64,000 nt of DNA, from contig JAPXOZ010000004.1 of NCBI GenBank assembly GCA_033811195.1, positions 36,625-100,624 of the forward strand, read 5' to 3'. The stretch is from Bacteroidales bacterium (GTDB lineage Bacteria; Bacteroidota; Bacteroidia; Bacteroidales; UBA932). The position numbers and the translations under genes are program-made. The notes beneath the pieces were generated by a model, which saw nothing but the letters and a program-made list of their open reading frames with translations, was not told where the DNA came from and did not search any database. Of this stretch, positions 1 through 64,000 are shown in pieces. Numbering within the stretch: position 1 is the first letter of the stretch; each line of letters begins with the position of its first letter.

Positions 1-273
1 GGGACGGTTTCCCTTCTTTGTCGAGGCGAAAAGCGTAAATTGGCTCACCACCAGCACTTCGCCATCGGTATCAACCACGGAGAGATTCATCACTCCATTA
101 TCATCATCAAAAATTCGCAATGCAGCAATCTTGCGACACATCCAATCGATATCTTCCTGTGTGTCCGCCTCTTCAAACCCTACAAGCACCGTCATGCCAT
201 AGCCTATGGTAGCCACCACTTCACCGCCTATGCTGACACTCGAAGAAGACACTCTTTGTATTACGACTCTCAT
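1..273 (-). CDS. dtd: D-aminoacyl-tRNA deacylase (N-terminal 91 codons; 3' end lies beyond the left window edge)
   Basis: Absent from the ORF track because it has no stop inside the window. My reverse-strand translation from the ATG at 273-271 reads MRVVIQRVSSSSVSIGGEVVATIGYGMTVLVGFEEADTQEDIDWMCRKIAALRIFDDDNGVMNLSVVDTDGEVLVVSQFTLFASTKKGNRP. It carries the DTD-family SQFTL and KG-x-RP signatures. The + strand ORF 40..288 is its antisense shadow. Confidence 0.85.
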   Translation of the reverse strand, partial: MRVVIQRVSSSSVSIGGEVVATIGYGMTVLVGFEEADTQEDIDWMCRKIAALRIFDDDNGVMNLSVVDTDGEVLVVSQFTLFASTKKGNRP

Positions 274-307
274 AGTATTTATTTATAATTTGTAACAAAA
301 TGTTTTT

Positions 308-880
308 AGTTCTGAGTTTCGAGTTCCGAGTTTCGAGTTGTGCTCCGCACTCCATACTCCATACTCCACACTCAATACTCCACACTCATACTCCACACTC
401 AATACTCCATACTCCATACTCCATACTCCATACTCAATACTCAATACTCAATACTCCATACTCCATACTCCATACTCCATACTCCATACTCCATACTCCA
501 TACTCCATACTCCATACTCCATACTCAATACTCAATACTCAATACTCAATACTCATACTCCACACTCATACTCCACACTCAATACTCCATACTCCATACT
601 CCATACTCCACACTCAATACTCAATACTCAATACTCAATACTCAATACTATATACTCCACACTCATACTCCAAACTCATACTCCACACTCAATACTCAAT
701 ACTCAATACTCAATACTCCATACTCCACACTCCACACTCCAAACTCACCACTCCATACTACATACTCCACACTCCAAACTCCCCACTCCAAACTCCCCAC
801 TCCATACTACATACTCCCCACTCCCAACTCCCCACTCCAAACTACATACTCCCCACTCCAAACTCCCCACTCAGAACTCC
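308..880. repeat. Degenerate heptanucleotide tandem array: 5 GAGTT-polarity units (308-342) followed by about 78 ACTC-polarity units (343-880)
   Basis: Read directly: AGTTCTG AGTTTCG AGTTCCG AGTTTCG AGTTGTG, then CTCCGCA CTCCATA CTCCATA CTCCACA CTCAATA and so on. There are 10 consecutive CTCCATA units at 454-523. The 53-nt block 378-430 is repeated exactly at 558-610. The + strand has no G from 348 to 873. A 10-bp inverted repeat AGTTCTGAGT (308-317) / ACTCAGAACT (869-878) brackets the array. Confidence 0.95.
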
Positions 881-906
881 TCACTAAACCTCGCAACCCG
901 CACCAC

Positions 907-1683
907 TTATCCGCTTATACGGATCTTTATTCCCGCTTTCTTCAAAGGCTCAGCGGCCCGTTCCATCTCTTTTACTGAGACTTTCTCCAAAGTGGAAAGA
1001 GGAGGTTTCCGGTCAAGGGTGTAGAGCATAACTTCGCGCGGACGTAGTGACAGGACCATTTTCTGCCATCCCACCAGTAAGTCGCTCCTCATCGAATCCA
1101 CCTCCACACCGTTCACAACTCCACGCAAAAACATAGTCTGCAATATGAAATCACCCTCAAACCACTCCAGATTTGAAATCACTTCGCTGATGCTGTAATT
1201 GGGATTTTGGGGACGGTCAATAAGCGTGACATAATCCTTATTCACACCATCAAGCTTGAGAATCGGATTATCTACCTTACGCAGTGCCTCCTTTATTCCG
1301 GGTCTGCCTAGCATAGTTGCGTTTGAAAGCACAGAGATAACAGCTTTCGGAAAAAACTCATCCCTAAGAGCCACCGTATAATCTATGATTTCCGCAAAAT
1401 CGGGGTGTAGGGTAGGCTCGCCGTTGCCGGAAAATGTGATGGAATCTACAGGAATATTGTCGCGTTGGCACTCGTCCAATTTATTTCTTAGGGCCTCGAG
1501 TACCTGCTCCATCGTAGGAATCTTGCTATCTGAGCGTCCCTCTGAGTTCCATCCGCACTCGCAGTAAACACAGTCAAAGGAACAAATCTTGCCCTTGAGG
1601 GGCAGAAGATTTATCCCCAGCGAACTGCCAAGTCTTCTGCTTCTGATCGGACCAAAAACTATACTATCAAAATATATCGCCAT
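907..1683 (-). CDS. Radical SAM protein (specific function not assignable)
   Basis: 258-aa ORF with CSFDCVYC, a CxxxCxxC radical-SAM cluster motif, at about residue 34. Confidence 0.75.
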   Translation of the reverse strand: MAIYFDSIVFGPIRSRRLGSSLGINLLPLKGKICSFDCVYCECGWNSEGRSDSKIPTMEQVLEALRNKLDECQRDNIPVDSITFSGNGEPTLHPDFAEIIDYTVALRDEFFPKAVISVLSNATMLGRPGIKEALRKVDNPILKLDGVNKDYVTLIDRPQNPNYSISEVISNLEWFEGDFILQTMFLRGVVNGVEVDSMRSDLLVGWQKMVLSLRPREVMLYTLDRKPPLSTLEKVSVKEMERAAEPLKKAGIKIRISG

Positions 1684-1692
1684 AATCCTTTT

Positions 1693-2889
1693 CTATATTA
1701 TTCTTCGTGATCTGCTCTCTTTGGTGAGAGCCATTCTTTCGTAATTAATGTTGTCAATAAGAACTATACCTGGTTTTTTGCCTGGTGTAAATGATCCGAA
1801 GCGCTCTTCCACCCCGACAGCACAAGCACCGTTGAGGCAACACCATTTTAATATCTCTTCAAGCGGGATGTGAGGGAAATGCTCCTGGATGCATCGGATC
1901 TCCTCCACCATTGAGAGCTGATGGTTACTAGAGAGACTATCGGTACCAACACATATTGTAAGATTGTTTGCCATCAATAGATTTAGTGGGGGCAACATCC
2001 TATGGATGAATATGTTGGAGAGGGGACAGACTGCCCAATACGGGCTTTTGAGGATTTTCAGTGCCTCATCTATGCTCTCCTGGTCGGTAACCGTGTTATG
2101 GACCAGCAGTACCCTTCCCTCTATCGGAGCCTTCACCTCCTTCCGTAGGTTGTCAAGGAAGTATTTGAGCGCCGATTCGCCGGTTACCGGAGGCATTGAG
2201 CAACCACGCGCTTTGTAATCCTCTGCCAGTTCTCCCGTGCCGTATCTGATCATATCCTCCTCTTGGTCGCTCTCCTGGTTGTGGTAGGAGATATATCCTG
2301 ACTTAAGTCCCTCAGCTGCCGATAGACGATTGAGCAGCGGACTCATTGTATAGGAAGAGTGGGGGGTAGGTGCAGCGTCCAGCCCCATCCTTTTAGCCTT
2401 CTCCTGCAACTCTACTGCTCCGGCAAGTATTTGCAGCGCATCTTCCGGCTCCGTACCGAACACCTCAATATAGGTGCGGGTGTAGATAGGTGAGGAGACC
2501 TTACATTCAAAACTCTCGTCGCAGTTGCTAATATCCCCCATTACAGAGATACCGGCTGCATACATTTGCTCCATCTGTTCTGTAAGCGCGACTATCCGTT
2601 CTTCCTTACCTACTGTCAGGCGCAACGCATTTATCTGCCGTATGAAGCCATCCATACCTGTTCCATCGCGGAAAAGACCTTTCATATGAGAGAGTTCGAC
2701 ATGGCAATGGGCATTGGCAAACCCTGGAATCAATATGCCCTTCAGGTATTCTGCCGAAGCTCTAATTTTTAGGTCAAGTCTATCTCCGGAATCACAATAG
2801 AGGATTGTACCCTCGTCGTCCACCTCCACATATCCGTTTTTAATAGGTCTTCTGTCAATTGGGAAAATATAGTCGGCACTATATATCAT
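1693..2889 (-). CDS. Amidohydrolase-superfamily protein (chlorohydrolase/deaminase-like)
   Basis: 398-aa ORF with the N-terminal metal-binding HxH motif (FANAHCHVELSH). Length and layout are typical of metal-dependent amidohydrolases. Confidence 0.7.
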   Translation of the reverse strand: MIYSADYIFPIDRRPIKNGYVEVDDEGTILYCDSGDRLDLKIRASAEYLKGILIPGFANAHCHVELSHMKGLFRDGTGMDGFIRQINALRLTVGKEERIVALTEQMEQMYAAGISVMGDISNCDESFECKVSSPIYTRTYIEVFGTEPEDALQILAGAVELQEKAKRMGLDAAPTPHSSYTMSPLLNRLSAAEGLKSGYISYHNQESDQEEDMIRYGTGELAEDYKARGCSMPPVTGESALKYFLDNLRKEVKAPIEGRVLLVHNTVTDQESIDEALKILKSPYWAVCPLSNIFIHRMLPPLNLLMANNLTICVGTDSLSSNHQLSMVEEIRCIQEHFPHIPLEEILKWCCLNGACAVGVEERFGSFTPGKKPGIVLIDNINYERMALTKESRSRRII

Positions 2890-3494
2890 TTGGTTTTTTG
2901 TTGTTTGAATTTTTTGCTGAGTTCAAGAAGTTCTTCTTTGGTAAGACGCTTTTCACGTGTGGTGATGCGCCGATTTTTCGTATCGGGCAGTTCTCGAGCA
3001 ACAGTATCTTGAACAGAAGTGTCATCAACTGACCTCTTCTGAGCCGAAGTGTCCAGACCAAAGGCATCTTCTTCGGGGAAGGCTATGTGCTCTTCAACGG
3101 GTGCACCCTCGTCAAAATCTATAGACTCTTCCATCATTCTTCTATCTTCATCCACACCATGTTGCTGCAGATCATAAAGATATTGTTCACGCTCTTTTAG
3201 CTTTGTTTCTACTGCTTGAATCATCTTGAGGAATTTCTCAGGATCCCTGAGGTAAAAATTGATTGAATTGACAAATTCCTCTTCGGTATATCCGTATTTA
3301 TCAAGTAGCGGGGCATAAACTTTCATTGAATCACTTTGGGCTCTTATTTTGGGATTGTGTTCAACATAGGTGTCGAGAAGAGAGATCTCATAATATATCT
3401 GTATCATCTTCTTTTCGGGGATGTCCGCTCTGGGGCCACAGGAGAGAGCTGTAAGCAGTAGTGAGAGTATGAGTATGCCTGTACGTTTCATCAC
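2886..3494 (-). CDS. Lipoprotein of unknown function (DUF4296-like)
   Basis: Signal peptide with a lipobox (LLLTALSC) and a charged K/E-rich C-terminal tail. 4-nt ATGA-type overlap with the downstream amidohydrolase gene. Confidence 0.55.
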   Translation of the reverse strand: MMKRTGILILSLLLTALSCGPRADIPEKKMIQIYYEISLLDTYVEHNPKIRAQSDSMKVYAPLLDKYGYTEEEFVNSINFYLRDPEKFLKMIQAVETKLKEREQYLYDLQQHGVDEDRRMMEESIDFDEGAPVEEHIAFPEEDAFGLDTSAQKRSVDDTSVQDTVARELPDTKNRRITTREKRLTKEELLELSKKFKQQKTK

Positions 3495-3567
3495 AGAAGT
3501 TTTGCCGTTTAAACTCCAAATATAGCAATTTTTATACCTATCTTTGTCAAAATTAGTTTCAACTGGT

Positions 3568-4848
3568 ATGAATGTCCTTGTATTGGGTTCGGGTGGAAGG
3601 GAAAGTGCTTTAGCCTGGAAATTATCCGGCAGTCCTCTTGCAGAGCATCTTTACTGTATGCCAGGCAACCCTGGCACCGCCACTTTCGCGACAAATGTGA
3701 ATTGCGGTCTCTCCGATTTTGAATCTATTGCACAACATATTTCCGATCTTTCGGTTGATATGCTCGTCGTAGGTCCTGAAAATCCTCTTGTTGAGGGTAT
3801 TACCGATTTTCTTCAAGATAGAATGCCTTCACTTATGGTTATAGGTCCCAGCCGTGATGGAGCAAGGCTTGAAGGCAGTAAGGATTTTGCTAAGGCTTTT
3901 ATGACAAGGTACTCCATTCCTACTGCTGCATACAGGACTTTCGAGAGTTCCCAGTTTGAAGATGCTTATGCTTTCCTGGAGCAGCTCAAGCCTCCTTATG
4001 TTCTCAAGGCAGATGGTCTTGCCGCCGGCAAGGGAGTGATCATCAGTCATTCTATAGAAGAGGCCCGTCAGGAACTTGCCTCGATGTTCGAAGGCCGTTT
4101 CGGAGAAGCCGGTGCTAAAGTGGTAATAGAAGAGTTCCTTTCGGGTATTGAACTCTCGGTTTTCGTGCTGACTGACGGCAGAGATTATCTGATGCTTCCC
4201 AACGCTAAAGACTATAAACGAATTGCCGAAGGTGATACCGGTCCCAATACCGGTGGTATGGGTTCGGTCTCTCCGGTGCCTTTTGCGGATGATCTCTTTA
4301 TGTCAAAAGTTGAAGAGCGTATAGTAAGACCTACTATACGCGGTATAGAAGCTGAGGGCATGAATTACTGCGGTTTCATATTTATAGGTTTGATGAATTG
4401 TGGCGGTGACCCTTATGTAATAGAATACAATGTCCGTATGGGAGACCCTGAGTGTGAATCGGTCGTAAGGCGCATTGATAGTGACCTTCTGGGACATCTT
4501 ATAGCTGCCGCCAAGGGTAATCTCTCTTCGGAGAAGATAATTGTCTCGCCTATGAGTTCGGTTACAGTAATGGCAGTTTCCGGAGGTTACCCGGGCAGTT
4601 ACGGCAAAGGATTTCCGATTTCAGGACTTGATGTAGACTCGAAAGAAGATGATATTGTTCTGTTTCATGCCGGTACTGCTGTTTCAGGAGCTGAAGTGGT
4701 GACATCAGGTGGCAGAGTGCTGGCAGTAACATCCCTGGCAAAATCCCTGGCTGAGGCGCGAGAAGCCTCCTACAGAAGACTTGCAGACATTTCATTTGAA
4801 GGTATATTTTACCGTAGCGATATAGGTAGCGACTTGTTGAATTTCTGA
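3568..4848 (+). CDS. purD: Phosphoribosylamine--glycine ligase
   Basis: The ORF 3544..4848 starts at a TTG. The in-frame ATG at 3568 gives the canonical PurD N-terminus MNVLVLGSGGRESALAWKL, followed by the ATP-grasp body and GG(R)VL near the C-terminus. Confidence 0.9.
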   Translation: MNVLVLGSGGRESALAWKLSGSPLAEHLYCMPGNPGTATFATNVNCGLSDFESIAQHISDLSVDMLVVGPENPLVEGITDFLQDRMPSLMVIGPSRDGARLEGSKDFAKAFMTRYSIPTAAYRTFESSQFEDAYAFLEQLKPPYVLKADGLAAGKGVIISHSIEEARQELASMFEGRFGEAGAKVVIEEFLSGIELSVFVLTDGRDYLMLPNAKDYKRIAEGDTGPNTGGMGSVSPVPFADDLFMSKVEERIVRPTIRGIEAEGMNYCGFIFIGLMNCGGDPYVIEYNVRMGDPECESVVRRIDSDLLGHLIAAAKGNLSSEKIIVSPMSSVTVMAVSGGYPGSYGKGFPISGLDVDSKEDDIVLFHAGTAVSGAEVVTSGGRVLAVTSLAKSLAEAREASYRRLADISFEGIFYRSDIGSDLLNF

Positions 4849-4863
4849 TAAGGATAGGGTGGA

Positions 4864-5850
4864 GTGAGTACATCAAAGATAAACGGAAGGACGATAGCAC
4901 TACTTGTTTTAGCGGTGGTGCTATATGTGAGCGCTTTTTTTATTGCTCCGGAACCTATGGATTATGATACAGTGCTGCCTTTTGGAAGTCCGAGGTTTCT
5001 TGACACGATATTCGGAGCGACCACTCTATCCTATATTCTGTCGATAGTTTTTATGATAGTTACCGCAGCCAGTATCTATTACTTCAATTTGATGTTCACC
5101 TCCGGTATCAACTATTTGCTACCGGTATTGTATATATTTCTTGTGGTATACAATCCAAGGGTGATCTTTTTCTCACCGCTTCATATCGTAGCGCTTCTGT
5201 TGCTTTGGTCACTCGTCTTTTCCGCTCGATACCGCAACTCCGTTCAAAATTTGAGCAATAACTTTGTTTCGTTTTTCCTATTTGGCACTGCCTCGTTATT
5301 CTTCCCCCAGCTGGTCTGGATTTTTCCTCTAATCATACTTGTCAATCTTAGGGCTTCCGAGGAGAAGTTAAAGTATATTTTTACCTCATTCCTCGGGGTA
5401 CTCACTCCACTTGTAATGGCTGGTGCAATATGCTATATATTTGGTGGAAATCAGTTTCTGAATGGAGTAATAGCCTCTTTCTGGGTTTCAATGAGTACTC
5501 TTGGCAGATATACTTTTAATTTTTCTGCTGTAGAAATTGCAGCTGCACTTTTTATGATCATTTTTGCTTTGATTTCAACCTTTTATGTGCTGCGCAATCT
5601 CAATCGTTACAAGATTATTCACTCAAATACTTCTATCCGCATCATCTTTTTTGCGATACTGATTTCACTTATTTGTGCGGTTTTTATTACGGACATCCGT
5701 GATCCGTATGGTGTGATGCTTTATGTGCCGGTTTCGCTGATTCTTTTTGAGTATCTCTCTTCCTCTAAAAACAACAAGGGGGCCACTATATTTTGTATAG
5801 TAGTATCCGGCCTTGCAATAATCTCAAGAATTATAGTTTTCGTTCGTTAG
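4864..5850 (+). CDS. Integral membrane protein of unknown function
   Basis: 328-aa ORF (GTG start), hydrophobic throughout with roughly 8-9 predicted transmembrane segments. I recognise no catalytic motif. Confidence 0.55.
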   Translation: MSTSKINGRTIALLVLAVVLYVSAFFIAPEPMDYDTVLPFGSPRFLDTIFGATTLSYILSIVFMIVTAASIYYFNLMFTSGINYLLPVLYIFLVVYNPRVIFFSPLHIVALLLLWSLVFSARYRNSVQNLSNNFVSFFLFGTASLFFPQLVWIFPLIILVNLRASEEKLKYIFTSFLGVLTPLVMAGAICYIFGGNQFLNGVIASFWVSMSTLGRYTFNFSAVEIAAALFMIIFALISTFYVLRNLNRYKIIHSNTSIRIIFFAILISLICAVFITDIRDPYGVMLYVPVSLILFEYLSSSKNNKGATIFCIVVSGLAIISRIIVFVR

Positions 5851-6410
5851 ATTCCATCCATAAAGTCGAAGCATCCGTCGTGAAAGCCTTTTAGGTCCAT
5901 GGCCTTGTAGATTTTTTGAATTTCACGCTGGTCTGCCATGGGGTCATCCGTCAGCTCGAATCGCTCGCCGTATCCTATAACTTTGCGTCCCCAGTCGAAA
6001 TAACCCAGATAGACCGGGACACCGGTCGCTTTGGCAATGGTATGGAATCCTAATTTCCACCTTTTTACAGCCTTGCGTGTTCCTTCGGGTGCCAGAGCCA
6101 GGTGAAATTTTTCGCAGGAATTGAAAATATCAATCATCTGTTTGATAACTGAGGCCCCGCTTTTACGGTCAATTGGGAAGGCGTGGAGTTTTTTGAGCAA
6201 CCAACCCAGAGGCCAGAAAAACATCTCCTTTTTTATCATGCATTTTGCTTCTCCTCCAATTCCCATGTAATAGAGGTAGGAGACCGCAAAATCCCAGATG
6301 GATGTATGGGGTACCCCAAGTATGATGCATTTGTCTTCAGGTACGGGGACGTCCTGAGTTACTTTCCAGCCCAGGCTTTTCAAAAGAAATTTACAGAATT
6401 TGCGCCACAT
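5847..6410 (-). CDS. Lysophospholipid / 1-acyl-sn-glycerol-3-phosphate acyltransferase family protein
   Basis: HX4D acyltransferase motif (PHTSIWD) and the EGTR block (LAPEGTRK). Confidence 0.7.
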   Translation of the reverse strand: MWRKFCKFLLKSLGWKVTQDVPVPEDKCIILGVPHTSIWDFAVSYLYYMGIGGEAKCMIKKEMFFWPLGWLLKKLHAFPIDRKSGASVIKQMIDIFNSCEKFHLALAPEGTRKAVKRWKLGFHTIAKATGVPVYLGYFDWGRKVIGYGERFELTDDPMADQREIQKIYKAMDLKGFHDGCFDFMDGI

Positions 6411-8347
6411 TATTGAACTTCTTCGGTATTGTTGATATCGGAACGGAGATTGTTCCTAATGAATTTTTGTCTCACGGGCGTGTTGGTGCCCATATAGAAT
6501 TCTATTATATCGTTGATATTCTCCTCTTTGGTCAGGCGTACTGCATCAAGGCGCATTTCAGGCCCGATAAAGCCCTTGAACTCTTCGGGAGAAATCTCTC
6601 CAAGGCCTTTAAAACGGGTCACTTCAGCCTTTTTGCCTAGTTTGTTGACAACTTTGTCTTTCTCTGCGGAATTGTAGCAATAGATGTTGGTTTTTTTGTC
6701 AGTTACCCTGAATAGCGGTGTCTTGAGTATATAGAGATGACCCATACGCACGAGATCAGGGTGGAACTTGAGGAAAAAGGTAAGTAGCAGCAGACGAATG
6801 TGCATTCCGTCTACGTCAGCATCGGTGGCGATTACCACATTGTTGTAGCGCAGGTTTTCAATATCCTCTTCAATACCGAGCGCGGACTGAAGCAAGCAGA
6901 GTTCTTCATTACGATCTACATATAGGTCCTTTTTGGAGGCCTTGGCGCAATTGAAGGGTTTTCCCTTTAGGCTGAATACAGCTTGAATGTTTGCGTCCCT
7001 GCTGGATGTGATAGAGCCTGATGCAGAATCTCCCTCGGTGATGAATATTGTTGTCTCCTTTGCCTGAGGATGCATTTCACCCCTGGTAGTCTTGTCATTA
7101 TAGTGGACTCGGCAGTCTCTGAGTTTTTTATTGTAGACGTTGGCTTTTTTGAGACGTTCTCTGGTCTTTCTGCTCACTTTGGAGATAGCTGTTCGCTCCT
7201 GTTCCGATTCCTGTATCTTTTTTAGGATAATGTCCGCCACATCTAGGTTTTTGTGGAGATAATTGTCCAGTTCAGTCATCAGAAAATCAGTCATAGTCTT
7301 GCTTATGGTTGGACCGTGAGTGCCATCCTGTTTGTTCTGCCACATATATTTGGACCCCAACTGCACTTTTGTCTGTCCCTCAAATTCCGGCTCCTGAATG
7401 CGTACACTGACTGCACCTATGATTGATTGGCGAATGTCCACCGGATTGAAATCTTTTTTGTAATAGTCTCTGAGTGTCTTAGTCAGCGCTTCTCTAAATG
7501 CCGAGAGGTGTGTGCCACCGAGAGTCGTATTTTGTCCGTTTACAAAGGAGTGTATATTCTCTCCGTAATCATTGCCGTGAGTGAAGACTATCTCGATATC
7601 CCCGTTTTTTAGGTGAATAGGGGGATAGAGCGGTTCTTCGACCAAATTGTCGTTGAGTAGATCGAGCAGCCCGTTCTCGGATTTGTAGTCGGTGCCGTTG
7701 AAACTAAGTTTTAAACCTACGTTGAGATAGGAATAGTTCCGTAGCATCGTGTCGATGTACTCCAAATTGTATTGGTAGGGTTCGAAGAGTGTATCATCAG
7801 GAACAAAAGTTACCAGAGTTCCGTTTTTCTCCGTGGTTGGTTCCGGCGTAAAGTTGGGAGTGGTGAGGATACCCTTTTCGTATTCAAGTGCAAGGGTCTC
7901 TCCCGAACGGAAAGACTGTACGGTGAAATGTGAGGAGAGTGCGTTAACTGCCTTTAAGCCGACACCATTCATACCTACCGATTTCTGGAAGGTCTTGTCG
8001 TCAAATTTTGCCCCGGTGTGCAGTTTTGTCACAGCTGCGTCAAGCTGGTTGACACTCTTATCTTTTTCGCTGAAGCCAAAAGGGATGCCGCGTCCGAAGT
8101 CTCTTATATGTATTTTCTTGTCCTCGATCTCCATGTTGATTTGTTTACCGTAACCCATGGCAAATTCATCAATGGAGTTGTCAATCACCTCCTTCATCAG
8201 CACATACATTCCGTCGTTGGGCTCGGTACCATCCCCAAGACGCCCGATGTACATTCCGGGCCTAAGTCTTATATGTTCGAGGTCTTCCAGAGTGACGATG
8301 CTCTCATCGTCGTATACATGGTTATTCAATTTCTCTGTTTGTTCCAT
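6410..8347 (-). CDS. parE: Type IIA DNA topoisomerase subunit B, most likely topoisomerase IV subunit B
   Basis: 645 aa with a GHKL ATPase N-terminus (HIRLRPGMYIGRLGDG, which I associate with Bacteroidetes ParE rather than GyrB) and TOPRIM EGDSA (ITEGDSASGS). Confidence 0.75.
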   Translation of the reverse strand: MEQTEKLNNHVYDDESIVTLEDLEHIRLRPGMYIGRLGDGTEPNDGMYVLMKEVIDNSIDEFAMGYGKQINMEIEDKKIHIRDFGRGIPFGFSEKDKSVNQLDAAVTKLHTGAKFDDKTFQKSVGMNGVGLKAVNALSSHFTVQSFRSGETLALEYEKGILTTPNFTPEPTTEKNGTLVTFVPDDTLFEPYQYNLEYIDTMLRNYSYLNVGLKLSFNGTDYKSENGLLDLLNDNLVEEPLYPPIHLKNGDIEIVFTHGNDYGENIHSFVNGQNTTLGGTHLSAFREALTKTLRDYYKKDFNPVDIRQSIIGAVSVRIQEPEFEGQTKVQLGSKYMWQNKQDGTHGPTISKTMTDFLMTELDNYLHKNLDVADIILKKIQESEQERTAISKVSRKTRERLKKANVYNKKLRDCRVHYNDKTTRGEMHPQAKETTIFITEGDSASGSITSSRDANIQAVFSLKGKPFNCAKASKKDLYVDRNEELCLLQSALGIEEDIENLRYNNVVIATDADVDGMHIRLLLLTFFLKFHPDLVRMGHLYILKTPLFRVTDKKTNIYCYNSAEKDKVVNKLGKKAEVTRFKGLGEISPEEFKGFIGPEMRLDAVRLTKEENINDIIEFYMGTNTPVRQKFIRNNLRSDINNTEEVQ

Positions 8348-8378
8348 CTATTGTTCTTTCAAATTTACAATATGAGCG

Positions 8379-8386
8379 CAAATATA
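8379..8386 (-). promoter_or_regulatory. Candidate Bacteroidetes -7 promoter box TATATTTG (TAnnTTTG) for parE
   Basis: The reverse complement of CAAATATA at 8379-8386 lies 32-39 nt upstream of the parE ATG (8347). Confidence 0.4.
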
Positions 8387-8419
8387 GCACTTTTTGTGCC
8401 TTTATTGAGAAGAAAATCT

Positions 8420-8427
8420 TATTTTTG
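8420..8427 (+). promoter_or_regulatory. Candidate -7 promoter box TATTTTTG for mutA
   Basis: TAnnTTTG match about 54 nt upstream of the mutA ATG (8481). Confidence 0.35.
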
Positions 8428-8480
8428 CAAGATATTCAAAGGTAATATCTAAAACAATATAATAAAAACTTTATAATTTT

Positions 8481-10379
8481 ATGGCTAACAAACTTTTTTC
8501 TGAATTTCCTCCGGTTTCTACCGAGAAATGGGAAGAGGTAATTATCAAAGATCTGAAGGGAGCCGACTATGACAAGAGACTTGTATGGAGGACCCACGAA
8601 GGGTTCAATGTGCGTCCCTATTATCGTGCTGAAGATCTGAAGAATCTGAGGTATATGGGTAGCAAACCCGGTTGTTTTCCTTTTGTCAGAGGGACAAAAA
8701 AGGATAACGAGTGGTACATCCATCAGGGTATATCCGCATGTGAGGGTGATTTTGCCAAGGTTAATTCCGAAGCAAAGGTGCTTTTGACAAAAGGTGTCGA
8801 ATCTCTCGGATTTTATCTTGACAATACAAAGGTTCTAATCAAAGAGGACTTCGCACGCCTTCTTAAGGGCATAGACTTGACGGTTGTCCCCGTTTTATTC
8901 TGCGGATGCTCTCTCCAAAATGTTGAATCTCTCAACGGTTTTATTGCTTATGTTGACTCACTCGAAGTTGACAGAGATGCAGTCAATGCAATATTTGATT
9001 TCAACCCCCTGATGACTCTTACCACAAAGGGCAATTTCTGTGAGGAGACCTCTTTCGAGAAGCTTGCCAAGTGTGTGAAGGCAGTAGAGGCATACAAAAA
9101 TATCCGTGTAATTACAGTTGATGCTACCACTTTCAACGGAGCAGGTGCTTCTTCCACACAGGAACTCGCTTTCGCACTATCGGAAGGCAGTGAATATATT
9201 TCACGCTTGACAGATCTGGGACTCTCGGCAAAGGATGTCGCCAGCAAGATGCTATTTGTCTTCTCGGTGGGCAGTTCATACTTCATGGAAATTGCAAAGT
9301 TCCGTGCAGCTCGTATGCTTTGGGCAAATGTGGTTGAGGCTTATGGCGTCGATTCCAATTGTGCAAAGAAGATGAAGATTTTTGCATATACCAGCGAGTG
9401 GAACCAGACAGTATATGATTCATATGTAAATATGCTCAGAGCAACTACGGAGGCAATGAGTGCTGCACTCGCAGGTGTCGATTATCTTGAGGTAGTGCCC
9501 TTCGACTTTGCTTATCAGGTGCCCGGCGAGTTCTCCAGCAGGATTGCACGTAATATACAGAGCATTCTCAAGGAAGAGTCCAACTTCAACAGGATTGTTG
9601 ACCCTGCTGCGGGTTCTTACTATGTTGAAAACCTCACCAACTCTTTGGCAGAAGCTGCCTGGAAACTCTTCACCGACGTGGAGAGCGCTGGCGGCTATGT
9701 CGCTCAGTTTAAAGAGGGCTTCATCCAGTCAGAGATCAAAGCTGTCTCCGATAAGAAAGACAAAAACATAGCTATGCGTAGAAAAACCCTTCTTGGCACC
9801 AACCAGTACCCTAACTTCCTCGAAGTTGCCGAGGAGTACATTACGAAGGAGATTGTTTCCAGAGAGATTCCCACTCTTATGGGTATGAAGATAGAAGAAC
9901 CTTGCTGCTGTAGTAAACAAATAGCTGAGCCTCTGAGACCTTATCGCGGATCTCAGGCGTTCGAGGCTCTTCGTCTGGCTACTGACCGAAGCGGCAAAGA
10001 GCCTAAGGCATTTATGCTTACATTCGGTAATCTTGCAATGTGCCGTGCAAGAGCACAATTCTCATCCAACTTCTTTGCTGTAGCAGGAATAAGGATTATT
10101 GATAACAACCGTTTTGATACCATCGAAGAGGGTGTTAAGGCTGCTCTCGAATCAGGCGCTGAGATAGTGGTTGCCTGTTCATCCGATGATGAGTATGCAG
10201 AGGCAGTGCCTCAGATTGCAAAACTACTTGGTGACAAAGCTATCCTGGTGGTTGCCGGTGACCCCGCCTGCAGAGAGGAACTTATTGCCGCGGGCATTAA
10301 TAATTTTATCCATGTAAGAAGCAATGTTCTTGAGACTTTGAAAGAGTATCAGAAGATGCTTGGTATTCCAGAACTCTAA
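8481..10379 (+). CDS. mutA: Methylmalonyl-CoA mutase small (beta) subunit
   Basis: 632-aa mutase-fold protein immediately upstream of the large subunit. It lacks the DxHxxG cobalamin-ligand motif that the downstream partner has. Confidence 0.8.
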   Translation: MANKLFSEFPPVSTEKWEEVIIKDLKGADYDKRLVWRTHEGFNVRPYYRAEDLKNLRYMGSKPGCFPFVRGTKKDNEWYIHQGISACEGDFAKVNSEAKVLLTKGVESLGFYLDNTKVLIKEDFARLLKGIDLTVVPVLFCGCSLQNVESLNGFIAYVDSLEVDRDAVNAIFDFNPLMTLTTKGNFCEETSFEKLAKCVKAVEAYKNIRVITVDATTFNGAGASSTQELAFALSEGSEYISRLTDLGLSAKDVASKMLFVFSVGSSYFMEIAKFRAARMLWANVVEAYGVDSNCAKKMKIFAYTSEWNQTVYDSYVNMLRATTEAMSAALAGVDYLEVVPFDFAYQVPGEFSSRIARNIQSILKEESNFNRIVDPAAGSYYVENLTNSLAEAAWKLFTDVESAGGYVAQFKEGFIQSEIKAVSDKKDKNIAMRRKTLLGTNQYPNFLEVAEEYITKEIVSREIPTLMGMKIEEPCCCSKQIAEPLRPYRGSQAFEALRLATDRSGKEPKAFMLTFGNLAMCRARAQFSSNFFAVAGIRIIDNNRFDTIEEGVKAALESGAEIVVACSSDDEYAEAVPQIAKLLGDKAILVVAGDPACREELIAAGINNFIHVRSNVLETLKEYQKMLGIPEL

Positions 10380-10391
10380 AAACTGAAAGAT

Positions 10392-12524
10392 ATGAGACCA
10401 AATTTTAAAGATATCAAATATACTGGCACTCCTGCAGCATGTTGCAATGGTAAAGAGAATATCCCTTCCTGGAACACTCCGGAACAAATTGAAGTGAAAT
10501 CCATCTATACGGAAAAGGATATTGAAGGTATGGAGCACCTTAATTATGCGGCAGGTGTACCACCTTACCTTCGTGGCCCTTATTCTACAATGTATGTTAT
10601 GAGACCTTGGACTGTTCGCCAGTATGCAGGTTTCTCCACAGCAGAAGAGTCCAACGCATTTTATCGCCGTAACCTTGCAGCAGGTCAGAAAGGACTTTCC
10701 GTGGCATTTGACCTTGCAACACACCGAGGATATGATGCAGATCACCCGAGAGTGGTCGGTGATGTGGGTAAAGCAGGTGTAAGTATCTGCTCCGTAGAGG
10801 ATATGAAGGTTCTTTTCGACCAGATTCCTCTCGGAAAGATGTCAGTATCAATGACAATGAACGGTGCGGTTCTCCCTATCATGGCCTTTTACATAGTAGC
10901 AGGTCTTGAGCAGGGTGTGAAACTAGATGAGATGGCCGGAACCATTCAGAACGACATTCTCAAAGAGTTCATGGTTCGTAACACCTATATCTATCCCCCC
11001 GAGTTCTCCATGAGAATAATCGGTGATATTTTCGCCTATACCTCTCAGTTTATGCCTAAGTTCAACACCATCTCCATCTCCGGCTATCATATGCAGGAAG
11101 CAGGTGCTACGAGTGACATTGAGATGGCTTATACTCTGGCTGACGGTCTTGAGTACCTCCGTACGGGTATCAAGGCAGGTATTGACGTAGATGCTTTCGC
11201 ACCTCGTCTTTCATTCTTCTGGGCTATCGGCATGAATCACTTCATGGAGATTGCCAAGATGCGTGCAGCACGTATGATTTGGGCCAAACTGGTCAACCAA
11301 TTCAATCCAAAGAATCCCAAATCCCTCTCTCTGAGGACTCACTGTCAGACTTCAGGCTGGTCCCTGACAGAGCAGGATCCATTCAACAACGTTGCCAGGA
11401 CCTGTATAGAGGCTATGGGTGCTGTTTTGGGCCACACCCAGTCACTTCACACAAATGCTCTTGACGAGGCGATAGCACTTCCTACAGATTTCTCTGCACG
11501 TATCGCACGCAACACACAGATCTATATCCAGGAAGAGACCAATGTATGCCGCTCTATTGACCCTTGGGCAGGTTCATACTATGTTGAGAGTTTGACCAAA
11601 GAGATTGCACATAGGGCTTGGGCTCTTATTGAGGAGATAGAGAAACTCGGCGGTATGGCAAAAGCCATTGAGACCGGTCTTCCTAAACTCCGTATAGAAG
11701 AAGCAGCTGCCCGTAAACAGGCACGTATTGACTCAGGCCTCGAGAAGATTATTGGTGTCAATCAATATAGACTTGATAAGGAAGATCCTATCGAGATTCT
11801 CGACGTTGACAATACTAAGGTTCGCGAGTCACAGATCAAGAGACTAAACGAGCTTCGTGCTAACAGAGATGAAGCAAAGGTAAAGGCAGCTCTTGACGCT
11901 ATTACCCATGCTGTAAAGACCAAGTCCGGCAACCTGCTCGCATTGGCTGTCGAAGCAGCAAAGGTACGTGCTACTCTCGGTGAGATTTCTGATGCTTGTG
12001 AGAAAATAGTAGGTAGATATAAAGCAGTTATCCGTATGAATACAGGTGTTTACTCTTCAGAGGTAAAGAATGACTCTGATTTTGAAAAGGCAAAAGCAAT
12101 GGTTGCCGAGTTTGCAAAGAAGGAAGGTCGTCAGCCCCGTATCATGGTGGCCAAACTTGGACAGGATGGTCATGACCGTGGTGCTAAAGTGGTTGCTACA
12201 GGTTATGCCGACTGCGGTTTCGACGTGGATGTAGGACCTCTATTCCAGACTCCCGAAGAGGCGGCAAAACAGGCAGTAGAGAATGACGTTCACGTAGTGG
12301 GCGTATCATCACTTGCTGCCGGTCACAAGACCCTTGTGCCACAAATTGTAAGCGAACTTGCCAAATTAGGTCGTGAGGATATTCTCGTTGTCGTAGGCGG
12401 TGTGATTCCTGCTCAGGATTATGATGCTCTATACAAGGCCGGTGCTATGGCCATTTTCGGTCCCGGAACTCCGATTGCTACTGCGGCCATCAAGATGATG
12501 GAGATACTTAATCAGAAGTTTTAA
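10392..12524 (+). CDS. mutB: Methylmalonyl-CoA mutase large (alpha) subunit
   Basis: 710 aa with a TIM-barrel mutase domain ([18 protein letters not shown]) and a C-terminal B12-binding domain carrying DxHxxG ([10 protein letters not shown]). Confidence 0.9.
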
Positions 12525-12529
12525 AAATT

Positions 12530-12554
12530 AAAGGGTTCGGATTTCGAACCCTTT
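12530..12554 (+). terminator. Hairpin terminator after mutB
   Basis: AAAGGGTTCG (12530-12539), loop GATTT, CGAACCCTTT (12545-12554): a perfect 10-bp stem 6 nt after the mutB stop. Confidence 0.6.
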
Positions 12555-12561
12555 AATATTT

Positions 12562-12596
12562 AGTTCTGAGTTCTAAGTTCTGAGTATTGAGTTCCG
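12562..12596. repeat. Five GAGT-polarity heptads (AGTTCTG AGTTCTA AGTTCTG AGTATTG AGTTCCG)
   Basis: Read directly. Same unit family and the same AGTTCTGAGT decamer as at 308-317 and 56222-56231. Sits between the two terminator hairpins of convergent mutB and rpsU. Confidence 0.85.
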
Positions 12597-12598
12597 AA

Positions 12599-12631
12599 TA
12601 AAAAAGAAGCTCCCTTCGAAAAGGGAGCTTC
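12599..12631 (-). terminator. Rho-independent terminator of rpsU
   Basis: GAAGCTCCCTT (12606-12616), loop CGAA, AAGGGAGCTTC (12621-12631): an 11-bp stem followed on the minus strand by a T-run (complement of AAAAAA at about 12599-12605). Confidence 0.7.
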
Positions 12632-12678
12632 CAGCTATGAAAACGGTTTATATATGATTTTTTTGCAAAAATCCGAAG

Positions 12679-12870
12679 TTATTCGTCGAGTTGTTGCATC
12701 TTCTGAACATAGATAGCCTTTTGCTTTTGGGCTCTCCTTTTTACAGAAGGTTTCTCAAAGGTCTTACGTTTCCTGAGTTCGCGCAAAGTACCCGTCCTTT
12801 CAAATTTGCGTTTGAATTTCTTTAATGCTCGTTCAATATTTTCACCTTCTTTAACCGGTACGATAATCAT
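12679..12870 (-). CDS. rpsU: 30S ribosomal protein S21
   Basis: 63-aa basic protein MIIVPVKEGENIERALKKFKRKFERTG..., the canonical bS21 sequence pattern. Confidence 0.95.
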   Translation of the reverse strand: MIIVPVKEGENIERALKKFKRKFERTGTLRELRKRKTFEKPSVKRRAQKQKAIYVQKMQQLDE

Positions 12871-12900
12871 TGTTCAGTAACACCTCCTTTTTTGTGGGCA

Positions 12901-12908
12901 CAAATATA
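12901..12908 (-). promoter_or_regulatory. Candidate -7 promoter box TATATTTG for rpsU
   Basis: The reverse complement of CAAATATA lies 31-38 nt upstream of the rpsU ATG (12870). Same box and spacing as upstream of parE. Confidence 0.45.
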
Positions 12909-12949
12909 ATCAGGTTTTTTGGTTTGACAAATTATTGGAGAAAAAAATG

Positions 12950-12957
12950 TATTTTTG
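12950..12957 (+). promoter_or_regulatory. Candidate -7 promoter box TATTTTTG for hutU
   Basis: TAnnTTTG match 32 nt upstream of the hutU ATG (12989). Confidence 0.4.
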
Positions 12958-12988
12958 TAATAAACATTTAAAAGAACGACGATATTAA

Positions 12989-15004
12989 ATGGACAATAAA
13001 GAATTGAAACGCTTTAGGGAGTTGGTGGTACAGGGAATTCCTACCCAGCTTCCTCCACCTGCCAGATACGACAACGAAATTAGTCATGCACCAAAACGTA
13101 AGGATATACTTACCAGAGAGGAGAAAGTCCTCGCTATCAAAAATGCTCTCAGATATTTCCCGAAAGAGCACCACAAAGAGCTTTCGACAGAATTTGCACG
13201 AGAACTTGAGAGCTACGGACGCATCTATATGTATCGTTTCCGCCCTGAGTATCCTATAACAGCGCGTTCAATAGACGATTTTCCCCATAAATCTCGCCAA
13301 GCAGCTGCAATTATGCTGATGCTCAGCAATAATCTCGATTATGCTGTAGCCCAGCATCCGCACGAACTCATAACTTACGGCGGCAATGGAGCCGCTTTCC
13401 AAAACTGGGCGCAGTATCTGCTAACGATGCAGTATCTCTCCCAGATGACCGACGATCAGACTCTTGTGCTATATAGCGGTCATCCGATGGGGCTCTTTCC
13501 TTCTCACAAGGAGGCTCCCCGTCTGGTGATTACCAACGGTATGGTGATTCCCAACTACTCTTCGCAGGATCATTGGGAAAAATTCAATGCGATTGGAGTG
13601 TCGCAGTATGGTCAGATGACGGCAGGATCCTTTATGTATATAGGTCCGCAGGGTATTGTGCATGGTACTACTATCACTGTGCTAAACGCAGCGAGAATGC
13701 ATAATAAAGGAAGTGATGATATCAGAGGTAAGATTTTCGTTAGTTCGGGACTTGGAGGAATGTCGGGAGCCCAGCCCAAGGCAGCAGTAATTGCAGGAGT
13801 GGTAGGGATTGTGGCGGAAATCAATCCCAAGGCAGTAAGTAAACGATATGAGCAAGGTTGGGTGGATGAGGTATATACCGATTGCGATCTGCTCATAGAT
13901 AGAGCACTAAAAGCGAGTGTTGCGAAAGAAGCGGTCTCACTTGCATACAAGGGCAATATTGTGGATCTTTGGGAGCGTCTTGCCGACAGAGAAGTCAGGG
14001 TGGATCTGGGCAGTGACCAGACCTCGCTCCACAATCCCTTTGCCGGTGGCTATTATCCCGTCGGTCTCTCCTTTGAAGAGTCCAACAGAATGATGGCACA
14101 GGAGCCGGAACGCTTCAAGGAGGAGGTATACAAAACCCTTCGCAGACATGTGGCTGCTATCAATAGACTTACTGCACGAGGGATGTATTTCTTTGACTAT
14201 GGTAACGCTTTCCTTCTGGAGGCATCCAGAGCAGGTGCTGATATTTTGGCAGCTGACGGCAATTTCCGTTACCCGTCGTATGTTCAAGACATCATGGGAC
14301 CGCTTTTCTTCGACTACGGTTTCGGCCCCTACCGCTGGGTTTGCACATCTTCCCGTGCAGAGGACTTGACTGTTACGGATGCTCTCGCAATAGAGGTATT
14401 GGAGGAAATCTTGCTTACAGCTCCGGTCGAGATACAACCTCAGCTCAAGGACAATATACACTGGATCAGAGAGGCGGCAGCCAATAATTTAGTAGTGGGC
14501 TCACAGGCTCGCATTCTCTATGCTGATGCTGAAGGACGCATAAAGATAGCTCTGGCGATGAACAAGGCAATTCGTGAGGGAAGGGTTAGTGCCCCTATAG
14601 TGCTGGGACGCGACCATCACGATGTGTCGGGTACCGATTCTCCTTTCCGTGAGACTGCCAATATCTATGACGGTTCCTCCTTTACTGCAGACATGGCAAT
14701 ACACAATGTCATAGGAGATTCTTTCCGTGGTGCTACCTGGGTATCGATCCACAATGGTGGCGGAGTGGGTTGGGGAGAGGTGATTAACGGCGGATTTGGA
14801 ATGGTGATAGATGGCAGTGAAGAGTCGGACCGCCGAATCCGGGCTATGCTCCATTGGGATGTCAATAACGGTATTGCACGCCGTAGTTGGGCACGTAACG
14901 AGGGTGCCATTTTCGCCATTAAGCGTGAAATGGAACGCACTCCATTGCTCAAGGTGACTCTGCCCAATATCGCGGATGACGATCTTGTGGAGAGCTGTTT
15001 CTGA
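12989..15004 (+). CDS. hutU: Urocanate hydratase
   Basis: 671 aa. Urocanase-typical blocks include GLGGMSGAQPKA and SIHNGGGVGWGE. Confidence 0.9.
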   Translation: MDNKELKRFRELVVQGIPTQLPPPARYDNEISHAPKRKDILTREEKVLAIKNALRYFPKEHHKELSTEFARELESYGRIYMYRFRPEYPITARSIDDFPHKSRQAAAIMLMLSNNLDYAVAQHPHELITYGGNGAAFQNWAQYLLTMQYLSQMTDDQTLVLYSGHPMGLFPSHKEAPRLVITNGMVIPNYSSQDHWEKFNAIGVSQYGQMTAGSFMYIGPQGIVHGTTITVLNAARMHNKGSDDIRGKIFVSSGLGGMSGAQPKAAVIAGVVGIVAEINPKAVSKRYEQGWVDEVYTDCDLLIDRALKASVAKEAVSLAYKGNIVDLWERLADREVRVDLGSDQTSLHNPFAGGYYPVGLSFEESNRMMAQEPERFKEEVYKTLRRHVAAINRLTARGMYFFDYGNAFLLEASRAGADILAADGNFRYPSYVQDIMGPLFFDYGFGPYRWVCTSSRAEDLTVTDALAIEVLEEILLTAPVEIQPQLKDNIHWIREAAANNLVVGSQARILYADAEGRIKIALAMNKAIREGRVSAPIVLGRDHHDVSGTDSPFRETANIYDGSSFTADMAIHNVIGDSFRGATWVSIHNGGGVGWGEVINGGFGMVIDGSEESDRRIRAMLHWDVNNGIARRSWARNEGAIFAIKREMERTPLLKVTLPNIADDDLVESCF

Positions 15005-15012
15005 TACACTTT

Positions 15013-15957
15013 ATGAAGATAATTGATTCATTCATCGATTGGCTTGGAGTACAGAAAAGGTATTCCCCGCGTACATTGGTTCTTTACCGTAGTGCAGTGG
15101 ATGAATTTTATGCCTATATCTTTCCCGAGGGTAAAATAGAGGCAGGAGAGGAGACATCTGTGCTCACTCCTCTCAATATTCGCGGTTTTATTGCCAGAGG
15201 ACTTGAGAGCGGGCTTTCCGCTCGCACAATGAACCTTAAGTTAGCGGCTCTGAGCAGCTACTGTTCCTATCTGATGAAACAGGGAGTGATCCAGTCAAAT
15301 CCTGTCAAAAAGGTATTTCGCCCCAAGGAGGAGAAAAAGCTTCCGGAGTTTTATACAGAGAAGGCTATGGGTAATTATTTCGAAGCTTTGACTGAGGAAA
15401 AACAGGAGCAGGAAGTGGAGGAACCCTTTCCGATTTTGCGCAATAGAACAATACTTTTGTTGCTTTATGCCAGCGGAATTAGGCGTGCCGAACTATGCGG
15501 CTTGAAAATCACCGACTTCGATCCTGAGAGATCGGTAATAAGGGTTTTGGGGAAGGGAGATAAATTAAGAGAAATTCCAATTCCTTATGTGATATGTCAG
15601 GAATTATTGTTATATTTGAAAAGAATTAACAGGGAGTTTCCCGGCAACAGCGACGGATACTTCTTTTTGACCGATGTCGGACGGCCACTCTATCCGGCTT
15701 TTGTTAATAATGTAGTCAAAAAGGAACTTGAGAAGGTAGAAGGTTTTACAGGGCGAAAGTCGCCACACCTACTGAGGCATTCACTCGCGACACACCTGCT
15801 CAACCGTGGCGCCGACCTCAATAGTATCAAGGAGATCCTGGGCCACACATCCCTTGCTGCGACACAGATTTATACACACAATTCGTTCGAACAGCTAAAG
15901 AACGCATACTTAACAGCTCATCCAAGAGCAAAAAACGGAGGTAATAATGGAAATTAA
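15013..15957 (+). CDS. xerC: Site-specific tyrosine recombinase, XerC/XerD family
   Basis: Catalytic signature visible: SGIRRAEL (Arg), HLLRHSLATH (HxxR), LGHTSLAATQIYTH (His...Tyr). Sits in the housekeeping rpsU / hpf neighbourhood. Confidence 0.7.
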   Translation: MKIIDSFIDWLGVQKRYSPRTLVLYRSAVDEFYAYIFPEGKIEAGEETSVLTPLNIRGFIARGLESGLSARTMNLKLAALSSYCSYLMKQGVIQSNPVKKVFRPKEEKKLPEFYTEKAMGNYFEALTEEKQEQEVEEPFPILRNRTILLLLYASGIRRAELCGLKITDFDPERSVIRVLGKGDKLREIPIPYVICQELLLYLKRINREFPGNSDGYFFLTDVGRPLYPAFVNNVVKKELEKVEGFTGRKSPHLLRHSLATHLLNRGADLNSIKEILGHTSLAATQIYTHNSFEQLKNAYLTAHPRAKNGGNNGN

Positions 15958-16237
15958 AGTTCAATCAATCAAATTCGACGCAGACCAGAAGCTGCTTGAT
16001 TTCATCGACAACAAGGTAGGTAAAATCACCAAGTACTACGAAGATATCGTGCGTACTGAAGTCAACCTCTCATTGCTTGCAGACCCACAAAACAAAAATG
16101 TAAAGATTATCGTCTACATTCCGGGCACGGAAATTATCGTTACAAAAAATGCTGACACATTCGAGGAGGCTATCGTGGAGTGTGTAGGAGTTCTCAAAGG
16201 AGCTCTTGTATCGGCCAAGGAGAGACGATTCAAATAA
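15947..16237 (+). CDS. hpf: Ribosome hibernation promoting factor / ribosome-associated inhibitor (S30EA family)
   Basis: 96-aa protein MEIKVQSIKFDADQKLLDFIDNKVGKITKYY..., the typical short HPF/RaiA pattern. 11-nt overlap with xerC. Confidence 0.8.
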   Translation: MEIKVQSIKFDADQKLLDFIDNKVGKITKYYEDIVRTEVNLSLLADPQNKNVKIIVYIPGTEIIVTKNADTFEEAIVECVGVLKGALVSAKERRFK

Positions 16238-16240
16238 GTT

Positions 16241-17218
16241 TTAGAAAAATAATTGGGTCAGTTCTTCGGGACTGATTCCGCAAAAATAGTCACCGGCTGC
16301 CACTTCATTGAGGCGGCCGGAAATTTTTTCAGGAGTATGTTCCACACCGCACATGAGATTGCAGAACTCCTCTATAGGTTTATTGAAAAAGAAATCGCCT
16401 CTTATTTCCAGAGCGGAAATTTTTCTGGAAAAGACATCAAATGAAATCTCCACAAGTCCTGCCGGAAACTTTTTAACCTTGTTGAGACTATATTTAGGTG
16501 AAGCACCAAAATTCCAGAAATCTCTGCGGTATCTTGACTCCGCAAGGGCATCAATTGAGCGCAAATCTTCTTCACTCCAACTGTAGGGCTTGTACTCGCG
16601 TCCAACATAATCTGCCAGATAATCCATAAATTCGCGTACATCCATTTTATTGGGGAGATGCTCAGAAATGTTGGTGACTCTCGAACGGTGTGACCTTACT
16701 GCTTTGCCATCAAATTTCTCCGGACGCTCTTTCAATGCCTTTGCCAGGGAATTCATCGAGGCACTGAATAGCAGTGTTCCGTGTTGCATTATTCGGTCTT
16801 TTGAAAAGCATATCGCATTACCGGAAAACTTTTTCCCATCAATCATCAAATCGTTGCGTCCTTCCAGGTATGCCTCCACTCCAAGCGAATGGAGCGCATC
16901 CAGAATAGGCTTGGTATACCTGCGGAACATCTCATTGCTTTCTTTGCGGGAAATTTTGCTTTCGAAAAAGGAAAAATTGACATTGCCGAGATCGTGAAAA
17001 ACCGCACCACCTCCGCTCAATCTGCGAACTACGGGAATACCATTGGAAGAGACCCATTCCGTATCAATTTCAGCATAAGCATTTTGGTTGCGGCCAACAA
17101 TAATAGAGTCTGCATTTCGCCAGAGGCGAAAAATGCTCTCACTGAATTTTTCGAGTAGATACTCTTCAGCAGCGAGATTCCAGTTAGGATCGGTAGTGAT
17201 ATCGTGAATCAGGAGCAT
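16241..17218 (-). CDS. lplA: Lipoate--protein ligase A
   Basis: BPL/LPL catalytic blocks RRLSGGGAVFHDLGN and DGKKFSGNA. The ORF-track start at 17416 runs through the upstream PAP2 gene. The in-frame ATG at 17218 ([22 protein letters not shown]) gives a standard 325-aa LplA. Confidence 0.85.
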   Translation of the reverse strand: MLLIHDITTDPNWNLAAEEYLLEKFSESIFRLWRNADSIIVGRNQNAYAEIDTEWVSSNGIPVVRRLSGGGAVFHDLGNVNFSFFESKISRKESNEMFRRYTKPILDALHSLGVEAYLEGRNDLMIDGKKFSGNAICFSKDRIMQHGTLLFSASMNSLAKALKERPEKFDGKAVRSHRSRVTNISEHLPNKMDVREFMDYLADYVGREYKPYSWSEEDLRSIDALAESRYRRDFWNFGASPKYSLNKVKKFPAGLVEISFDVFSRKISALEIRGDFFFNKPIEEFCNLMCGVEHTPEKISGRLNEVAAGDYFCGISPEELTQLFF

Positions 17219-17766
17219 GCTTTTCGTAAAATGGTTTTGTAGATGAACCAGAAGAGATATGCAATCAGCAGGCCTAGCAGTGCACCGCCAATGATGTCGG
17301 CCGGATAATGCTTCCCCACATAAATCCTGCTGTATGATATCAGTGTAGCCCATATGAAAATTAAAATTGAGTAGACTCTTTTGCGAATAATCAGAGATGA
17401 GAGAGCTGCAAAGCAAAAGGTATTGGAGGCATGTCCGGAAACAAACCCGTAGAGGGACCCGTGAGGTTCGAGCATCCTGACACTATCTGCCAGCAAAGGC
17501 TCTTCACACGGCCTTAAGCGGCCTACACTCTCTTTTATGAATACTGAGATATATTCACTTGCAACAAATGCCAATATAATGACGGTTATTGCGAGCAGTG
17601 CAATTCTCCATTTTTTGATTAAGAAAAGATATATCAGCACCGCTAAGTAGAGCGGTACCCAAACCCAAACTTTTGAGAGGAAAATCATTATCGGATCAAA
17701 GAAATCCGAATGCCACCCGTTGAGTAGGGTGAAAAATTGCATATCAAGTTCGATCAATTTCTCCAT
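17209..17766 (-). CDS. PAP2-family membrane phosphatase (undecaprenyl-diphosphatase-like)
   Basis: All three PAP2 motifs are present: [15 protein letters not shown] and [12 protein letters not shown]. Several transmembrane segments. Confidence 0.8.
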
Positions 17767-18763
17767 CGGCGTTCAGAGTCTTCCAGAGCATATCTTTGAG
17801 TTGAGTTATGCCTTCGCCGGTGAGCGAAGAGATGAAGATATAGGGAATCTTTTTGGGTAGATGCTTTTTAATTTCCTTTTTGAGTTCGTCATCGAGCATA
17901 TCGGATTTAGTGATGGCCAAAAGCCGCTCCTTATCCAGCAATTCGGGATTGTATTGTTTCAGCTCATTTAGCAATACCCTATACTCTTGGGCTATATCCT
18001 TGCTGTCAGCCGGTATCATGAAGAGCAGCATAGAATTGCGTTCTATATGCCTGAGAAATCTCAGTCCAAGGCCCCTGCCCTCGTGAGCTCCTTCTATGAT
18101 GCCCGGAATATCGGCCATCACAAAAGATTTGTCATCGTAATAATTGACAATGCCGAGATTGGGTTCGAGAGTGGTAAAAGCATAGTCGGCTATCTTGGGT
18201 TTTGCGGCTGAGACTACAGAGAGGAGAGTGGATTTGCCTGCATTTGGAAATCCCACCAGTCCCACATCGGCCAATATTTTCAGTTCGAGAACGAACCACC
18301 CTTCAATACCCTCTTCACCCGGTTGGGCATAACGAGGTGTACGATTTGTAGGGCTTTTGAAGTGATCGTTGCCAAGTCCGCCACGACCTCCTTGGGCAAG
18401 AATCATCTCCTGACCGTCATCGACTATTTCAAAAAGCACTTCACCTGTCTCGCCATCTTTGGCCACCGTACCCAGGGGTACTTTTAGGATAATGTCTTTA
18501 CCATCAGCTCCCGTGCGTAGTTGTCCACTACCGTCTCCTCCGTTTTCGGCTTTTATATGCTTACGGTATTTGAGATGAATCAGAGTCCAGAGTTGCTTGT
18601 CGCCTCTTAATATTATATGACCACCTCGTCCTCCATCTCCTCCGTCGGGACCGCCCTTCTCTACATATTTCTCCCTACGAAGGTGTGTGGAACCCTTGCC
18701 TCCGTGGCCCGACTTGCAAAAGATACGGACATAGTCTATAAAGTTGGAATTCTGATTTTTCAT
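17744..18763 (-). CDS. obg: GTPase Obg/CgtA
   Basis: Glycine-rich Obg fold ([12 protein letters not shown]), then G1 [10 protein letters not shown]3 DIPG and G4 TKSD. Confidence 0.9.
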
Positions 18764-18768
18764 AATAA

Positions 18769-19344
18769 TTATGAAAGCCGTTCTATCAGGAGAGATATTT
18801 TGGCAAAAATTTCTTCAATCGTACCCTCTCCGTCAATTTCGTGGTATTTTCCCTGTTTCTTATAGTAATCGATTAAAGGCTCAGTCTTGGCGTGGTAAGT
18901 AGTTATACGATTTTGGATTATCTCATCATTCATGTCATCCTTGCGATCTTCAATCAGAGCGCGATGGTGGATCCTATCTTTGACCGTATCATCACTTATG
19001 ATAATGGAGATCACGCCGTTCACATCCATTTTGAGATTGTGGAGATGAGAGTCAAAAGCCGATGCCTGTGTGGTTGTACGGGGAAATCCGTCAAAAATAA
19101 ATCCTGACACATCCGGATTCTGGGCAAGCTCATTTTTGACTAATTTGAGGACCATTTCGTCAGGCACGAAATTGCCGTCGTCAATTAGGGCTTTGGCTAT
19201 GCGTCCGAGTTTGGTGCCGGCTTTTATTTCAGCACGAAGTAGATCTCCGGTGGAAATGTGCCTCAAATTATATTTTTCAACCATTAGCTTGGCTTGAGTG
19301 CCTTTACCAGCGCCAGGCGGGCCAAATATGATAAAATGCTTCAT
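18769..19344 (-). CDS. adk: Adenylate kinase
   Basis: The internal ATG at 19344 gives [17 protein letters not shown] (P-loop). The 43-codon N-terminal extension in the ORF track overlaps hpt and is not adk-like. Confidence 0.9.
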
Positions 19345-19366
19345 GATATATGTATCGTATATAGTG

Positions 19367-19915
19367 TTAAGATTGTTTGTCAAGAATGTAGATGTCTTTG
19401 CAGTTGCGCCCCAGCTGATTATAGTCCAGACCGAATCCCACGAGAAAACGATTTTCAACTTCCATAGCCACATAGTCTAAAACTAGAGATTTGTCGTAAA
19501 CCTCGGGTTTGAGTAGGAGCGTGCAGATCTTGATTTCGTTTGCTCCGGCTATAGTGAGTGTTTTATGGATGTCGTAAATGGTGGTTCCGGTATCGACTAT
19601 ATCTTCTACAATGATCAGGTCTCTACCTTTGATATCGGCGGTAAGTCCAAGTATTGTCTTTGTTTTGCCCGAGGAGAGTGTTCCTTCGTAGGAAGCCAAT
19701 CGGATGCTGGTGATCTCGCAAGGGAATGTAATTCTTTTCATCAACTCTCCTGTAAACATTATAGACCCGTTGAGTACACAGAGAAGGATTGGGGGCCTTT
19801 TACGTCCGCGGTAGTCGTTATTTAATTTTTCAGCTACTATATCAATGGCCTTGGAAATCTCTTCGTAGCGAATGTACGGTACAAAATATTTATCATGAAG
19901 CTTAATTCTTTCCAT
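19367..19915 (-). CDS. hpt: Hypoxanthine phosphoribosyltransferase
   Basis: 182 aa with the PRPP-binding loop LIIVEDIVDTGTT. Confidence 0.85.
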   Translation of the reverse strand: MERIKLHDKYFVPYIRYEEISKAIDIVAEKLNNDYRGRKRPPILLCVLNGSIMFTGELMKRITFPCEITSIRLASYEGTLSSGKTKTILGLTADIKGRDLIIVEDIVDTGTTIYDIHKTLTIAGANEIKICTLLLKPEVYDKSLVLDYVAMEVENRFLVGFGLDYNQLGRNCKDIYILDKQS

Positions 19916-19940
19916 CTGTGAGATTATTTTTTTGTAGAGG

Positions 19941-19948
19941 CAAATTTA
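19941..19948 (-). promoter_or_regulatory. Candidate -7 promoter box TAAATTTG for hpt
   Basis: The reverse complement of CAAATTTA lies 26-33 nt upstream of the hpt ATG (19915). Confidence 0.4.
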
Positions 19949-19953
19949 ATCAT

Positions 19954-19961
19954 TATTTTTG
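19954..19961 (+). promoter_or_regulatory. Candidate -7 promoter box TATTTTTG for purE
   Basis: TAnnTTTG match 15-24 nt upstream of the two candidate purE ATGs (19976, 19985). Confidence 0.35.
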
Positions 19962-19975
19962 GGACATTATACAAA

Positions 19976-20497
19976 ATGAGAAATATGAGACCGCTTGTTA
20001 GTATTATAATGGGAAGTACCTCCGATATGCCTGTGATGCAACAGGCCGCGGAGTTTCTTGAAATGATGGAGATACCTTTTGAGATTAATGCTCTTTCGGC
20101 ACATAGAGTGCCCCATAGGGTTATGGAGTTTGCAGAAGGAGCTGCCGGAAGTGGAATCAAGGTTATTATTGCAGGCGCAGGTGGAGCGGCTCATTTGCCG
20201 GGAGTCATTGCTGCCTATACTCCTCTGCCGGTCATCGGGGTCCCCATCAAATCCTCAAATTCTATAGATGGGTGGGACTCAGTACTTTCTATTCTTCAAA
20301 TGCCTTCAGGTATTCCGGTGGCAACTGTGGCCCTGAATGGAGCAAAGAACGCAGCCATTCTTGCAGTGCAGATGTTGGCACTCTCCGATGATGCAATTAT
20401 GAAGAAATTAAAGGCTTTTAAGGCTGATCTTGCCTCTAAGGTAGCCAAAGCCAATGATGAATTGGCTGACATCAAATACAAGTATAAGACCAATTGA
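19976..20497 (+). CDS. purE: 5-(carboxyamino)imidazole ribonucleotide mutase
   Basis: 173 aa with the PurE blocks IMGSTSD and AGGAAHLPGV. Confidence 0.9.
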   Translation: MRNMRPLVSIIMGSTSDMPVMQQAAEFLEMMEIPFEINALSAHRVPHRVMEFAEGAAGSGIKVIIAGAGGAAHLPGVIAAYTPLPVIGVPIKSSNSIDGWDSVLSILQMPSGIPVATVALNGAKNAAILAVQMLALSDDAIMKKLKAFKADLASKVAKANDELADIKYKYKTN

Positions 20498-20540
20498 CAA
20501 CATGCACTTTTGATTTTCATAGTATTTATTATTTCAGGAT

Positions 20541-22442
20541 ATGAGGCGAGAGATTGTGGGGTTGGAAAGAACTCTTATTGCCATCGCCATTGCGGTGGCA
20601 ATTTTTTTTAGCTCATCATCACATTGTACGGCACAACATCAGCTTCCGCACCAACTAATTTCGATAATCGAGGATATGGCCTCTTTAGGTGGGGAGGAGG
20701 CTGCCCTTGAACTCCAGATCAGGTTTGAGGAAATGCTTTCCTCGCCGCTTGAGATCAATCTGCTTACCAGAAGGCAGATGGAGGAGTGTAGCCTTCTTAC
20801 ACCGTTCCAGATTGAGAGTATTCTTGACTACCGGAAGGAGTATGGTGACATTCTTTCACTTTCGGAGTTGTCACTTGTGGATGGTTTCGGTCCGGAAGCA
20901 ATAGAATTGGTGAGACCCTTCTTCAGGTTTTCTTCGATTCAAGCTATTGCATCTCCTTTTGTTGAGGAGAGTTTCAGCCATCGTTTTTCGGCTAAAGCCC
21001 ACAAAAAAATGAAGTCGAAAGGCATTTCGCTTACTTCAAAATATAAAATAGAATATGGTAAGCGTATCAGTGCAGGTTTGACTCTCGACGGCGATGCGGG
21101 AGAAAAACTTACCAGTTACTATCATCCCGATTTTACCTCATTGCATCTTGCATGGAGCCCACCTGAAATACCCCATGATAAGAAAAAGATAAGATTCCGT
21201 AAAGTAGTTCTTGGGGATTATGTGGCCAGATTTGGGCAGGGACTTGCATTGTGGAAGGCCTTTCCGGTCTCATTTTTCGGCACTCCGTCATCACTCAGCA
21301 AACGGGGGAGTGCCATTACTCCCTATACCTCTACAGATGAGTCAAATTTTTTGCGGGGAGCAGGAGTGACCTTTGGTTCGCGGGAAATGGAATGTTCGCT
21401 CTTTGCCTCATACAACGGGGTCGATGCTCGGATAGTGGGGGACAGTTGTTACACCTCGATAATTACCGGCGGACTTCACACTACTGATGCTGAACGTGCC
21501 ACACGCAACAGTATGCATGAATATCTCTTTGGCGGACATCTCTCTTACGGTTTCAGTCGTCTGCAGTTGGGGGTTACCGCTCTTTGTTATGGCTACGACA
21601 AGTGTAATGCACGTCGTATTAAGGAATACAATCGATATCAGATGTATGACGGTATATGGGGCAATCTGGCGTTGGATCTCTACTCTTCTTGGCGCAGTTT
21701 CCGCTTCTTTGCCGAAGTTGCAACTGATTTTCGTCCGGCAGCAGCACTGCTCTGTGGACTCTCCTGGAATCCGGATTATTCGCTGGAAATGGCTCTGATG
21801 TTACGCGCTTACGGTAAGGGCTATACAGCTACTCACGCAGCCGCATACTCCACTCTCTCCAGTTGTTCCAACCAATATGGAGCTACTATCAGTATCAAAT
21901 ATATTCCATTGAGAGGCTGGATTATGCATCTTTCAGCGGAGTATAGTGCCTATCCCTGGTCGAGGTATCGGATTGATGGGCCATCGTGGGACTCCAGGGC
22001 GCGATTGGATATCCTTAGAGAATCACAGAAAGGATCGCAACTCCAGATGCGGTTCGACTGGCGCCATAAGAGTGAGTCAGGATCTACCCTCAAGGGACGA
22101 TTACACACACGTGTAGTACTTTCACAGTGCTGGTCTTTATCTGCACGTATCGAGGGTGGCTTGAAGGGTTTTGCTACCTATGGGGAACTTGGATTTCGCA
22201 CTGCAGACCGCAGATGGGATATCTGCGCAAGAGGCACCTATTACAATACCGAAGATTGGAAGTCGAGGGTATACATATACGAGAGGGGAGTACCGCAATC
22301 TTTTTCTGTGGAGAATTACTACGGAAAGGGTTGGAGCTGGTATTTCCTTTTGAAATGGTCTCCTGCGAGGTTAGCAGATTTGTGGTTCAAATACTCGAAG
22401 AACTACTGCGCCTTCTTTATCTTGATTACCATTCCGGGATAG
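20541..22442 (+). CDS. Helix-hairpin-helix (ComEA-like) domain protein with a large C-terminal domain of unknown function
   Basis: N-terminal signal-like segment, then an HhH-type region (LLTPFQIESILDYRKEYGDILSLSELSLVDGFGPEAIELVRPFF). About 480 further residues are rich in alternating aromatic/polar stretches. Confidence 0.55.
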   Translation: MRREIVGLERTLIAIAIAVAIFFSSSSHCTAQHQLPHQLISIIEDMASLGGEEAALELQIRFEEMLSSPLEINLLTRRQMEECSLLTPFQIESILDYRKEYGDILSLSELSLVDGFGPEAIELVRPFFRFSSIQAIASPFVEESFSHRFSAKAHKKMKSKGISLTSKYKIEYGKRISAGLTLDGDAGEKLTSYYHPDFTSLHLAWSPPEIPHDKKKIRFRKVVLGDYVARFGQGLALWKAFPVSFFGTPSSLSKRGSAITPYTSTDESNFLRGAGVTFGSREMECSLFASYNGVDARIVGDSCYTSIITGGLHTTDAERATRNSMHEYLFGGHLSYGFSRLQLGVTALCYGYDKCNARRIKEYNRYQMYDGIWGNLALDLYSSWRSFRFFAEVATDFRPAAALLCGLSWNPDYSLEMALMLRAYGKGYTATHAAAYSTLSSCSNQYGATISIKYIPLRGWIMHLSAEYSAYPWSRYRIDGPSWDSRARLDILRESQKGSQLQMRFDWRHKSESGSTLKGRLHTRVVLSQCWSLSARIEGGLKGFATYGELGFRTADRRWDICARGTYYNTEDWKSRVYIYERGVPQSFSVENYYGKGWSWYFLLKWSPARLADLWFKYSKNYCAFFILITIPG

Positions 22443-24013
22443 ATCTTTGTGGATTGGGTAAACCCGTTAAGCTTGAGCAGTGAGCTGAGGGTTACACCCG
22501 AAAATTTGCCCGCAATGCCGGAAAGAGTATCATTTTTCTTGACGGTATAAGTGATATACCCATCTTTCGTAGCTGTTCCGGAAGTGCTACCGGAGTTTTT
22601 CGTTGAAGAACTCGATCTGGTGGATGCTGCACTACCCCCTATCCGGAGTTTTTGGCCTACACGAATCATGTCGCTCCTGAGGTTGTTCCATCTTTTAATG
22701 TTGGAGACTGTGGTACGATATTTCCTGGCGATGCCGCCCAATGTCTCGCCAGATCTTACGGTGTGGGTGATCATGCTACCCTCGGTACCACCCTTTTCCT
22801 TGACTTTTTTGATGGCTACATCGCTAAAGAAGAGTGTGTCTTTGTAAGAATATATTGACTTTTCATTGTTGACAAATTGCATCGTGTAGTTGTGTGGAAG
22901 TCTGAGGATATAGGTTTTCTCCGTTCCTGGGATTATATCGTGTAAATACTGGGGATTAATCTGGCGGAGTTCCTCCATCGGTATGCCGATAACTTCGGAA
23001 ATTTGCTGGAAATGAAGCATTCTGTTGACATGAATCGTGTCGACATGGGCAGGAAGTGAAGATTGCTGGGGAACTATTCCGTGTTCCGGGTAGTATTTCA
23101 AAGTATAGAGTGCTGCAAAGAAAATGGGCACATAGCCGCGTGTCTCTCTAGGCAGATAATTGTAAATCTCCCAGAAGTCAGTTTTTCCGCCCGAGCGTCG
23201 TATTGCCTTCAGGACATTACCCGCTCCACAGTTATAGGAGGCGATTGCAAGAGACCAGTCTCCAAAAATATTGTACGAATCCTTGAGATACCTCGCTGCT
23301 GCATGGCAGGATTTATAGGGATCATATCTTTCATCTACAAATGATGTCATATCCAGATCATACAATCTTGCGGTGTAGTGCATGAACTGCCACATTCCTC
23401 TTGCTCTTGCTCTCGAAACGGCTTTTGGATTGAAAGCAGATTCTATCATTGCCATTGCCTTGAGCTCTTTTGGAAGGTCGTACATATCAAATATTCCCTC
23501 TATTATTGGGAGATAATAGTTTGAAAGAGAGATGATGTTTGCGGTTACCTTTGGCATCTTTTCCGTGTATAGGATGATATTGTTCCTCACGTAGTGGTTG
23601 AACTGTATCGGAATGAAAGAATTCAATCTGTTGAGTCTCTCAATATAGACGGAATCGGGGATTGATGACTTGAGAGTATCTCTTTCAAGCATTTCGAAAT
23701 CGGGGTTGAATGCCTCAGCCTGCTTGTGTAAATACCAAATATTGCGGAGAGAGTCTATGCTTTCAGGTGTATAAGTTTCTGGTTTGAATACCTCTTCCAG
23801 AGCAATCTCTTCTTCCACAACCCCCGAAACCGGTTCAGCGAGCAGATTGTATTCGTATGCGAGAGAGTCGTAGGCATTCTGGAGCGAATCCAGTCTACGT
23901 GTAAGATCCTCTATGATTTGTTTTCTAGTTCTGATCTGAGCCCCTGCCTCTGGCAGGAAATTGAATAGGGCAATTAGGAGAATAACTGTGGAAAATAAAG
24001 GTCTTGCTTTCAT
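22403..24013 (-). CDS. Lytic transglycosylase (MltD-like) with two C-terminal LysM domains
   Basis: Signal peptide; SLT blocks MIESAFNP, ARGMWQFM and AIASYNCGAGN; two LysM repeats (HTVRSGETLGGIARKY... and YTVKKNDTLSGIAGKF...). Confidence 0.85.
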   Translation of the reverse strand: MKARPLFSTVILLIALFNFLPEAGAQIRTRKQIIEDLTRRLDSLQNAYDSLAYEYNLLAEPVSGVVEEEIALEEVFKPETYTPESIDSLRNIWYLHKQAEAFNPDFEMLERDTLKSSIPDSVYIERLNRLNSFIPIQFNHYVRNNIILYTEKMPKVTANIISLSNYYLPIIEGIFDMYDLPKELKAMAMIESAFNPKAVSRARARGMWQFMHYTARLYDLDMTSFVDERYDPYKSCHAAARYLKDSYNIFGDWSLAIASYNCGAGNVLKAIRRSGGKTDFWEIYNYLPRETRGYVPIFFAALYTLKYYPEHGIVPQQSSLPAHVDTIHVNRMLHFQQISEVIGIPMEELRQINPQYLHDIIPGTEKTYILRLPHNYTMQFVNNEKSIYSYKDTLFFSDVAIKKVKEKGGTEGSMITHTVRSGETLGGIARKYRTTVSNIKRWNNLRSDMIRVGQKLRIGGSAASTRSSSSTKNSGSTSGTATKDGYITYTVKKNDTLSGIAGKFSGVTLSSLLKLNGFTQSTKIYPGMVIKIKKAQ

Positions 24014-24017
24014 GTAA

Positions 24018-24968
24018 TTAGAAGTTGAGTGTCATCTGGAGTCCGAAGGAGGGCATCGGAGTATATGATGGAGAATAATATGGAGTTAGCGGCTCTATTA
24101 TGGCAGGCTCAAATTGGAGTGTGGCGAGATTGTCGCTTACTTCGAAATCTGCCATGTGTGCGAATACGTTGGCGTCAATCACATTTAGTGCGTATACAAG
24201 TACGAATGCCACTACGGAATAGTCTCTGAATCGTCTGTAGGTATCTCTGTACCATTCTGCCTGGCTAGCCGTTATATTGCCAATATAGCCACTATTCGGA
24301 TCTTTGTCCACCTTGCAGATATACCTGAAACGCTTGTACATTATGTCGTTCTGGTGGAGAAAATAGCCGCAGGCTACAAAGCCGGTCCACCAGATAGGAA
24401 TCTTCCAATAGTCGCCGTTGTAGGCTTGTCCTAGGCCGGGAAGAAGGGCTGAGTATATTGTGGACTTTGCTGCGACAGGAACTCTGACCTCTGTCTTGTA
24501 TGAAATTGTAGCATCCAGAAGTGAACCCCAGTAGACAAGTCCTGTACCTATATACCCTAGATTACGATAGAGTTTATATTTTTCGTCCCCGGTCTGTTGG
24601 AATTTGATATTGTTGGATATTCCTGTATAGAGCCCGGCTCCTATACCTCCGTAGATGATAGGAACTTTCCACCATTGTTTATTGTATATCTGGCCTGCTC
24701 CGGGTAAAATAGCTGTACCTAGAAGCATATAACCGGGCTTTAGTGTATCCCTGCCCATATAACCGCGAATGAGTGCCTTCATTGAGAATCCGGCGGTAGT
24801 ATCAGCCTTGACATCGCTTTCCGGATTAACCTGTGTGCCGGTCTGCATATTGGCACCAGGAGGTCCTCCCATTTTACTCATAGTAACATTTCCCGAGCGC
24901 TGAAACTGTGCTTCAGCGCTGAAATAGAAAACCATGAGCAAAAGTATGATGGAAAGATGTCTCTTCAC
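24018..24968 (-). CDS. DUF5683-like membrane/periplasmic protein
   Basis: Repeated LPG(A/L)GQ(I/A)YN..(Y)WK(V/I)PI blocks typical of the protein that follows parB in Bacteroidetes. I prefer the GTG at 24968 (VKRHLSIILLLMVFYFSAEAQ, a signal peptide) over the ATG at 25028, which overlaps parB by 53 nt. Confidence 0.6.
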   Translation of the reverse strand: MKRHLSIILLLMVFYFSAEAQFQRSGNVTMSKMGGPPGANMQTGTQVNPESDVKADTTAGFSMKALIRGYMGRDTLKPGYMLLGTAILPGAGQIYNKQWWKVPIIYGGIGAGLYTGISNNIKFQQTGDEKYKLYRNLGYIGTGLVYWGSLLDATISYKTEVRVPVAAKSTIYSALLPGLGQAYNGDYWKIPIWWTGFVACGYFLHQNDIMYKRFRYICKVDKDPNSGYIGNITASQAEWYRDTYRRFRDYSVVAFVLVYALNVIDANVFAHMADFEVSDNLATLQFEPAIIEPLTPYYSPSYTPMPSFGLQMTLNF

Positions 24969-24975
24969 TCTCAAT

Positions 24976-25887
24976 CTATAACTGTTTATCTTCGATAACC
25001 TTGAGGAAAGCATCGAGTTCGTTATCATTCTTGAAACGGACTGTCATTGTGCCGCCTCCACTGCTTGTGCGTTTAAAGGAGACTCCTCTATCAAAATACT
25101 TGCCAACAATGTCGGCGAGGCGGTAGTAGCTCTCGGGATAATTGTCTTGCTCTTGGTTGCTCACCTGTACGGGTGGGGGAGTATTGCTCAGACGGACTTT
25201 CTCTTCAAGCTGACGTACGTTGAGGTCCTTGCGTATGGTCAGTTCACATAGTTCTATCTGGCGTTCATGTGTATCAAGAGAGAGTAGTGCTTTGGCATGC
25301 CCCATGCTGATCTTGCCGGTCTTTACAGCCTTCTGGATCTCTACCGGAAGTTTGAGCAGACGGAGATAATTGGCTACAGTTGCTCTCTTTTTACCGATTC
25401 TGGATGCCATTTCCTCCTGAGTGAGGTTACATTCCTCCATCAGACGCTGAAATCCGAGTGCTGTCTCAATGGGGTCGAGATCCTCTCTTTGGATGTTCTC
25501 TACAATGGCCATTTCGAGCATTAAGGTATCGTCAGCCTCACGTATATATGCGGGGATTGTTTGAAGGCGGGCTAATTTTGCTGCCCTAAAACGTCTTTCT
25601 CCGCTGATGATCTGGTATTGTGAGGGCCCTATCTTACGTAAGGTAAGGGGTTGAATAATGCCAAGAGTGCGAATTGAATCCGCAAGCTCCAACAGACCCT
25701 CTTCGTCAAATGATAGGCGTGGCTGCCCGGGGTTAGGTACAATCTGGCTCAGAGGTACTTCGCAAATGGATGCAGGATTGCTCCTTTCGGGGGGAGGAGT
25801 GGGTCTGTACTCATTATGTTGACGGATCTCGCTGGCATCTCCCAGGAGCGCTCCGAGTCCTCTTCCTAATGCTTCTCTTTTTGCCAT
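24976..25887 (-). CDS. parB: Chromosome partitioning protein ParB (Spo0J)
   Basis: ParB box GERRFRAA, an HTH region, and the N-terminal LGRGLGALL motif. Confidence 0.9.
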
Positions 25888-26654
25888 GACTGGTTCTTTT
25901 TTATTATTTCCTTAGCGAGCTCCAGGTAGTTTGATGCTCCTGGCGAGCCGACATCATAGAGTATGGCAGGCTTGCCGAAGGAGGGAGCTTCACTCAAACG
26001 AATGTTTCTAACAATAATCGTGCTGAAGACCATTTCTTTGAAATGAGTCTTGACCTCTTCCACCACCTGGTTGTGCAGGCGGAGACGGCTATCAAACATA
26101 GTAAAGAGGAATCCTTCTATATTAAGAGCCGGGTTGAGGCGGTTCTGGACGAGCTTAATGGTATTAAGCAGCTTGCCAAGTCCTTCAAGAGCAAAAAACT
26201 CAGGCTGGACAGGGATGATGACCGAATCAGCAGCTGTAAGGGCATTTACAGTGATTAGTCCCAGTGAGGGAGCACAATCCAGGATTATGTATTCATAACG
26301 GTCACGTATCTTTGATAGTGCCTTTTTAAGCACAGATTCACGATTGTCAACATTGAGCATCTCTATTTCGGCACCTACGAGGTTGATATGGGAGGTTATT
26401 AGGTCGAGATAATCCAACTCTGTGGGCATAATGGTCTGCTCGATATCTTTTTGTCCGATAAGAACTTCGTAAAGTGTATTAGCTGAGTCGGAATCGGGGT
26501 TGAAATTGAGTCCTGATGTGGTATTGGCCTGAGGATCTGCGTCAATTAGCAGGGTTTTCCTTTCCAGTACGGCCATTGAAGCTGCAAGGTTTATAGCTGT
26601 GGTAGTTTTCCCTACTCCTCCTTTCTGATTAGCTATTGCAATAATTTTTCCCAT
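25866..26654 (-). CDS. parA: Chromosome partitioning ATPase ParA (Soj)
   Basis: Deviant Walker [12 protein letters not shown]; 262 aa; 22-nt overlap with parB. Confidence 0.9.
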
Positions 26655-26684
26655 ATATGCTCTGAATTAGTTCCAAATAAAAGG

Positions 26685-26692
26685 CAAATTTA
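26685..26692 (-). promoter_or_regulatory. Candidate -7 promoter box TAAATTTG for parA
   Basis: The reverse complement of CAAATTTA lies 31-38 nt upstream of the parA ATG (26654). Confidence 0.4.
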
Positions 26693-26724
26693 CAAATTCT
26701 TTTTCTTAGGAAAGGTATTTATGT

Positions 26725-26732
26725 TATTTTTG
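26725..26732 (+). promoter_or_regulatory. Candidate -7 promoter box TATTTTTG for the lipid kinase-YfhO-flippase operon
   Basis: TAnnTTTG match 25 nt upstream of the ATG at 26757. Confidence 0.4.
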
Positions 26733-26756
26733 TCGGAAAATGATTCTTGAGCAAGT

Positions 26757-27689
26757 ATGGCAGACTCCTGGAAAGTAATAGTAAGTAGCCTGTCGGGTGG
26801 CGGCAAAGCCGGCAGCGAATGGCCTGAAATAGCAGCCCGCCTTGAAGCCAGAGGTATCGCACACTCTGTTTCTTTTACAAAACACCGTTTCCACGCCAGA
26901 GAAATCGCATTAGAGGCTCTCAAAGAGGGCTTTAGGCAGATTATCGTGGTAGGCGGAGATGGGGCTTTACACGAAGTGCTTTCCGGAGTAATGTCACAGA
27001 GTAAAGTCCCTACAAATCAAGTAACCTTGGCAATAATTCCTGTTGGCTCGGGTAATGACTGGGCTCGTCTTCACGAGATTCCTAAGGGCTTTGATGATGT
27101 CACGGATGTTATCGCCAGAGGAAAGAGTGTGGTTCAAGATGTTGCGAAAGTTGAGTCCGTTATGGACGGAGCTCCATTTATATCCTATATGGTCAATATT
27201 GGGGGCTTGGGATTCGACGCACAGGTTTGTCACAATTTCGACCTGGAAAAAAAGGAGGGCAAGGCAACAAGTGATGCACTTTATCTCAAATGCCTTCTCA
27301 AGGGGTTTATGGGATACGATGCGCGCAAGTTCCGTATAATGACTGACGGTAATCTCTTCTATGAAGGTGATGTCTTTTCAGTTGCAATGGGTATAGGAAG
27401 GTATTCCGGTGGAGGTATGATACAGACCCCAAATGCTCTTTTTGATGATGGTTTGATTGATCTTACAGTCATCAAAGATATCCCTAAATCAAAGATTTTG
27501 CGTAAGATTCCCACTCTATTCACGGGTAAGATATATGATGTAAAAGAGGTCATTCATACCCAGGCACGCGTTATTGAAATTTCGGCTGATCCGGAGTCAT
27601 TTGTCGAGGTAGACGGCGAGGCCGTCGGCTTGAGTCCAATCCGTGTAGAGGTAATTCCAGCTGCAATTAGAATCATCACCAATCTGTAA
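26757..27689 (+). CDS. Diacylglycerol-kinase-family lipid kinase (YegS/BmrU type)
   Basis: DAGK catalytic-domain blocks IIVVGGDGALHEV and IIPVGSGNDWAR. Confidence 0.8.
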   Translation: MADSWKVIVSSLSGGGKAGSEWPEIAARLEARGIAHSVSFTKHRFHAREIALEALKEGFRQIIVVGGDGALHEVLSGVMSQSKVPTNQVTLAIIPVGSGNDWARLHEIPKGFDDVTDVIARGKSVVQDVAKVESVMDGAPFISYMVNIGGLGFDAQVCHNFDLEKKEGKATSDALYLKCLLKGFMGYDARKFRIMTDGNLFYEGDVFSVAMGIGRYSGGGMIQTPNALFDDGLIDLTVIKDIPKSKILRKIPTLFTGKIYDVKEVIHTQARVIEISADPESFVEVDGEAVGLSPIRVEVIPAAIRIITNL

Positions 27690-27692
27690 GAG

Positions 27693-30185
27693 TTGATCAT
27701 TATGAAGAATCTTGTTGGTATATTGAAAAAAGTGCTGCCTTATCTTGCTGCAGCCGCTATTTTTATCATCCTTGCCGTGGCCTACTGTCATCCCATACTT
27801 TCAGGTAAGGTACTTAGTCAGGGCGATATTTATCAGTGGAAGGGCATGGCACAGGAGGTGCAGGAATATTATGAAAATACCGGTAATATCTCAAAATGGA
27901 GTGGCTCTATGTTTTCGGGTATGCCGGCTTATCAGATAACAAACATTCCTCCTCAGAGCGGTTTTGCGGGATTTATGCAGAAGATTTGGACTTTCTTCTA
28001 TCAACTTGCTCATCTATTCTTCAATTCGGTACTTGGAATAATTATTGGATATTTTGTAGGATTTTACATACTTATACGTTCTTTCAATATCAATAAATGG
28101 CTCTCGATAGTAGGATCGATAGCCATTGCACTCTCATCCTATTTTTTCATCATCATAATGGCGGGCCATGAAACAAAAGCACTGACCCTCGGACTAATGG
28201 CCCCCGTGATAGCTGGATTCTATCTTATATTTCGCAAGAAATACCTCTGGGGTATATGCTTAACGATGCTTTTTACTGCATTGGGTCTCTACAGGCATCC
28301 ACAGATGTCATACTATATCTTCATGATGATCGGCGTACTTGCCATAGCGGAGATCTGGTGGCATATAAAAGAGAAACGCTTCCGGGATATGGTGGTTGCC
28401 ATCTCTCTCTTCGTACTTTCAGTGCTCATAGGTGCTGGTACAGGTTATGGCAACTACAGGTCCAATGCCGAATATATGAAGGAGACTATGCGTGGAGGGC
28501 ACTCGGAGCTTGTGAGGGAGGAGGCAGGCGTCACTTCAAACAACGACTCGGGACTTAGCTTTGATTATGCCACCCAGTGGAGCTACGGCATTGGTGAAAC
28601 CTTCACTCTGATGATACCCAACTTTAAGGGAGGATCCTCCGGTTCGGATATTGGTACAGACTCACGTTTAGCGAAGGCTCTTAGATCTAAGGGGGTAGAT
28701 CCGCAAGCGGTAAAATATTACACCTCCGTGGCCCCGACATATTGGGGAGAGCAACCTTTCACAGCCGGACCGGTCTATGTGGGAGCTATAGTTTGTATGC
28801 TATTCGTGCTTGGGCTCTGTATTGTAAAGGGTCCTTACAAGTGGGGATTGTTGATTGCATCTCTATTTTCGGTCCTTCTTTCCTGGGGACACAATTTCGA
28901 GTGGTTTTCAAAACTCTTTTTTAATTATTTCCCTCTCTACAGCAAGTTCAGGGCGGTATCCTCGATACTCGTGGTAGCGCAGATAGCGATGCCGTTGCTT
29001 GGATTTATCGCATTAAGAGAAATATTAGAGAAGAGAGTCGATGCTCGGAAACTCAAGAGGGCACTTCTGATAGCAACCGGTGTCACCGGTGGCATTTCTC
29101 TCTTTTTCGCACTTTTCGGCGGACTTATTTTTAGCTTTACCTCTTCCGGAGATGCCTATATGGCAGCCCAATTCCCCGATTGGTTTATGGAGGCACTCAT
29201 TGACCAGAGGGCTGCGATGTTTCGTAGTGACTGCTTTAGATCCCTTGCATTCATCCTGCTTGCGTCACTCGTTATTCTGCTCTTTGCAAAACAAAAAATC
29301 AAACCGGCGATTTTCACCCTCATTCTTGGAGTTCTGATTGTTGCCGATATGTGGCCGGTTAATAGAAGATACTTCAATGAAGATCATTTTGTCACTAACA
29401 AGGAGCAAGACTCTTATTTTCAAAAATATGCTTATGAAGAGGAAATACTCAAAGATGTTGATCCCCACTTCAGAGTATTGAATCTTACCACCAACACTTT
29501 CAACGAGTCCCGCACTTCATATTATCTAAAGTCCATAGGCGGCTATCATGCAGCTAAATTACGCAGGTACCAAGATCTGATAGACGAGCACCTCACACAG
29601 ATGAATATGAAGGTGATCAATATGCTCAACACCAAATACATAATTGTTGAGCAGGATGGAGCTCACGTACCGATGCTAAATGAAGAGCATTTGGGTAATG
29701 CCTGGTTTGTGGATGAAATAATTTTGGTCGAGACCCCAAATCAGGAGAGCGATGCACTGAGGGTTATTGACCCTGCTACTGTTGCTGTAACAGATAGGAT
29801 ATTTGCCGACTTTGTCACTGACCCTGTGACACCTGCAGATCCTTCCGCTGTCATAGAATTAACATCCTATGCCCCTGACGTACTGACTTATACAACCAAA
29901 TGTGCATACGATAAAATTGCAGTCTTCTCGGAAATCTATTATCCCTACGGTTGGCAAGCCTACATTGATGGCACTCCGGTGGAACATTTCCGTGTCAACT
30001 ACCTTCTCAGAGCTCTCAATATACCCGCAGGTAAACATGATATTCGTTTTGAATTCCGCCCTGATTCGGTGACAAAAGGCAATATGATCTCTGCAGTGTT
30101 TACTTTTGTGATGGTGACTATTATTGTCGCTTCGATAGTGCTTTCTTGTTTGAGAATTTATAGAAAAAGAGAAGAAAAAGAGTAG
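27693..30185 (+). CDS. YfhO-family polytopic membrane protein (GT-C-like glycosyltransferase fold)
   Basis: 830 aa with more than 12 N-terminal transmembrane segments, a large extracytoplasmic C-terminal domain and a final transmembrane segment. This architecture and size match the bacterial YfhO family. 3-nt gap after the kinase gene. Confidence 0.65.
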   Translation: MIIMKNLVGILKKVLPYLAAAAIFIILAVAYCHPILSGKVLSQGDIYQWKGMAQEVQEYYENTGNISKWSGSMFSGMPAYQITNIPPQSGFAGFMQKIWTFFYQLAHLFFNSVLGIIIGYFVGFYILIRSFNINKWLSIVGSIAIALSSYFFIIIMAGHETKALTLGLMAPVIAGFYLIFRKKYLWGICLTMLFTALGLYRHPQMSYYIFMMIGVLAIAEIWWHIKEKRFRDMVVAISLFVLSVLIGAGTGYGNYRSNAEYMKETMRGGHSELVREEAGVTSNNDSGLSFDYATQWSYGIGETFTLMIPNFKGGSSGSDIGTDSRLAKALRSKGVDPQAVKYYTSVAPTYWGEQPFTAGPVYVGAIVCMLFVLGLCIVKGPYKWGLLIASLFSVLLSWGHNFEWFSKLFFNYFPLYSKFRAVSSILVVAQIAMPLLGFIALREILEKRVDARKLKRALLIATGVTGGISLFFALFGGLIFSFTSSGDAYMAAQFPDWFMEALIDQRAAMFRSDCFRSLAFILLASLVILLFAKQKIKPAIFTLILGVLIVADMWPVNRRYFNEDHFVTNKEQDSYFQKYAYEEEILKDVDPHFRVLNLTTNTFNESRTSYYLKSIGGYHAAKLRRYQDLIDEHLTQMNMKVINMLNTKYIIVEQDGAHVPMLNEEHLGNAWFVDEIILVETPNQESDALRVIDPATVAVTDRIFADFVTDPVTPADPSAVIELTSYAPDVLTYTTKCAYDKIAVFSEIYYPYGWQAYIDGTPVEHFRVNYLLRALNIPAGKHDIRFEFRPDSVTKGNMISAVFTFVMVTIIVASIVLSCLRIYRKREEKE

Positions 30186-30190
30186 TTCCA

Positions 30191-31690
30191 ATGGGAGTGA
30201 TAATCAGACAGAGTTTTAAAGGAACGTTGGCAAACTATCTTGGTGTTGCCATAGGTTTCTTTACTACTTTTTTCGTTCTTGTACGTTATCTTACTCCCGA
30301 AGAAATTGGTTTGACAAGAGTGTTGTTGGATGCGGCGGTTTTGCTTGCCGGTCTTTCACAACTGGGTACCGGTTCATCCACGATGAGGTTTTTCCCCTAT
30401 TTTAAGGATGAAAAAAATAAGGACAACGGTTTCTTTTTCTGGACCTTGATTATTCCGCTGGTCGGTTTTGCCATCTTTACTCTCTTGTTCTTCATATTCA
30501 AGAGACCGGTGTGTGATTTCTTCCAGGAAAAATCACCTTTGTTTGTAGATTACTATCATTTGGTTGTTCCTATAGCATTCTGGATACTTTATAACACGGT
30601 ATTTGAATGCAATGCCAGTGTGTTGGAAAGAATCGCGGTGCCGCGATTCATAAAAGAGGTCGGTTGCAGGATATTTTTGCTTGGCCTTTATCTTTTGTAT
30701 GGATTCAAAGTAATCAGTTTTGAAAGGGTACTGGAAGGCTTTGCCGTTACCTATTTTTTGTGCACATTATTGAATATCGGGTATCTTATATCATTGAAGA
30801 GAGTCTCCTTCAAACCCAATTTCAAATATGTGACACCAAAAATCCGTAAAGACTTTACATTATATACGCTCTTTTTGGTAACGGCTGCTATTGCAGGTTT
30901 GATTACGCCGAGCATTAATACCTTTTTTGTAACAGCAAAGATGGGACTGGAGTCAACGGGAGTTCTAACAATTGCGATATATATTGTAGCGATTATCGAG
31001 ATGCCCTATCGATCTTTGGGTGTGGTTTCACTTCCTTCGATATCTCAAGCTATGAAGGATGGGGATCTACAGCGCACAAATCAGTTATGCAAGAGCGTTT
31101 CCCTGCATCAGTTACTGATATCCTCGTTCATTTTTATGGTGATATGGATGAATATAGACCTTTTCTTTGAGTTGCTTCCCAATGGAGACAAATATTCCGG
31201 CGCAAAAATGATTATTGCTATTCTCGGATTGTCGAGAATCCTTCATTCTTCACTAAGTATAGCCACTTCTGCATTGGGATTTTCGAAACATTACTATTTT
31301 TCTCTAATCTTCACCTTTGTTCTGACTTTTACGGCAATTGTGTTGAACAACAAGTTGATTCCAATTTATGGAATTGATGGCGCTGCGTGGGCTACTCTAA
31401 TATCTTATCTCGTAGCTTATTTATTTCTTCTGCCTTTTCTTTACTTTACCACAAAAGTCTCAATTCTCTCTAAAGGACAGATAATAGTATTTTTAATTTT
31501 TATTATTATGCTGCTAATGGAGATATTTTGGAATAGGTTGTTTAAGATACCTTCTTCAATGGGACTAAAAATAACCTTTTACTTAGTAAAAACATTGGTA
31601 ATCTGTTCTTTGGGAATAGCCGGAATATACTTTAACAAAGTTTCCGTTGATATAAATAGAATTATAGAGAAGGTCTTTAGGCGAAAGTAG
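30191..31690 (+). CDS. Oligosaccharide flippase family protein (MOP/Wzx-like)
   Basis: 499 aa with about 14 transmembrane segments, the typical Wzx-type length and topology. 5-nt gap after the YfhO gene. Confidence 0.7.
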   Translation: MGVIIRQSFKGTLANYLGVAIGFFTTFFVLVRYLTPEEIGLTRVLLDAAVLLAGLSQLGTGSSTMRFFPYFKDEKNKDNGFFFWTLIIPLVGFAIFTLLFFIFKRPVCDFFQEKSPLFVDYYHLVVPIAFWILYNTVFECNASVLERIAVPRFIKEVGCRIFLLGLYLLYGFKVISFERVLEGFAVTYFLCTLLNIGYLISLKRVSFKPNFKYVTPKIRKDFTLYTLFLVTAAIAGLITPSINTFFVTAKMGLESTGVLTIAIYIVAIIEMPYRSLGVVSLPSISQAMKDGDLQRTNQLCKSVSLHQLLISSFIFMVIWMNIDLFFELLPNGDKYSGAKMIIAILGLSRILHSSLSIATSALGFSKHYYFSLIFTFVLTFTAIVLNNKLIPIYGIDGAAWATLISYLVAYLFLLPFLYFTTKVSILSKGQIIVFLIFIIMLLMEIFWNRLFKIPSSMGLKITFYLVKTLVICSLGIAGIYFNKVSVDINRIIEKVFRRK

Positions 31691-31691
31691 A

Positions 31692-33233
31692 CTATTCCTC
31701 TTCTACCGGCAACCGGTACTTGTTTCTGAATATTTTTCCCAATATCAATCTCATCGCGGAGACTGTGAAAAGCAGAAGTTTTTTTGAGCCTAGAATTTTT
31801 TGGTAATTAACTCCGTGAGCTTTGAAACCGCAGATCGAAATTGAGTAGGTAGTGTAGTCAAAATAGTTATACATCTGTTCTTCAACTGTGGCTCTCTTGA
31901 AGTCCATAATGTAATATCCGAATTTCTGAATAAAAAGATTGTTCTTTGGCTCAATAGGGGACTTAATCATAGGTATGATTTCCTCTTTTGTTTTTGGAAT
32001 ATGACAGATATCGGCGTAATAGTAGAGTGATGCTCCAAGAAGAATAACTGGTTTATGCCAATACGCAGCCTCTATTCCCATAGTAGAACCGAATACCACG
32101 ACCTTGTCGGCAGCATCCATAAGTGCGTAAGTGTCAATTCTGTCGGTAGCATGGATAACAGTGATATTGGCATATCGTTCACTCAACTTGTATAAGTCAG
32201 TATGGTATTTATAGCCAATCTTGGAAAGATTTGGATGCACTCTGAGGTAAAAGTGATAATCCTTAATCCCCTTGAAGTGGTCCAGAATGTATTTTAGACC
32301 CTCTAATTGTGTGTCAAAGAGAGCTAGTTTGTCAAAATCGCCGCCTACTGCAGCAAATTCATCCTCCGATGAATTGAATATGGCAATGTTGTGTTTGGAA
32401 TCATCCCAGTCCTCGGGAAGAAGCCCTAATTCCTGATGAGTAGTATAAATTATATCTCCTGCACGTTTTTTCTCCCTCCTTTTTATAAAGAAAGAGTTTG
32501 CTATTGATATCTTCTCTTCTTCTTCCAGAGGGGAGTTATTCCACATCTCAGCAATAACTTTGTGTCGATTTTTGATGTTGTGGGATAAATAATTCTCAAA
32601 CACTACTTTGAACGACTTGTTGGGGTTGTGACTGGGATGGACTTCCATCACATCTACAGGAACATTTAAAGTCTTACAAGTATCGAAAAGTACCCTTGTC
32701 TCAAGTAATCGTCCATTGAAGAGTACGACCTTGTCAGGCTTCAATTCTGAAAGAAGTTTGTAAGATGCATCTGTCAACGTGCGGCCTTGATCAAGAAGGT
32801 GGTCAAAATAGGGTTTACTCTCCGGGGTAATCTTTGGGTGGAGATTTCTGGTATTGTCAATATAAAATGATATTGCTGCCAATCCGATATTTGCATTACG
32901 GTAGACAATGTTGCGAAATTCTCTTGATGAAGTGTAACTCCAACCGGTTCCACCGGTTTTAGACTCCGCATAGTCGGCAAAACTGATCCTCTTTATATTC
33001 TTGTCAAGCACGGAAAGGGCCTTGGATGTCCATAATTCACAAGTTATACAAAGTCCCTTATTGGCTTGTGGGTTGCCTGAACAACAGTTCATGATATGTT
33101 TGCCACATTTTTTGCCGCAAGTCAAAAAATAAACTTCATGACCCTCATTAGCCACCTTCTGGGCCTCATCGCTAAGAACACCATAAGCAATCTTATTGTA
33201 TAATATGCAGGTTGAATAAAAGAGAATTTTCAT
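31692..33233 (-). CDS. KpsC/KpsS-like (Capsule_synth-type) putative glycosyltransferase; candidate CMP-nonulosonate-dependent transferase
   Basis: 513 aa with an HP motif (FYLRVHPNL) and the downstream block VVVFGSTMGIEAAYWHKPVILLG, which resembles the S-T-x-G-x-EA...KPV signature of KpsC/KpsS-type enzymes. N-terminal Cys cluster CGKKCGKHIMNCCSGNPQANKGLCITC. Last gene of the nonulosonate operon. Confidence 0.45.
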   Translation of the reverse strand: MKILFYSTCILYNKIAYGVLSDEAQKVANEGHEVYFLTCGKKCGKHIMNCCSGNPQANKGLCITCELWTSKALSVLDKNIKRISFADYAESKTGGTGWSYTSSREFRNIVYRNANIGLAAISFYIDNTRNLHPKITPESKPYFDHLLDQGRTLTDASYKLLSELKPDKVVLFNGRLLETRVLFDTCKTLNVPVDVMEVHPSHNPNKSFKVVFENYLSHNIKNRHKVIAEMWNNSPLEEEEKISIANSFFIKRREKKRAGDIIYTTHQELGLLPEDWDDSKHNIAIFNSSEDEFAAVGGDFDKLALFDTQLEGLKYILDHFKGIKDYHFYLRVHPNLSKIGYKYHTDLYKLSERYANITVIHATDRIDTYALMDAADKVVVFGSTMGIEAAYWHKPVILLGASLYYYADICHIPKTKEEIIPMIKSPIEPKNNLFIQKFGYYIMDFKRATVEEQMYNYFDYTTYSISICGFKAHGVNYQKILGSKKLLLFTVSAMRLILGKIFRNKYRLPVEEE

Positions 33234-33254
33234 ATAACTTCAGCCGCAAACAAC

Positions 33255-34253
33255 TTAAATGATGTCCAGGATTGTACCACCCCATGAGTAACCTACCCCG
33301 AATCCGGAAAGCAAAATTTTGCCTTTTAAAACACCGGATTTTCGTGCTTCTGTTAATGCTATAGGTATTGTGGCAGAGACCGTGTTGCCTACATTCTCCA
33401 TAAAGTAGTAGAAGCGTTTTTCATCGATCCCCATCTTCTTTCTGAGAAAGTTAAGCATGAATTTGTTGGCCTGATGAAAGACAAACAACCCGATCTCTTC
33501 TTTCTCCAATTGATTTTTTACCAGAAGATCATTCACCATCGTAGGTACTACGCTCTGCGTAAAATTGAAAATAGCACTACCATCCATATAGAGAAAGTCA
33601 TCGGAAACGGGATTTCCATTTTCATCATAACTGAATTTGCCGGATAACTCTTTCTGCCTGAAGGCACCTGTTTTAATAATAAGATTTGAAGCTCCGGCAC
33701 CGTCCGTACCAAGAATGAATTCTCTAATTTTCGCAAAACCATCTGCAGAAACAAGGGTGGCTGCAGATGCATCACCGAAAATTGTTCGGTTACCCTTATC
33801 TTTAGAATGTATATGTTTAGTATATGTTTCTGATGTAATAAGAAGTACATTGCTGGCAATTCCCGATAATATGAGTCCTTTTGCTAGAGCAAGACCGTAT
33901 ATGTATCCCGAACAGCCAAGGTTGAAGTCTAATGCGCCTGCAGATGTGGGCAAGTTTAGCCTATCCTGAAGAATGCATGCGGTAGTGGGGAGAAAATAAT
34001 CCGGTGATTGTGTGCAAAGCATCAAAAAATCTATATCAGTCGGATTGATATTGTTTTCTGCAAACAATTTTTCAGCCACCTTAAATGCCATATCTCCGGC
34101 AGTCTGGTCTGCCGCAGCAATGTGTCGCTGAGAGATACCTATTTTCGAAGAAACCTTTTCAACACTCCATTCGGGAAACTCCTTAACCAGTTCTTCGTTG
34201 GTTAAAATTGTCTCTGGTAGATAATATGATATTGCTTTGATATATGCTTCCAT
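33255..34253 (-). CDS. 3-oxoacyl-ACP synthase III (FabH-like) family protein
   Basis: KAS III Cys-His-Asn triad contexts are visible: NLGCSGYIYGL, VFHQANKFM and NVGNTVSATIP. Confidence 0.8.
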   Translation of the reverse strand: MEAYIKAISYYLPETILTNEELVKEFPEWSVEKVSSKIGISQRHIAAADQTAGDMAFKVAEKLFAENNINPTDIDFLMLCTQSPDYFLPTTACILQDRLNLPTSAGALDFNLGCSGYIYGLALAKGLILSGIASNVLLITSETYTKHIHSKDKGNRTIFGDASAATLVSADGFAKIREFILGTDGAGASNLIIKTGAFRQKELSGKFSYDENGNPVSDDFLYMDGSAIFNFTQSVVPTMVNDLLVKNQLEKEEIGLFVFHQANKFMLNFLRKKMGIDEKRFYYFMENVGNTVSATIPIALTEARKSGVLKGKILLSGFGVGYSWGGTILDII

Positions 34254-34255
34254 AA

Positions 34256-35014
34256 CTACATGCAGGTATAACCTCCGTCAATTATTATATTAGAGCCTGT
34301 CATCCAGGCAGTGGCATCAGAGAGCAGATAAACTGCAGTCCAGGCGACTTCTTCCGGCTTGCCATATCTCCCTATAGGGTAATTTAACCGATCCTTTTCC
34401 AGTTGCTCCTTCGACACAGTTCCGTCAGCCATAATGGCGGTGTCGACCATACCCGGACTTATACAGTTAACTCTGATTCCTTTAGGAGCCAACTCCAGAG
34501 CAAGAGATTTGGACATTGCCGCTATGGCACCTTTGGATGCGGAGTAACTTGCAATACCGATGGCTGATACAACTCCTCCTGAAATTGAGGATATGAAAAC
34601 CACAGATGCATTTCTGTTCAGCTGTTTGCTTTTAATGAAATGCTGGGTAAGCATAGTGGGTGCAAAGAAATTAACTTCCATTACAGAATCCACGAACTCC
34701 CTGTTATTGAAACGGAACGGTACATGGTTAATGATACCGGCGCAGTTTACCAGACCGTCAATATTGCCGGAAAACTTTGTCAGGGAGTCGAGTTGTGAAG
34801 CATCTGTCAGGTCTGCGGCATACATTGCATTGTCTAGGCCATCCATCATCGATAAGGTTTCGGCCAGACGAGTCTCATTTCTTGCCGTAATAAGCACTTG
34901 TGCGCCCATTCGGGAACATTCTACTGCAATAGCTCTTCCAATACCTGAGGAGGCTCCGGTAACCAGAATTCTCTTTCCGGTCAATGAAAATGGATTATAG
35001 GATTCGGTGTTCAT
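34256..35014 (-). CDS. SDR-family oxidoreductase (3-oxoacyl-ACP reductase FabG-like)
   Basis: TGASSGIGRA cofactor motif and the YSASKGA (YxxxK) active site. Confidence 0.8.
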   Translation of the reverse strand: MNTESYNPFSLTGKRILVTGASSGIGRAIAVECSRMGAQVLITARNETRLAETLSMMDGLDNAMYAADLTDASQLDSLTKFSGNIDGLVNCAGIINHVPFRFNNREFVDSVMEVNFFAPTMLTQHFIKSKQLNRNASVVFISSISGGVVSAIGIASYSASKGAIAAMSKSLALELAPKGIRVNCISPGMVDTAIMADGTVSKEQLEKDRLNYPIGRYGKPEEVAWTAVYLLSDATAWMTGSNIIIDGGYTCM

Positions 35015-35033
35015 ACTTTAATTAATAATAGTC

Positions 35034-35264
35034 CTATTTTCTACTTTCGACAAGATCGAAAAGATCCCGTATTGTTTTGGAGTTGCGGATATCATCACCT
35101 TTTATTTGGACACCGTATTGTTCATCCACCATAGCGATTATTGTCAGAGCAAGGAAGGAAGACCATTCATCCAGTGTCTTAAACTCTGTCTCAGCTTTGA
35201 ACTCAGAAGAATCAGTTTCATCAAACTGAAAAGCGAAATTTTCTACAAACTTTTGAATATCCAT
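35034..35264 (-). CDS. Acyl carrier protein (stand-alone, glycan-locus type)
   Basis: 76-aa acidic four-helix-sized protein. Its LDEWSSFLALTIIAMVDEQYG block matches the (D/S)S-x-x-x-L phosphopantetheine-site context of polysaccharide-locus ACPs. Confidence 0.7.
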   Translation of the reverse strand: MDIQKFVENFAFQFDETDSSEFKAETEFKTLDEWSSFLALTIIAMVDEQYGVQIKGDDIRNSKTIRDLFDLVESRK

Positions 35265-35322
35265 AATTAAATATTGTTATACTGAACTGCAATTGCAGTC
35301 TGTTTATTCGACTTTGCTTATA

Positions 35323-35964
35323 TCAGAATTTTAAAATTGTTGCAGGATTTCCGACGTAAGAATTACCATCCTTTACTTTAGTCATCAATACACTTGATGC
35401 TCCAAGACGTACTTGATTGCCAATTTTCATTTGTTGAAGTACAACACTTGAAACGCCGAAAAAATTACGATTGCCGATTGATACATTTCCGGCTATTCTG
35501 ACTGAAGGCATCAGTGCATTGAAATCACCTATTGTTACATCATGCCCAATATTTATCATTCCATTGAAAATGTTGAAGTCTCCTATTTTTACATCGCATG
35601 AAAATAGGCAACCGGTGCAAATAATATTGCCTTTTCCAAATGAAATATTGTCTTTATCAAGGAATACCGTGTCCGGAGAAAATAGGTTTGGGAAAACGAT
35701 GTTCTTATTTTTGATTTCGCTTGCAACCTTAAAAACAGATTCGGGATTGCCAATGGCAATCACAACATTTAATTCCTCCTCCCATGCATTCAATTCAGGA
35801 ATATCACCAAGCATCCTGCCATATTTACTCTCTTCTCCAATCTCCTTGTCCCGATTGAAAAAGCCAATGAAATTCCAGATAGGTTCCTTTTCATTGATGC
35901 GGTTTATTAGACAGGCTACTTCTTTTGAAAATCCGCCTCCTCCATATATTGCAATATCCTTCAT
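35323..35964 (-). CDS. NeuD/PglD-family sugar N-/O-acyltransferase (left-handed beta-helix)
   Basis: The start at the ATG 35964 gives MKDIAIYGGGGFSKEV (NeuD/PglD N-terminal Rossmann-like domain). The C-terminal half is made of hexapeptide repeats (IGDFNIF.., IGHDVTIGDFN.., IAGNVSIGNRNF..). Confidence 0.75.
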   Translation of the reverse strand: MKDIAIYGGGGFSKEVACLINRINEKEPIWNFIGFFNRDKEIGEESKYGRMLGDIPELNAWEEELNVVIAIGNPESVFKVASEIKNKNIVFPNLFSPDTVFLDKDNISFGKGNIICTGCLFSCDVKIGDFNIFNGMINIGHDVTIGDFNALMPSVRIAGNVSIGNRNFFGVSSVVLQQMKIGNQVRLGASSVLMTKVKDGNSYVGNPATILKF

Positions 35965-36036
35965 GATAAAAAACTTGTTCAAACAAACCACAAATATACT
36001 ATTAAACTGTGATTAATGCTATCAATTTAGTCCACC

Positions 36037-37083
36037 CTATCTTTCCACTAAATGCTTTACAAGTTCGTTGGCTTTCTTATAGTCCTCGTTTTTACCGATG
36101 TCTATCCAGTAACCGGTGATAGGAAACCTGACAACTTTTGAGCCACGTGAAATCAAAAGTTCAATAAGATCAGTAGCGTCAAAATACTCATTATCTGGTA
36201 TTAGTGAGAGCATTTCTTTCTTTATCAGATATAGACCGGCATTTGCATAGTAGTTGTAGGTCGGCTTTTCAGCAAGAGCCTTAATGGAATCTTGTTCAAT
36301 CTCAAGGATTCCGTACGGAATGGAAACGGAGTAGGGGATAGCAGCGACAGACATATCTGCTTCACTTCGAACAAAGTCGAGGTAGAAATCCTCGTAATTG
36401 ATGTTGGTAAAAAGATCTGAATTCATTACCAATATCGTGTCGTTATGGAATGTTTCCACAAACTTAACTGACCCTATGGTTCCAAGAAATTTTGGCTCTC
36501 TAATGGTATTGATTGTTACGCCGTTTCTTGGCTTGGAGAAGTGCTCTTCCAAGTGTTCTTTAAGATAATTTACTGTAACGGAAATATGTTTTATACCGTA
36601 TGATAGTAAACGGTCAATATTGTGATCAATGATTGTTTTATCTCCCACTTTGAGAAGAGGTTTGGGTGTAGCATCCGTCAAAGGTCTTAGACGTTCTCCT
36701 TTGCCACCGGCCATCAACACAGCATCTACAGGGAGCATAGATTTTTGTTTCGCAGTGTCTATGATTCCAACCAGCCTCAACTCCTCATCAAGTATTGGAA
36801 TGACCTTTATGCCCCTTTTTTTAATTTGATGAAATGATTCTACTGTCTCGCTTTCATTAGATGCATAGAATGAGAAGTCGTTGTTCATAGCAGTTGTGAC
36901 GCAGTCAGTCAAAGCTCCTCCTTCAACCAGTCTTCTGCGGATATCTCCGTCGGTGATTGTGCCGACAACCCTGTTATAGGGGTCAGTCACAAACAAAGTA
37001 AGTCCGATAACAGTAAAATCGTTAAGCAACTTAAGCGCATCCAGTATTGTAGCTGAATTGCTTATGGTATTATTCTTTATCAT
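36037..37083 (-). CDS. ptmE: CBS-domain sugar-phosphate nucleotidyltransferase (PtmE-like)
   Basis: Tandem CBS region in the N-terminal half, then an NTP-transferase domain (VLMAGGKGERLRPLTDATPKPLL). I prefer the ATG at 37083 (MIKNNTIS), which avoids overlap with the upstream SDR gene. Confidence 0.65.
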   Translation of the reverse strand: MIKNNTISNSATILDALKLLNDFTVIGLTLFVTDPYNRVVGTITDGDIRRRLVEGGALTDCVTTAMNNDFSFYASNESETVESFHQIKKRGIKVIPILDEELRLVGIIDTAKQKSMLPVDAVLMAGGKGERLRPLTDATPKPLLKVGDKTIIDHNIDRLLSYGIKHISVTVNYLKEHLEEHFSKPRNGVTINTIREPKFLGTIGSVKFVETFHNDTILVMNSDLFTNINYEDFYLDFVRSEADMSVAAIPYSVSIPYGILEIEQDSIKALAEKPTYNYYANAGLYLIKKEMLSLIPDNEYFDATDLIELLISRGSKVVRFPITGYWIDIGKNEDYKKANELVKHLVER

Positions 37084-37087
37084 TGTA

Positions 37088-37831
37088 TTATATTGCTGTC
37101 CAGCCGCCATCCACGGCTATATTTTGTCCGGTAATATATTTAGCCCCGTCTGACACAAGGAAGAGGCAGATTGGAGCGATATCATCGGGATTGCCCATCC
37201 GTTTCATTGGACATTTGTAGGTGTATTTCTTAACAAATTCCTCTCGCTGATTGTCAAATATGCCTCCTGGAGAAACACAGTTGACTCTGACATTATACTT
37301 TCCAAAATAAGAGGCTAGATAACGCGTAAAGTTGATTATTGCACCTTTTATTGCGCAATATTCGCCCGGAGAAGTGCCATTGTAATCTTCATATATAGTA
37401 AAATCATTTCCAACAATTCCATAGATGGAGCCTAAGTTTACTATAGAGCCATATTTCTGCTCCTTCATAACATTCAAGACCTGCTGATTGAGGTAAAAAA
37501 CCGAATTTAGCTGAAGACTAATATTATTTTCCCAATGGGAAAAAGGAGATTCTTCGAAATAGTACTTTCCCCAATCTTTTGTACGAGGGTAGGCAGCATT
37601 AACAAGTGCATCAATTCGCCCATATTTTTCCACAACAAACCTTATCAGAGCATCAATTGATGAATTGTTGGCAAGATCAAGCTTGAAAGTATTATTTTCC
37701 GAGAAGGTTTCATTGGCCAAATCCGCATCTATTACAATAGAATTTCTCTCTTTGAACTGTTTTACAATTTCTCTTCCGATCAATCCTTTGCCGCCGGCAA
37801 CAATTACTATTTTATTCTCAAGGTCTTTCAT
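37088..37831 (-). CDS. SDR-family oxidoreductase (PtmA-like)
   Basis: Rossmann motif VAGGKGLIGRE and an SDR Y/K active-site region (YCAIKGA). Located inside the nonulosonate operon. Confidence 0.65.
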   Translation of the reverse strand: MKDLENKIVIVAGGKGLIGREIVKQFKERNSIVIDADLANETFSENNTFKLDLANNSSIDALIRFVVEKYGRIDALVNAAYPRTKDWGKYYFEESPFSHWENNISLQLNSVFYLNQQVLNVMKEQKYGSIVNLGSIYGIVGNDFTIYEDYNGTSPGEYCAIKGAIINFTRYLASYFGKYNVRVNCVSPGGIFDNQREEFVKKYTYKCPMKRMGNPDDIAPICLFLVSDGAKYITGQNIAVDGGWTAI

Positions 37832-38750
37832 AATCCAGACATAATTTCAAAATCTTATTTGCAAATATAATATCATTGAAAGAATCTTTCTCATTATTTG
37901 AGACAAGATCGAAGAAGTACCTCATCTGCTCGGCATATGTATCAGCACCACTCTGCTCTGACTGGAAAATGACAAACCCATTAGAATCGGTAATAGAGTT
38001 TTTAGCCAAGTCCACCTTCCATGTTACGGAATCAAAGAGAATCTCTATCTCTCGTTTATAATCCCTTCTAAAGTAATTGAGTGTTATGTCGCAGATAAAA
38101 TCTTCATAAAATAGAAGATATTTTGCATAATCTATTGCGTCAATCTTAAGAGATGATTTGCTACGACAAAAGGCCCTGTGACTCTCAGGCACTCCAAATA
38201 TCCAACATATATAGTCTAATTCGTGAATCAGATCGAGATGAACACCTCCTCCCATTTCCGGTTTAGCGCTATATGAGTCCTTAAAATCGGTTCCGGGACG
38301 CCATTCAGGAAGATAGGAGCCACAATAGACATTCACTTCATTGATTTTTCCGGGTGTATTTCCCGATTCGATGCATTCCTTTAAATATTGAATAACTTCA
38401 AGGAATCGAAGGTTACAGGCCACGTATGACAATATTCTACTCTCTTTAATGCTATTTATGAGACCGTCGATGGGCGAGGAAGCTACCGGTTTTTCTATAA
38501 AGAGTGGAATTTTGAATTCCAAAAGTTTTTGTATGGTGTTTTTGTGCTCTGATGTTGGATTGGATATTATGGCAAAATCAAAACCGATATTTGATGCCTC
38601 ATCAAATGAGTAAAGATTTGTGATTCGGTCATAGGTCTGCGCATTGTGTTGTGACCTCAATGCGTAGATGGAGGCATTGCTGTCAATAGAGCGTATTGCT
38701 GCAATGTGTTTTTTTGCTATAGAGCCAAGTCCGATAATCAGAATTTTCAT
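37818..38750 (-). CDS. Gfo/Idh/MocA-family oxidoreductase (PtmF-like)
   Basis: N-terminal MKILIIGLGSIAKKH dinucleotide fold and the EKP block (LFIEKPVA) typical of Gfo/Idh/MocA enzymes. Confidence 0.65.
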   Translation of the reverse strand: MKILIIGLGSIAKKHIAAIRSIDSNASIYALRSQHNAQTYDRITNLYSFDEASNIGFDFAIISNPTSEHKNTIQKLLEFKIPLFIEKPVASSPIDGLINSIKESRILSYVACNLRFLEVIQYLKECIESGNTPGKINEVNVYCGSYLPEWRPGTDFKDSYSAKPEMGGGVHLDLIHELDYICWIFGVPESHRAFCRSKSSLKIDAIDYAKYLLFYEDFICDITLNYFRRDYKREIEILFDSVTWKVDLAKNSITDSNGFVIFQSEQSGADTYAEQMRYFFDLVSNNEKDSFNDIIFANKILKLCLDYERP

Positions 38751-39478
38751 TATAATTCAATTCGTTTGGTTGAGAGCAGAAAGGAGAGATAGTCAAAGTC
38801 GTGAGGTTCGTCCAGATCAAAACAGATATGGTTCATCAAATAACATTTTGTTTTATTTGTAAGAGCTGTGGATGTATCCGTATCGAAGAAGTAGCGACGA
38901 TAAACATAAATAGAGGCATTTATATCGTAAACTTTAGGCGCAGCTTGCCTTGAGAGATATCTGCCCTCAATCACGAGCTTACAGTAACCGTCCGGTTTTT
39001 CCTCAACCTGGTTAAAATAAGGATTTCTAGCACAGTGATTAACCGAAAAGACCGTCATCAGGTCATTGTCCTTATTAAACATAGTGAGACAGTTGATTAT
39101 GTCATCAGTTGTTCTTATCGGTGAAGTAACATCCAGATCCACTATGAAATCATATTTACAGCCATTCTTCGTTTCCGAGTGGAACACAAGATCTCTAATA
39201 GCATCTATCTTCCCGCAGGTGTCGTTGGCCAGATAAGCCGGACGTTGATAATCGGATTTCAAGCCGAATTCTGAGGCGCATGTTCTGATTTGCTCCGAAT
39301 CGGTTGAGAGCTCAATATCAACCCTGCATTCGGATAATTTCTCTTTTACCCGTTTGGCTGCCTCAATAGTATATGCTATGAGGGGTTTTCCACCCACTTC
39401 CTTGATATTCTTACCTGGGATGCCTTTTGAACCTCCTCTTGCGCAGATTGTAATAAGTATATTGCTGTTATTTTTCAT
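38750..39478 (-). CDS. legF: Acylneuraminate cytidylyltransferase family (CMP-nonulosonate synthetase, LegF/NeuA-like)
   Basis: ICARGGSKGIPGKNIK N-terminal signature of CMP-sialate/CMP-Kdo-type cytidylyltransferases; 242 aa. Start and stop each share 1 nt with the neighbouring genes. Confidence 0.75.
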   Translation of the reverse strand: MKNNSNILITICARGGSKGIPGKNIKEVGGKPLIAYTIEAAKRVKEKLSECRVDIELSTDSEQIRTCASEFGLKSDYQRPAYLANDTCGKIDAIRDLVFHSETKNGCKYDFIVDLDVTSPIRTTDDIINCLTMFNKDNDLMTVFSVNHCARNPYFNQVEEKPDGYCKLVIEGRYLSRQAAPKVYDINASIYVYRRYFFDTDTSTALTNKTKCYLMNHICFDLDEPHDFDYLSFLLSTKRIEL

Positions 39479-40638
39479 TATTTCAAATCATAAAAACTCT
39501 TTTTAGTGCAGTTTTGAAGATCATAAGATGAAATGATTTCGTAAATGGTCTCTGCACACCTCTCCTTTTCGTATGGGTTGATACTCTTCTCAGAAAGTGT
39601 CTGATGTTCCGGGGATAAAACATGCTCTATACCTTTTGATATGGATTCTTTGTCATTTGCGCAGTGAACCACACTCCGGGAAGCGATACGACCTTTCTGT
39701 CTCTCGCCAATATTTAGAGTGGGTATGCCAAATGAGGGGACTTCAACAATTCCGCTTGAGGAATTGCCAACAATCGCCTTGACATACTGCAGCGCTGAAA
39801 GATAGCGTTTTACTCCAAGAGAAGGGAAGGCTTTGGAGTTATCCGGATGTTGTTTTGTATACTGTTCGATTGCATGCACAATTGCTTTATGCCCAGTATC
39901 GGAATTGGGCATTGTGAATATTACTCTAAGGTTCGGATATTGCGCGATTGCTGCAAACAATTCATAAATATCTCTTTTAGGGTCACCTCCGAGAGTTTCA
40001 GGATGATATGTGACAAGAATGGTGCGGTCGTCAAATCTAAACTCAAGAGAATTCTCAAGTTCCTCTTTATTCATCAATGGTATCTGCTTGATGTTTTCCA
40101 CTCCTAAGGAGCCTACATTAAAGACTCTTTCCGGATTTTCACCGAGTTGTATGACACGTTTTCGATACTCTTCACATGACGTGAAATGAAGTGAACTCAT
40201 TTTTGTGATAGAGTGACGGATTGCATCGTCATAAGCTCCTTCGGTGACCTCTCCTCCATAAAGGTGGGCTATCGGAATCCTGGAAATCAATGCTCCGGTG
40301 GCAGCTGAAAGCATCTCATATCTGTCCCCGAGAATGACGACTATATCAGGTGTAAGTTCCGAATAAGCTATTCCAAATCCTTCTAGTCCCTTTGACATTG
40401 CCTTTAATGTGGAAACAGGCAAGTCTTCAGCAACTTCGTCAATAATCGGAACCTTTTTGTCAATTTTAAATCCATCACTCTCGATTTCCCGATATGTCTC
40501 ACCAAACTTTGGGGATAGATGCATATTAGTGGCAATAATCTGCAATTGCAAGGTTGAATCCTCCTGCACAAGGCGCATAAGGCGACTTAAAAGGCCATAC
40601 TCGGCACGGGATCCTGTAACAAAGCAGATTTTTCTCAT
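39478..40638 (-). CDS. legG: Hydrolysing NDP-N-acetylhexosamine 2-epimerase (NeuC/LegG family)
   Basis: MRKICFVTGSRAEYGLL N-terminus and the GDRYEML block typical of NeuC-type hydrolysing 2-epimerases; 386 aa. Confidence 0.8.
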   Translation of the reverse strand: MRKICFVTGSRAEYGLLSRLMRLVQEDSTLQLQIIATNMHLSPKFGETYREIESDGFKIDKKVPIIDEVAEDLPVSTLKAMSKGLEGFGIAYSELTPDIVVILGDRYEMLSAATGALISRIPIAHLYGGEVTEGAYDDAIRHSITKMSSLHFTSCEEYRKRVIQLGENPERVFNVGSLGVENIKQIPLMNKEELENSLEFRFDDRTILVTYHPETLGGDPKRDIYELFAAIAQYPNLRVIFTMPNSDTGHKAIVHAIEQYTKQHPDNSKAFPSLGVKRYLSALQYVKAIVGNSSSGIVEVPSFGIPTLNIGERQKGRIASRSVVHCANDKESISKGIEHVLSPEHQTLSEKSINPYEKERCAETIYEIISSYDLQNCTKKSFYDLK

Positions 40639-41639
40639 ATCTCAATCAATTGGTCTTCTAAAAAATCCTGTTTAGCGGTTAGTCCTATAACTTCATCCCA
40701 TCTCATTGGAGAGATACCATTTCCAGGTCGTTTTACAGTGAGGTTTTCTTCTGTAAATTTCTCTCCTGCCTTAATGTTTTTTGCTGCAACAATGCTTTTT
40801 CTTGCAATGGCAATATTCTTTCGTTCACTTGTGGTTACAATCTTTTTATCGCTACCTAGGGCTATTTCGATATTTCTAATAGCATTTACCATTGCTTTCA
40901 ACTCATGCGGTTCGAGTGAGGCAACATGGTCGGGTCCGGGCAATGTCTTGTCAAGAGTAAAGTGCTTCTCAATAATTTCAGCCCCCATGGCTACCGCTGC
41001 TATTGGAACTTCAATTCCTAGAGTATGATCAGAATAACCAACCCTCACACAAAAATTCTCTTTGAGGGTATTCATTGCTCTGAGATTGACATCCTGCATA
41101 GGAGTGGGATACTCGGTATTGCAATGGAGAAGTGAAATGCTTTTCAAAGAGAGTCCATTGTCTGTCAAGACTATCAATGCATCTTCGATCTCATCTGTTC
41201 TACACATTCCGGTAGACATTATCACAGGTATGCCCAGTTTCGCAATTTTTCTTAGATAGGGTAGATTTGTTATTTCTCCTGATGGAATTTTAAAGTAGTC
41301 CATATCCAATCCACTAAGAAAATATACGGATGGTAAATCAAAAGGTGTCGATAAAAAACTGATCCCTATTTTGTCGCAATAACTTTTCAATTCGGTGAAC
41401 TCGTCAAATGTAAGCAAGAGCTTTTCAATCATTTCAAGTTGACTTTCCTGATTACCGATATTCTTCTTTTGATAATCTGCCATTTCTGCAAACTTGGAGA
41501 CCAGTAATCTTGGAATGCCTGTCTGAAACTTCACATAGTCGGCACCTGCTTCCTGCGCAGCCTCTGCAAGTTGTTTTGCCATTTCAAGACTGCCATTGTG
41601 ATTAACACCTGCTTCAGCTATGATGATGACTTTGTTCAC
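40635..41639 (-). CDS. legI: Nonulosonic acid synthase (NeuB/LegI family)
   Basis: IIAEAGVNHNGSLEMAKQL N-terminus, a TIM-barrel NeuB domain and a C-terminal SAF/antifreeze-like domain (VKRPGNGISP). Confidence 0.85.
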   Translation of the reverse strand: MNKVIIIAEAGVNHNGSLEMAKQLAEAAQEAGADYVKFQTGIPRLLVSKFAEMADYQKKNIGNQESQLEMIEKLLLTFDEFTELKSYCDKIGISFLSTPFDLPSVYFLSGLDMDYFKIPSGEITNLPYLRKIAKLGIPVIMSTGMCRTDEIEDALIVLTDNGLSLKSISLLHCNTEYPTPMQDVNLRAMNTLKENFCVRVGYSDHTLGIEVPIAAVAMGAEIIEKHFTLDKTLPGPDHVASLEPHELKAMVNAIRNIEIALGSDKKIVTTSERKNIAIARKSIVAAKNIKAGEKFTEENLTVKRPGNGISPMRWDEVIGLTAKQDFLEDQLIEI

Positions 41640-42808
41640 TTGATTTTATTTTTATAGGAAGAATTAAAGTTTATACTACTCGGAATATTTACAACCCTAT
41701 CCGCAAACCATTCGGTGTTTTTAAGTCCGTTTGTCTGGCAATTGAGGAACATTGGGAGCCGATTCATCAGCTCCCAAATGGGACGTGTCATAATTCCATT
41801 GTTGTTGGTATATTGGAGGAAACCGTCACGGGTATCCCGATCTTTCGTAATGACTGCATTGAGCCAATAGTTTGATCGGCAGCTTGCAGGTTCGGAAAAG
41901 AATTCAAACCCTTCGATCTCTTTGAAAAAGTCCGAATAATGGGAGGCTGTTTCGCGTTTGTTGAGCACAAACTCTTCAAGCCTCTCCATCTGGGCACATC
42001 CAAGGGCGGCATTGATATTTGGCATACGGTAATTATAGCCCACTTCGTCGTGATAGAATTCCCATTTATGGGGCCTCTTTGCCTGCGTAGTGAGGTGTTT
42101 TGCCCTGGCGGCAAGTACTTCATCATTGAAAAGGAGCATTCCTCCGCCTCCGGTAGTAATGGTCTTGTTACCGTTGAACGAGAGTATGCCTATTAGGCCG
42201 AAAGTACCGGTATGTTTTCCTTTATAAAATGAGCCAAGGCTCTCGGCGGCATCTTCGACCAGTTCCAGATGCCATTTGCTGCAAACCGCCATAAGTTCAT
42301 CGAGATGGACGGGATGACCGAATGTGTGCATCGGCACACAGCATCGGATCCGGCGACCGGTACTCTTGTTATAACACTCATTTCCGCGTAGCTCGGCGTT
42401 CTCCTCAAGCCAATATTCTGCCGCAGTGGGGGAGAGCCCCATTGTATCGCGGTCAACATCAATGAAGATCGGGTGGGCGCCGATATAACTGATAGCATTG
42501 CAGGTTGCAACAAAGGTGAGAGCTTGAGTGATCACTTCATCCTCGCGCTTTACGCCTGCTAGCATCAAGGCCAGATGTAGTGCATTGGTGCCGTTTACAC
42601 ATACCACAGCTTTTTCGGCGCCGGTGTAATTGGCCACCATTTCTTCAAATTGATCCACAAATTTTCCCACACTGGAGACGAAAGTGGAATCAATGCACTC
42701 ATCCAGATATTTCTTCTCATTACCGGTGAAGACCGGTACACTGAGAGGAATGAAATCCTGAGAATTATAGAGTTCCCTGATATATGATGCAATCCTGCTA
42801 TACATCAC
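41636..42808 (-). CDS. legC: DegT/DnrJ/EryC1/StrS-family PLP-dependent sugar aminotransferase (LegC-like)
   Basis: 390 aa, aminotransferase class V-like. Active-site lysine context SFNGNKTITTGGGGML. 4-nt overlaps on both sides. Confidence 0.75.
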   Translation of the reverse strand: MMYSRIASYIRELYNSQDFIPLSVPVFTGNEKKYLDECIDSTFVSSVGKFVDQFEEMVANYTGAEKAVVCVNGTNALHLALMLAGVKREDEVITQALTFVATCNAISYIGAHPIFIDVDRDTMGLSPTAAEYWLEENAELRGNECYNKSTGRRIRCCVPMHTFGHPVHLDELMAVCSKWHLELVEDAAESLGSFYKGKHTGTFGLIGILSFNGNKTITTGGGGMLLFNDEVLAARAKHLTTQAKRPHKWEFYHDEVGYNYRMPNINAALGCAQMERLEEFVLNKRETASHYSDFFKEIEGFEFFSEPASCRSNYWLNAVITKDRDTRDGFLQYTNNNGIMTRPIWELMNRLPMFLNCQTNGLKNTEWFADRVVNIPSSINFNSSYKNKIK

Positions 42809-42811
42809 TCG

Positions 42812-44020
42812 TTACATTTTCTGATCAAGATTCTTACCCTTTTCCACATGTTCGAAGTTGGGAAGAAAAGTGCATAAAGTCTCAACTATACCGGCTTTTG
42901 TGCAGGCCGGACACTTAAATAGTGATTCAAGTGTGGAGATGTATCCGGAGATCTCATCCACCGTACAATGGGTTTTACCCTTGATTACACCGAGCGAAGA
43001 GAAGGTCTCCATATCAATTTTTTCTCCCGGTACGAAGAACTCCTCGATATCCTTTTCACCGGTGGTGTCGCTCTTAAAATAGAATACCGGATATTCTTTA
43101 TCATCCTCTTTCATCAGAGAAGCGTACAAACGGGCTTCGCGATCGCTGGTACACTCTTTTTTGGTATAGCCGAACTCATCCACAAATTTATCGCAAATTG
43201 CAGAAAAAGTAGTCATTTGCTCTTGTCCCAGTTTTGGAAAAAAGATCTCTCCGCTATTGCCGAGAATGCAAGCAAGCAGACATATCTCTCCGCTCTCCTG
43301 CGGTGAAACGAAGTATCTTTTAACATCGGAGGGTGCTACCAGAGGCTGTTTTTTCATAATTCTGTTTAGCCAGCTATCTAGGAGGGAACCGTTGGAAAAT
43401 GCAACATTTGCAAATCTGGCGGTAGTTACCGGAAAGCGCTCTTGGTATGACATCACTAATTTTTCCATCAGAAGTTTGCTGGCTCCCATTATATTTACAG
43501 GATTTGCCGCTTTGTCTGTGGAGACACAGAAGAAATGGCGGGGCGGGTATTTTGACAAGAGCTCCATCAGACCCTTTGCCTTGAACACATTGTTGACAAT
43601 GAGCGCCTGAACGGAGAAAGTATCACGTTCGCTGCGGACATGTTTGTGAGCAGAAAAATTCGCTACTATATCAAAACCTTTTTCGCAAATGAATAATTGT
43701 TCGAATATCGGGCTGGTAAAATCGAGCGTGTAGGTACGGTAATCATCGGGTACAAACATTCCCTCAGTAGACCTGAGATCCCTGGTAAGTTCTACAAGAC
43801 CATTCTCGCTCAAATCCACGACTACAAGTGAAGATGGCTTGAAGGGGAGGATGGCTTTTATGAAGGATGATCCAATGCTGCCGGCACCTCCAATTACACA
43901 TACTCTTTTGTCACAAATGGCCTCTTCAAGTCGCTGTCGATTGGCTTCAATGTCTTTTATAAAAAGACTTTTATCCCTTTTTGTGATATATTTGGAAATG
44001 AATTTGCTTATATCAAACAT
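42812..44020 (-). CDS. legB: NDP-N-acetylhexosamine 4,6-dehydratase (soluble CapD-like; LegB/LgaA-type)
   Basis: 402 aa with Rossmann motif VIGGAGSIGSSF and an extended-SDR catalytic region (STDKAANPVNIMGASK). First gene of the nonulosonate module. Confidence 0.7.
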   Translation of the reverse strand: MFDISKFISKYITKRDKSLFIKDIEANRQRLEEAICDKRVCVIGGAGSIGSSFIKAILPFKPSSLVVVDLSENGLVELTRDLRSTEGMFVPDDYRTYTLDFTSPIFEQLFICEKGFDIVANFSAHKHVRSERDTFSVQALIVNNVFKAKGLMELLSKYPPRHFFCVSTDKAANPVNIMGASKLLMEKLVMSYQERFPVTTARFANVAFSNGSLLDSWLNRIMKKQPLVAPSDVKRYFVSPQESGEICLLACILGNSGEIFFPKLGQEQMTTFSAICDKFVDEFGYTKKECTSDREARLYASLMKEDDKEYPVFYFKSDTTGEKDIEEFFVPGEKIDMETFSSLGVIKGKTHCTVDEISGYISTLESLFKCPACTKAGIVETLCTFLPNFEHVEKGKNLDQKM

Positions 44021-44049
44021 AAGGATTATCGCATTTTGTTCCTAACTTT

Positions 44050-44057
44050 CAAAGGTA
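44050..44057 (-). promoter_or_regulatory. Candidate internal -7 promoter box TACCTTTG ahead of the nonulosonate module
   Basis: The reverse complement of CAAAGGTA lies 30-37 nt upstream of the dehydratase ATG (44020), inside the only sizeable intergenic gap (80 nt) of the 16-gene locus. Confidence 0.35.
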
Positions 44058-44100
44058 GTAATAATTTCTTGCAAATCATTGACGACGCGCGTAAAACCGC

Positions 44101-45081
44101 TTAGTACCATTTGTTAGGTAAGGCATTGCTATCTTTGGGAAGATCGTTTGTGTCAAGACGCGGTAGTTTATAGATAGCATCGTTATCCCATGTGGCTAAA
44201 TTAGCTGTGTTGGGAACCGTGGTTAATCCCAATTTGCATCCCTTCTCTTTCAAAATGGAGATGGTCTGGTCATTGTAGTTGCCATATGGGTAGCAAAAAG
44301 TCCAGTTCTCAGTATCTCCGCCGATGGAATCTATAAATTCAATAGACTTTCTTATCTCAAATTCCTGTTTTTCTTTGGAAAGAGATCCCAACCAATAATG
44401 GTTATATCCGTGGCTACCAATATGCATTCCGCAATCCGACATGCATTTTATCTGGTCGATTGACATGTAGAGTTCACGACTGAATATGCTTTCATCAATG
44501 CCTACTGACTTTTTGAAAAGTATGTCCGTTATCTTTTTTCTTAACTCTTCTTCAAGTTCCATTTGGAGAAGCCGTTTTATAAAAATCACCTCCTTGGTGT
44601 CAAATCTGTTTCCTACAGCAAGTTTGTCAAAATAGTAATCAAAGCTCTCAAGATTAAATTCCTCACGGTAGTTGTCAAGCAAGATCTTAATTTCTTTAAT
44701 GAGCATTTCCATTTTCTCTTCGGGAGTTGAGGCGAGTATGAAATGAATTTTGTTGACATCTAGAACAATATGCTCAGTTACTGCCTTAACGGGAGGGTAG
44801 AAAGCCCCCTGAATTCCCATCCTATTTAAAATGGGAAATACGTTGTTGAAATGGTCTGAATATGCGTCATCGAAAGTCAACAAAACCGGATGGTCAGGCA
44901 AAGCGTAGTCACCTTGAAATGCTGCAATTACATCTTCAACCTTAACAAAAGTGTAGTGTTTTAAAAGATAACCCAGTTGTTCTTTAAATAGTTCGGTCTG
45001 AAGACCTTTGATGCCGGGATAGCGTGACTTCTTCAAGTCTCTTACATAGTGGTACATTACCACAGTCAATCTTTGTCCCAT
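44101..45081 (-). CDS. Polysaccharide deacetylase (NodB-homology) family protein
   Basis: NodB motif 1 LLTFDDAYSDHF and a later His block (HIGSHGYNH), with a helical insertion between them. Confidence 0.75.
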   Translation of the reverse strand: MGQRLTVVMYHYVRDLKKSRYPGIKGLQTELFKEQLGYLLKHYTFVKVEDVIAAFQGDYALPDHPVLLTFDDAYSDHFNNVFPILNRMGIQGAFYPPVKAVTEHIVLDVNKIHFILASTPEEKMEMLIKEIKILLDNYREEFNLESFDYYFDKLAVGNRFDTKEVIFIKRLLQMELEEELRKKITDILFKKSVGIDESIFSRELYMSIDQIKCMSDCGMHIGSHGYNHYWLGSLSKEKQEFEIRKSIEFIDSIGGDTENWTFCYPYGNYNDQTISILKEKGCKLGLTTVPNTANLATWDNDAIYKLPRLDTNDLPKDSNALPNKWY

Positions 45082-45085
45082 AAAA

Positions 45086-46141
45086 TCAAAGTATTATATT
45101 CGGTCTGTCCTGATCAGAATCTCCCTTGAAAAAGTGATAGTCAAAATTAGATCTGTATGAATAGGAGAGAGGGTAATTCGCTCTTTCGAAGGGTTCAAAA
45201 TAGTTTGGCAGAATTAGGATATCATTTTCATAGTCCAATTCTTTGAAACCCATTTCCTTCACTATTTCAACATCAAGTCCTAAATTCATAAAATCAATAT
45301 ACTCGAAGTTTTCATTGTACAGTATTTCTCTAATTGTGGGAAGTATATAACCTTCCATCCTCCCAAGAACATCAATAATTCGTAAAATACGGCTTTCTCC
45401 AACATTGATAGCCCTTACCGCAATTACTGCGGAAAGAGTCTCATTATTGAAAAGTCCCAGAAATCGATATTTGTAGATAGGATGGTTAAGGTATCGGTTC
45501 TTAAAATATGTGATGGATTTTAATGGCCTGTAGATTGGTTTGATATCTTTGTCATAAAGTGTGTTGATATCAATCCATCTGACTGAATATTCGGTTTTAT
45601 TCGGAACTTCCGGAGATAAAATGTCTTTTTTATCTACATTTCCCGCTATTTCAAATCTATTTATTTTGTCATTTAGAATATAATAATGACGCAAATATCC
45701 GGTTTTCAAACGTGCTGCTTTGTAAAACTTGAATGCTTCTCGACTCAATCCTATATTTCCTAACGAGGTAAAATGAGGGAGTTCAAAAATCCTTTCCCAT
45801 ATACGAAGTCCCAGGTCTTTTATTTCCTCATTATTTACATCTATCCTTCGTTTCCAGATTGCACCCCAGTAATCTCCATTTTCTGCTAATGCAGGGTCAA
45901 ATTGTGATGTAGGTATATACCCTATAATTGCATCATATTCTCCGGTTTCTCTATTTTCTGCTACAATAAAGGAGTAGGAGTCGGTTTTTGAGTTATAATG
46001 CTGAAAATCAAGCAATATTGTGGATTTGACAAGTGCATGTCCCTTTTTCCAGTGGTTGTCAATAAAATCAACAAGTTTGTTGCGTTCGGAGCCCGGAATC
46101 CCCTCTTTAAGTATATATTTTTCCATAAAATTAGGCAACAA
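45086..46141 (-). CDS. Hypothetical protein (possibly a GNAT/FemAB-like acyltransferase fold)
   Basis: 351-aa ORF tightly packed between the deacetylase and GT2 genes. I can name no motif with confidence. The fold guess rests only on two-lobed length and the pattern AVIAVRAINVGESRILRIIDVLG. Confidence 0.3.
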   Translation of the reverse strand: MLPNFMEKYILKEGIPGSERNKLVDFIDNHWKKGHALVKSTILLDFQHYNSKTDSYSFIVAENRETGEYDAIIGYIPTSQFDPALAENGDYWGAIWKRRIDVNNEEIKDLGLRIWERIFELPHFTSLGNIGLSREAFKFYKAARLKTGYLRHYYILNDKINRFEIAGNVDKKDILSPEVPNKTEYSVRWIDINTLYDKDIKPIYRPLKSITYFKNRYLNHPIYKYRFLGLFNNETLSAVIAVRAINVGESRILRIIDVLGRMEGYILPTIREILYNENFEYIDFMNLGLDVEIVKEMGFKELDYENDILILPNYFEPFERANYPLSYSYRSNFDYHFFKGDSDQDRPNIIL

Positions 46142-47068
46142 TTAACCTACCACTAAATTCCGCGTGACATTCCATCTGAACCTTACAAGCATATTCCCGC
46201 GACCGGGTTTGAATTGGATGGCGTACCAGCACCAAAGGGCTAGAGTTCCGCACCATTTAACGGCTTCGGTGAAAAGGCGTTTAATGTAGCAGCTTTTGGA
46301 GATCCTAAGAGTGCGTATTCTTTCACTTTCTCCGATGCTACGTGTGAGTCGGTTAAAATACTCTTTTTCCAGTTTGTATCGGGGTATTCTGTGATAGAGG
46401 ATACACTGCGGGAGATACTTGAACTTCATTCCGGCAGCAATCATCTTGTTGAAGATATCTTTCTCTTCACCGCCTCCGAGATTGCCTCCGCTGCGACCAA
46501 GTTCGACATTGTAGAGTCCAACTTTTTCAAAGACCTCTTTGCGATATGCTGCGTTACCGCCGCCAGGATAGTTTTCACCAGGGAAATCTCGCTCTTTGTC
46601 ACCGAAATAGAGATACCCGGTTAGGAGTCTCTTGATGAAATAGGTCATCCATTGCGGCTCTTCTCCCTCTTCATAGTCGGGAATAATAGGGCCCCCCGCA
46701 GCGTGAATCTCAGGATGTGCTTCAAAGAAGGCATTATATCCAGCAAGATATTCTTTGTTTATGGTGGCATCGTCATCCACATAGATAAGAATGTTTCCCT
46801 CAGCCTCTTTAATCCCACGGTTGCGTGCGTAGGAAAGTCCCTGATTTGTCTCGACAAAAGTGCGAAGTTTCACATCGGGATGATCGGAAGCGAATCTTGC
46901 AACTTCCTTACCGGTGTTATCAGTGCAATTGTTGTCCACCAATACTATTTCATATTTCGATTTGGGAAAATCATTCAGTGCAATGCTCTGGAGAACATCG
47001 TAAATATACTTTTCCCTGTTGTATGTACAGATGATAACGGAAATCATTATTGTTGTTTCTATTCGCAA
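46142..47068 (-). CDS. Family 2 glycosyltransferase
   Basis: GT-A signature VIICTYNREKYI...VDNNCTDNT...YVDDDA (DxD). An alternative start at 47047 is possible. Confidence 0.8.
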   Translation of the reverse strand: MRIETTIMISVIICTYNREKYIYDVLQSIALNDFPKSKYEIVLVDNNCTDNTGKEVARFASDHPDVKLRTFVETNQGLSYARNRGIKEAEGNILIYVDDDATINKEYLAGYNAFFEAHPEIHAAGGPIIPDYEEGEEPQWMTYFIKRLLTGYLYFGDKERDFPGENYPGGGNAAYRKEVFEKVGLYNVELGRSGGNLGGGEEKDIFNKMIAAGMKFKYLPQCILYHRIPRYKLEKEYFNRLTRSIGESERIRTLRISKSCYIKRLFTEAVKWCGTLALWCWYAIQFKPGRGNMLVRFRWNVTRNLVVG

Positions 47069-47086
47069 ATTTGTTTCTTTATCTTA

Positions 47087-47094
47087 CAAAGGTA
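47087..47094 (-). promoter_or_regulatory. Candidate -7 promoter box TACCTTTG for the glycan operon
   Basis: The reverse complement of CAAAGGTA lies 19-26 nt upstream of ATG 47068 (40-47 nt upstream of ATG 47047). The octamer is identical to the one at 44050-44057. Confidence 0.35.
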
Positions 47095-47164
47095 ATATTA
47101 TGAATTGATTCATCAAAACTATTATATTCGTATCTCTAAACTGATTTTTTGCTAAACGCTGACG

Positions 47165-48967
47165 CTATTTATTCAGAGAACCGGTAATTTTTAGGTTGAT
47201 GGCACGGACTTGGTCAGCGTCGGGCTTTATTACTTTGCGGTCGTAGGTCATAAGGCCGTTTACCTCTATTTCCACATCGGTAGTTTGTGTGTATATTGCA
47301 CCCGAAAAGCCACGGGCAATCATACCATAAAGCATTTCCGCATATTTTACATATTCATCGGTTACTTCGGTGCTGCTGTTGAAACGGATGTAGCCCCAGT
47401 TACGGTCGGGTTCCCAAAGATGACCTTCCAGAGGCCATCCGATGCCCCCATATTCTCCCATTACATTTATCCTGTATGCATCGTATAGATACATTTTAGG
47501 AGTAGGATAGTGATGCAGGTCAAGTACGTCACCGGTCATAAAGTGGTTGCCACCGCTCGCGGCATTTACAAGGCGGGAAGGATCGTGGCTTTTAGTCCAT
47601 TCTGCTATCTCACAGGTCTTGAACTGTCCCCACCCTTCATTGAAGGGAACCCACATCACGATGCAGGGATATGAATGGAGATAATCCATTATTTCACGCC
47701 ACTCCTTGCGGTAACCGGCTTCCGATTCGGGGCTTCTCACCAGCTCGTTATAGTTGAAATAGTGGGTCATATCCCATTTTGGGGTTTTGTCGCCGTTTGG
47801 CATATCCTGCCATACCAACACACCGAGACGGTCGCAATGGTAATACCACCTTGCAGGTTCCACTTTGACATGCTTTCGGATCATATTGAATCCCAATTCC
47901 TTTGTCTTGATAATATCAAAGGCTAAAGCCTCATCGGTGGGTGCAGTATATAGGCCATCAGGCCACCATCCTTGGTCAAGCAGACCGAAATGGAAGAGAG
48001 GTTTGTTGTTTAATTCCATTCTCATTATCCCGTTCTCATCAGCTTTGTATGAGATCTTTCGCATAGCCGCGTAACTGCGCACAGCATCCACTCTTTTGTC
48101 TCCGGACAATAATACCACCTCCATATCATAAAGAAAAGGAGAGTCGGGACTCCAGAGCTTGGGCTCGGACAGAGCAACTTCCACTTCGTTGCCTACAAGT
48201 GCTTTACCTGAAGCCACCTTAACGTCTTTGTCATAAATGAATACCTCTATTATTCCTTCACTATAGTCTGAAAGCGAAGCTTCCACTCTAAAAATCCCCC
48301 TATCAAGGTCGGGGGTGGTACGTAGGTCGGTGATATGGTGTGTGGGTACAGGCTCTATCCAGACAGTTTGCCAGATACCGGTAACTGAAGTGTACCAGAT
48401 ACCCTTTGGTTCAGCCACTTGCTTTCCCCTAGGCTGCCATCCGGCGTCGGAAGGATCCCATACTCTCACTTTTAGGGTGTTATTTCCTTTGATAAGAGCA
48501 CCTGTGATATCTATGGAAAATGGGGTGTAGCCGCCTTGATGACTTCCGACCTTTATATCATTGACCCAGATGTCACACTTCCAATCTACCGCTCCGAAAT
48601 TAAGTATGATGCGCTCTTTACTCCAGGAAGAAGGGACAGTAAAACTTCTGCCGTACCAGAGGTGATACCCTTTGCCGACACTTCTGCCTACTCCGGAGAG
48701 TGAAGATTCAGCACAAAATGGAACGAGGATCTCACCCTGCCACTCTTCGGGTTGCTCTCCGAAAGGTACGATAGAGTACTCCCATAAGCCGTTGAGGTTG
48801 ATCCATCTCTCGCGTACAACCAGAGGACGGGGATATTCAGGTAGTGGATTTTGGGGGTTGACATTTTCAGCCCAAGGAGTCTTTATTTTGTCTCCTGCGG
48901 GCAGCCATTGGGCATTAGCTATAATTGTTACAAGCAGAAGAAGTGCAGTTATCAGAGATTTTTTCAT
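47165..48967 (-). CDS. Glycoside hydrolase family 2 protein (secreted)
   Basis: Signal peptide, a sugar-binding/Ig-like/TIM-barrel order, and the acid/base region WVPFNEGWG. Confidence 0.75.
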   Translation of the reverse strand: MKKSLITALLLLVTIIANAQWLPAGDKIKTPWAENVNPQNPLPEYPRPLVVRERWINLNGLWEYSIVPFGEQPEEWQGEILVPFCAESSLSGVGRSVGKGYHLWYGRSFTVPSSWSKERIILNFGAVDWKCDIWVNDIKVGSHQGGYTPFSIDITGALIKGNNTLKVRVWDPSDAGWQPRGKQVAEPKGIWYTSVTGIWQTVWIEPVPTHHITDLRTTPDLDRGIFRVEASLSDYSEGIIEVFIYDKDVKVASGKALVGNEVEVALSEPKLWSPDSPFLYDMEVVLLSGDKRVDAVRSYAAMRKISYKADENGIMRMELNNKPLFHFGLLDQGWWPDGLYTAPTDEALAFDIIKTKELGFNMIRKHVKVEPARWYYHCDRLGVLVWQDMPNGDKTPKWDMTHYFNYNELVRSPESEAGYRKEWREIMDYLHSYPCIVMWVPFNEGWGQFKTCEIAEWTKSHDPSRLVNAASGGNHFMTGDVLDLHHYPTPKMYLYDAYRINVMGEYGGIGWPLEGHLWEPDRNWGYIRFNSSTEVTDEYVKYAEMLYGMIARGFSGAIYTQTTDVEIEVNGLMTYDRKVIKPDADQVRAINLKITGSLNK

Positions 48968-49017
48968 AACTTTATAGTCCGTAAATTACAGGTTATACTT
49001 ACAAAATTATAAAGAAA

Positions 49018-50103
49018 ATGAAGCTGTTCAAAATAATCGGGATGCTTTCGCTAACAGTGGTTATGACATTTGCCTGTCACAGTACCCACGAGGCCGAGAT
49101 GATTACAATATCCAACCACAATGGAATGTCAGCTACTTTTACCAATTTCGGAGCACGCCTTACTTCTCTGATTGTACCGGCATCTGATGGTACTTTTAAG
49201 GATGTGGTATGGGGTTATGATACCATAGAGGAGTATTATGCCTCAAATGATCTCTATTGTGGCCCGATTGTGGGTAGATATGGCAACAGGATAGGCAAGG
49301 GGAGGTTTCTTCTCGATGGAAAGGAATATTTCCTTACAACTAATGATGGAGAAAATCATCTTCACGGTGGAACAGGTGGCTTGAGTACGAAAGTATGGAG
49401 AATGGAGAAGCTCTCTGATCTCGAGGTAAAGATGAGTATAGTCTCTCCTGACGGGGAGGAGGGCTATCCCGGCAATGTGGAGATCTCTGTCTACTATACC
49501 ATTAATTATGACAACTCCCTTGACATTAGGTATGAGGCAGTTACGGATGCTCCTACAATAATTAATCTAACTTCACACGTCTATTTTAATCTCCATGGAA
49601 CATCAAAACACTCTATAAACAGCCATATCCTGAGAATAAATGCCGGCCATTTTACGCCAACTGATGAAGGTTTGATTCCAACCGGTGAAATTGCTTCCGT
49701 AGAGGGCACACCTCTCGATTTTCGTATTCCGACAGCTATTGGGGAGAGGATAGATGAGACCTCTTTCGAGCCCATTGCTTTCGCAGGAGGTTATGACCAT
49801 AATTGGGTGCTTGATAAAGATAGGGAATTCTCTGTTGCAGCTGAGGTTTTCGAACCCTCAACAGGCATTGTGATGCAAGTGTGGACAGATCAACCCGGTT
49901 TGCAGTTCTATAGTGGAAATTTTATGGATGGTAAAGATATCGGACGTGGCGGCGACATACACGGATACCGCACAGGGATAGCCCTCGAAACACAGAATTA
50001 TCCCGATGCTCCCAATCATCCTGATTTTCCCTCATCGGTATTGAGACCTGGAGAGATCTATAAGCATCTTACTCGCTATTCTTTTTCTCTGAACGCTTTT
50101 TAG
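49018..50103 (+). CDS. galM: Aldose 1-epimerase (galactose mutarotase), exported
   Basis: Signal/lipoprotein-like N-terminus plus the mutarotase blocks ENHLHGG and GIALETQNYPDAPN. Confidence 0.85.
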   Translation: MKLFKIIGMLSLTVVMTFACHSTHEAEMITISNHNGMSATFTNFGARLTSLIVPASDGTFKDVVWGYDTIEEYYASNDLYCGPIVGRYGNRIGKGRFLLDGKEYFLTTNDGENHLHGGTGGLSTKVWRMEKLSDLEVKMSIVSPDGEEGYPGNVEISVYYTINYDNSLDIRYEAVTDAPTIINLTSHVYFNLHGTSKHSINSHILRINAGHFTPTDEGLIPTGEIASVEGTPLDFRIPTAIGERIDETSFEPIAFAGGYDHNWVLDKDREFSVAAEVFEPSTGIVMQVWTDQPGLQFYSGNFMDGKDIGRGGDIHGYRTGIALETQNYPDAPNHPDFPSSVLRPGEIYKHLTRYSFSLNAF

Positions 50104-50341
50104 GAGGATTAAGGGCTACCTCTACATGGATTAATCTCTTCATATGTTGGGTGCCATTAAGCGCAGCGATGGCTGCAGCACCTTCTTCATCATTCATCTC
50201 CACAAATCCGTAGCCTCTGGAACGTTTTGTTTCGGGGTCAACTATGATGCGTGCGGATGTCACAGTACCATACTGTTCAAACAACTGTATCAGGTTTTCT
50301 CGCCTCGCTTTATAGCTGAGCCCATAGATAAAAATCATCAT
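50069..50341 (-). CDS. RRM-type RNA-binding protein
   Basis: 90 aa with RNP-2 IFIYGL and RNP-1 RGYGFVEM, then a basic tail. The last 35 nt overlap the 3' end of galM (convergent). Confidence 0.85.
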   Translation of the reverse strand: MMIFIYGLSYKARRENLIQLFEQYGTVTSARIIVDPETKRSRGYGFVEMNDEEGAAAIAALNGTQHMKRLIHVEVALNPPKKRSEKKNSE

Positions 50342-50391
50342 CGTTAATTATATCTTGGTAAGGTTGTTTCATGGTTAAGGGGGCAGTTACT

Positions 50392-51801
50392 TCATTCTCC
50401 CTCTCCGGTACCGTCAAAGCAATGTGTACACAGGGACTCTTTGGGAAGTCCTATTGCTTGCACTATATCTTCAACACTGTTAAAACGGAGCGTGCTCATA
50501 TTGAGGCTGTTCCTTATGTATTCCACCATACGGGCATGCTCAGGGCAGCTATGGCAGGAATATTTGTGCAAATCGGCAGATCCCGCTTTCTCAACTTCGT
50601 GGATAAATTTTCGTGTGATCAACTCCAGCGTCGATCTGGATGATGAAAAGTTGAGAAAAGGACAGGGGTGGATGATCGGGGGACAACTTATCCTGATATG
50701 AACCTCCTGAGCTCCATGAATGTAAAGAGCTTTAACGTTGTTTTTAAGCTGCGTACCGCGCACTATGGAATCGTCGCAAAAGGCAACTCTCTTGTTCTTT
50801 ATTATGGAGTAGTTAGGGATTAGTTTCATTTTTGCCACCAGTTCCCTGGTACGCTGGCTTACAGGAGTAAAACTGCGGGGCCATGTGGTGTTATACTTGA
50901 CAAGGGCAGCCCTGAAAGGAATACCTTTACCTCTTGCGTATCCCACCGCCATACAGGTTCCCGAGTCCGGAATTGAGGAGACTACATCCAGCGGAGTGTC
51001 ATCTTTTGCACCCATTATGCTGCCAAGTCTGTTGCGCACATCATCTACATTTATGCCTTCGTAGTTGCTGGTGGGGAAGCCGTAGTAGATCCAAAGGAAT
51101 GAACAAATCTGGAGCTTCTTATGTGGTGCAATCAGTTGTGTTATACCCTCCGCAGTGAGTAACACCGTTTCACCGGGGCCAAGTATATATTCGCTCTCAA
51201 AACCAATATTGGGGAAGGAACAGTCCTCGGAGGCTACTGCAAAGCCCTCTTTGTCTCTACCTACGATTAGCGGAGTGCGGCCGTATTTATCCCTGGCTGC
51301 GATGATTCCGTCAGATGTGAGGATTAACATCGTTAGGGAGCCCCTGATACGGCTGTGTGCATATGCTATACCTTCGGAAAATGAGTCCTTTTCAGTGACG
51401 AGGTGTGAGGCAAGTTCAGTTTGGTTGGTCTTTCCCGAGCTTATTTCTGCAAAATTTTTGTTTTGGGCAAGAAATTCCTCTTCGAGCTCTTCGATGTTGT
51501 TGATTTTGCCGACCGTGGCGATAGCAAATCTGCCAAGGCGGGAGTTTATCAGTATCGGCTGCGCATCAGTGTCGCTTATCACTCCGATACCGGAATTGCC
51601 ATCAAATTTGGCAAGGTCGGGTTCAAATTTAATTCTGAAATAGGAACTCTGTATGTCATGGATGGAGCGCGCAAAGAATCCGTCACGGTTAATAACCGCC
51701 ATTCCGGCACGTCTAGTGCCGAGATGTGAGTGATAATCTGTTCCGTAAAAAAGTTCGGTTACGCATTCGCGTTTGGATATTACTCCAAATAAACCCCCCA
51801 T
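50392..51801 (-). CDS. purF: Amidophosphoribosyltransferase-like protein lacking the N-terminal Cys nucleophile
   Basis: PRTase motif FCDDSIVRGTQL and an Ntn-glutaminase-like N-domain. The start at ATG 51801 gives MGGLFGV where canonical PurF has (M/propeptide)CG(V/I)xG. C-terminal Cys residues (CPPIIHPCPF, CTHCFDG) suggest the Fe-S type. Confidence 0.7.
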   Translation of the reverse strand: MGGLFGVISKRECVTELFYGTDYHSHLGTRRAGMAVINRDGFFARSIHDIQSSYFRIKFEPDLAKFDGNSGIGVISDTDAQPILINSRLGRFAIATVGKINNIEELEEEFLAQNKNFAEISSGKTNQTELASHLVTEKDSFSEGIAYAHSRIRGSLTMLILTSDGIIAARDKYGRTPLIVGRDKEGFAVASEDCSFPNIGFESEYILGPGETVLLTAEGITQLIAPHKKLQICSFLWIYYGFPTSNYEGINVDDVRNRLGSIMGAKDDTPLDVVSSIPDSGTCMAVGYARGKGIPFRAALVKYNTTWPRSFTPVSQRTRELVAKMKLIPNYSIIKNKRVAFCDDSIVRGTQLKNNVKALYIHGAQEVHIRISCPPIIHPCPFLNFSSSRSTLELITRKFIHEVEKAGSADLHKYSCHSCPEHARMVEYIRNSLNMSTLRFNSVEDIVQAIGLPKESLCTHCFDGTGEGE

Positions 51802-51853
51802 AATTTCAGATTTGTAATTCAACCGACAAAGGTAGCATAAATAAAAATATAAA

Positions 51854-52897
51854 CTACTCCAAACTGGCGATAATGGAAATAATTTCATTCAATAATCCCA
51901 CCGTAAAATGCAATATCGAAGCTGCGCAAGTACCTGCAATAGGTATTCTCTTGGTAATAATGGCAGTGGCAGTCAGATAGAGTGAGGCTCCTGTAAGGGG
52001 TATTGCGAGAATGTTGGTAATGAGAAAAAAAGCCGAAAAATGTCCGAAATATAGAAAGGCGATGACTCCGGCGGTCATCTGGCAGCTGATACTTATACAG
52101 ACGCTGTTCCATAATTTCTCCAGAAGTCGGATGCGGGTATGCATCAATCCTTTCAGGACAGGATAGATGGTGAAAATGGAGAATACGGCAAAGAAAGAGA
52201 GCTGAAATCCAACCTCTCTTGGAGCTTCTGGGTTAAAAATTGTGATTATAAGTGCGCTGGCAGCTAGTGAAGTGAGTCCATCCCTGTCGGAGTAGCGCCA
52301 TCCGGACAATTCGTGAATAGTAATCATAAGTACCGCTCTAAATATAGAAGAGCTGAGTCCGGTAATAATGGCAAAGCCCCATAATGAAAACACTATTATG
52401 AGACTTTTGAGCCGCTTTGCAGCAATTGATCCGCCAATAAAGAAGAGCATTAGCTCCACAAGTTTGTAGATGATGCCTACGTGAAGTCCCGAAAGAGCCA
52501 ATAGGTGTGCTGCGCCGCTTTTTCTATAATTTTCCCTCAATTCTCGGTTAATATCGCTCTTGTCGCCTGTTGTCAATGCACGTACTATGGCCAGTTCGTC
52601 ACCTTCGCTGAGTATCTCTCCAAGCGATGTTGAAAAATCCTCTTTGAGAGCAGCTGCTGTACGATCAATTGCAGAGACCTTGATATCAACGGGAATTCTG
52701 GAGACTTGGAGTGATGCAGCCCCCAACAGAAAAAGTGTCGTCAGCAGTAGTATCCCTTTTTTAAATATCCTTGCTGTTATAGCGCAAACGATTGCCGCTG
52801 CAAAGAACAGGATAGGTGGTAGAGTCAGCCATCCTCCAAACAAATCGCCCGCAATGAAAGCGAGCGAACAGAAAAAAAGTCTCCTACCTTTCCACAT
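51854..52897 (-). CDS. ComEC/Rec2-family membrane protein (competence domain only)
   Basis: 347 aa, polytopic, with ComEC-typical blocks YRKSGAAHLLALSGLHVGIIY and GFQLSF. No C-terminal metallo-beta-lactamase domain. Confidence 0.65.
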   Translation of the reverse strand: MWKGRRLFFCSLAFIAGDLFGGWLTLPPILFFAAAIVCAITARIFKKGILLLTTLFLLGAASLQVSRIPVDIKVSAIDRTAAALKEDFSTSLGEILSEGDELAIVRALTTGDKSDINRELRENYRKSGAAHLLALSGLHVGIIYKLVELMLFFIGGSIAAKRLKSLIIVFSLWGFAIITGLSSSIFRAVLMITIHELSGWRYSDRDGLTSLAASALIITIFNPEAPREVGFQLSFFAVFSIFTIYPVLKGLMHTRIRLLEKLWNSVCISISCQMTAGVIAFLYFGHFSAFFLITNILAIPLTGASLYLTATAIITKRIPIAGTCAASILHFTVGLLNEIISIIASLE

Positions 52898-52962
52898 AAT
52901 CCTTCCCTCTATATTTCAAATTGCAATGTACAATTATTTTTTGAAAGGTCGCCTATAATGAC

Positions 52963-52970
52963 TACTTTTG
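52963..52970 (+). promoter_or_regulatory. Candidate -7 promoter box TACTTTTG for ackA-ptb-buk
   Basis: TAnnTTTG match 37 nt upstream of the ackA ATG (53007). Confidence 0.4.
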
Positions 52971-53006
52971 TAGGATAAATCTGACAACAATAACCAGATA
53001 TATATT

Positions 53007-54218
53007 ATGATAATACTTGTACTAAATTGCGGAAGTTCCTCTTTAAAATATCAAGTGCTTGATATGAGGAGCGACAATGACTATTCACTTCTGGCTAAAG
53101 GCCTTGTAGAACGTATCGGAGAAAAGATGGGTATTTATAACCACCAGTTACCGGGCAAAGAGAAAATTACTGTAGAAAAACCTGTGCCCAACCACACTGT
53201 GGGTATCTCCAAAGTACTCGAACTGCTTACTGACAAATCTCTCGGAGTTATCTCTTCACTTGAGGAAATAGAGGCCGTTGGCCACAGGGTTGCACACGGC
53301 GGTGAGTATTTTTCAGGCAGTGCTGCGATTGATGATGATGCAATTGCCAAGATTGAGAAGTGCGGCGAACTCGCTCCTCTTCACAATCCCGCCAATCTGC
53401 TCGGTATTCGTGCCGTGCAGTCCCTTATGCCGGAGATCCCCCAGGTGGCTGTGTTTGATACATCATTTCATCAGACCATTCCCGATTATGCATATATGTA
53501 CGCAATTCCTTACGAGTACTATCAGAAATACAAGATCCGTCGCTACGGATTTCATGGCACCAGTCACAAATTTGTGGCAAAGAAGGCCTGCAACCTCGTA
53601 GGCTTGGATATTTCAAATTCAAAAATTGTCACTTGCCACCTCGGCAACGGCAGCTCTATCACAGCAATTAAGAATGGACGTTCCATTGACACCTCTATGG
53701 GATTCACCCCTATGGAGGGTCTTGTTATGGGCACCAGAAGCGGCACTGTTGATGCAGGAGTGGTAACATTTCTCGAAGAGAAAGAAAAGCTCAGCGCAGC
53801 TGAGATTAATACAATTCTGAATAAGAAAAGCGGACTTCTCGGTGTATCACAGGCCTCTTCAGATATGAGGGATATTGAGTCCGGTGCAGGAAGTGGCAAT
53901 GCCAACGCTGCACTAGCACAAGAGATGCTTTTTTACGGCATCCGCAAATTTATCGGCGCCTACGCCGCAGCAATGGGTGGACTCGACATGATTGTCTTTA
54001 CAGGCGGTATTGGAGAAAACTCCTCCATCACACGTGAACAAGCGTGCGAAAACCTTGAATTTATAGGTGTGGATTTTGACAAAGATCTCAATAGAGCTGT
54101 CAGAGGAAAGGATGTGGTCCTTTCCACCCCTTCATCCAAAGTGAAAGTTGTAGCTGTAACCACCAATGAGGAGCTGGTAATTGCACAAGACACAATGAAT
54201 ATTGTAAAAAACAAATAA
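53007..54218 (+). CDS. ackA: Acetate kinase
   Basis: MIILVLNCGSSSLKYQ N-terminus and RYGFHGTSH block; 403 aa. Confidence 0.9.
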   Translation: MIILVLNCGSSSLKYQVLDMRSDNDYSLLAKGLVERIGEKMGIYNHQLPGKEKITVEKPVPNHTVGISKVLELLTDKSLGVISSLEEIEAVGHRVAHGGEYFSGSAAIDDDAIAKIEKCGELAPLHNPANLLGIRAVQSLMPEIPQVAVFDTSFHQTIPDYAYMYAIPYEYYQKYKIRRYGFHGTSHKFVAKKACNLVGLDISNSKIVTCHLGNGSSITAIKNGRSIDTSMGFTPMEGLVMGTRSGTVDAGVVTFLEEKEKLSAAEINTILNKKSGLLGVSQASSDMRDIESGAGSGNANAALAQEMLFYGIRKFIGAYAAAMGGLDMIVFTGGIGENSSITREQACENLEFIGVDFDKDLNRAVRGKDVVLSTPSSKVKVVAVTTNEELVIAQDTMNIVKNK

Positions 54219-54234
54219 TTTAACACTAAGAACA

Positions 54235-55140
54235 ATGATTACAAATTTCGAACAGATTTTTACGCAGTTGCGTTCAAAAAACAGAAAGCGCCTTGTTGCA
54301 GCTTGGGGTGTTGACGATCACACTATTACTGCTGCCCGTTTGGCAGTTGACAAAGGCATCGTTCACGCCATTCTCGTGGGTGATGCTGATATGATCAATG
54401 CAGTTTGCAAGGCGGAGGGCATAAACCCTTCTATGTTTACCGTTGTTGACAACAAAGATGAACTCCAATCGATTACACAGGCTGTAGATATGATCAATGC
54501 AGGTGAAGCTGACATCTTGATGAAGGGTCTTTGCAGCACTGATAAATATATGCGTGCCATTCTCAATAAAGAGCGCGGACTCCTTCCCCCCAAGGCAGTT
54601 TTAAGTCACGTTTCAGTGCTTGAGAATCCCAACTACCATAAACTTATCATTCTTGGTGACATGGCAGTAATCCCTGCCCCGGACTTCAAGCAGAAAGTTG
54701 CTATCACCAGGTATCTGGTACAGACCGCACATGCTCTCGGTATAGAGAAACCTAAAGTAGCCGCTATCGCAGCCACCGAGCAGATGCTTGAGGGTATGCC
54801 CGCTTGTGTTGAAGGAGCCATGCTTGCAAAGATGGCAGATAGAGGCCAGATTAAAGGTTGTTACATTGACGGTCCTCTCGCACTCGACGTAGCTATCTCC
54901 AAAGAGGCTGTAGAAATTAAGAAACTTGAGAGCAATGTAGCAGGTGACGCCGACTGTCTGTTGTTCCCCAATATTGAGTCAGCCAACGTCTTCTACAAGG
55001 TTAACTCACAGCTTTCAGTAGGTGTGAAACAGGCTGCAATTGTAGCCGGTGCAAAGGCTCCATGCGTACTTTCAAGTCGTGCCGACAGCATTTACACTAA
55101 GCTCAATTCTATCGCTCTTGCAGCTCTTACGGCAAAATAG
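54235..55140 (+). CDS. ptb: Phosphate butyryltransferase / phosphotransacylase (PTA_PTB family)
   Basis: 301-aa PTA_PTB-sized protein directly upstream of butyrate kinase. Confidence 0.75.
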   Translation: MITNFEQIFTQLRSKNRKRLVAAWGVDDHTITAARLAVDKGIVHAILVGDADMINAVCKAEGINPSMFTVVDNKDELQSITQAVDMINAGEADILMKGLCSTDKYMRAILNKERGLLPPKAVLSHVSVLENPNYHKLIILGDMAVIPAPDFKQKVAITRYLVQTAHALGIEKPKVAAIAATEQMLEGMPACVEGAMLAKMADRGQIKGCYIDGPLALDVAISKEAVEIKKLESNVAGDADCLLFPNIESANVFYKVNSQLSVGVKQAAIVAGAKAPCVLSSRADSIYTKLNSIALAALTAK

Positions 55141-55148
55141 ATCTCAAG

Positions 55149-56213
55149 ATGAAGATTCTTTGTCTCAATCCGGGATCTACTTCTACGAAGATTGCTGTTT
55201 TTGAAGATGGAAAACAAGTCTTTATAACCAATATCAAGCACTCTGCGGAAGCGATTGCAAAGTACAAATCGGTTATAGACCAGTATAAGTTTAGAGAGGA
55301 GATTATTCTCAAGACTCTTGCCGACAACGGCTTTGATAAATCGGAGTTCAGTGCCGTTGTGGGTCGAGGAGGCCTTCTCAAACCTATCCCTTCCGGCACA
55401 TACGAAGTGAATGAGGCACTGTTGGCCGATCTTCGTGGCTCAGTTGGCGGTGAGCATGCTTCCAATCTTGGCGGTATCCTTTCTGATTCGATTGCATCTG
55501 AGATCCCAGGCTGTCGCGCATTCATTTCCGACCCTGTAGTTGTGGACGAGCTTAGTGACCTGGCCAGGGTAGCCGGTCACCCTAAGTTCAAGCGTATCTC
55601 CATTTTTCACACTCTCAACCAGAAAGCTGTTGCCAAACATTATGCGAGCGAAATCGGAGTTTCTTATGACTCTCTCAATCTCATTGTTGCACATCTTGGT
55701 GGAGGCGTTTCAGTAGGAGCACACTATCAAGGAAAGGTAATTGATGTCAATAACGCTCTCAACGGAGAAGGACCTTTTTCACCCGAGCGCTCCGGTACTC
55801 TTCCTGCACAGCAGCTTGCAGATCTCTGCTTTTCCGGTAAATATACACCTGAAGAGGTCAATAAGATGATTTGCGGACAAGGCGGAGTAGTTGCCTATCT
55901 TGGTACGAATGATTTTTATGAGGTAGAACTCAAGATGGTAGATGATCCACATTTCAAGTTTATTGCCGATGCATTCCTTTACAATGTTGCCAAAGAGATA
56001 GGAGCAATGGCAGCTGTCCTTAAAGGCAAAGTGGATGCAATTTTGATTACAGGAGGTGTGGCAAAAGGCAAGGGAATGATGAAGGATTTGACAGAGTATA
56101 TAAAGTTTATCGCTCCCGTCAAAATATATCCCGGAGAGGATGAAATGGCCGCTCTGGCAATGAATGGCTTTGCCGTTCTGGAAGGTCGAGAAGAAGCGAA
56201 GGTTTATAGTTAG
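55149..56213 (+). CDS. buk: Butyrate kinase
   Basis: MKILCLNPGSTSTKIAVFE N-terminus; 354 aa; ASKHA-fold acyl kinase distinct from the AckA upstream. Confidence 0.85.
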   Translation: MKILCLNPGSTSTKIAVFEDGKQVFITNIKHSAEAIAKYKSVIDQYKFREEIILKTLADNGFDKSEFSAVVGRGGLLKPIPSGTYEVNEALLADLRGSVGGEHASNLGGILSDSIASEIPGCRAFISDPVVVDELSDLARVAGHPKFKRISIFHTLNQKAVAKHYASEIGVSYDSLNLIVAHLGGGVSVGAHYQGKVIDVNNALNGEGPFSPERSGTLPAQQLADLCFSGKYTPEEVNKMICGQGGVVAYLGTNDFYEVELKMVDDPHFKFIADAFLYNVAKEIGAMAAVLKGKVDAILITGGVAKGKGMMKDLTEYIKFIAPVKIYPGEDEMAALAMNGFAVLEGREEAKVYS

Positions 56214-56400
56214 GAGTTTAAAGTTCTGAGTTTAGAGTAATTTTGGAGTTTGGAGTTGTGTGGGGTAGGGTTGGTTTCGAGTTCTGAGTGGTGCAAGTTA
56301 CGGGTTACGAGGTGCGGGTTGGTTTCGAGTTACGTGGTGTTTGTCGTGAACTTGAGTTAGGGTTAAGCTCAGAACTGGCTTAAAGTTAAAAGTAGGCCAT
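56214..56400. repeat. Diverged GAGT-polarity heptad arm (left arm of the 56.2-56.8 kb repeat locus)
   Basis: GAGTTTA AAGTTCT GAGTTTA GAGTAAT ... read directly. 16-nt direct repeat GGGTTGGTTTCGAGTT at 56268-56283 and 56316-56331. GAGTTCTGAGTG (56279-56290) is the exact complement of the junction sequence of the downstream 14-mer array. Confidence 0.85.
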
Positions 56401-56417
56401 TTTTGGCTCTCTAAATG

Positions 56418-56458
56418 AAAAAAGGAGGATGATTTCAAAATCGTCCCCCTTCCTTTTT
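56418..56458. terminator. Possible bidirectional terminator hairpin (A-tract / imperfect stem / T-tract)
   Basis: AAAAAGGA (56419-56426) pairs perfectly with TCCTTTTT (56451-56458). The inner GGAGGATGA / TCGTCCCCC pairing is partial. Lies between the two repeat arms. Confidence 0.3.
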
Positions 56459-56487
56459 CTCTCAAAATTCCTCATTGCACCCTACCC

Positions 56488-56753
56488 ACTCCACACTCAG
56501 AACTCCACACTCAGAACTCCACACTCAGAACTCCACACTCAGAACTCCACACTCAGAACTCCACACTCAGAACTCCACACTCAGAACTCCACACTCAGAA
56601 CTCCACACTCAGAACTCCGCACTCAGAACTCCGCACTCAGAACTCCACACTCAGAACTCCACACTCAGAACTCCGCACTCAGAACTCCACACTCAGAACT
56701 CCACACTCAGAACTCCGCACTCAGAACTCCACACTCAGAACTCCACACTCAGA
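56488..56753. repeat. 19 tandem copies of the 14-mer ACTCCACACTCAGA (two heptads per unit)
   Basis: Counted unit by unit: 266 nt = 19 x 14. Fifteen copies are identical. Units 10, 11, 14 and 17 carry ACTCCGCACTCAGA. Confidence 0.97.
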
Positions 56754-56763
56754 ACTATTTTTT

Positions 56764-57780
56764 CTATCTTTTAATCAAGGTAGCTGCAATCTGATGTGCC
56801 ATCATAAGGAAGTCATCGGCAATAGCGGAATCAAATGTGATTACAACATTGAGTTGGATGTCGTCAACAATGATGGCTTTCTTGTAGATATAGCTATCAT
56901 CCTTGTGGCCGATGATGTAAAATTCATTTTCAGAGATGGTCGTATCGTCAAGGATATAGCCTATCTCTTTGAATCCTTCACATTTTTCCTCAAAATGCTC
57001 CTGTATGGTCTGATTGAACATCACAGTGCTGTTATAGCCGCCATAAGCATAGAATCTGGCAAGACCATTGTCCGAAATAAATAACTGTCCATCTCCATTT
57101 TCAGGCTCCCCTTGTCCGGTGAAATTGAAAGGATACCTGATGGTGAACCCGAAACGTTCATTGTAATAACATCTGTCCATAACCAGGTCAAGTTGGTCAA
57201 ATCCACCAAATCCGTCCCATTCAAGATGGCCGACTTTCTGATACTCTTCGCCTCTTACATAGACAGTGATGTCTTTGCCTTTCTGGGGCAATTCTATATA
57301 GTAGCGGGTAGCATCCGGTATGGAGGCTGCAAGTGCAGGAAGCGGTTTTAGAGTCTGCTCTTCAATGCGGTGTTCGTAAAACATCTTTAGTGCTTTCTCA
57401 TTTTCTCTAAGGACAACGCCCACTATCCGCCTGCCATCCGGCACTTTCCAGTAGCACATCTGGAGATTACCCTCCTGCTCACCGGAAATGCCCGCACGCA
57501 TATAGCCATTGCGTTTATCCATTAAAACATAGCCATTAGGGTCACTGGTGATATCTATTTCGTGGTAGACATTATATGCCACTTGCAATACATCGTTTGA
57601 AAATGCTTTGGAAATGACGTTAAAGTAGTACTCAATATCCGGAATGGACTGGTCGGGAAGGGTGATGACTTTCTCCTGCCAGATATTCTCAATCTGGGGG
57701 ACATTCATCCTGCCGGCAAAAACTGATCCTGAAATCAACAGCGCCGACAGTGTGTTGACTAGGATTATCAGTCGTTTCAT
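56764..57780 (-). CDS. Secreted hypothetical protein
   Basis: 338-aa ORF with a clear signal peptide (MKRLIILVNTLSALLISGSVFA). I see no recognisable motif. Confidence 0.55.
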   Translation of the reverse strand: MKRLIILVNTLSALLISGSVFAGRMNVPQIENIWQEKVITLPDQSIPDIEYYFNVISKAFSNDVLQVAYNVYHEIDITSDPNGYVLMDKRNGYMRAGISGEQEGNLQMCYWKVPDGRRIVGVVLRENEKALKMFYEHRIEEQTLKPLPALAASIPDATRYYIELPQKGKDITVYVRGEEYQKVGHLEWDGFGGFDQLDLVMDRCYYNERFGFTIRYPFNFTGQGEPENGDGQLFISDNGLARFYAYGGYNSTVMFNQTIQEHFEEKCEGFKEIGYILDDTTISENEFYIIGHKDDSYIYKKAIIVDDIQLNVVITFDSAIADDFLMMAHQIAATLIKR

Positions 57781-57914
57781 TGTATATGTGGTATTGGTTG
57801 TTAGTATTTATCACCAGCAATTGTTAGGAACAATATCAGTACTATCCGTTTCGCCGTCTTAGGGATCTACTCTAGATTCTCAAATATACAAAATATTTTT
57901 CAAATCTTAATGCT

Positions 57915-57922
57915 TATCTTTG
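57915..57922 (+). promoter_or_regulatory. Candidate -7 promoter box TATCTTTG for the MATE gene
   Basis: TAnnTTTG ending 2 nt before the first ATG (57924). This argues that translation starts at the next ATG (57951). Confidence 0.35.
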
Positions 57923-57950
57923 CATGGAAAAAACAATTTTTTATGTTTTT

Positions 57951-59357
57951 ATGGCAGAGAAGATACCTGTAGAGCTTGGAACGGAAAAGATTGGCACATT
58001 GTTGAGGCAATATGCAGTACCGGCAATTATAGCGATGACCGCTTCCTCGCTTTACAATATGGTGGATAGCATATTTATAGGCCAGGGAGTGGGACCTCTC
58101 GCCATTTCCGGTCTGGCAGTAACGTTTCCCCTTATGAACCTATCAGCGGCCTTTGGAACACTGGTAGGTGTCGGAGGTGCTACTCTCGTATCGGTGCTGC
58201 TGGGACAGCGCAACTATGACATGGCGAAGAAGGTGCTTGCAAATGTCTTTATCCTCAATGTTGTCATCGGAGTGCTCTTTACCATCTTCTCGCTCTCATT
58301 CCTCGACCCGATTCTTAGATTTTTCGGTGCGAGCGACGATACCCTCCCTTATGCCAGGGAGTATATGACTGTGATATTGTCAGGTAATATTATCACCCAT
58401 CTCTATTTCGGACTAAATGCCATACTCAGGGCGTCGGGGTTTCCCAAGAAAGCGATGACGGCCACCATTTTAACCGTTGTGCTAAATACCATACTTGATC
58501 CGATTTTCATCTTCCTCTTTGATATGGGAATTCAGGGTGCGGCAATTGCCACGGTCATTTCTCAGGCTGTATCGCTGGTATGGGTTTTCCGAATGCTCTC
58601 CGATAGAAGGAAACTGCTCCATTTTTCCAAGGATAAATTCTCTCTTGACTGGAAGATTGCTCTCCGTTCGCTTTCGATTGGCATGGCACCTTTCCTAATG
58701 AATATTACCTCTTCCCTAGTGGTGATATTGATAAATAATCAGCTTAGAAGACATGGTGGCGATATGGCAATTGGCGCTTACGGAATAATCAACAGAATTG
58801 TATATCTTTTCATCATGATAGTTATGGGATTTACGCAGGGTATGCAGCCCATAGCCGGATATAATTATGGAGCTAAACTCTATTCAAGAGTGACTGAGGT
58901 CTTTCGTCTTACGGTCTTTTGGGCAACACTTATAACTACCCTCTGTTTTTTGGTGGGAATGTTTTTTCCTGGTGTTGCGGTATCGCTTTTTACCAGAGAT
59001 CCTGAACTCAAGGCGATTGCTATGCGTGGTTTGAGAATTGATGTCTGCCTTTTCCCGATCGTTGGATTTCAAATGGTGACTTCCAACTTTTTCCAGAGTC
59101 TCGGACTTGCCAAGAGGGCGATTTTCCTCTCCCTTTCACGTCAGCTGCTCTTTTTGATTCCCTGCCTTGCAATACTCCCGAGCTTTTTCGGAGTTGACGG
59201 AGTATGGATGAGCATGCCGGTATCAGATGCAATAGCAACAGTCGTAGCAGCTCTGATGCTGAGCTCTTTAATCCGCAAATTCAGGGCAGAAACCACCATG
59301 CAAAATACCTTGGAAGACAACGCCAATAGCCAACAATCAATAATAAGCAGCAATTAG
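57951..59357 (+). CDS. MATE-family efflux transporter
   Basis: 12-TM protein with the MATE N-terminal pattern LLRQYAVPAIIAMTASSLYNMVDSIFIGQGVG. Start chosen at 57951 for the promoter reason given above. Confidence 0.8.
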   Translation: MAEKIPVELGTEKIGTLLRQYAVPAIIAMTASSLYNMVDSIFIGQGVGPLAISGLAVTFPLMNLSAAFGTLVGVGGATLVSVLLGQRNYDMAKKVLANVFILNVVIGVLFTIFSLSFLDPILRFFGASDDTLPYAREYMTVILSGNIITHLYFGLNAILRASGFPKKAMTATILTVVLNTILDPIFIFLFDMGIQGAAIATVISQAVSLVWVFRMLSDRRKLLHFSKDKFSLDWKIALRSLSIGMAPFLMNITSSLVVILINNQLRRHGGDMAIGAYGIINRIVYLFIMIVMGFTQGMQPIAGYNYGAKLYSRVTEVFRLTVFWATLITTLCFLVGMFFPGVAVSLFTRDPELKAIAMRGLRIDVCLFPIVGFQMVTSNFFQSLGLAKRAIFLSLSRQLLFLIPCLAILPSFFGVDGVWMSMPVSDAIATVVAALMLSSLIRKFRAETTMQNTLEDNANSQQSIISSN

Positions 59358-59450
59358 CAGGTAAGATAATTGATTGACAAAGATAAATGTATGAATAAAT
59401 AATTATAGACAAAAAGAATTATTATTTGGGTGTAAAATCAACATTTAGAT

Positions 59451-59527
59451 CCATAACCCATAACTAGCACCCTAACCCCAAACTAGTAACTTTTAACTCA
59501 ATACTACACACTACATACTCATAACTC
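59451..59527. repeat. Eleven degenerate ACTC-polarity heptads immediately upstream of a start codon
   Basis: CCATAAC CCATAAC TAGCACC CTAACCC CAAACTA GTAACTT TTAACTC AATACTA CACACTA CATACTC ATAACTC, ending 3 nt before the ATG at 59531. The last units are the same type as in array 308-880. Confidence 0.7.
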
Positions 59528-59530
59528 AAA

Positions 59531-60157
59531 ATGGAACATTTTGTAATAACCATAGGACGCCAGATTGGCAGCGGAGGACTTGACACAGCCTCCATGCTTT
59601 CCGAACAGCTCGGCGTACCGATGTATGACAAGAATCTCCTGATGGAGGTTTCCAAACAGAGCGGACTTGCCTGCGAATTCTTTGAAAAACGGGATGAAAA
59701 GGCGGCTAAAAGACCGTTGGGTCGTTTTTTTGGACTTAGATCCACAATGCAGGGCAATGACGGATTTCCTGCGTTCAATGCCATCTCAGATGAACAACTC
59801 TTTAATATCCAGAGTGAGGTGATGCGGAATATTGTAGAAAAAGAATCCTGCATAATAGTGGGTAGATGCGCAGACTATGTCCTTCGAGACCATCCACGTT
59901 GCCTTAGTATATTTATCAGCGCCTCAATGGAGGATAGGGTTGCCAGAATTGTTGCAGGACAGGGTATATCCGAATCCGAAGCTCGCCGCATTATAGAACA
60001 CGGAGATCGTAAACGCGCCGATTATTACAACTATTACACCTTTAAACAATGGGGAGATTGCTCAAGTTATCACCTCTGCCTTAATTCCTCCAAACTGGGT
60101 AGTATAGAAAATGTGGTGAAGGTTATACGCAATTACATGGAAGTAATAAATTTTTGA
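59531..60157 (+). CDS. Cytidylate-kinase-like family protein
   Basis: 208 aa with N-terminus MEHFVITIGRQIGSGG (degenerate P-loop), characteristic of the cytidylate kinase-like family rather than true Cmk. Confidence 0.65.
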   Translation: MEHFVITIGRQIGSGGLDTASMLSEQLGVPMYDKNLLMEVSKQSGLACEFFEKRDEKAAKRPLGRFFGLRSTMQGNDGFPAFNAISDEQLFNIQSEVMRNIVEKESCIIVGRCADYVLRDHPRCLSIFISASMEDRVARIVAGQGISESEARRIIEHGDRKRADYYNYYTFKQWGDCSSYHLCLNSSKLGSIENVVKVIRNYMEVINF

Positions 60158-60163
60158 TATATC

Positions 60164-61840
60164 ATGGCTGACGAAAAAATTATCTTTTCGATGAACGGGG
60201 TGAGCAAGATTCTCCCTCACAACAATAAAGTAATCATCAAGGACATTTATCTCTCATTTTTCTATGGCGCTAAAATCGGCATCATAGGTCTTAACGGCTC
60301 AGGTAAATCCACAGTATTGAAAATCATTGCGGGTGTAGAGATCCCTACCCAAGGCGAAGTGGTATTTGCTCCGGGGTATAGTGTGGGCTATTTGGAGCAA
60401 GAGCCACAGCTCGATGACTCCAAAACGGTGATTGACGTGGTGAGAGAGGGTGTCCAAGAGGTAATGGATTTACTTAAAGAGTACGAAGAGGTTAATCTCA
60501 AATTTATGGAGCCGATGGATGATGATGAGATGAACGCTCTAATTGAGCGTCAGGGCGAGCTTACCGATAGAATTGAACAGGTGAGTGGCTGGGATATCGA
60601 CTCCAGATTGGAAAGAGCGATGGATGCACTTCAATGCCCTGAGCCGGATGCTTCTATAGCCACTCTCAGTGGTGGAGAGAGACGTAGAGTGGCACTTTGC
60701 CGTCTGCTGCTTCAGGAACCTGATGTGTTACTTCTGGACGAGCCGACCAACCACCTCGACACCGAGAGTATTCAGTGGCTTGAAGCGCACCTCAAACAGT
60801 ATAAGGGTACTGTTATCGCAGTAACGCACGACAGATATTTTCTGGATAATGTAGCAGGATGGATACTCGAACTCGACAGGGGAGAGGGTATCCCCTGGAA
60901 GGGTAATTACTCCTCATGGCTCGAACAGAAGAGTATTCGCCTGGCGATGGAGGAGAAGCAGGAGAGTAAACGTCGCAAGACTCTCGAACGTGAGCTCGAA
61001 TGGGTCAGGATGGCCCCAAAAGCGCGTCACGCCAAGTCTAAAGCACGTTTGGGTGCATACGAAAAGCTCCTAAGTGAAGATGGACGCCAGAAGGAAGAGA
61101 GGCTCGAGATCTTTATTCCCAATGGTCCTCGTCTGGGTAATAAGGTGATCGAATTTCAGGGGGTAAGTAAGGCATACGGAGACAAGATACTATTTGAGGA
61201 TCTAAGCTTTAAGCTACCTCCGGCAGGTATAGTAGGAATTATTGGCCCCAACGGCTCAGGTAAAACCACACTTTTCAGGCTGATAATGGGCTATGAGCAG
61301 CCGGATTCGGGCACATTCGAGATAGGGGAGAGCGTCAAGATAGCTTATGTAGATCAGCAACACAAGCAGATAGATCCCAACCTAACCGTCTATGAGACCA
61401 TTACGCAGAATTCCGAGTATGTGAGACTTGGCAATCGTGATGTCAATGCACGTGCCTATGTATCAAGGTTTAATTTTAGCGGAGCTGACCAGGAGAAACT
61501 ATGCGGGGTACTTTCGGGAGGTGAGCGCAACCGTCTGCACCTTGCACTGACCCTAAAGGAGAATGCCAACGTATTGTTGCTCGACGAGCCTACCAACGAT
61601 GTGGATATCAATACCATTCGTGCTCTCGAGGAGGGTCTTGACAATTTTGCCGGTTGTGCTGTGGTAATCTCCCACGACAGATGGTTCCTCGACCGTATTG
61701 CAACTCATATTCTTGCTTTTGAGGGCGATTCGCAGGTCTATTTCTTCGAGGGAACCTATTCGGAGTATGAGGAGAATAAAAAGCGCCGTTTGGGCAATGT
61801 AGAGCCCAAACGTTTCAAGTATAAGAAATTGATAGGATAA
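60164..61840 (+). CDS. ettA: Energy-dependent translational throttle protein EttA (ABC-F ATPase)
   Basis: 558 aa with two ABC cassettes and no transmembrane domain: Walker A GLNGSGKST and GPNGSGKTT, signatures LSGGERRR and LSGGERNR. Confidence 0.9.
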   Translation: MADEKIIFSMNGVSKILPHNNKVIIKDIYLSFFYGAKIGIIGLNGSGKSTVLKIIAGVEIPTQGEVVFAPGYSVGYLEQEPQLDDSKTVIDVVREGVQEVMDLLKEYEEVNLKFMEPMDDDEMNALIERQGELTDRIEQVSGWDIDSRLERAMDALQCPEPDASIATLSGGERRRVALCRLLLQEPDVLLLDEPTNHLDTESIQWLEAHLKQYKGTVIAVTHDRYFLDNVAGWILELDRGEGIPWKGNYSSWLEQKSIRLAMEEKQESKRRKTLERELEWVRMAPKARHAKSKARLGAYEKLLSEDGRQKEERLEIFIPNGPRLGNKVIEFQGVSKAYGDKILFEDLSFKLPPAGIVGIIGPNGSGKTTLFRLIMGYEQPDSGTFEIGESVKIAYVDQQHKQIDPNLTVYETITQNSEYVRLGNRDVNARAYVSRFNFSGADQEKLCGVLSGGERNRLHLALTLKENANVLLLDEPTNDVDINTIRALEEGLDNFAGCAVVISHDRWFLDRIATHILAFEGDSQVYFFEGTYSEYEENKKRRLGNVEPKRFKYKKLIG

Positions 61841-61871
61841 AGACCTTTTCTGCCTGATTCAGGCGAGGTCT
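61841..61871. terminator. Possible shared hairpin between convergent ettA and asnA
   Basis: AGACCT (61841-61846) / AGGTCT (61866-61871) enclosing GCCTG-ATT-CAGGC (61852-61864). Overlaps the asnA stop codon. Confidence 0.3.
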
Positions 61872-62908
61872 ATACCGTGTTTGTAGCACTCCATCCGCAT
61901 TGCTTCCGGCCAGACACTGCTCTGGATTTCGCCTATATGGGCTTTTCTGAGCAGAAACATGCAGAGTCGCGATTGTCCAATGCCACCGCCTATGGTGAGG
62001 GGCAGTTCTCCTGAGAGTAGCTTGTGGTGGAAGTAAAGTTCCGACTTCCATTCTTCTTCACTTAGAGATAGCTGGTGACGAAGCGCTTCCTCATCTACCC
62101 TTATGCCCATAGATGATATCTCGAAGGCGCACTCCAACACAGGATTCCATAGCAACAGGTCTCCGTTGAGTCCCTGATATCCTTCAGAATTTTGGGTGCT
62201 CCAGTCATCGTAATCCGATGCCCTTGTGTCGTGTGGTTTCCCATCTGATAGTTTTCCTCCGATGCCAATGATAAAGACTGCCTTTTTTTCCTTACAGATC
62301 GCGTCTTCCCTCTTTTTCGGAGAAAACCAGGGATACCTTTGCAGCAATTCTTCCGAATGAATAAAGAAGATTTCCTCCGGTAGTATTGGATGAATTTGTG
62401 GAAAGTCCACATAGATCTTATTTTCGGTCACTTTTATCGCCTCATAAATACGGCGAACAATCTTTTTGAGGAATTCCAGATTTCTTTCGGAACTTTCTAT
62501 TACTCTTTCCCAGTCCCATTGATCCACGTAGATTGAGTGGATGTTGTCCAGTTCTTCGTCGGGGCGGATTGCATTCATATCGGTATAGATACCGCTTCCA
62601 ATGGGAGTTTTAAGGGTTGCCAGCTTTAGGCGTTTCCATTTTGCAAGAGAATGTACCACTTCGGCGAGGTTATCCTGCATATCTTTTATGGGAAAACTTA
62701 CCGGACGTTCTATTCCATTTAAGTCATCGTTGATTCCGGTTCCCTTCATCACCACCATTGGTGCTGTAACACGCAGCAGTGAGAGTTGAGCGGAAAGGTT
62801 GAGCTGAAACATATCTTTAACCACTTTGATGGCTTTTTCGGTCCTGACGACCGTACCGAGGATATTGCTGTAACCGGCGGGAATATAGAGTGACATAGTC
62901 TGTAGCAA
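61859..62908 (-). CDS. asnA: Aspartate--ammonia ligase
   Basis: 349 aa of the AsnA class II synthetase-like family (DQWDWERV and GGGIGQSRL blocks). The start may be the ATG at 62896 (MSLYIPAGY). Confidence 0.85.
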   Translation of the reverse strand: MLQTMSLYIPAGYSNILGTVVRTEKAIKVVKDMFQLNLSAQLSLLRVTAPMVVMKGTGINDDLNGIERPVSFPIKDMQDNLAEVVHSLAKWKRLKLATLKTPIGSGIYTDMNAIRPDEELDNIHSIYVDQWDWERVIESSERNLEFLKKIVRRIYEAIKVTENKIYVDFPQIHPILPEEIFFIHSEELLQRYPWFSPKKREDAICKEKKAVFIIGIGGKLSDGKPHDTRASDYDDWSTQNSEGYQGLNGDLLLWNPVLECAFEISSMGIRVDEEALRHQLSLSEEEWKSELYFHHKLLSGELPLTIGGGIGQSRLCMFLLRKAHIGEIQSSVWPEAMRMECYKHGIDLA

Positions 62909-62999
62909 GTCTTTTTAGGGTTCAAATCTATGCCAACTCTAACAATTATCCAAATATTTATATCTTTGCCATTTAAATGAACCCCCGTTTCTACAAAGT

Positions 63000-64000
63000 A
63001 TGAGGAAAATTTCAAAAACATTGAAGAGGTGGCACGAAAATAATATTGACACTCTCGGCAAACTCTTCGAGTATTCAACCACGAAATATAGTAATAACAA
63101 ACAGTCTCAGGTAATAGACGGGGAACTCTATTATACTTACGCTTCATTTAAAGAAAAGTGTGAGTCAATCTCAAATAAACTCAGTCAGTATGGTATAGGA
63201 GCCAGTGACAAGGTCGCAATTCTTGCCCACAACACTCCCAACTGGACGGTAGCTTTCTTTGCCTGCGTGCCTTTTAGCCGCATTGTGGTACCAATCCTTA
63301 CCGAATCTTCAGAAAATGAAGTGACCAATATTCTGCACCATTCCGATAGCAAGGTTATTTTCATTTCCAGAAAACTTCTCTACAAACTTTCTCAGGAGTC
63401 ACTTTCCAGAATGAGATTGGTAGTGGATATTGATACCTTCGAGATTATTAAAGCGGATGAGGAGGCATTTACCTGTGACGGTAGGGTGGCCGTGCCGATG
63501 CCAAATGATATTGCTGCCATTATCTACACTTCAGGCACTACAGGCAGTGCTAAGGGGGTGTTACTGAGCCACCGCAATTTCATATCCAATATAATGGCCT
63601 GTTATTATTCTCACAAGTGTACGGATAAGGATAGTTGCATATCAATCCTACCGATGGCTCATACATACGAACTTTCTCTCGGAGTGCTCTATCCGATCTA
63701 TTGCGGCGCAACAGTCTATTATCTCTCCACACCGCCTGTACCCGCACTACTGATGGCTGCTATGAAGAAAATTCGTCCTACAGCGCTCCTCACCGTACCA
63801 TTGATTATTGAAAAAATTTACCGCAATAGCGTTTTACCTGCCATTAGAAAGAGCAAGACCCTCTCTTGGTTGAATGAGCATCACAACAGACTGATGTGCC
63901 GTATTATAGGATGGAAGCTTAAAAAGAGTTTCGGCGGCAAGCTCAATTTCTTTGGTGTGGGCGGTGCCAAGCTCGACACTACTGTCGAGGAGTTTCTCTG
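63000..64000 (+). CDS. AMP-dependent synthetase/ligase (long-chain acyl-CoA ligase-like), 5' part; runs off the right window edge
   Basis: My translation from ATG 63000 reads MRKISKTLKRWHENNIDTLGKLFEYSTTKYSNNKQSQVIDGELYYTYASFKEK... and contains the AMP-binding motif IIYTSGTTGSAKGV. Open to the end of the window. Confidence 0.8.
   Translation, partial: MRKISKTLKRWHENNIDTLGKLFEYSTTKYSNNKQSQVIDGELYYTYASFKEKCESISNKLSQYGIGASDKVAILAHNTPNWTVAFFACVPFSRIVVPILTESSENEVTNILHHSDSKVIFISRKLLYKLSQESLSRMRLVVDIDTFEIIKADEEAFTCDGRVAVPMPNDIAAIIYTSGTTGSAKGVLLSHRNFISNIMACYYSHKCTDKDSCISILPMAHTYELSLGVLYPIYCGATVYYLSTPPVPALLMAAMKKIRPTALLTVPLIIEKIYRNSVLPAIRKSKTLSWLNEHHNRLMCRIIGWKLKKSFGGKLNFFGVGGAKLDTTVEEFL

Follow-up and report, generated by a model that had tools for sequence, protein, structure and literature searches.

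Lineage-specific growth of a 14-nt tandem repeat beside a predicted two-way terminator between convergent genes of a Bacteroidales bacterium

The spacer between the butyrate kinase gene buk and a convergent gene for a 338-aa protein is orthologous, together with its terminator, in three lineages of Bacteroidales. The right arm of this spacer has gone from about one 14-nt unit to 19 in the lineage described here, and the left arm has gained a 69-nt repeat block. We think that the array of 19 units is probably a slippage-generated tandem repeat drawn from a genome-wide family of GAGTNNN heptads, lying beside a conserved, predicted two-way intrinsic terminator. The window is the whole stretch of DNA that was analysed, 64,000 nucleotides long, and all positions count from its first letter. 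Loci of relatives and of other bacteria are designated by L numbers, L001 being that of the closest relative. The parts of the locus are as follows.

55149..56213, (+): buk (butyrate kinase), an open reading frame with a Pfam Acetate_kinase match and orthologues in L001, L002 and L007.
56214..56400, (+): left arm, made of GAGT-polarity heptads that are G/T-rich and degenerate, within the putative 3' UTR of buk.
56337..56417, (+): core, leading from the left arm to the terminator and kept in three lineages, as judged from the alignment.
56418..56458, (.): predicted two-way intrinsic terminator, composed of an A-tract, a 10-bp G+C-rich stem and a T-tract; AAAAAAGGAGGATGATTTCAAAATCGTCCCCCTTCCTTTTTCT.
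56488..56756, (-): array of 19 x 14 nt, ACTCCACACTCAGA on the + strand; the putative 3' UTR of the 338-aa gene reads (UCUGAGUGUGGAGU)n.
56764..57780, (-): gene for the 338-aa protein, convergent to buk, an open reading frame with an N-terminal signal-like segment.

The buk gene is the last of an ackA-ptb-buk cluster, and its stop codon abuts the left arm. The 338-aa protein has no Pfam match and only 3 homologue clusters among 5.8 billion proteins; an exact-protein look-up returned no record for either product. A search of the window for tRNA and tmRNA genes found none, and the window holds no rho gene. An RRM-type gene, read by eye, lies at ~50104-50352 on the minus strand of the window, and its orthologue in L002 is annotated PF00076.

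Nineteen head-to-tail copies of ACTCCACACTCAGA occupy 56488-56753, as the initial annotation had it, and Tandem Repeats Finder extends the array to 56756 with a period of 14, 19.2 copies, 97% matches and a score of 510. Parsed unit by unit, the array has 15 copies of ACTCCACACTCAGA and four of ACTCCGCACTCAGA, the latter carrying the same A-to-G change in units 10, 11, 14 and 17. Over 266 nt, the + strand is C-rich and G-poor (C 0.43, G 0.09). Between the end of the array and the minus-strand stop codon of the 338-aa gene (56764-56766) there are 7-10 nt. Chance cannot explain a 19-fold perfect repeat; the count of 19 is that of one assembly. The near-identity of the units had been taken as a sign of recent expansion or of ongoing homogenisation. 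The latter is unnecessary: the variant string AAAAAAAAAGGAAGAAGAA contains (GAA)x3 and looks like a duplicated block of three units (42 bp). Read in this way, the variant units indicate that the array would have grown in steps of 14 nt and of 42 nt.

Two other readings of the array were rejected. The open reading frames of 121 and 195 aa that run through this array and a sister array described below gave no Pfam family above threshold, and relatives keep both flanking genes without the array, which speaks against a protein-coding repeat. A phage or mobile-element origin was set aside as well: a 21-mer probe, equal to one and a half units, matched no viral contig, and neither a transposase nor an integrase adjoins the arrays. 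In 241 million metagenome records, the matches to this probe numbered just 3, all of them short and unrelated.

Recent expansion is borne out by the relatives. At the orthologous site, the 14-mer is present once in L001 and is absent (0 copies) from L007 and L008; in L002 to L006, the spacer itself is absent. The stretch that separates the two genes measures 550 nt here, against 248 nt in L001 and 306 nt in L007 and L008, and shrinks to 3 nt in L002 to L006; the flanking genes are 88% identical in nucleotide sequence to those of L001 and 82-84% identical to those of L007 and L002. Alignment of the spacers shows the terminator and core shared with L001 and L007, the one 14-mer of L001, and insertions specific to the window. 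Unit number therefore differs at orthologous sites, all the comparisons being between species. The relatives are short-read assemblies, which could in principle collapse arrays, but the L001 contig crosses its one unit straight into different flanking heptads, and this argues against collapse. The relatives of this bacterium come from anaerobic-digester samples.

The left arm had been described as diverged heptads throughout. A period of 7 or 14 is indeed found at 56202-56257; elsewhere, Tandem Repeats Finder reports a different arrangement, a 25-nt repeat present 3.2 times at 56264-56339. An insertion of 69 nt, which is specific to the window and is found neither in L001 nor in L007, is built from this 25-nt repeat and from the 16-nt direct repeat GGGTTGGTTTCGAGTT (56268-56283 and 56316-56331), which was correctly located from the start. 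The first ~38 nt of the arm are identical in L001. The 204 nt from 56214 to 56417 have G 0.34, C 0.10 and a GC skew of +0.55.

For the core, a small RNA and an element of the 3' UTR are both candidate identities. Its alignment, of three sequences only, offers no useful covariation. At gathering thresholds, Rfam gave no match anywhere within the 64-kb window. At relaxed thresholds, a weak GibS-like match appeared together with obvious noise (snoRNA and miRNA families). The GibS match (Rfam RF04182; 56337-56457, + strand; E = 0.07-0.17) scores 27.1 bits, far under the gathering score of 115, and a GibS- or FopS-type Bacteroides small RNA was rejected for this reason.

The A-tract, hairpin and T-tract at 56418-56458 had been pointed out as terminator-like. 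Folding of the predicted hairpin yields -15.6 kcal/mol for the + strand and -19.4 kcal/mol for the - strand; a terminator scan also picks it out. Structurally, AAAAAAGGAGGATGATTTCAAAATCGTCCCCCTTCCTTTTTCT is what is expected of an intrinsic two-way terminator, that is, a hairpin followed by a U-tract on both strands. It is conserved in L001, where the 10-bp stem is perfect, and in L007 and L008. Compared with L001, the stem here has one A.C mismatch and one G.U pair.

It had been proposed that the two arms could pair, and this holds in a qualified form. The 12-mer GAGTTCTGAGTG of the left arm (56279-56290) is the exact reverse complement of CACTCAGAACTC, found at the unit junctions of the array. 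The fold of the whole region is more stable than that of shuffled sequences (z = -3.35 and -3.72), and remains so when each arm is shuffled separately (z = -3.1 and -2.7). Most of this pairing is compositional, as shuffled arms reach -132 of the -150 kcal/mol, leaving a residual z of about -3. That the arms pair better than arm-wise shuffles is not predicted by a purely neutral origin. The sense RNA of the array is G/U/A-rich, C-poor and weakly structured, with an unpaired centroid structure. A protein-sponge RNA of the CsrB/RsmZ type was considered for it and rejected, given one GGA per unit (19 in total), no stable hairpins and no Rfam match. Bacteroides are described as lacking CsrA (PMC13370968).

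Members of the heptad family occupy further sites in the window, as follows.

308..342, (-): short arm of polarity opposite to the array that follows it, ACUC in minus-strand RNA, ~25 nt upstream of the start codon of the next gene.
343..880, (-): sister array of ~76 heptads with period 7; read along the minus-strand radical-SAM gene (907-1683), it is GAGUNNN and begins 27 nt past the stop of that gene.
12557..12594, (+): five heptads of the AGTTCTG type between two hairpins, downstream of a methylmalonyl-CoA mutase gene and adjoining rpsU.
59440..59530, (+): degenerate C/A-rich heptads of ACTC polarity (G 0.03, C 0.31), ending at the ATG of a cytidylate-kinase-like gene.

The kinship of the focal array with the 308-880 region, claimed in the initial annotation, is supported by many occurrences of ACTCCAC in that region and by ACTCCCCACTCAGA at 862. 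The further claim that the two loci share one architecture is only partly right: both have arms of opposite polarity, but the 308-880 region has no central terminator hairpin. The radical-SAM protein (P0004) has a 100%-identical entry in the protein collection. The 343-880 locus has ~3 heptads in L139-L142 (identical in 4 samples), ~6 in L133, L135 and L138, ~20 in L132 and ~76 here, so that the same process is caught at four stages. A C/A-rich heptad leader comparable to that at 59440-59530 is present in L007 and L002.

The opposite polarity of the arms around the terminator, noted at the outset, is reflected in an opposite G/C bias that is kept in three lineages. The GC skew of the left arm is +0.55 in the window, +0.42 in L001 and +0.41 in L007; that of the right arm is -0.68, -0.73 and -0.57, against just +0.05 to +0.09 in the coding regions. 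The positions of the genes and the terminator place GAGU-type heptads in the likely 3' UTRs of both genes, as had been suggested, and this fits a wider pattern. A scan of a genome collection for the heptad pattern, which is not a census, found at least 120 loci in many phyla; the genome studied here is not among the matches listed. Among those listed, heptad arrays lying 0-20 nt past a stop codon have more G than C in the sense of the preceding gene in 52 cases and the reverse in 14 (p = 3e-6), and the bias holds (39:8) for arrays with units outside the search pattern. The repeat-free 3' flanks of the same listed loci divide 125:126, so a general G>C bias of 3' flanks is rejected. We also considered the provision of stops in all frames as an explanation, which is a weaker predictor among the matches listed (26:13, as against 52:14 for G>C). 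Where stop content is uninformative, G>C still prevails among these matches (23:7), and all 4 conflicts between the two predictors are won by G>C. Cyanobacteria carry most of the pattern among the matches listed (22:6), and the Bacteroidota subset of them, at 9:5, is not significant. Both focal arms follow the pattern: read in the direction of the gene that precedes it, each is rich in G and poor in C. The two-arm layout, with a GAGT arm, a spacer and an ACTC arm between convergent genes, is also seen in Nostoc (L012 and L036) and in Chroococcales (L043). The orientation pattern suggests selection on orientation.

Putting these observations together, we propose that units were gained by replication slippage or by unequal exchange between identical units. 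Such growth would be tolerated because the array sits past both stop codons and before the terminator. Its sole direct effect would be to add ~250 nt of G/U-rich, C-poor 3' UTR to the mRNA of the 338-aa gene. A transcript that escaped the terminator in either direction would be C-rich, G-poor and unstructured, resembling a Rho loading site, and could also pair back onto the opposite arm. Copy number is probably close to neutral, and the orientation of the array is probably not. The strong orientation pattern and the conserved skew imply that the region is not free of constraint, and "near-neutral" may understate a function.

The first alternative gives the arms a role as a read-through insulator, in which they load Rho or form a very long hairpin and so shield the two convergent genes from each other's antisense transcription. 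Several features fit it. In the + strand RNA of the array, C makes up 43% and G 9%, and there are three pyrimidine-C dimers per 14 nt. Folding 133 nt of it gives 0 kcal/mol, so it is unstructured, and so is the RNA read through the left arm, to the same degree. Only this read-through, antisense RNA has the makeup of a Rho utilisation (rut) site, which calls for a stretch of ~80 nt or more that is rich in C, poor in G, untranslated and free of structure. The opposite skew of the arms has been kept in three lineages despite sequence divergence, and the full read-through RNA forms the arm-to-arm hairpin that outdoes arm-wise shuffles. In addition, the A.C mismatch and the G.U pair in its stem may cause the terminator here to leak more than that of L001. 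Against all this, L002 to L006 have both genes 3 bp apart without terminator or arms, and the single unit in L001 shows that 19 are not required. To our knowledge, cyanobacteria lack Rho. Since they display the orientation pattern, an explanation of it by Rho only is unlikely to be general. Nor are ACTC-core arrays enriched in convergent spacers (17 of the 90 classified among the matches listed). On balance, we regard the insulator as unlikely.

A second alternative is a protein-binding platform, with unit number tuning the fate of the mRNA or titrating a protein; we give it little credence. Heptad arrays are found mostly in cyanobacteria and Bacteroidota among the matches listed, and both groups have RRM proteins, as does this window in its RRM-type gene; this taxonomic co-occurrence within the listed matches is anecdotal. 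The G/U/A-rich, weakly structured sense RNA of the array is in keeping with this reading. Purified RbpB of B. thetaiotaomicron bound a G/U/A motif, GUAGGAUA, in three copies (KD 5.1 uM) but not a C/U-rich motif, likewise in three copies (bioRxiv 10.1101/2021.04.27.441718). RbpB targets single-stranded regions, including 26 peaks in 3' UTRs, but shows no defined short motif in vivo (PMC11697453). Binding of such a protein to the array would be a conjecture by analogy with RbpB. Unit sequences differ widely across loci and species, which argues against one specific recognition site, and close relatives have anything between 0 and 19 copies, apparently uncompensated.

It is very unlikely that the assembler made up the array or got its length wrong. 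Units 1 to 9 do not differ from one another, which leaves 126 nt that short-read k-mers cannot bridge; the source is a 111-kb NCBI contig, its closest relatives are labelled as Bacteroidales metagenome-assembled genomes, and no second assembly of the species was found. Set against these points are an ordered pattern of variants and unique flanks, both unusual for collapsed or chimeric repeats, the seed unit at the same site in L001, and the recurrence of the family's arrays, both at three more places in the window and in relatives that were assembled independently.

The array had also been read as a possible contingency locus, at which changes in unit number switch or grade the expression of an adjacent gene. 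The 7-bp promoter repeats for the HMW adhesins of Haemophilus influenzae are a precedent, near-perfect units are highly prone to slippage, and the neighbouring gene product is lineage-restricted and probably secreted. This reading is unsupported and, in our view, highly improbable. The array follows both stop codons and precedes the terminator, outside coding regions and promoters, so unit number cannot shift a reading frame or the spacing of a promoter. The promoter region of the 338-aa gene (57781-57923) is free of repeats, and there is no known switching mechanism for a 14-nt unit in a 3' UTR. Finally, nineteen regularly spaced ACTC cores on one strand might recall iterons or a partition site, such as the TP228 parH centromere with its ACTC tetramer boxes, but a DNA-level protein-binding array has next to nothing to recommend it in a chromosomal housekeeping context with no replication or partition genes nearby, with a 7 or 14 bp period out of phase with the DNA helix, with family arrays that follow gene orientation rather than marking one centromere-like site, and with a unit number that is not conserved among relatives.

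A bolder extension of the slippage reading would make heptad arrays strand-polar UTR elements found across phyla, with their orientation selected at the RNA level and the 19 units here representing a dial that has recently been turned up. We hold this to be improbable as it stands. If it were true, G/U-rich arrays directly after stops and C/A-rich arrays directly before starts would be kept by selection on RNA, exerted through RRM-type single-stranded-RNA-binding proteins or through transcription that is harmless outward and terminable inward. Through slippage, each gene would come to have a number of sites that is inherited and can be tuned, in this case a dial on the mRNA of the 338-aa gene.

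To return to the slippage repeat itself, the array alone matters little: a repeat prone to slippage has expanded in one lineage, in the non-coding DNA of an uncultured Bacteroidales bacterium. The case has some value because it is well anchored, both the ancestral form (a single unit by a conserved terminator) and the derived form of 19 units being visible. Should a genome-wide census confirm the orientation pattern, abundant and long-unexplained repeats would turn out to be filtered or used at the level of RNA.

Several known systems resemble the locus in part. Rut sites are defined by function. The read-through RNA of either arm is like them in being C-rich, G-poor, unstructured and far longer than 80 nt, but the likeness is one of composition only, and both genes have the opposite, G-rich strand in their sense transcripts. 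The REP/BIME elements of enterobacteria are transcribed, lie at the 3' ends of genes, often as inverted pairs able to fold, and vary in copy number between strains. REP elements are imperfect palindromes of 35-40 nt spread by a dedicated transposase. The resemblance is an analogy of position and of possible effect. The focal array is made of tandem units of 7 or 14 nt that contain no palindrome, and no transposase was seen in association with it. The cyanobacterial heptamer-type arrays known as STRR are contiguous and abundant in intergenic DNA, and the two-arm layout recurs in the Nostoc and Chroococcales loci named above; the focal locus differs in its phylum and its units. Published work on the heptamer repeats of Nostoc deals with those near promoters and start codons, and it calls the role of such repeats poorly worked out (bioRxiv 10.1101/2022.06.06.494920).

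TAACTGA heptamers occur in Beggiatoaceae, cyanobacteria and some Bacteroidetes (MacGregor 2015, PMC4679880). They are intergenic with a strong preference of orientation relative to genes, and relatives differ by indels in steps of 7 nt; most precede a start codon by 1-43 nt, typically as 2-6 copies, with a proposed role in translation, and one array directly past a stop codon has the reverse orientation (PMC4679880). The focal array differs in lying past a stop codon, in its GAACTCA-type unit and in its 19 copies of a 14-mer. In the heptamer-repeat literature, with the 2007 survey represented by secondary sources, we did not find this pattern of orientation at stop codons stated. As relayed there, that survey of prokaryotic simple sequence repeats with units of 5-11 nt has 7 nt as the commonest period and finds the repeats mostly in intergenic DNA and also in non-pathogens; it attributes long repeats to polymerase slippage with a general tendency to expand and assigns them no specific function (Mrazek, Guo and Shah 2007, PMC4679880). 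The focal array is like these long simple sequence repeats in its short head-to-tail units and its uninterrupted tandem copies far above chance. Its 14-nt unit, set against the 5-11 nt of the class, is a pair of heptads with a common ACTC core (ACTCCAC + ACTCAGA), and the array, unlike them, forms one of two mirror-image arms around a terminator. Heptanucleotide repeats are a described prokaryotic class, with growth that is ascribed to slippage and a function that is largely unknown (PMC4679880; bioRxiv 10.1101/2022.06.06.494920), and we read the focal array as a heptanucleotide slippage repeat of this already described kind.

Tandem Repeats Finder detects a period-14 array at 56488-56756 (19.2 copies, 97% matches, score 510). 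Cut unit by unit, it comprises 15 copies of ACTCCACACTCAGA and four of ACTCCGCACTCAGA, the latter being units 10, 11, 14, and 17, in agreement with the initial annotation of 19 copies with four variant units. The variant string, AAAAAAAAAGGAAGAAGAA, includes (GAA)x3, the trace expected if a block of three units (42 bp) had been duplicated. The array is the right arm of a spacer between two convergent genes, as follows.

55149-56213, plus strand: butyrate kinase gene (buk), the last gene of the ackA-ptb-buk cluster, converging on the focal region
56764-57780, minus strand: gene for a 338-aa protein, converging on the region from the other side; a Pfam search of the protein matched no family

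The left arm, beside the buk stop, had been described as diverged heptads throughout. That holds only in part: the period is 7/14 at 56202-56257, and 56264-56339 has a 25-nt repeat. The 16-nt direct repeat (56268-56283 and 56316-56331), the 12-mer GAGTTCTGAGTG complementary to the unit junction of the array (56279-56290), and the A-tract/hairpin/T-tract (56418-56458) were all found as first reported. The last is detected by a terminator scan, with hairpin energies of -15.6 kcal/mol on the plus strand and -19.4 kcal/mol on the minus strand. A TAATTTTG box at 56238-45, common to the window and the closest relative, L001, is similar to the Bacteroidetes -7 promoter element. The stretch 56337-56457 (plus strand), from the left arm to the terminator, is more conserved over three lineages than the arms are; in Rfam it resembles GibS, a small RNA of Bacteroides, weakly and below threshold (27 bits vs. 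a gathering score of 115). It is possible that this core is a small RNA or a 3'-UTR-derived RNA. The focal array itself matches none of the curated families in Rfam.

An exact-protein look-up of the flanking proteins in the contig index gave no identical entries, and homologues of the 338-aa protein form only three clusters, at 91%, 85%, and 84% identity. Flanking-gene nucleotide identity to the window is 88% for contig L001 and 82-84% for L007 and L002. The spacer between buk and the 338-aa gene is 550 nt in the window, 248 nt in L001, and 306 nt in L007/L008, and alignment shows that the window, L001, and L007 carry orthologous versions of it, with the conserved core and terminator in common; the left arm's first ~38 nt are also common to the window and L001. 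The window's left arm carries a 69-nt insertion built of the 25-nt repeat. At the site of the window's 19 units, L001 has exactly one ACTCCACACTCAGA, then ACTCCATACTC, and L007 has only diverged C/A-rich heptads. It follows that the 14-mer expansion is, judging from these sequences, confined to the window's lineage; it also appears young, as first proposed, because its units are near-identical. In L002-L006, buk and the 338-aa gene are 3 bp apart (L002 7017-7021), with no terminator or repeats; the convergent transcripts must overlap each other or end within the opposing gene.

Slippage expansion in near-neutral 3' UTR DNA, under a constraint on orientation, is probably the explanation. The comparisons show a single 14-nt seed that grew to 19 copies, by 14 and 42 nt at a time; the enzymology would be slippage during replication or unequal exchange between units of identical sequence. 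The setting would be a 3' UTR, presumably close to neutral in length, that runs from the stop codon to the conserved two-way terminator. The direct consequence would be ~250 nt added to the 3' UTR of the 338-aa gene's mRNA.

A scan of the window for phased GAGT or ACTC cores gave three further sites of the same family: 343-880 with its short arm at 308-342, 12557-12594, and the start of the focal left arm. The 308-880 heptads had already been assigned to this family.

Further heptad sites in the window
343-880: 76-heptad array, reading GAGUNNN in the sense of the minus-strand radical-SAM gene (phased-core scan)
308-342: short arm of polarity opposite to the 343-880 array (phased-core scan)
start of the focal left arm: also picked up by the phased-core scan
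12557-12594: five heptads with a hairpin on each side; the methylmalonyl-CoA mutase gene lies upstream and rpsU alongside (phased-core scan)
59440-59530, plus strand: C/A-rich, almost G-free degenerate heptads of the xTAACTC / xCAACCC type (by eye)

The 343-880 array starts 27 nt past the stop of the radical-SAM gene. The orthologous spacer, from this gene to the D-Tyr-tRNA deacylase gene, was compared among relatives, for which the sample label of some contigs is anaerobic digester metagenome.

The radical-SAM/deacylase spacer in four lineages
L139 (2277-2397), one species: ~3 heptads, TAGTGGG/TAGTATG; strong hairpin terminator; identical in four samples
L133 (4777-4901), L135, and L138, another species: ~6 heptads; hairpin present
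L132 (4777-4934): ~20 copies of TAGTATG; hairpin absent
Window (283-907): 76 heptads; hairpin absent

Position and G/T-rich sense polarity are conserved across these relatives; unit number, and even the unit core, changes quickly. Short heptad arrays are stable within a species. The hairpin is present with 3-6 heptads and absent in both expanded lineages (~20 and 76), and the expanded array seems to have taken its place. In L132, the (TAGTATG)n array ends at ~4870-4905 in GGGTAGTGGGTAGTGGGTAGTGGGTAAT, whose four GGG tracts with 4-nt loops make up a canonical G-quadruplex motif of the sense strand.

At 12531-12635, the first hairpin comes after the methylmalonyl-CoA mutase gene; the second has an A-tract ahead of it and looks like the terminator of minus-strand rpsU (ribosomal protein S21, 12679-12870). 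The 59440-59530 heptads run up to the start codon (ATG) of a cytidylate-kinase-like gene; similar leader heptads occur on the reverse strand in L007 (~340-400) and in the otherwise compact L002 (~4330-4365), and a conserved leader for translation, free of structure, is a possible reading. Neighbouring spacers (L007 497-544; L008 ~760-830, reverse strand) hold other families, (ATGAACA/ATGAATA)n after a MatE gene and, on the 5' side of the 338-aa gene, (TTGGCTA/TTAGCTA)n; therefore, the clade expands several kinds of 7-nt unit beyond GAGTNNN. ACTCAGA, ACTCCAC, and AGTTCTG recur in short arrays on metagenome contigs that are unrelated (L129 409-468, L130 2855-2893, L131 9210-9290), with a GAGT arm opposite an ACTC arm in L131; one of the three contigs has a high G+C content. 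Their recurrence reflects either convergence or some shared property of the units.

Read in the sense of the gene that it follows, each focal arm is rich in G and poor in C. GC skew in the window, L001, and L007 is +0.55, +0.42, and +0.41 for the left arm and -0.68, -0.73, and -0.57 for the right arm, and only +0.05 to +0.09 in coding regions. A wider sample of at least 120 loci came from searching a single genome of each species for (ACTCNNN)x5 plus ACTC, the matches listed being mostly from cyanobacteria, Bacteroidota, Chloroflexota, and Planctomycetota; it was drawn by the ACTC pattern, and its events are not phylogenetically independent. Among the matches listed, 17 of 17 arrays in convergent spacers lie nearer the gene whose mRNA would read GAGU, and arrays ≤15 nt from a stop (ORFs taken stop-to-stop) read GAGU rather than ACUC by 40:5. 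All period-7, -14, and -21 arrays in these loci were then collected with Tandem Repeats Finder. Among the matches listed, arrays ≤20 nt after a stop have G>C in sense by 53:8 where the units have the ACTC core, by 39:8 where they fall outside the search pattern, and by 52:14 (p = 2.8e-6) when the own-gene stop must lie strictly upstream; repeat-free 60-nt 3' flanks of the same loci, as a control, give 125:126. Stop-codon content is a weaker predictor of orientation (26:13 among the matches listed), and where it is uninformative G>C persists (23:7, same matches). Arrays lying ≤30 nt before a long ORF's first ATG have the opposite bias (G<C 24:3 among the matches listed), which is suggestive only, because start-codon calling favours that result. 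The two-arm architecture recurs in two Nostoc loci (L012, L036) and one of Chroococcales (L043), and in a Rikenellaceae genome (L121) a (GAGTTAA/G)x19 array abuts a stop. In the slippage account, orientation would be constrained so that sense RNA stays G/U-rich and C-poor, a pattern seen in these counts whose cause we infer. That heptad arrays in general are strand-polar, tunable untranslated-region elements is doubtful.

The arm-to-arm pairing first suggested was borne out by folding both strands: a whole-region transcript would form a long imperfect hairpin (z = -3.35 for the plus strand and -3.72 for the minus strand, vs. whole-sequence shuffles). Shuffling the arms separately keeps most of the stability (-132 of -150 kcal/mol), with the real sequence still better (z = -3.1 and -2.7); pairing is therefore possible, mostly through complementary composition, and would matter to read-through transcripts alone. 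ACUC-polarity RNA is fully unstructured (minimum free energy 0 kcal/mol over 133 nt), and GAGU-polarity RNA folds weakly. An insulator against read-through, acting by Rho loading or the giant hairpin, would draw on the unstructured ACUC-polarity RNA and on the arm skew conserved in the window, L001, and L007. It is nevertheless unlikely, given that L002-L006 have no spacer, that L001 has one unit, and that the orientation pattern extends to cyanobacteria, which to our knowledge lack Rho.

Less likely again is a role of the array RNA as a platform for RRM-type proteins. It would draw on the G/U/A preference of RbpB in vitro (bioRxiv 10.1101/2021.04.27.441718) and on a small predicted RRM gene nearby (~50104-50352, minus strand; motifs IFIYGL and RGYGFVEM by eye; L002 orthologue annotated PF00076). 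An assembly artefact is very improbable. The contingency switch first proposed is more improbable still: since the array is downstream of both stops and overlaps no promoter, it cannot be a classical phase-variation switch. A DNA-binding array we consider the most remote of these. Viral origin was rejected, the unit having no viral match. Stop-free long ORFs cross both arrays (56429-56794 and 300-1024, both plus strand) because the C/A-rich strand has no stop codons, and an automated gene caller might wrongly report them as repeat proteins; a Pfam search of these ORFs led us to reject a coding repeat, whose probability is negligible.

The orientation pattern may be new to the literature; by phylum, among the matches listed, G>C is 22:6 in cyanobacteria and 9:5 in Bacteroidota, the latter not significant. 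In its properties, the focal array is a heptanucleotide-class tandem repeat prone to slippage. In a survey of prokaryotic genomes, heptanucleotides were the commonest units of long simple repeats and were attributed to polymerase slippage (PMC4679880). Heptamer arrays of unclear function occur in cyanobacteria, Beggiatoaceae, and some Bacteroidetes (PMC4679880; bioRxiv 10.1101/2022.06.06.494920), and the focal array adds one more case to this already described class.
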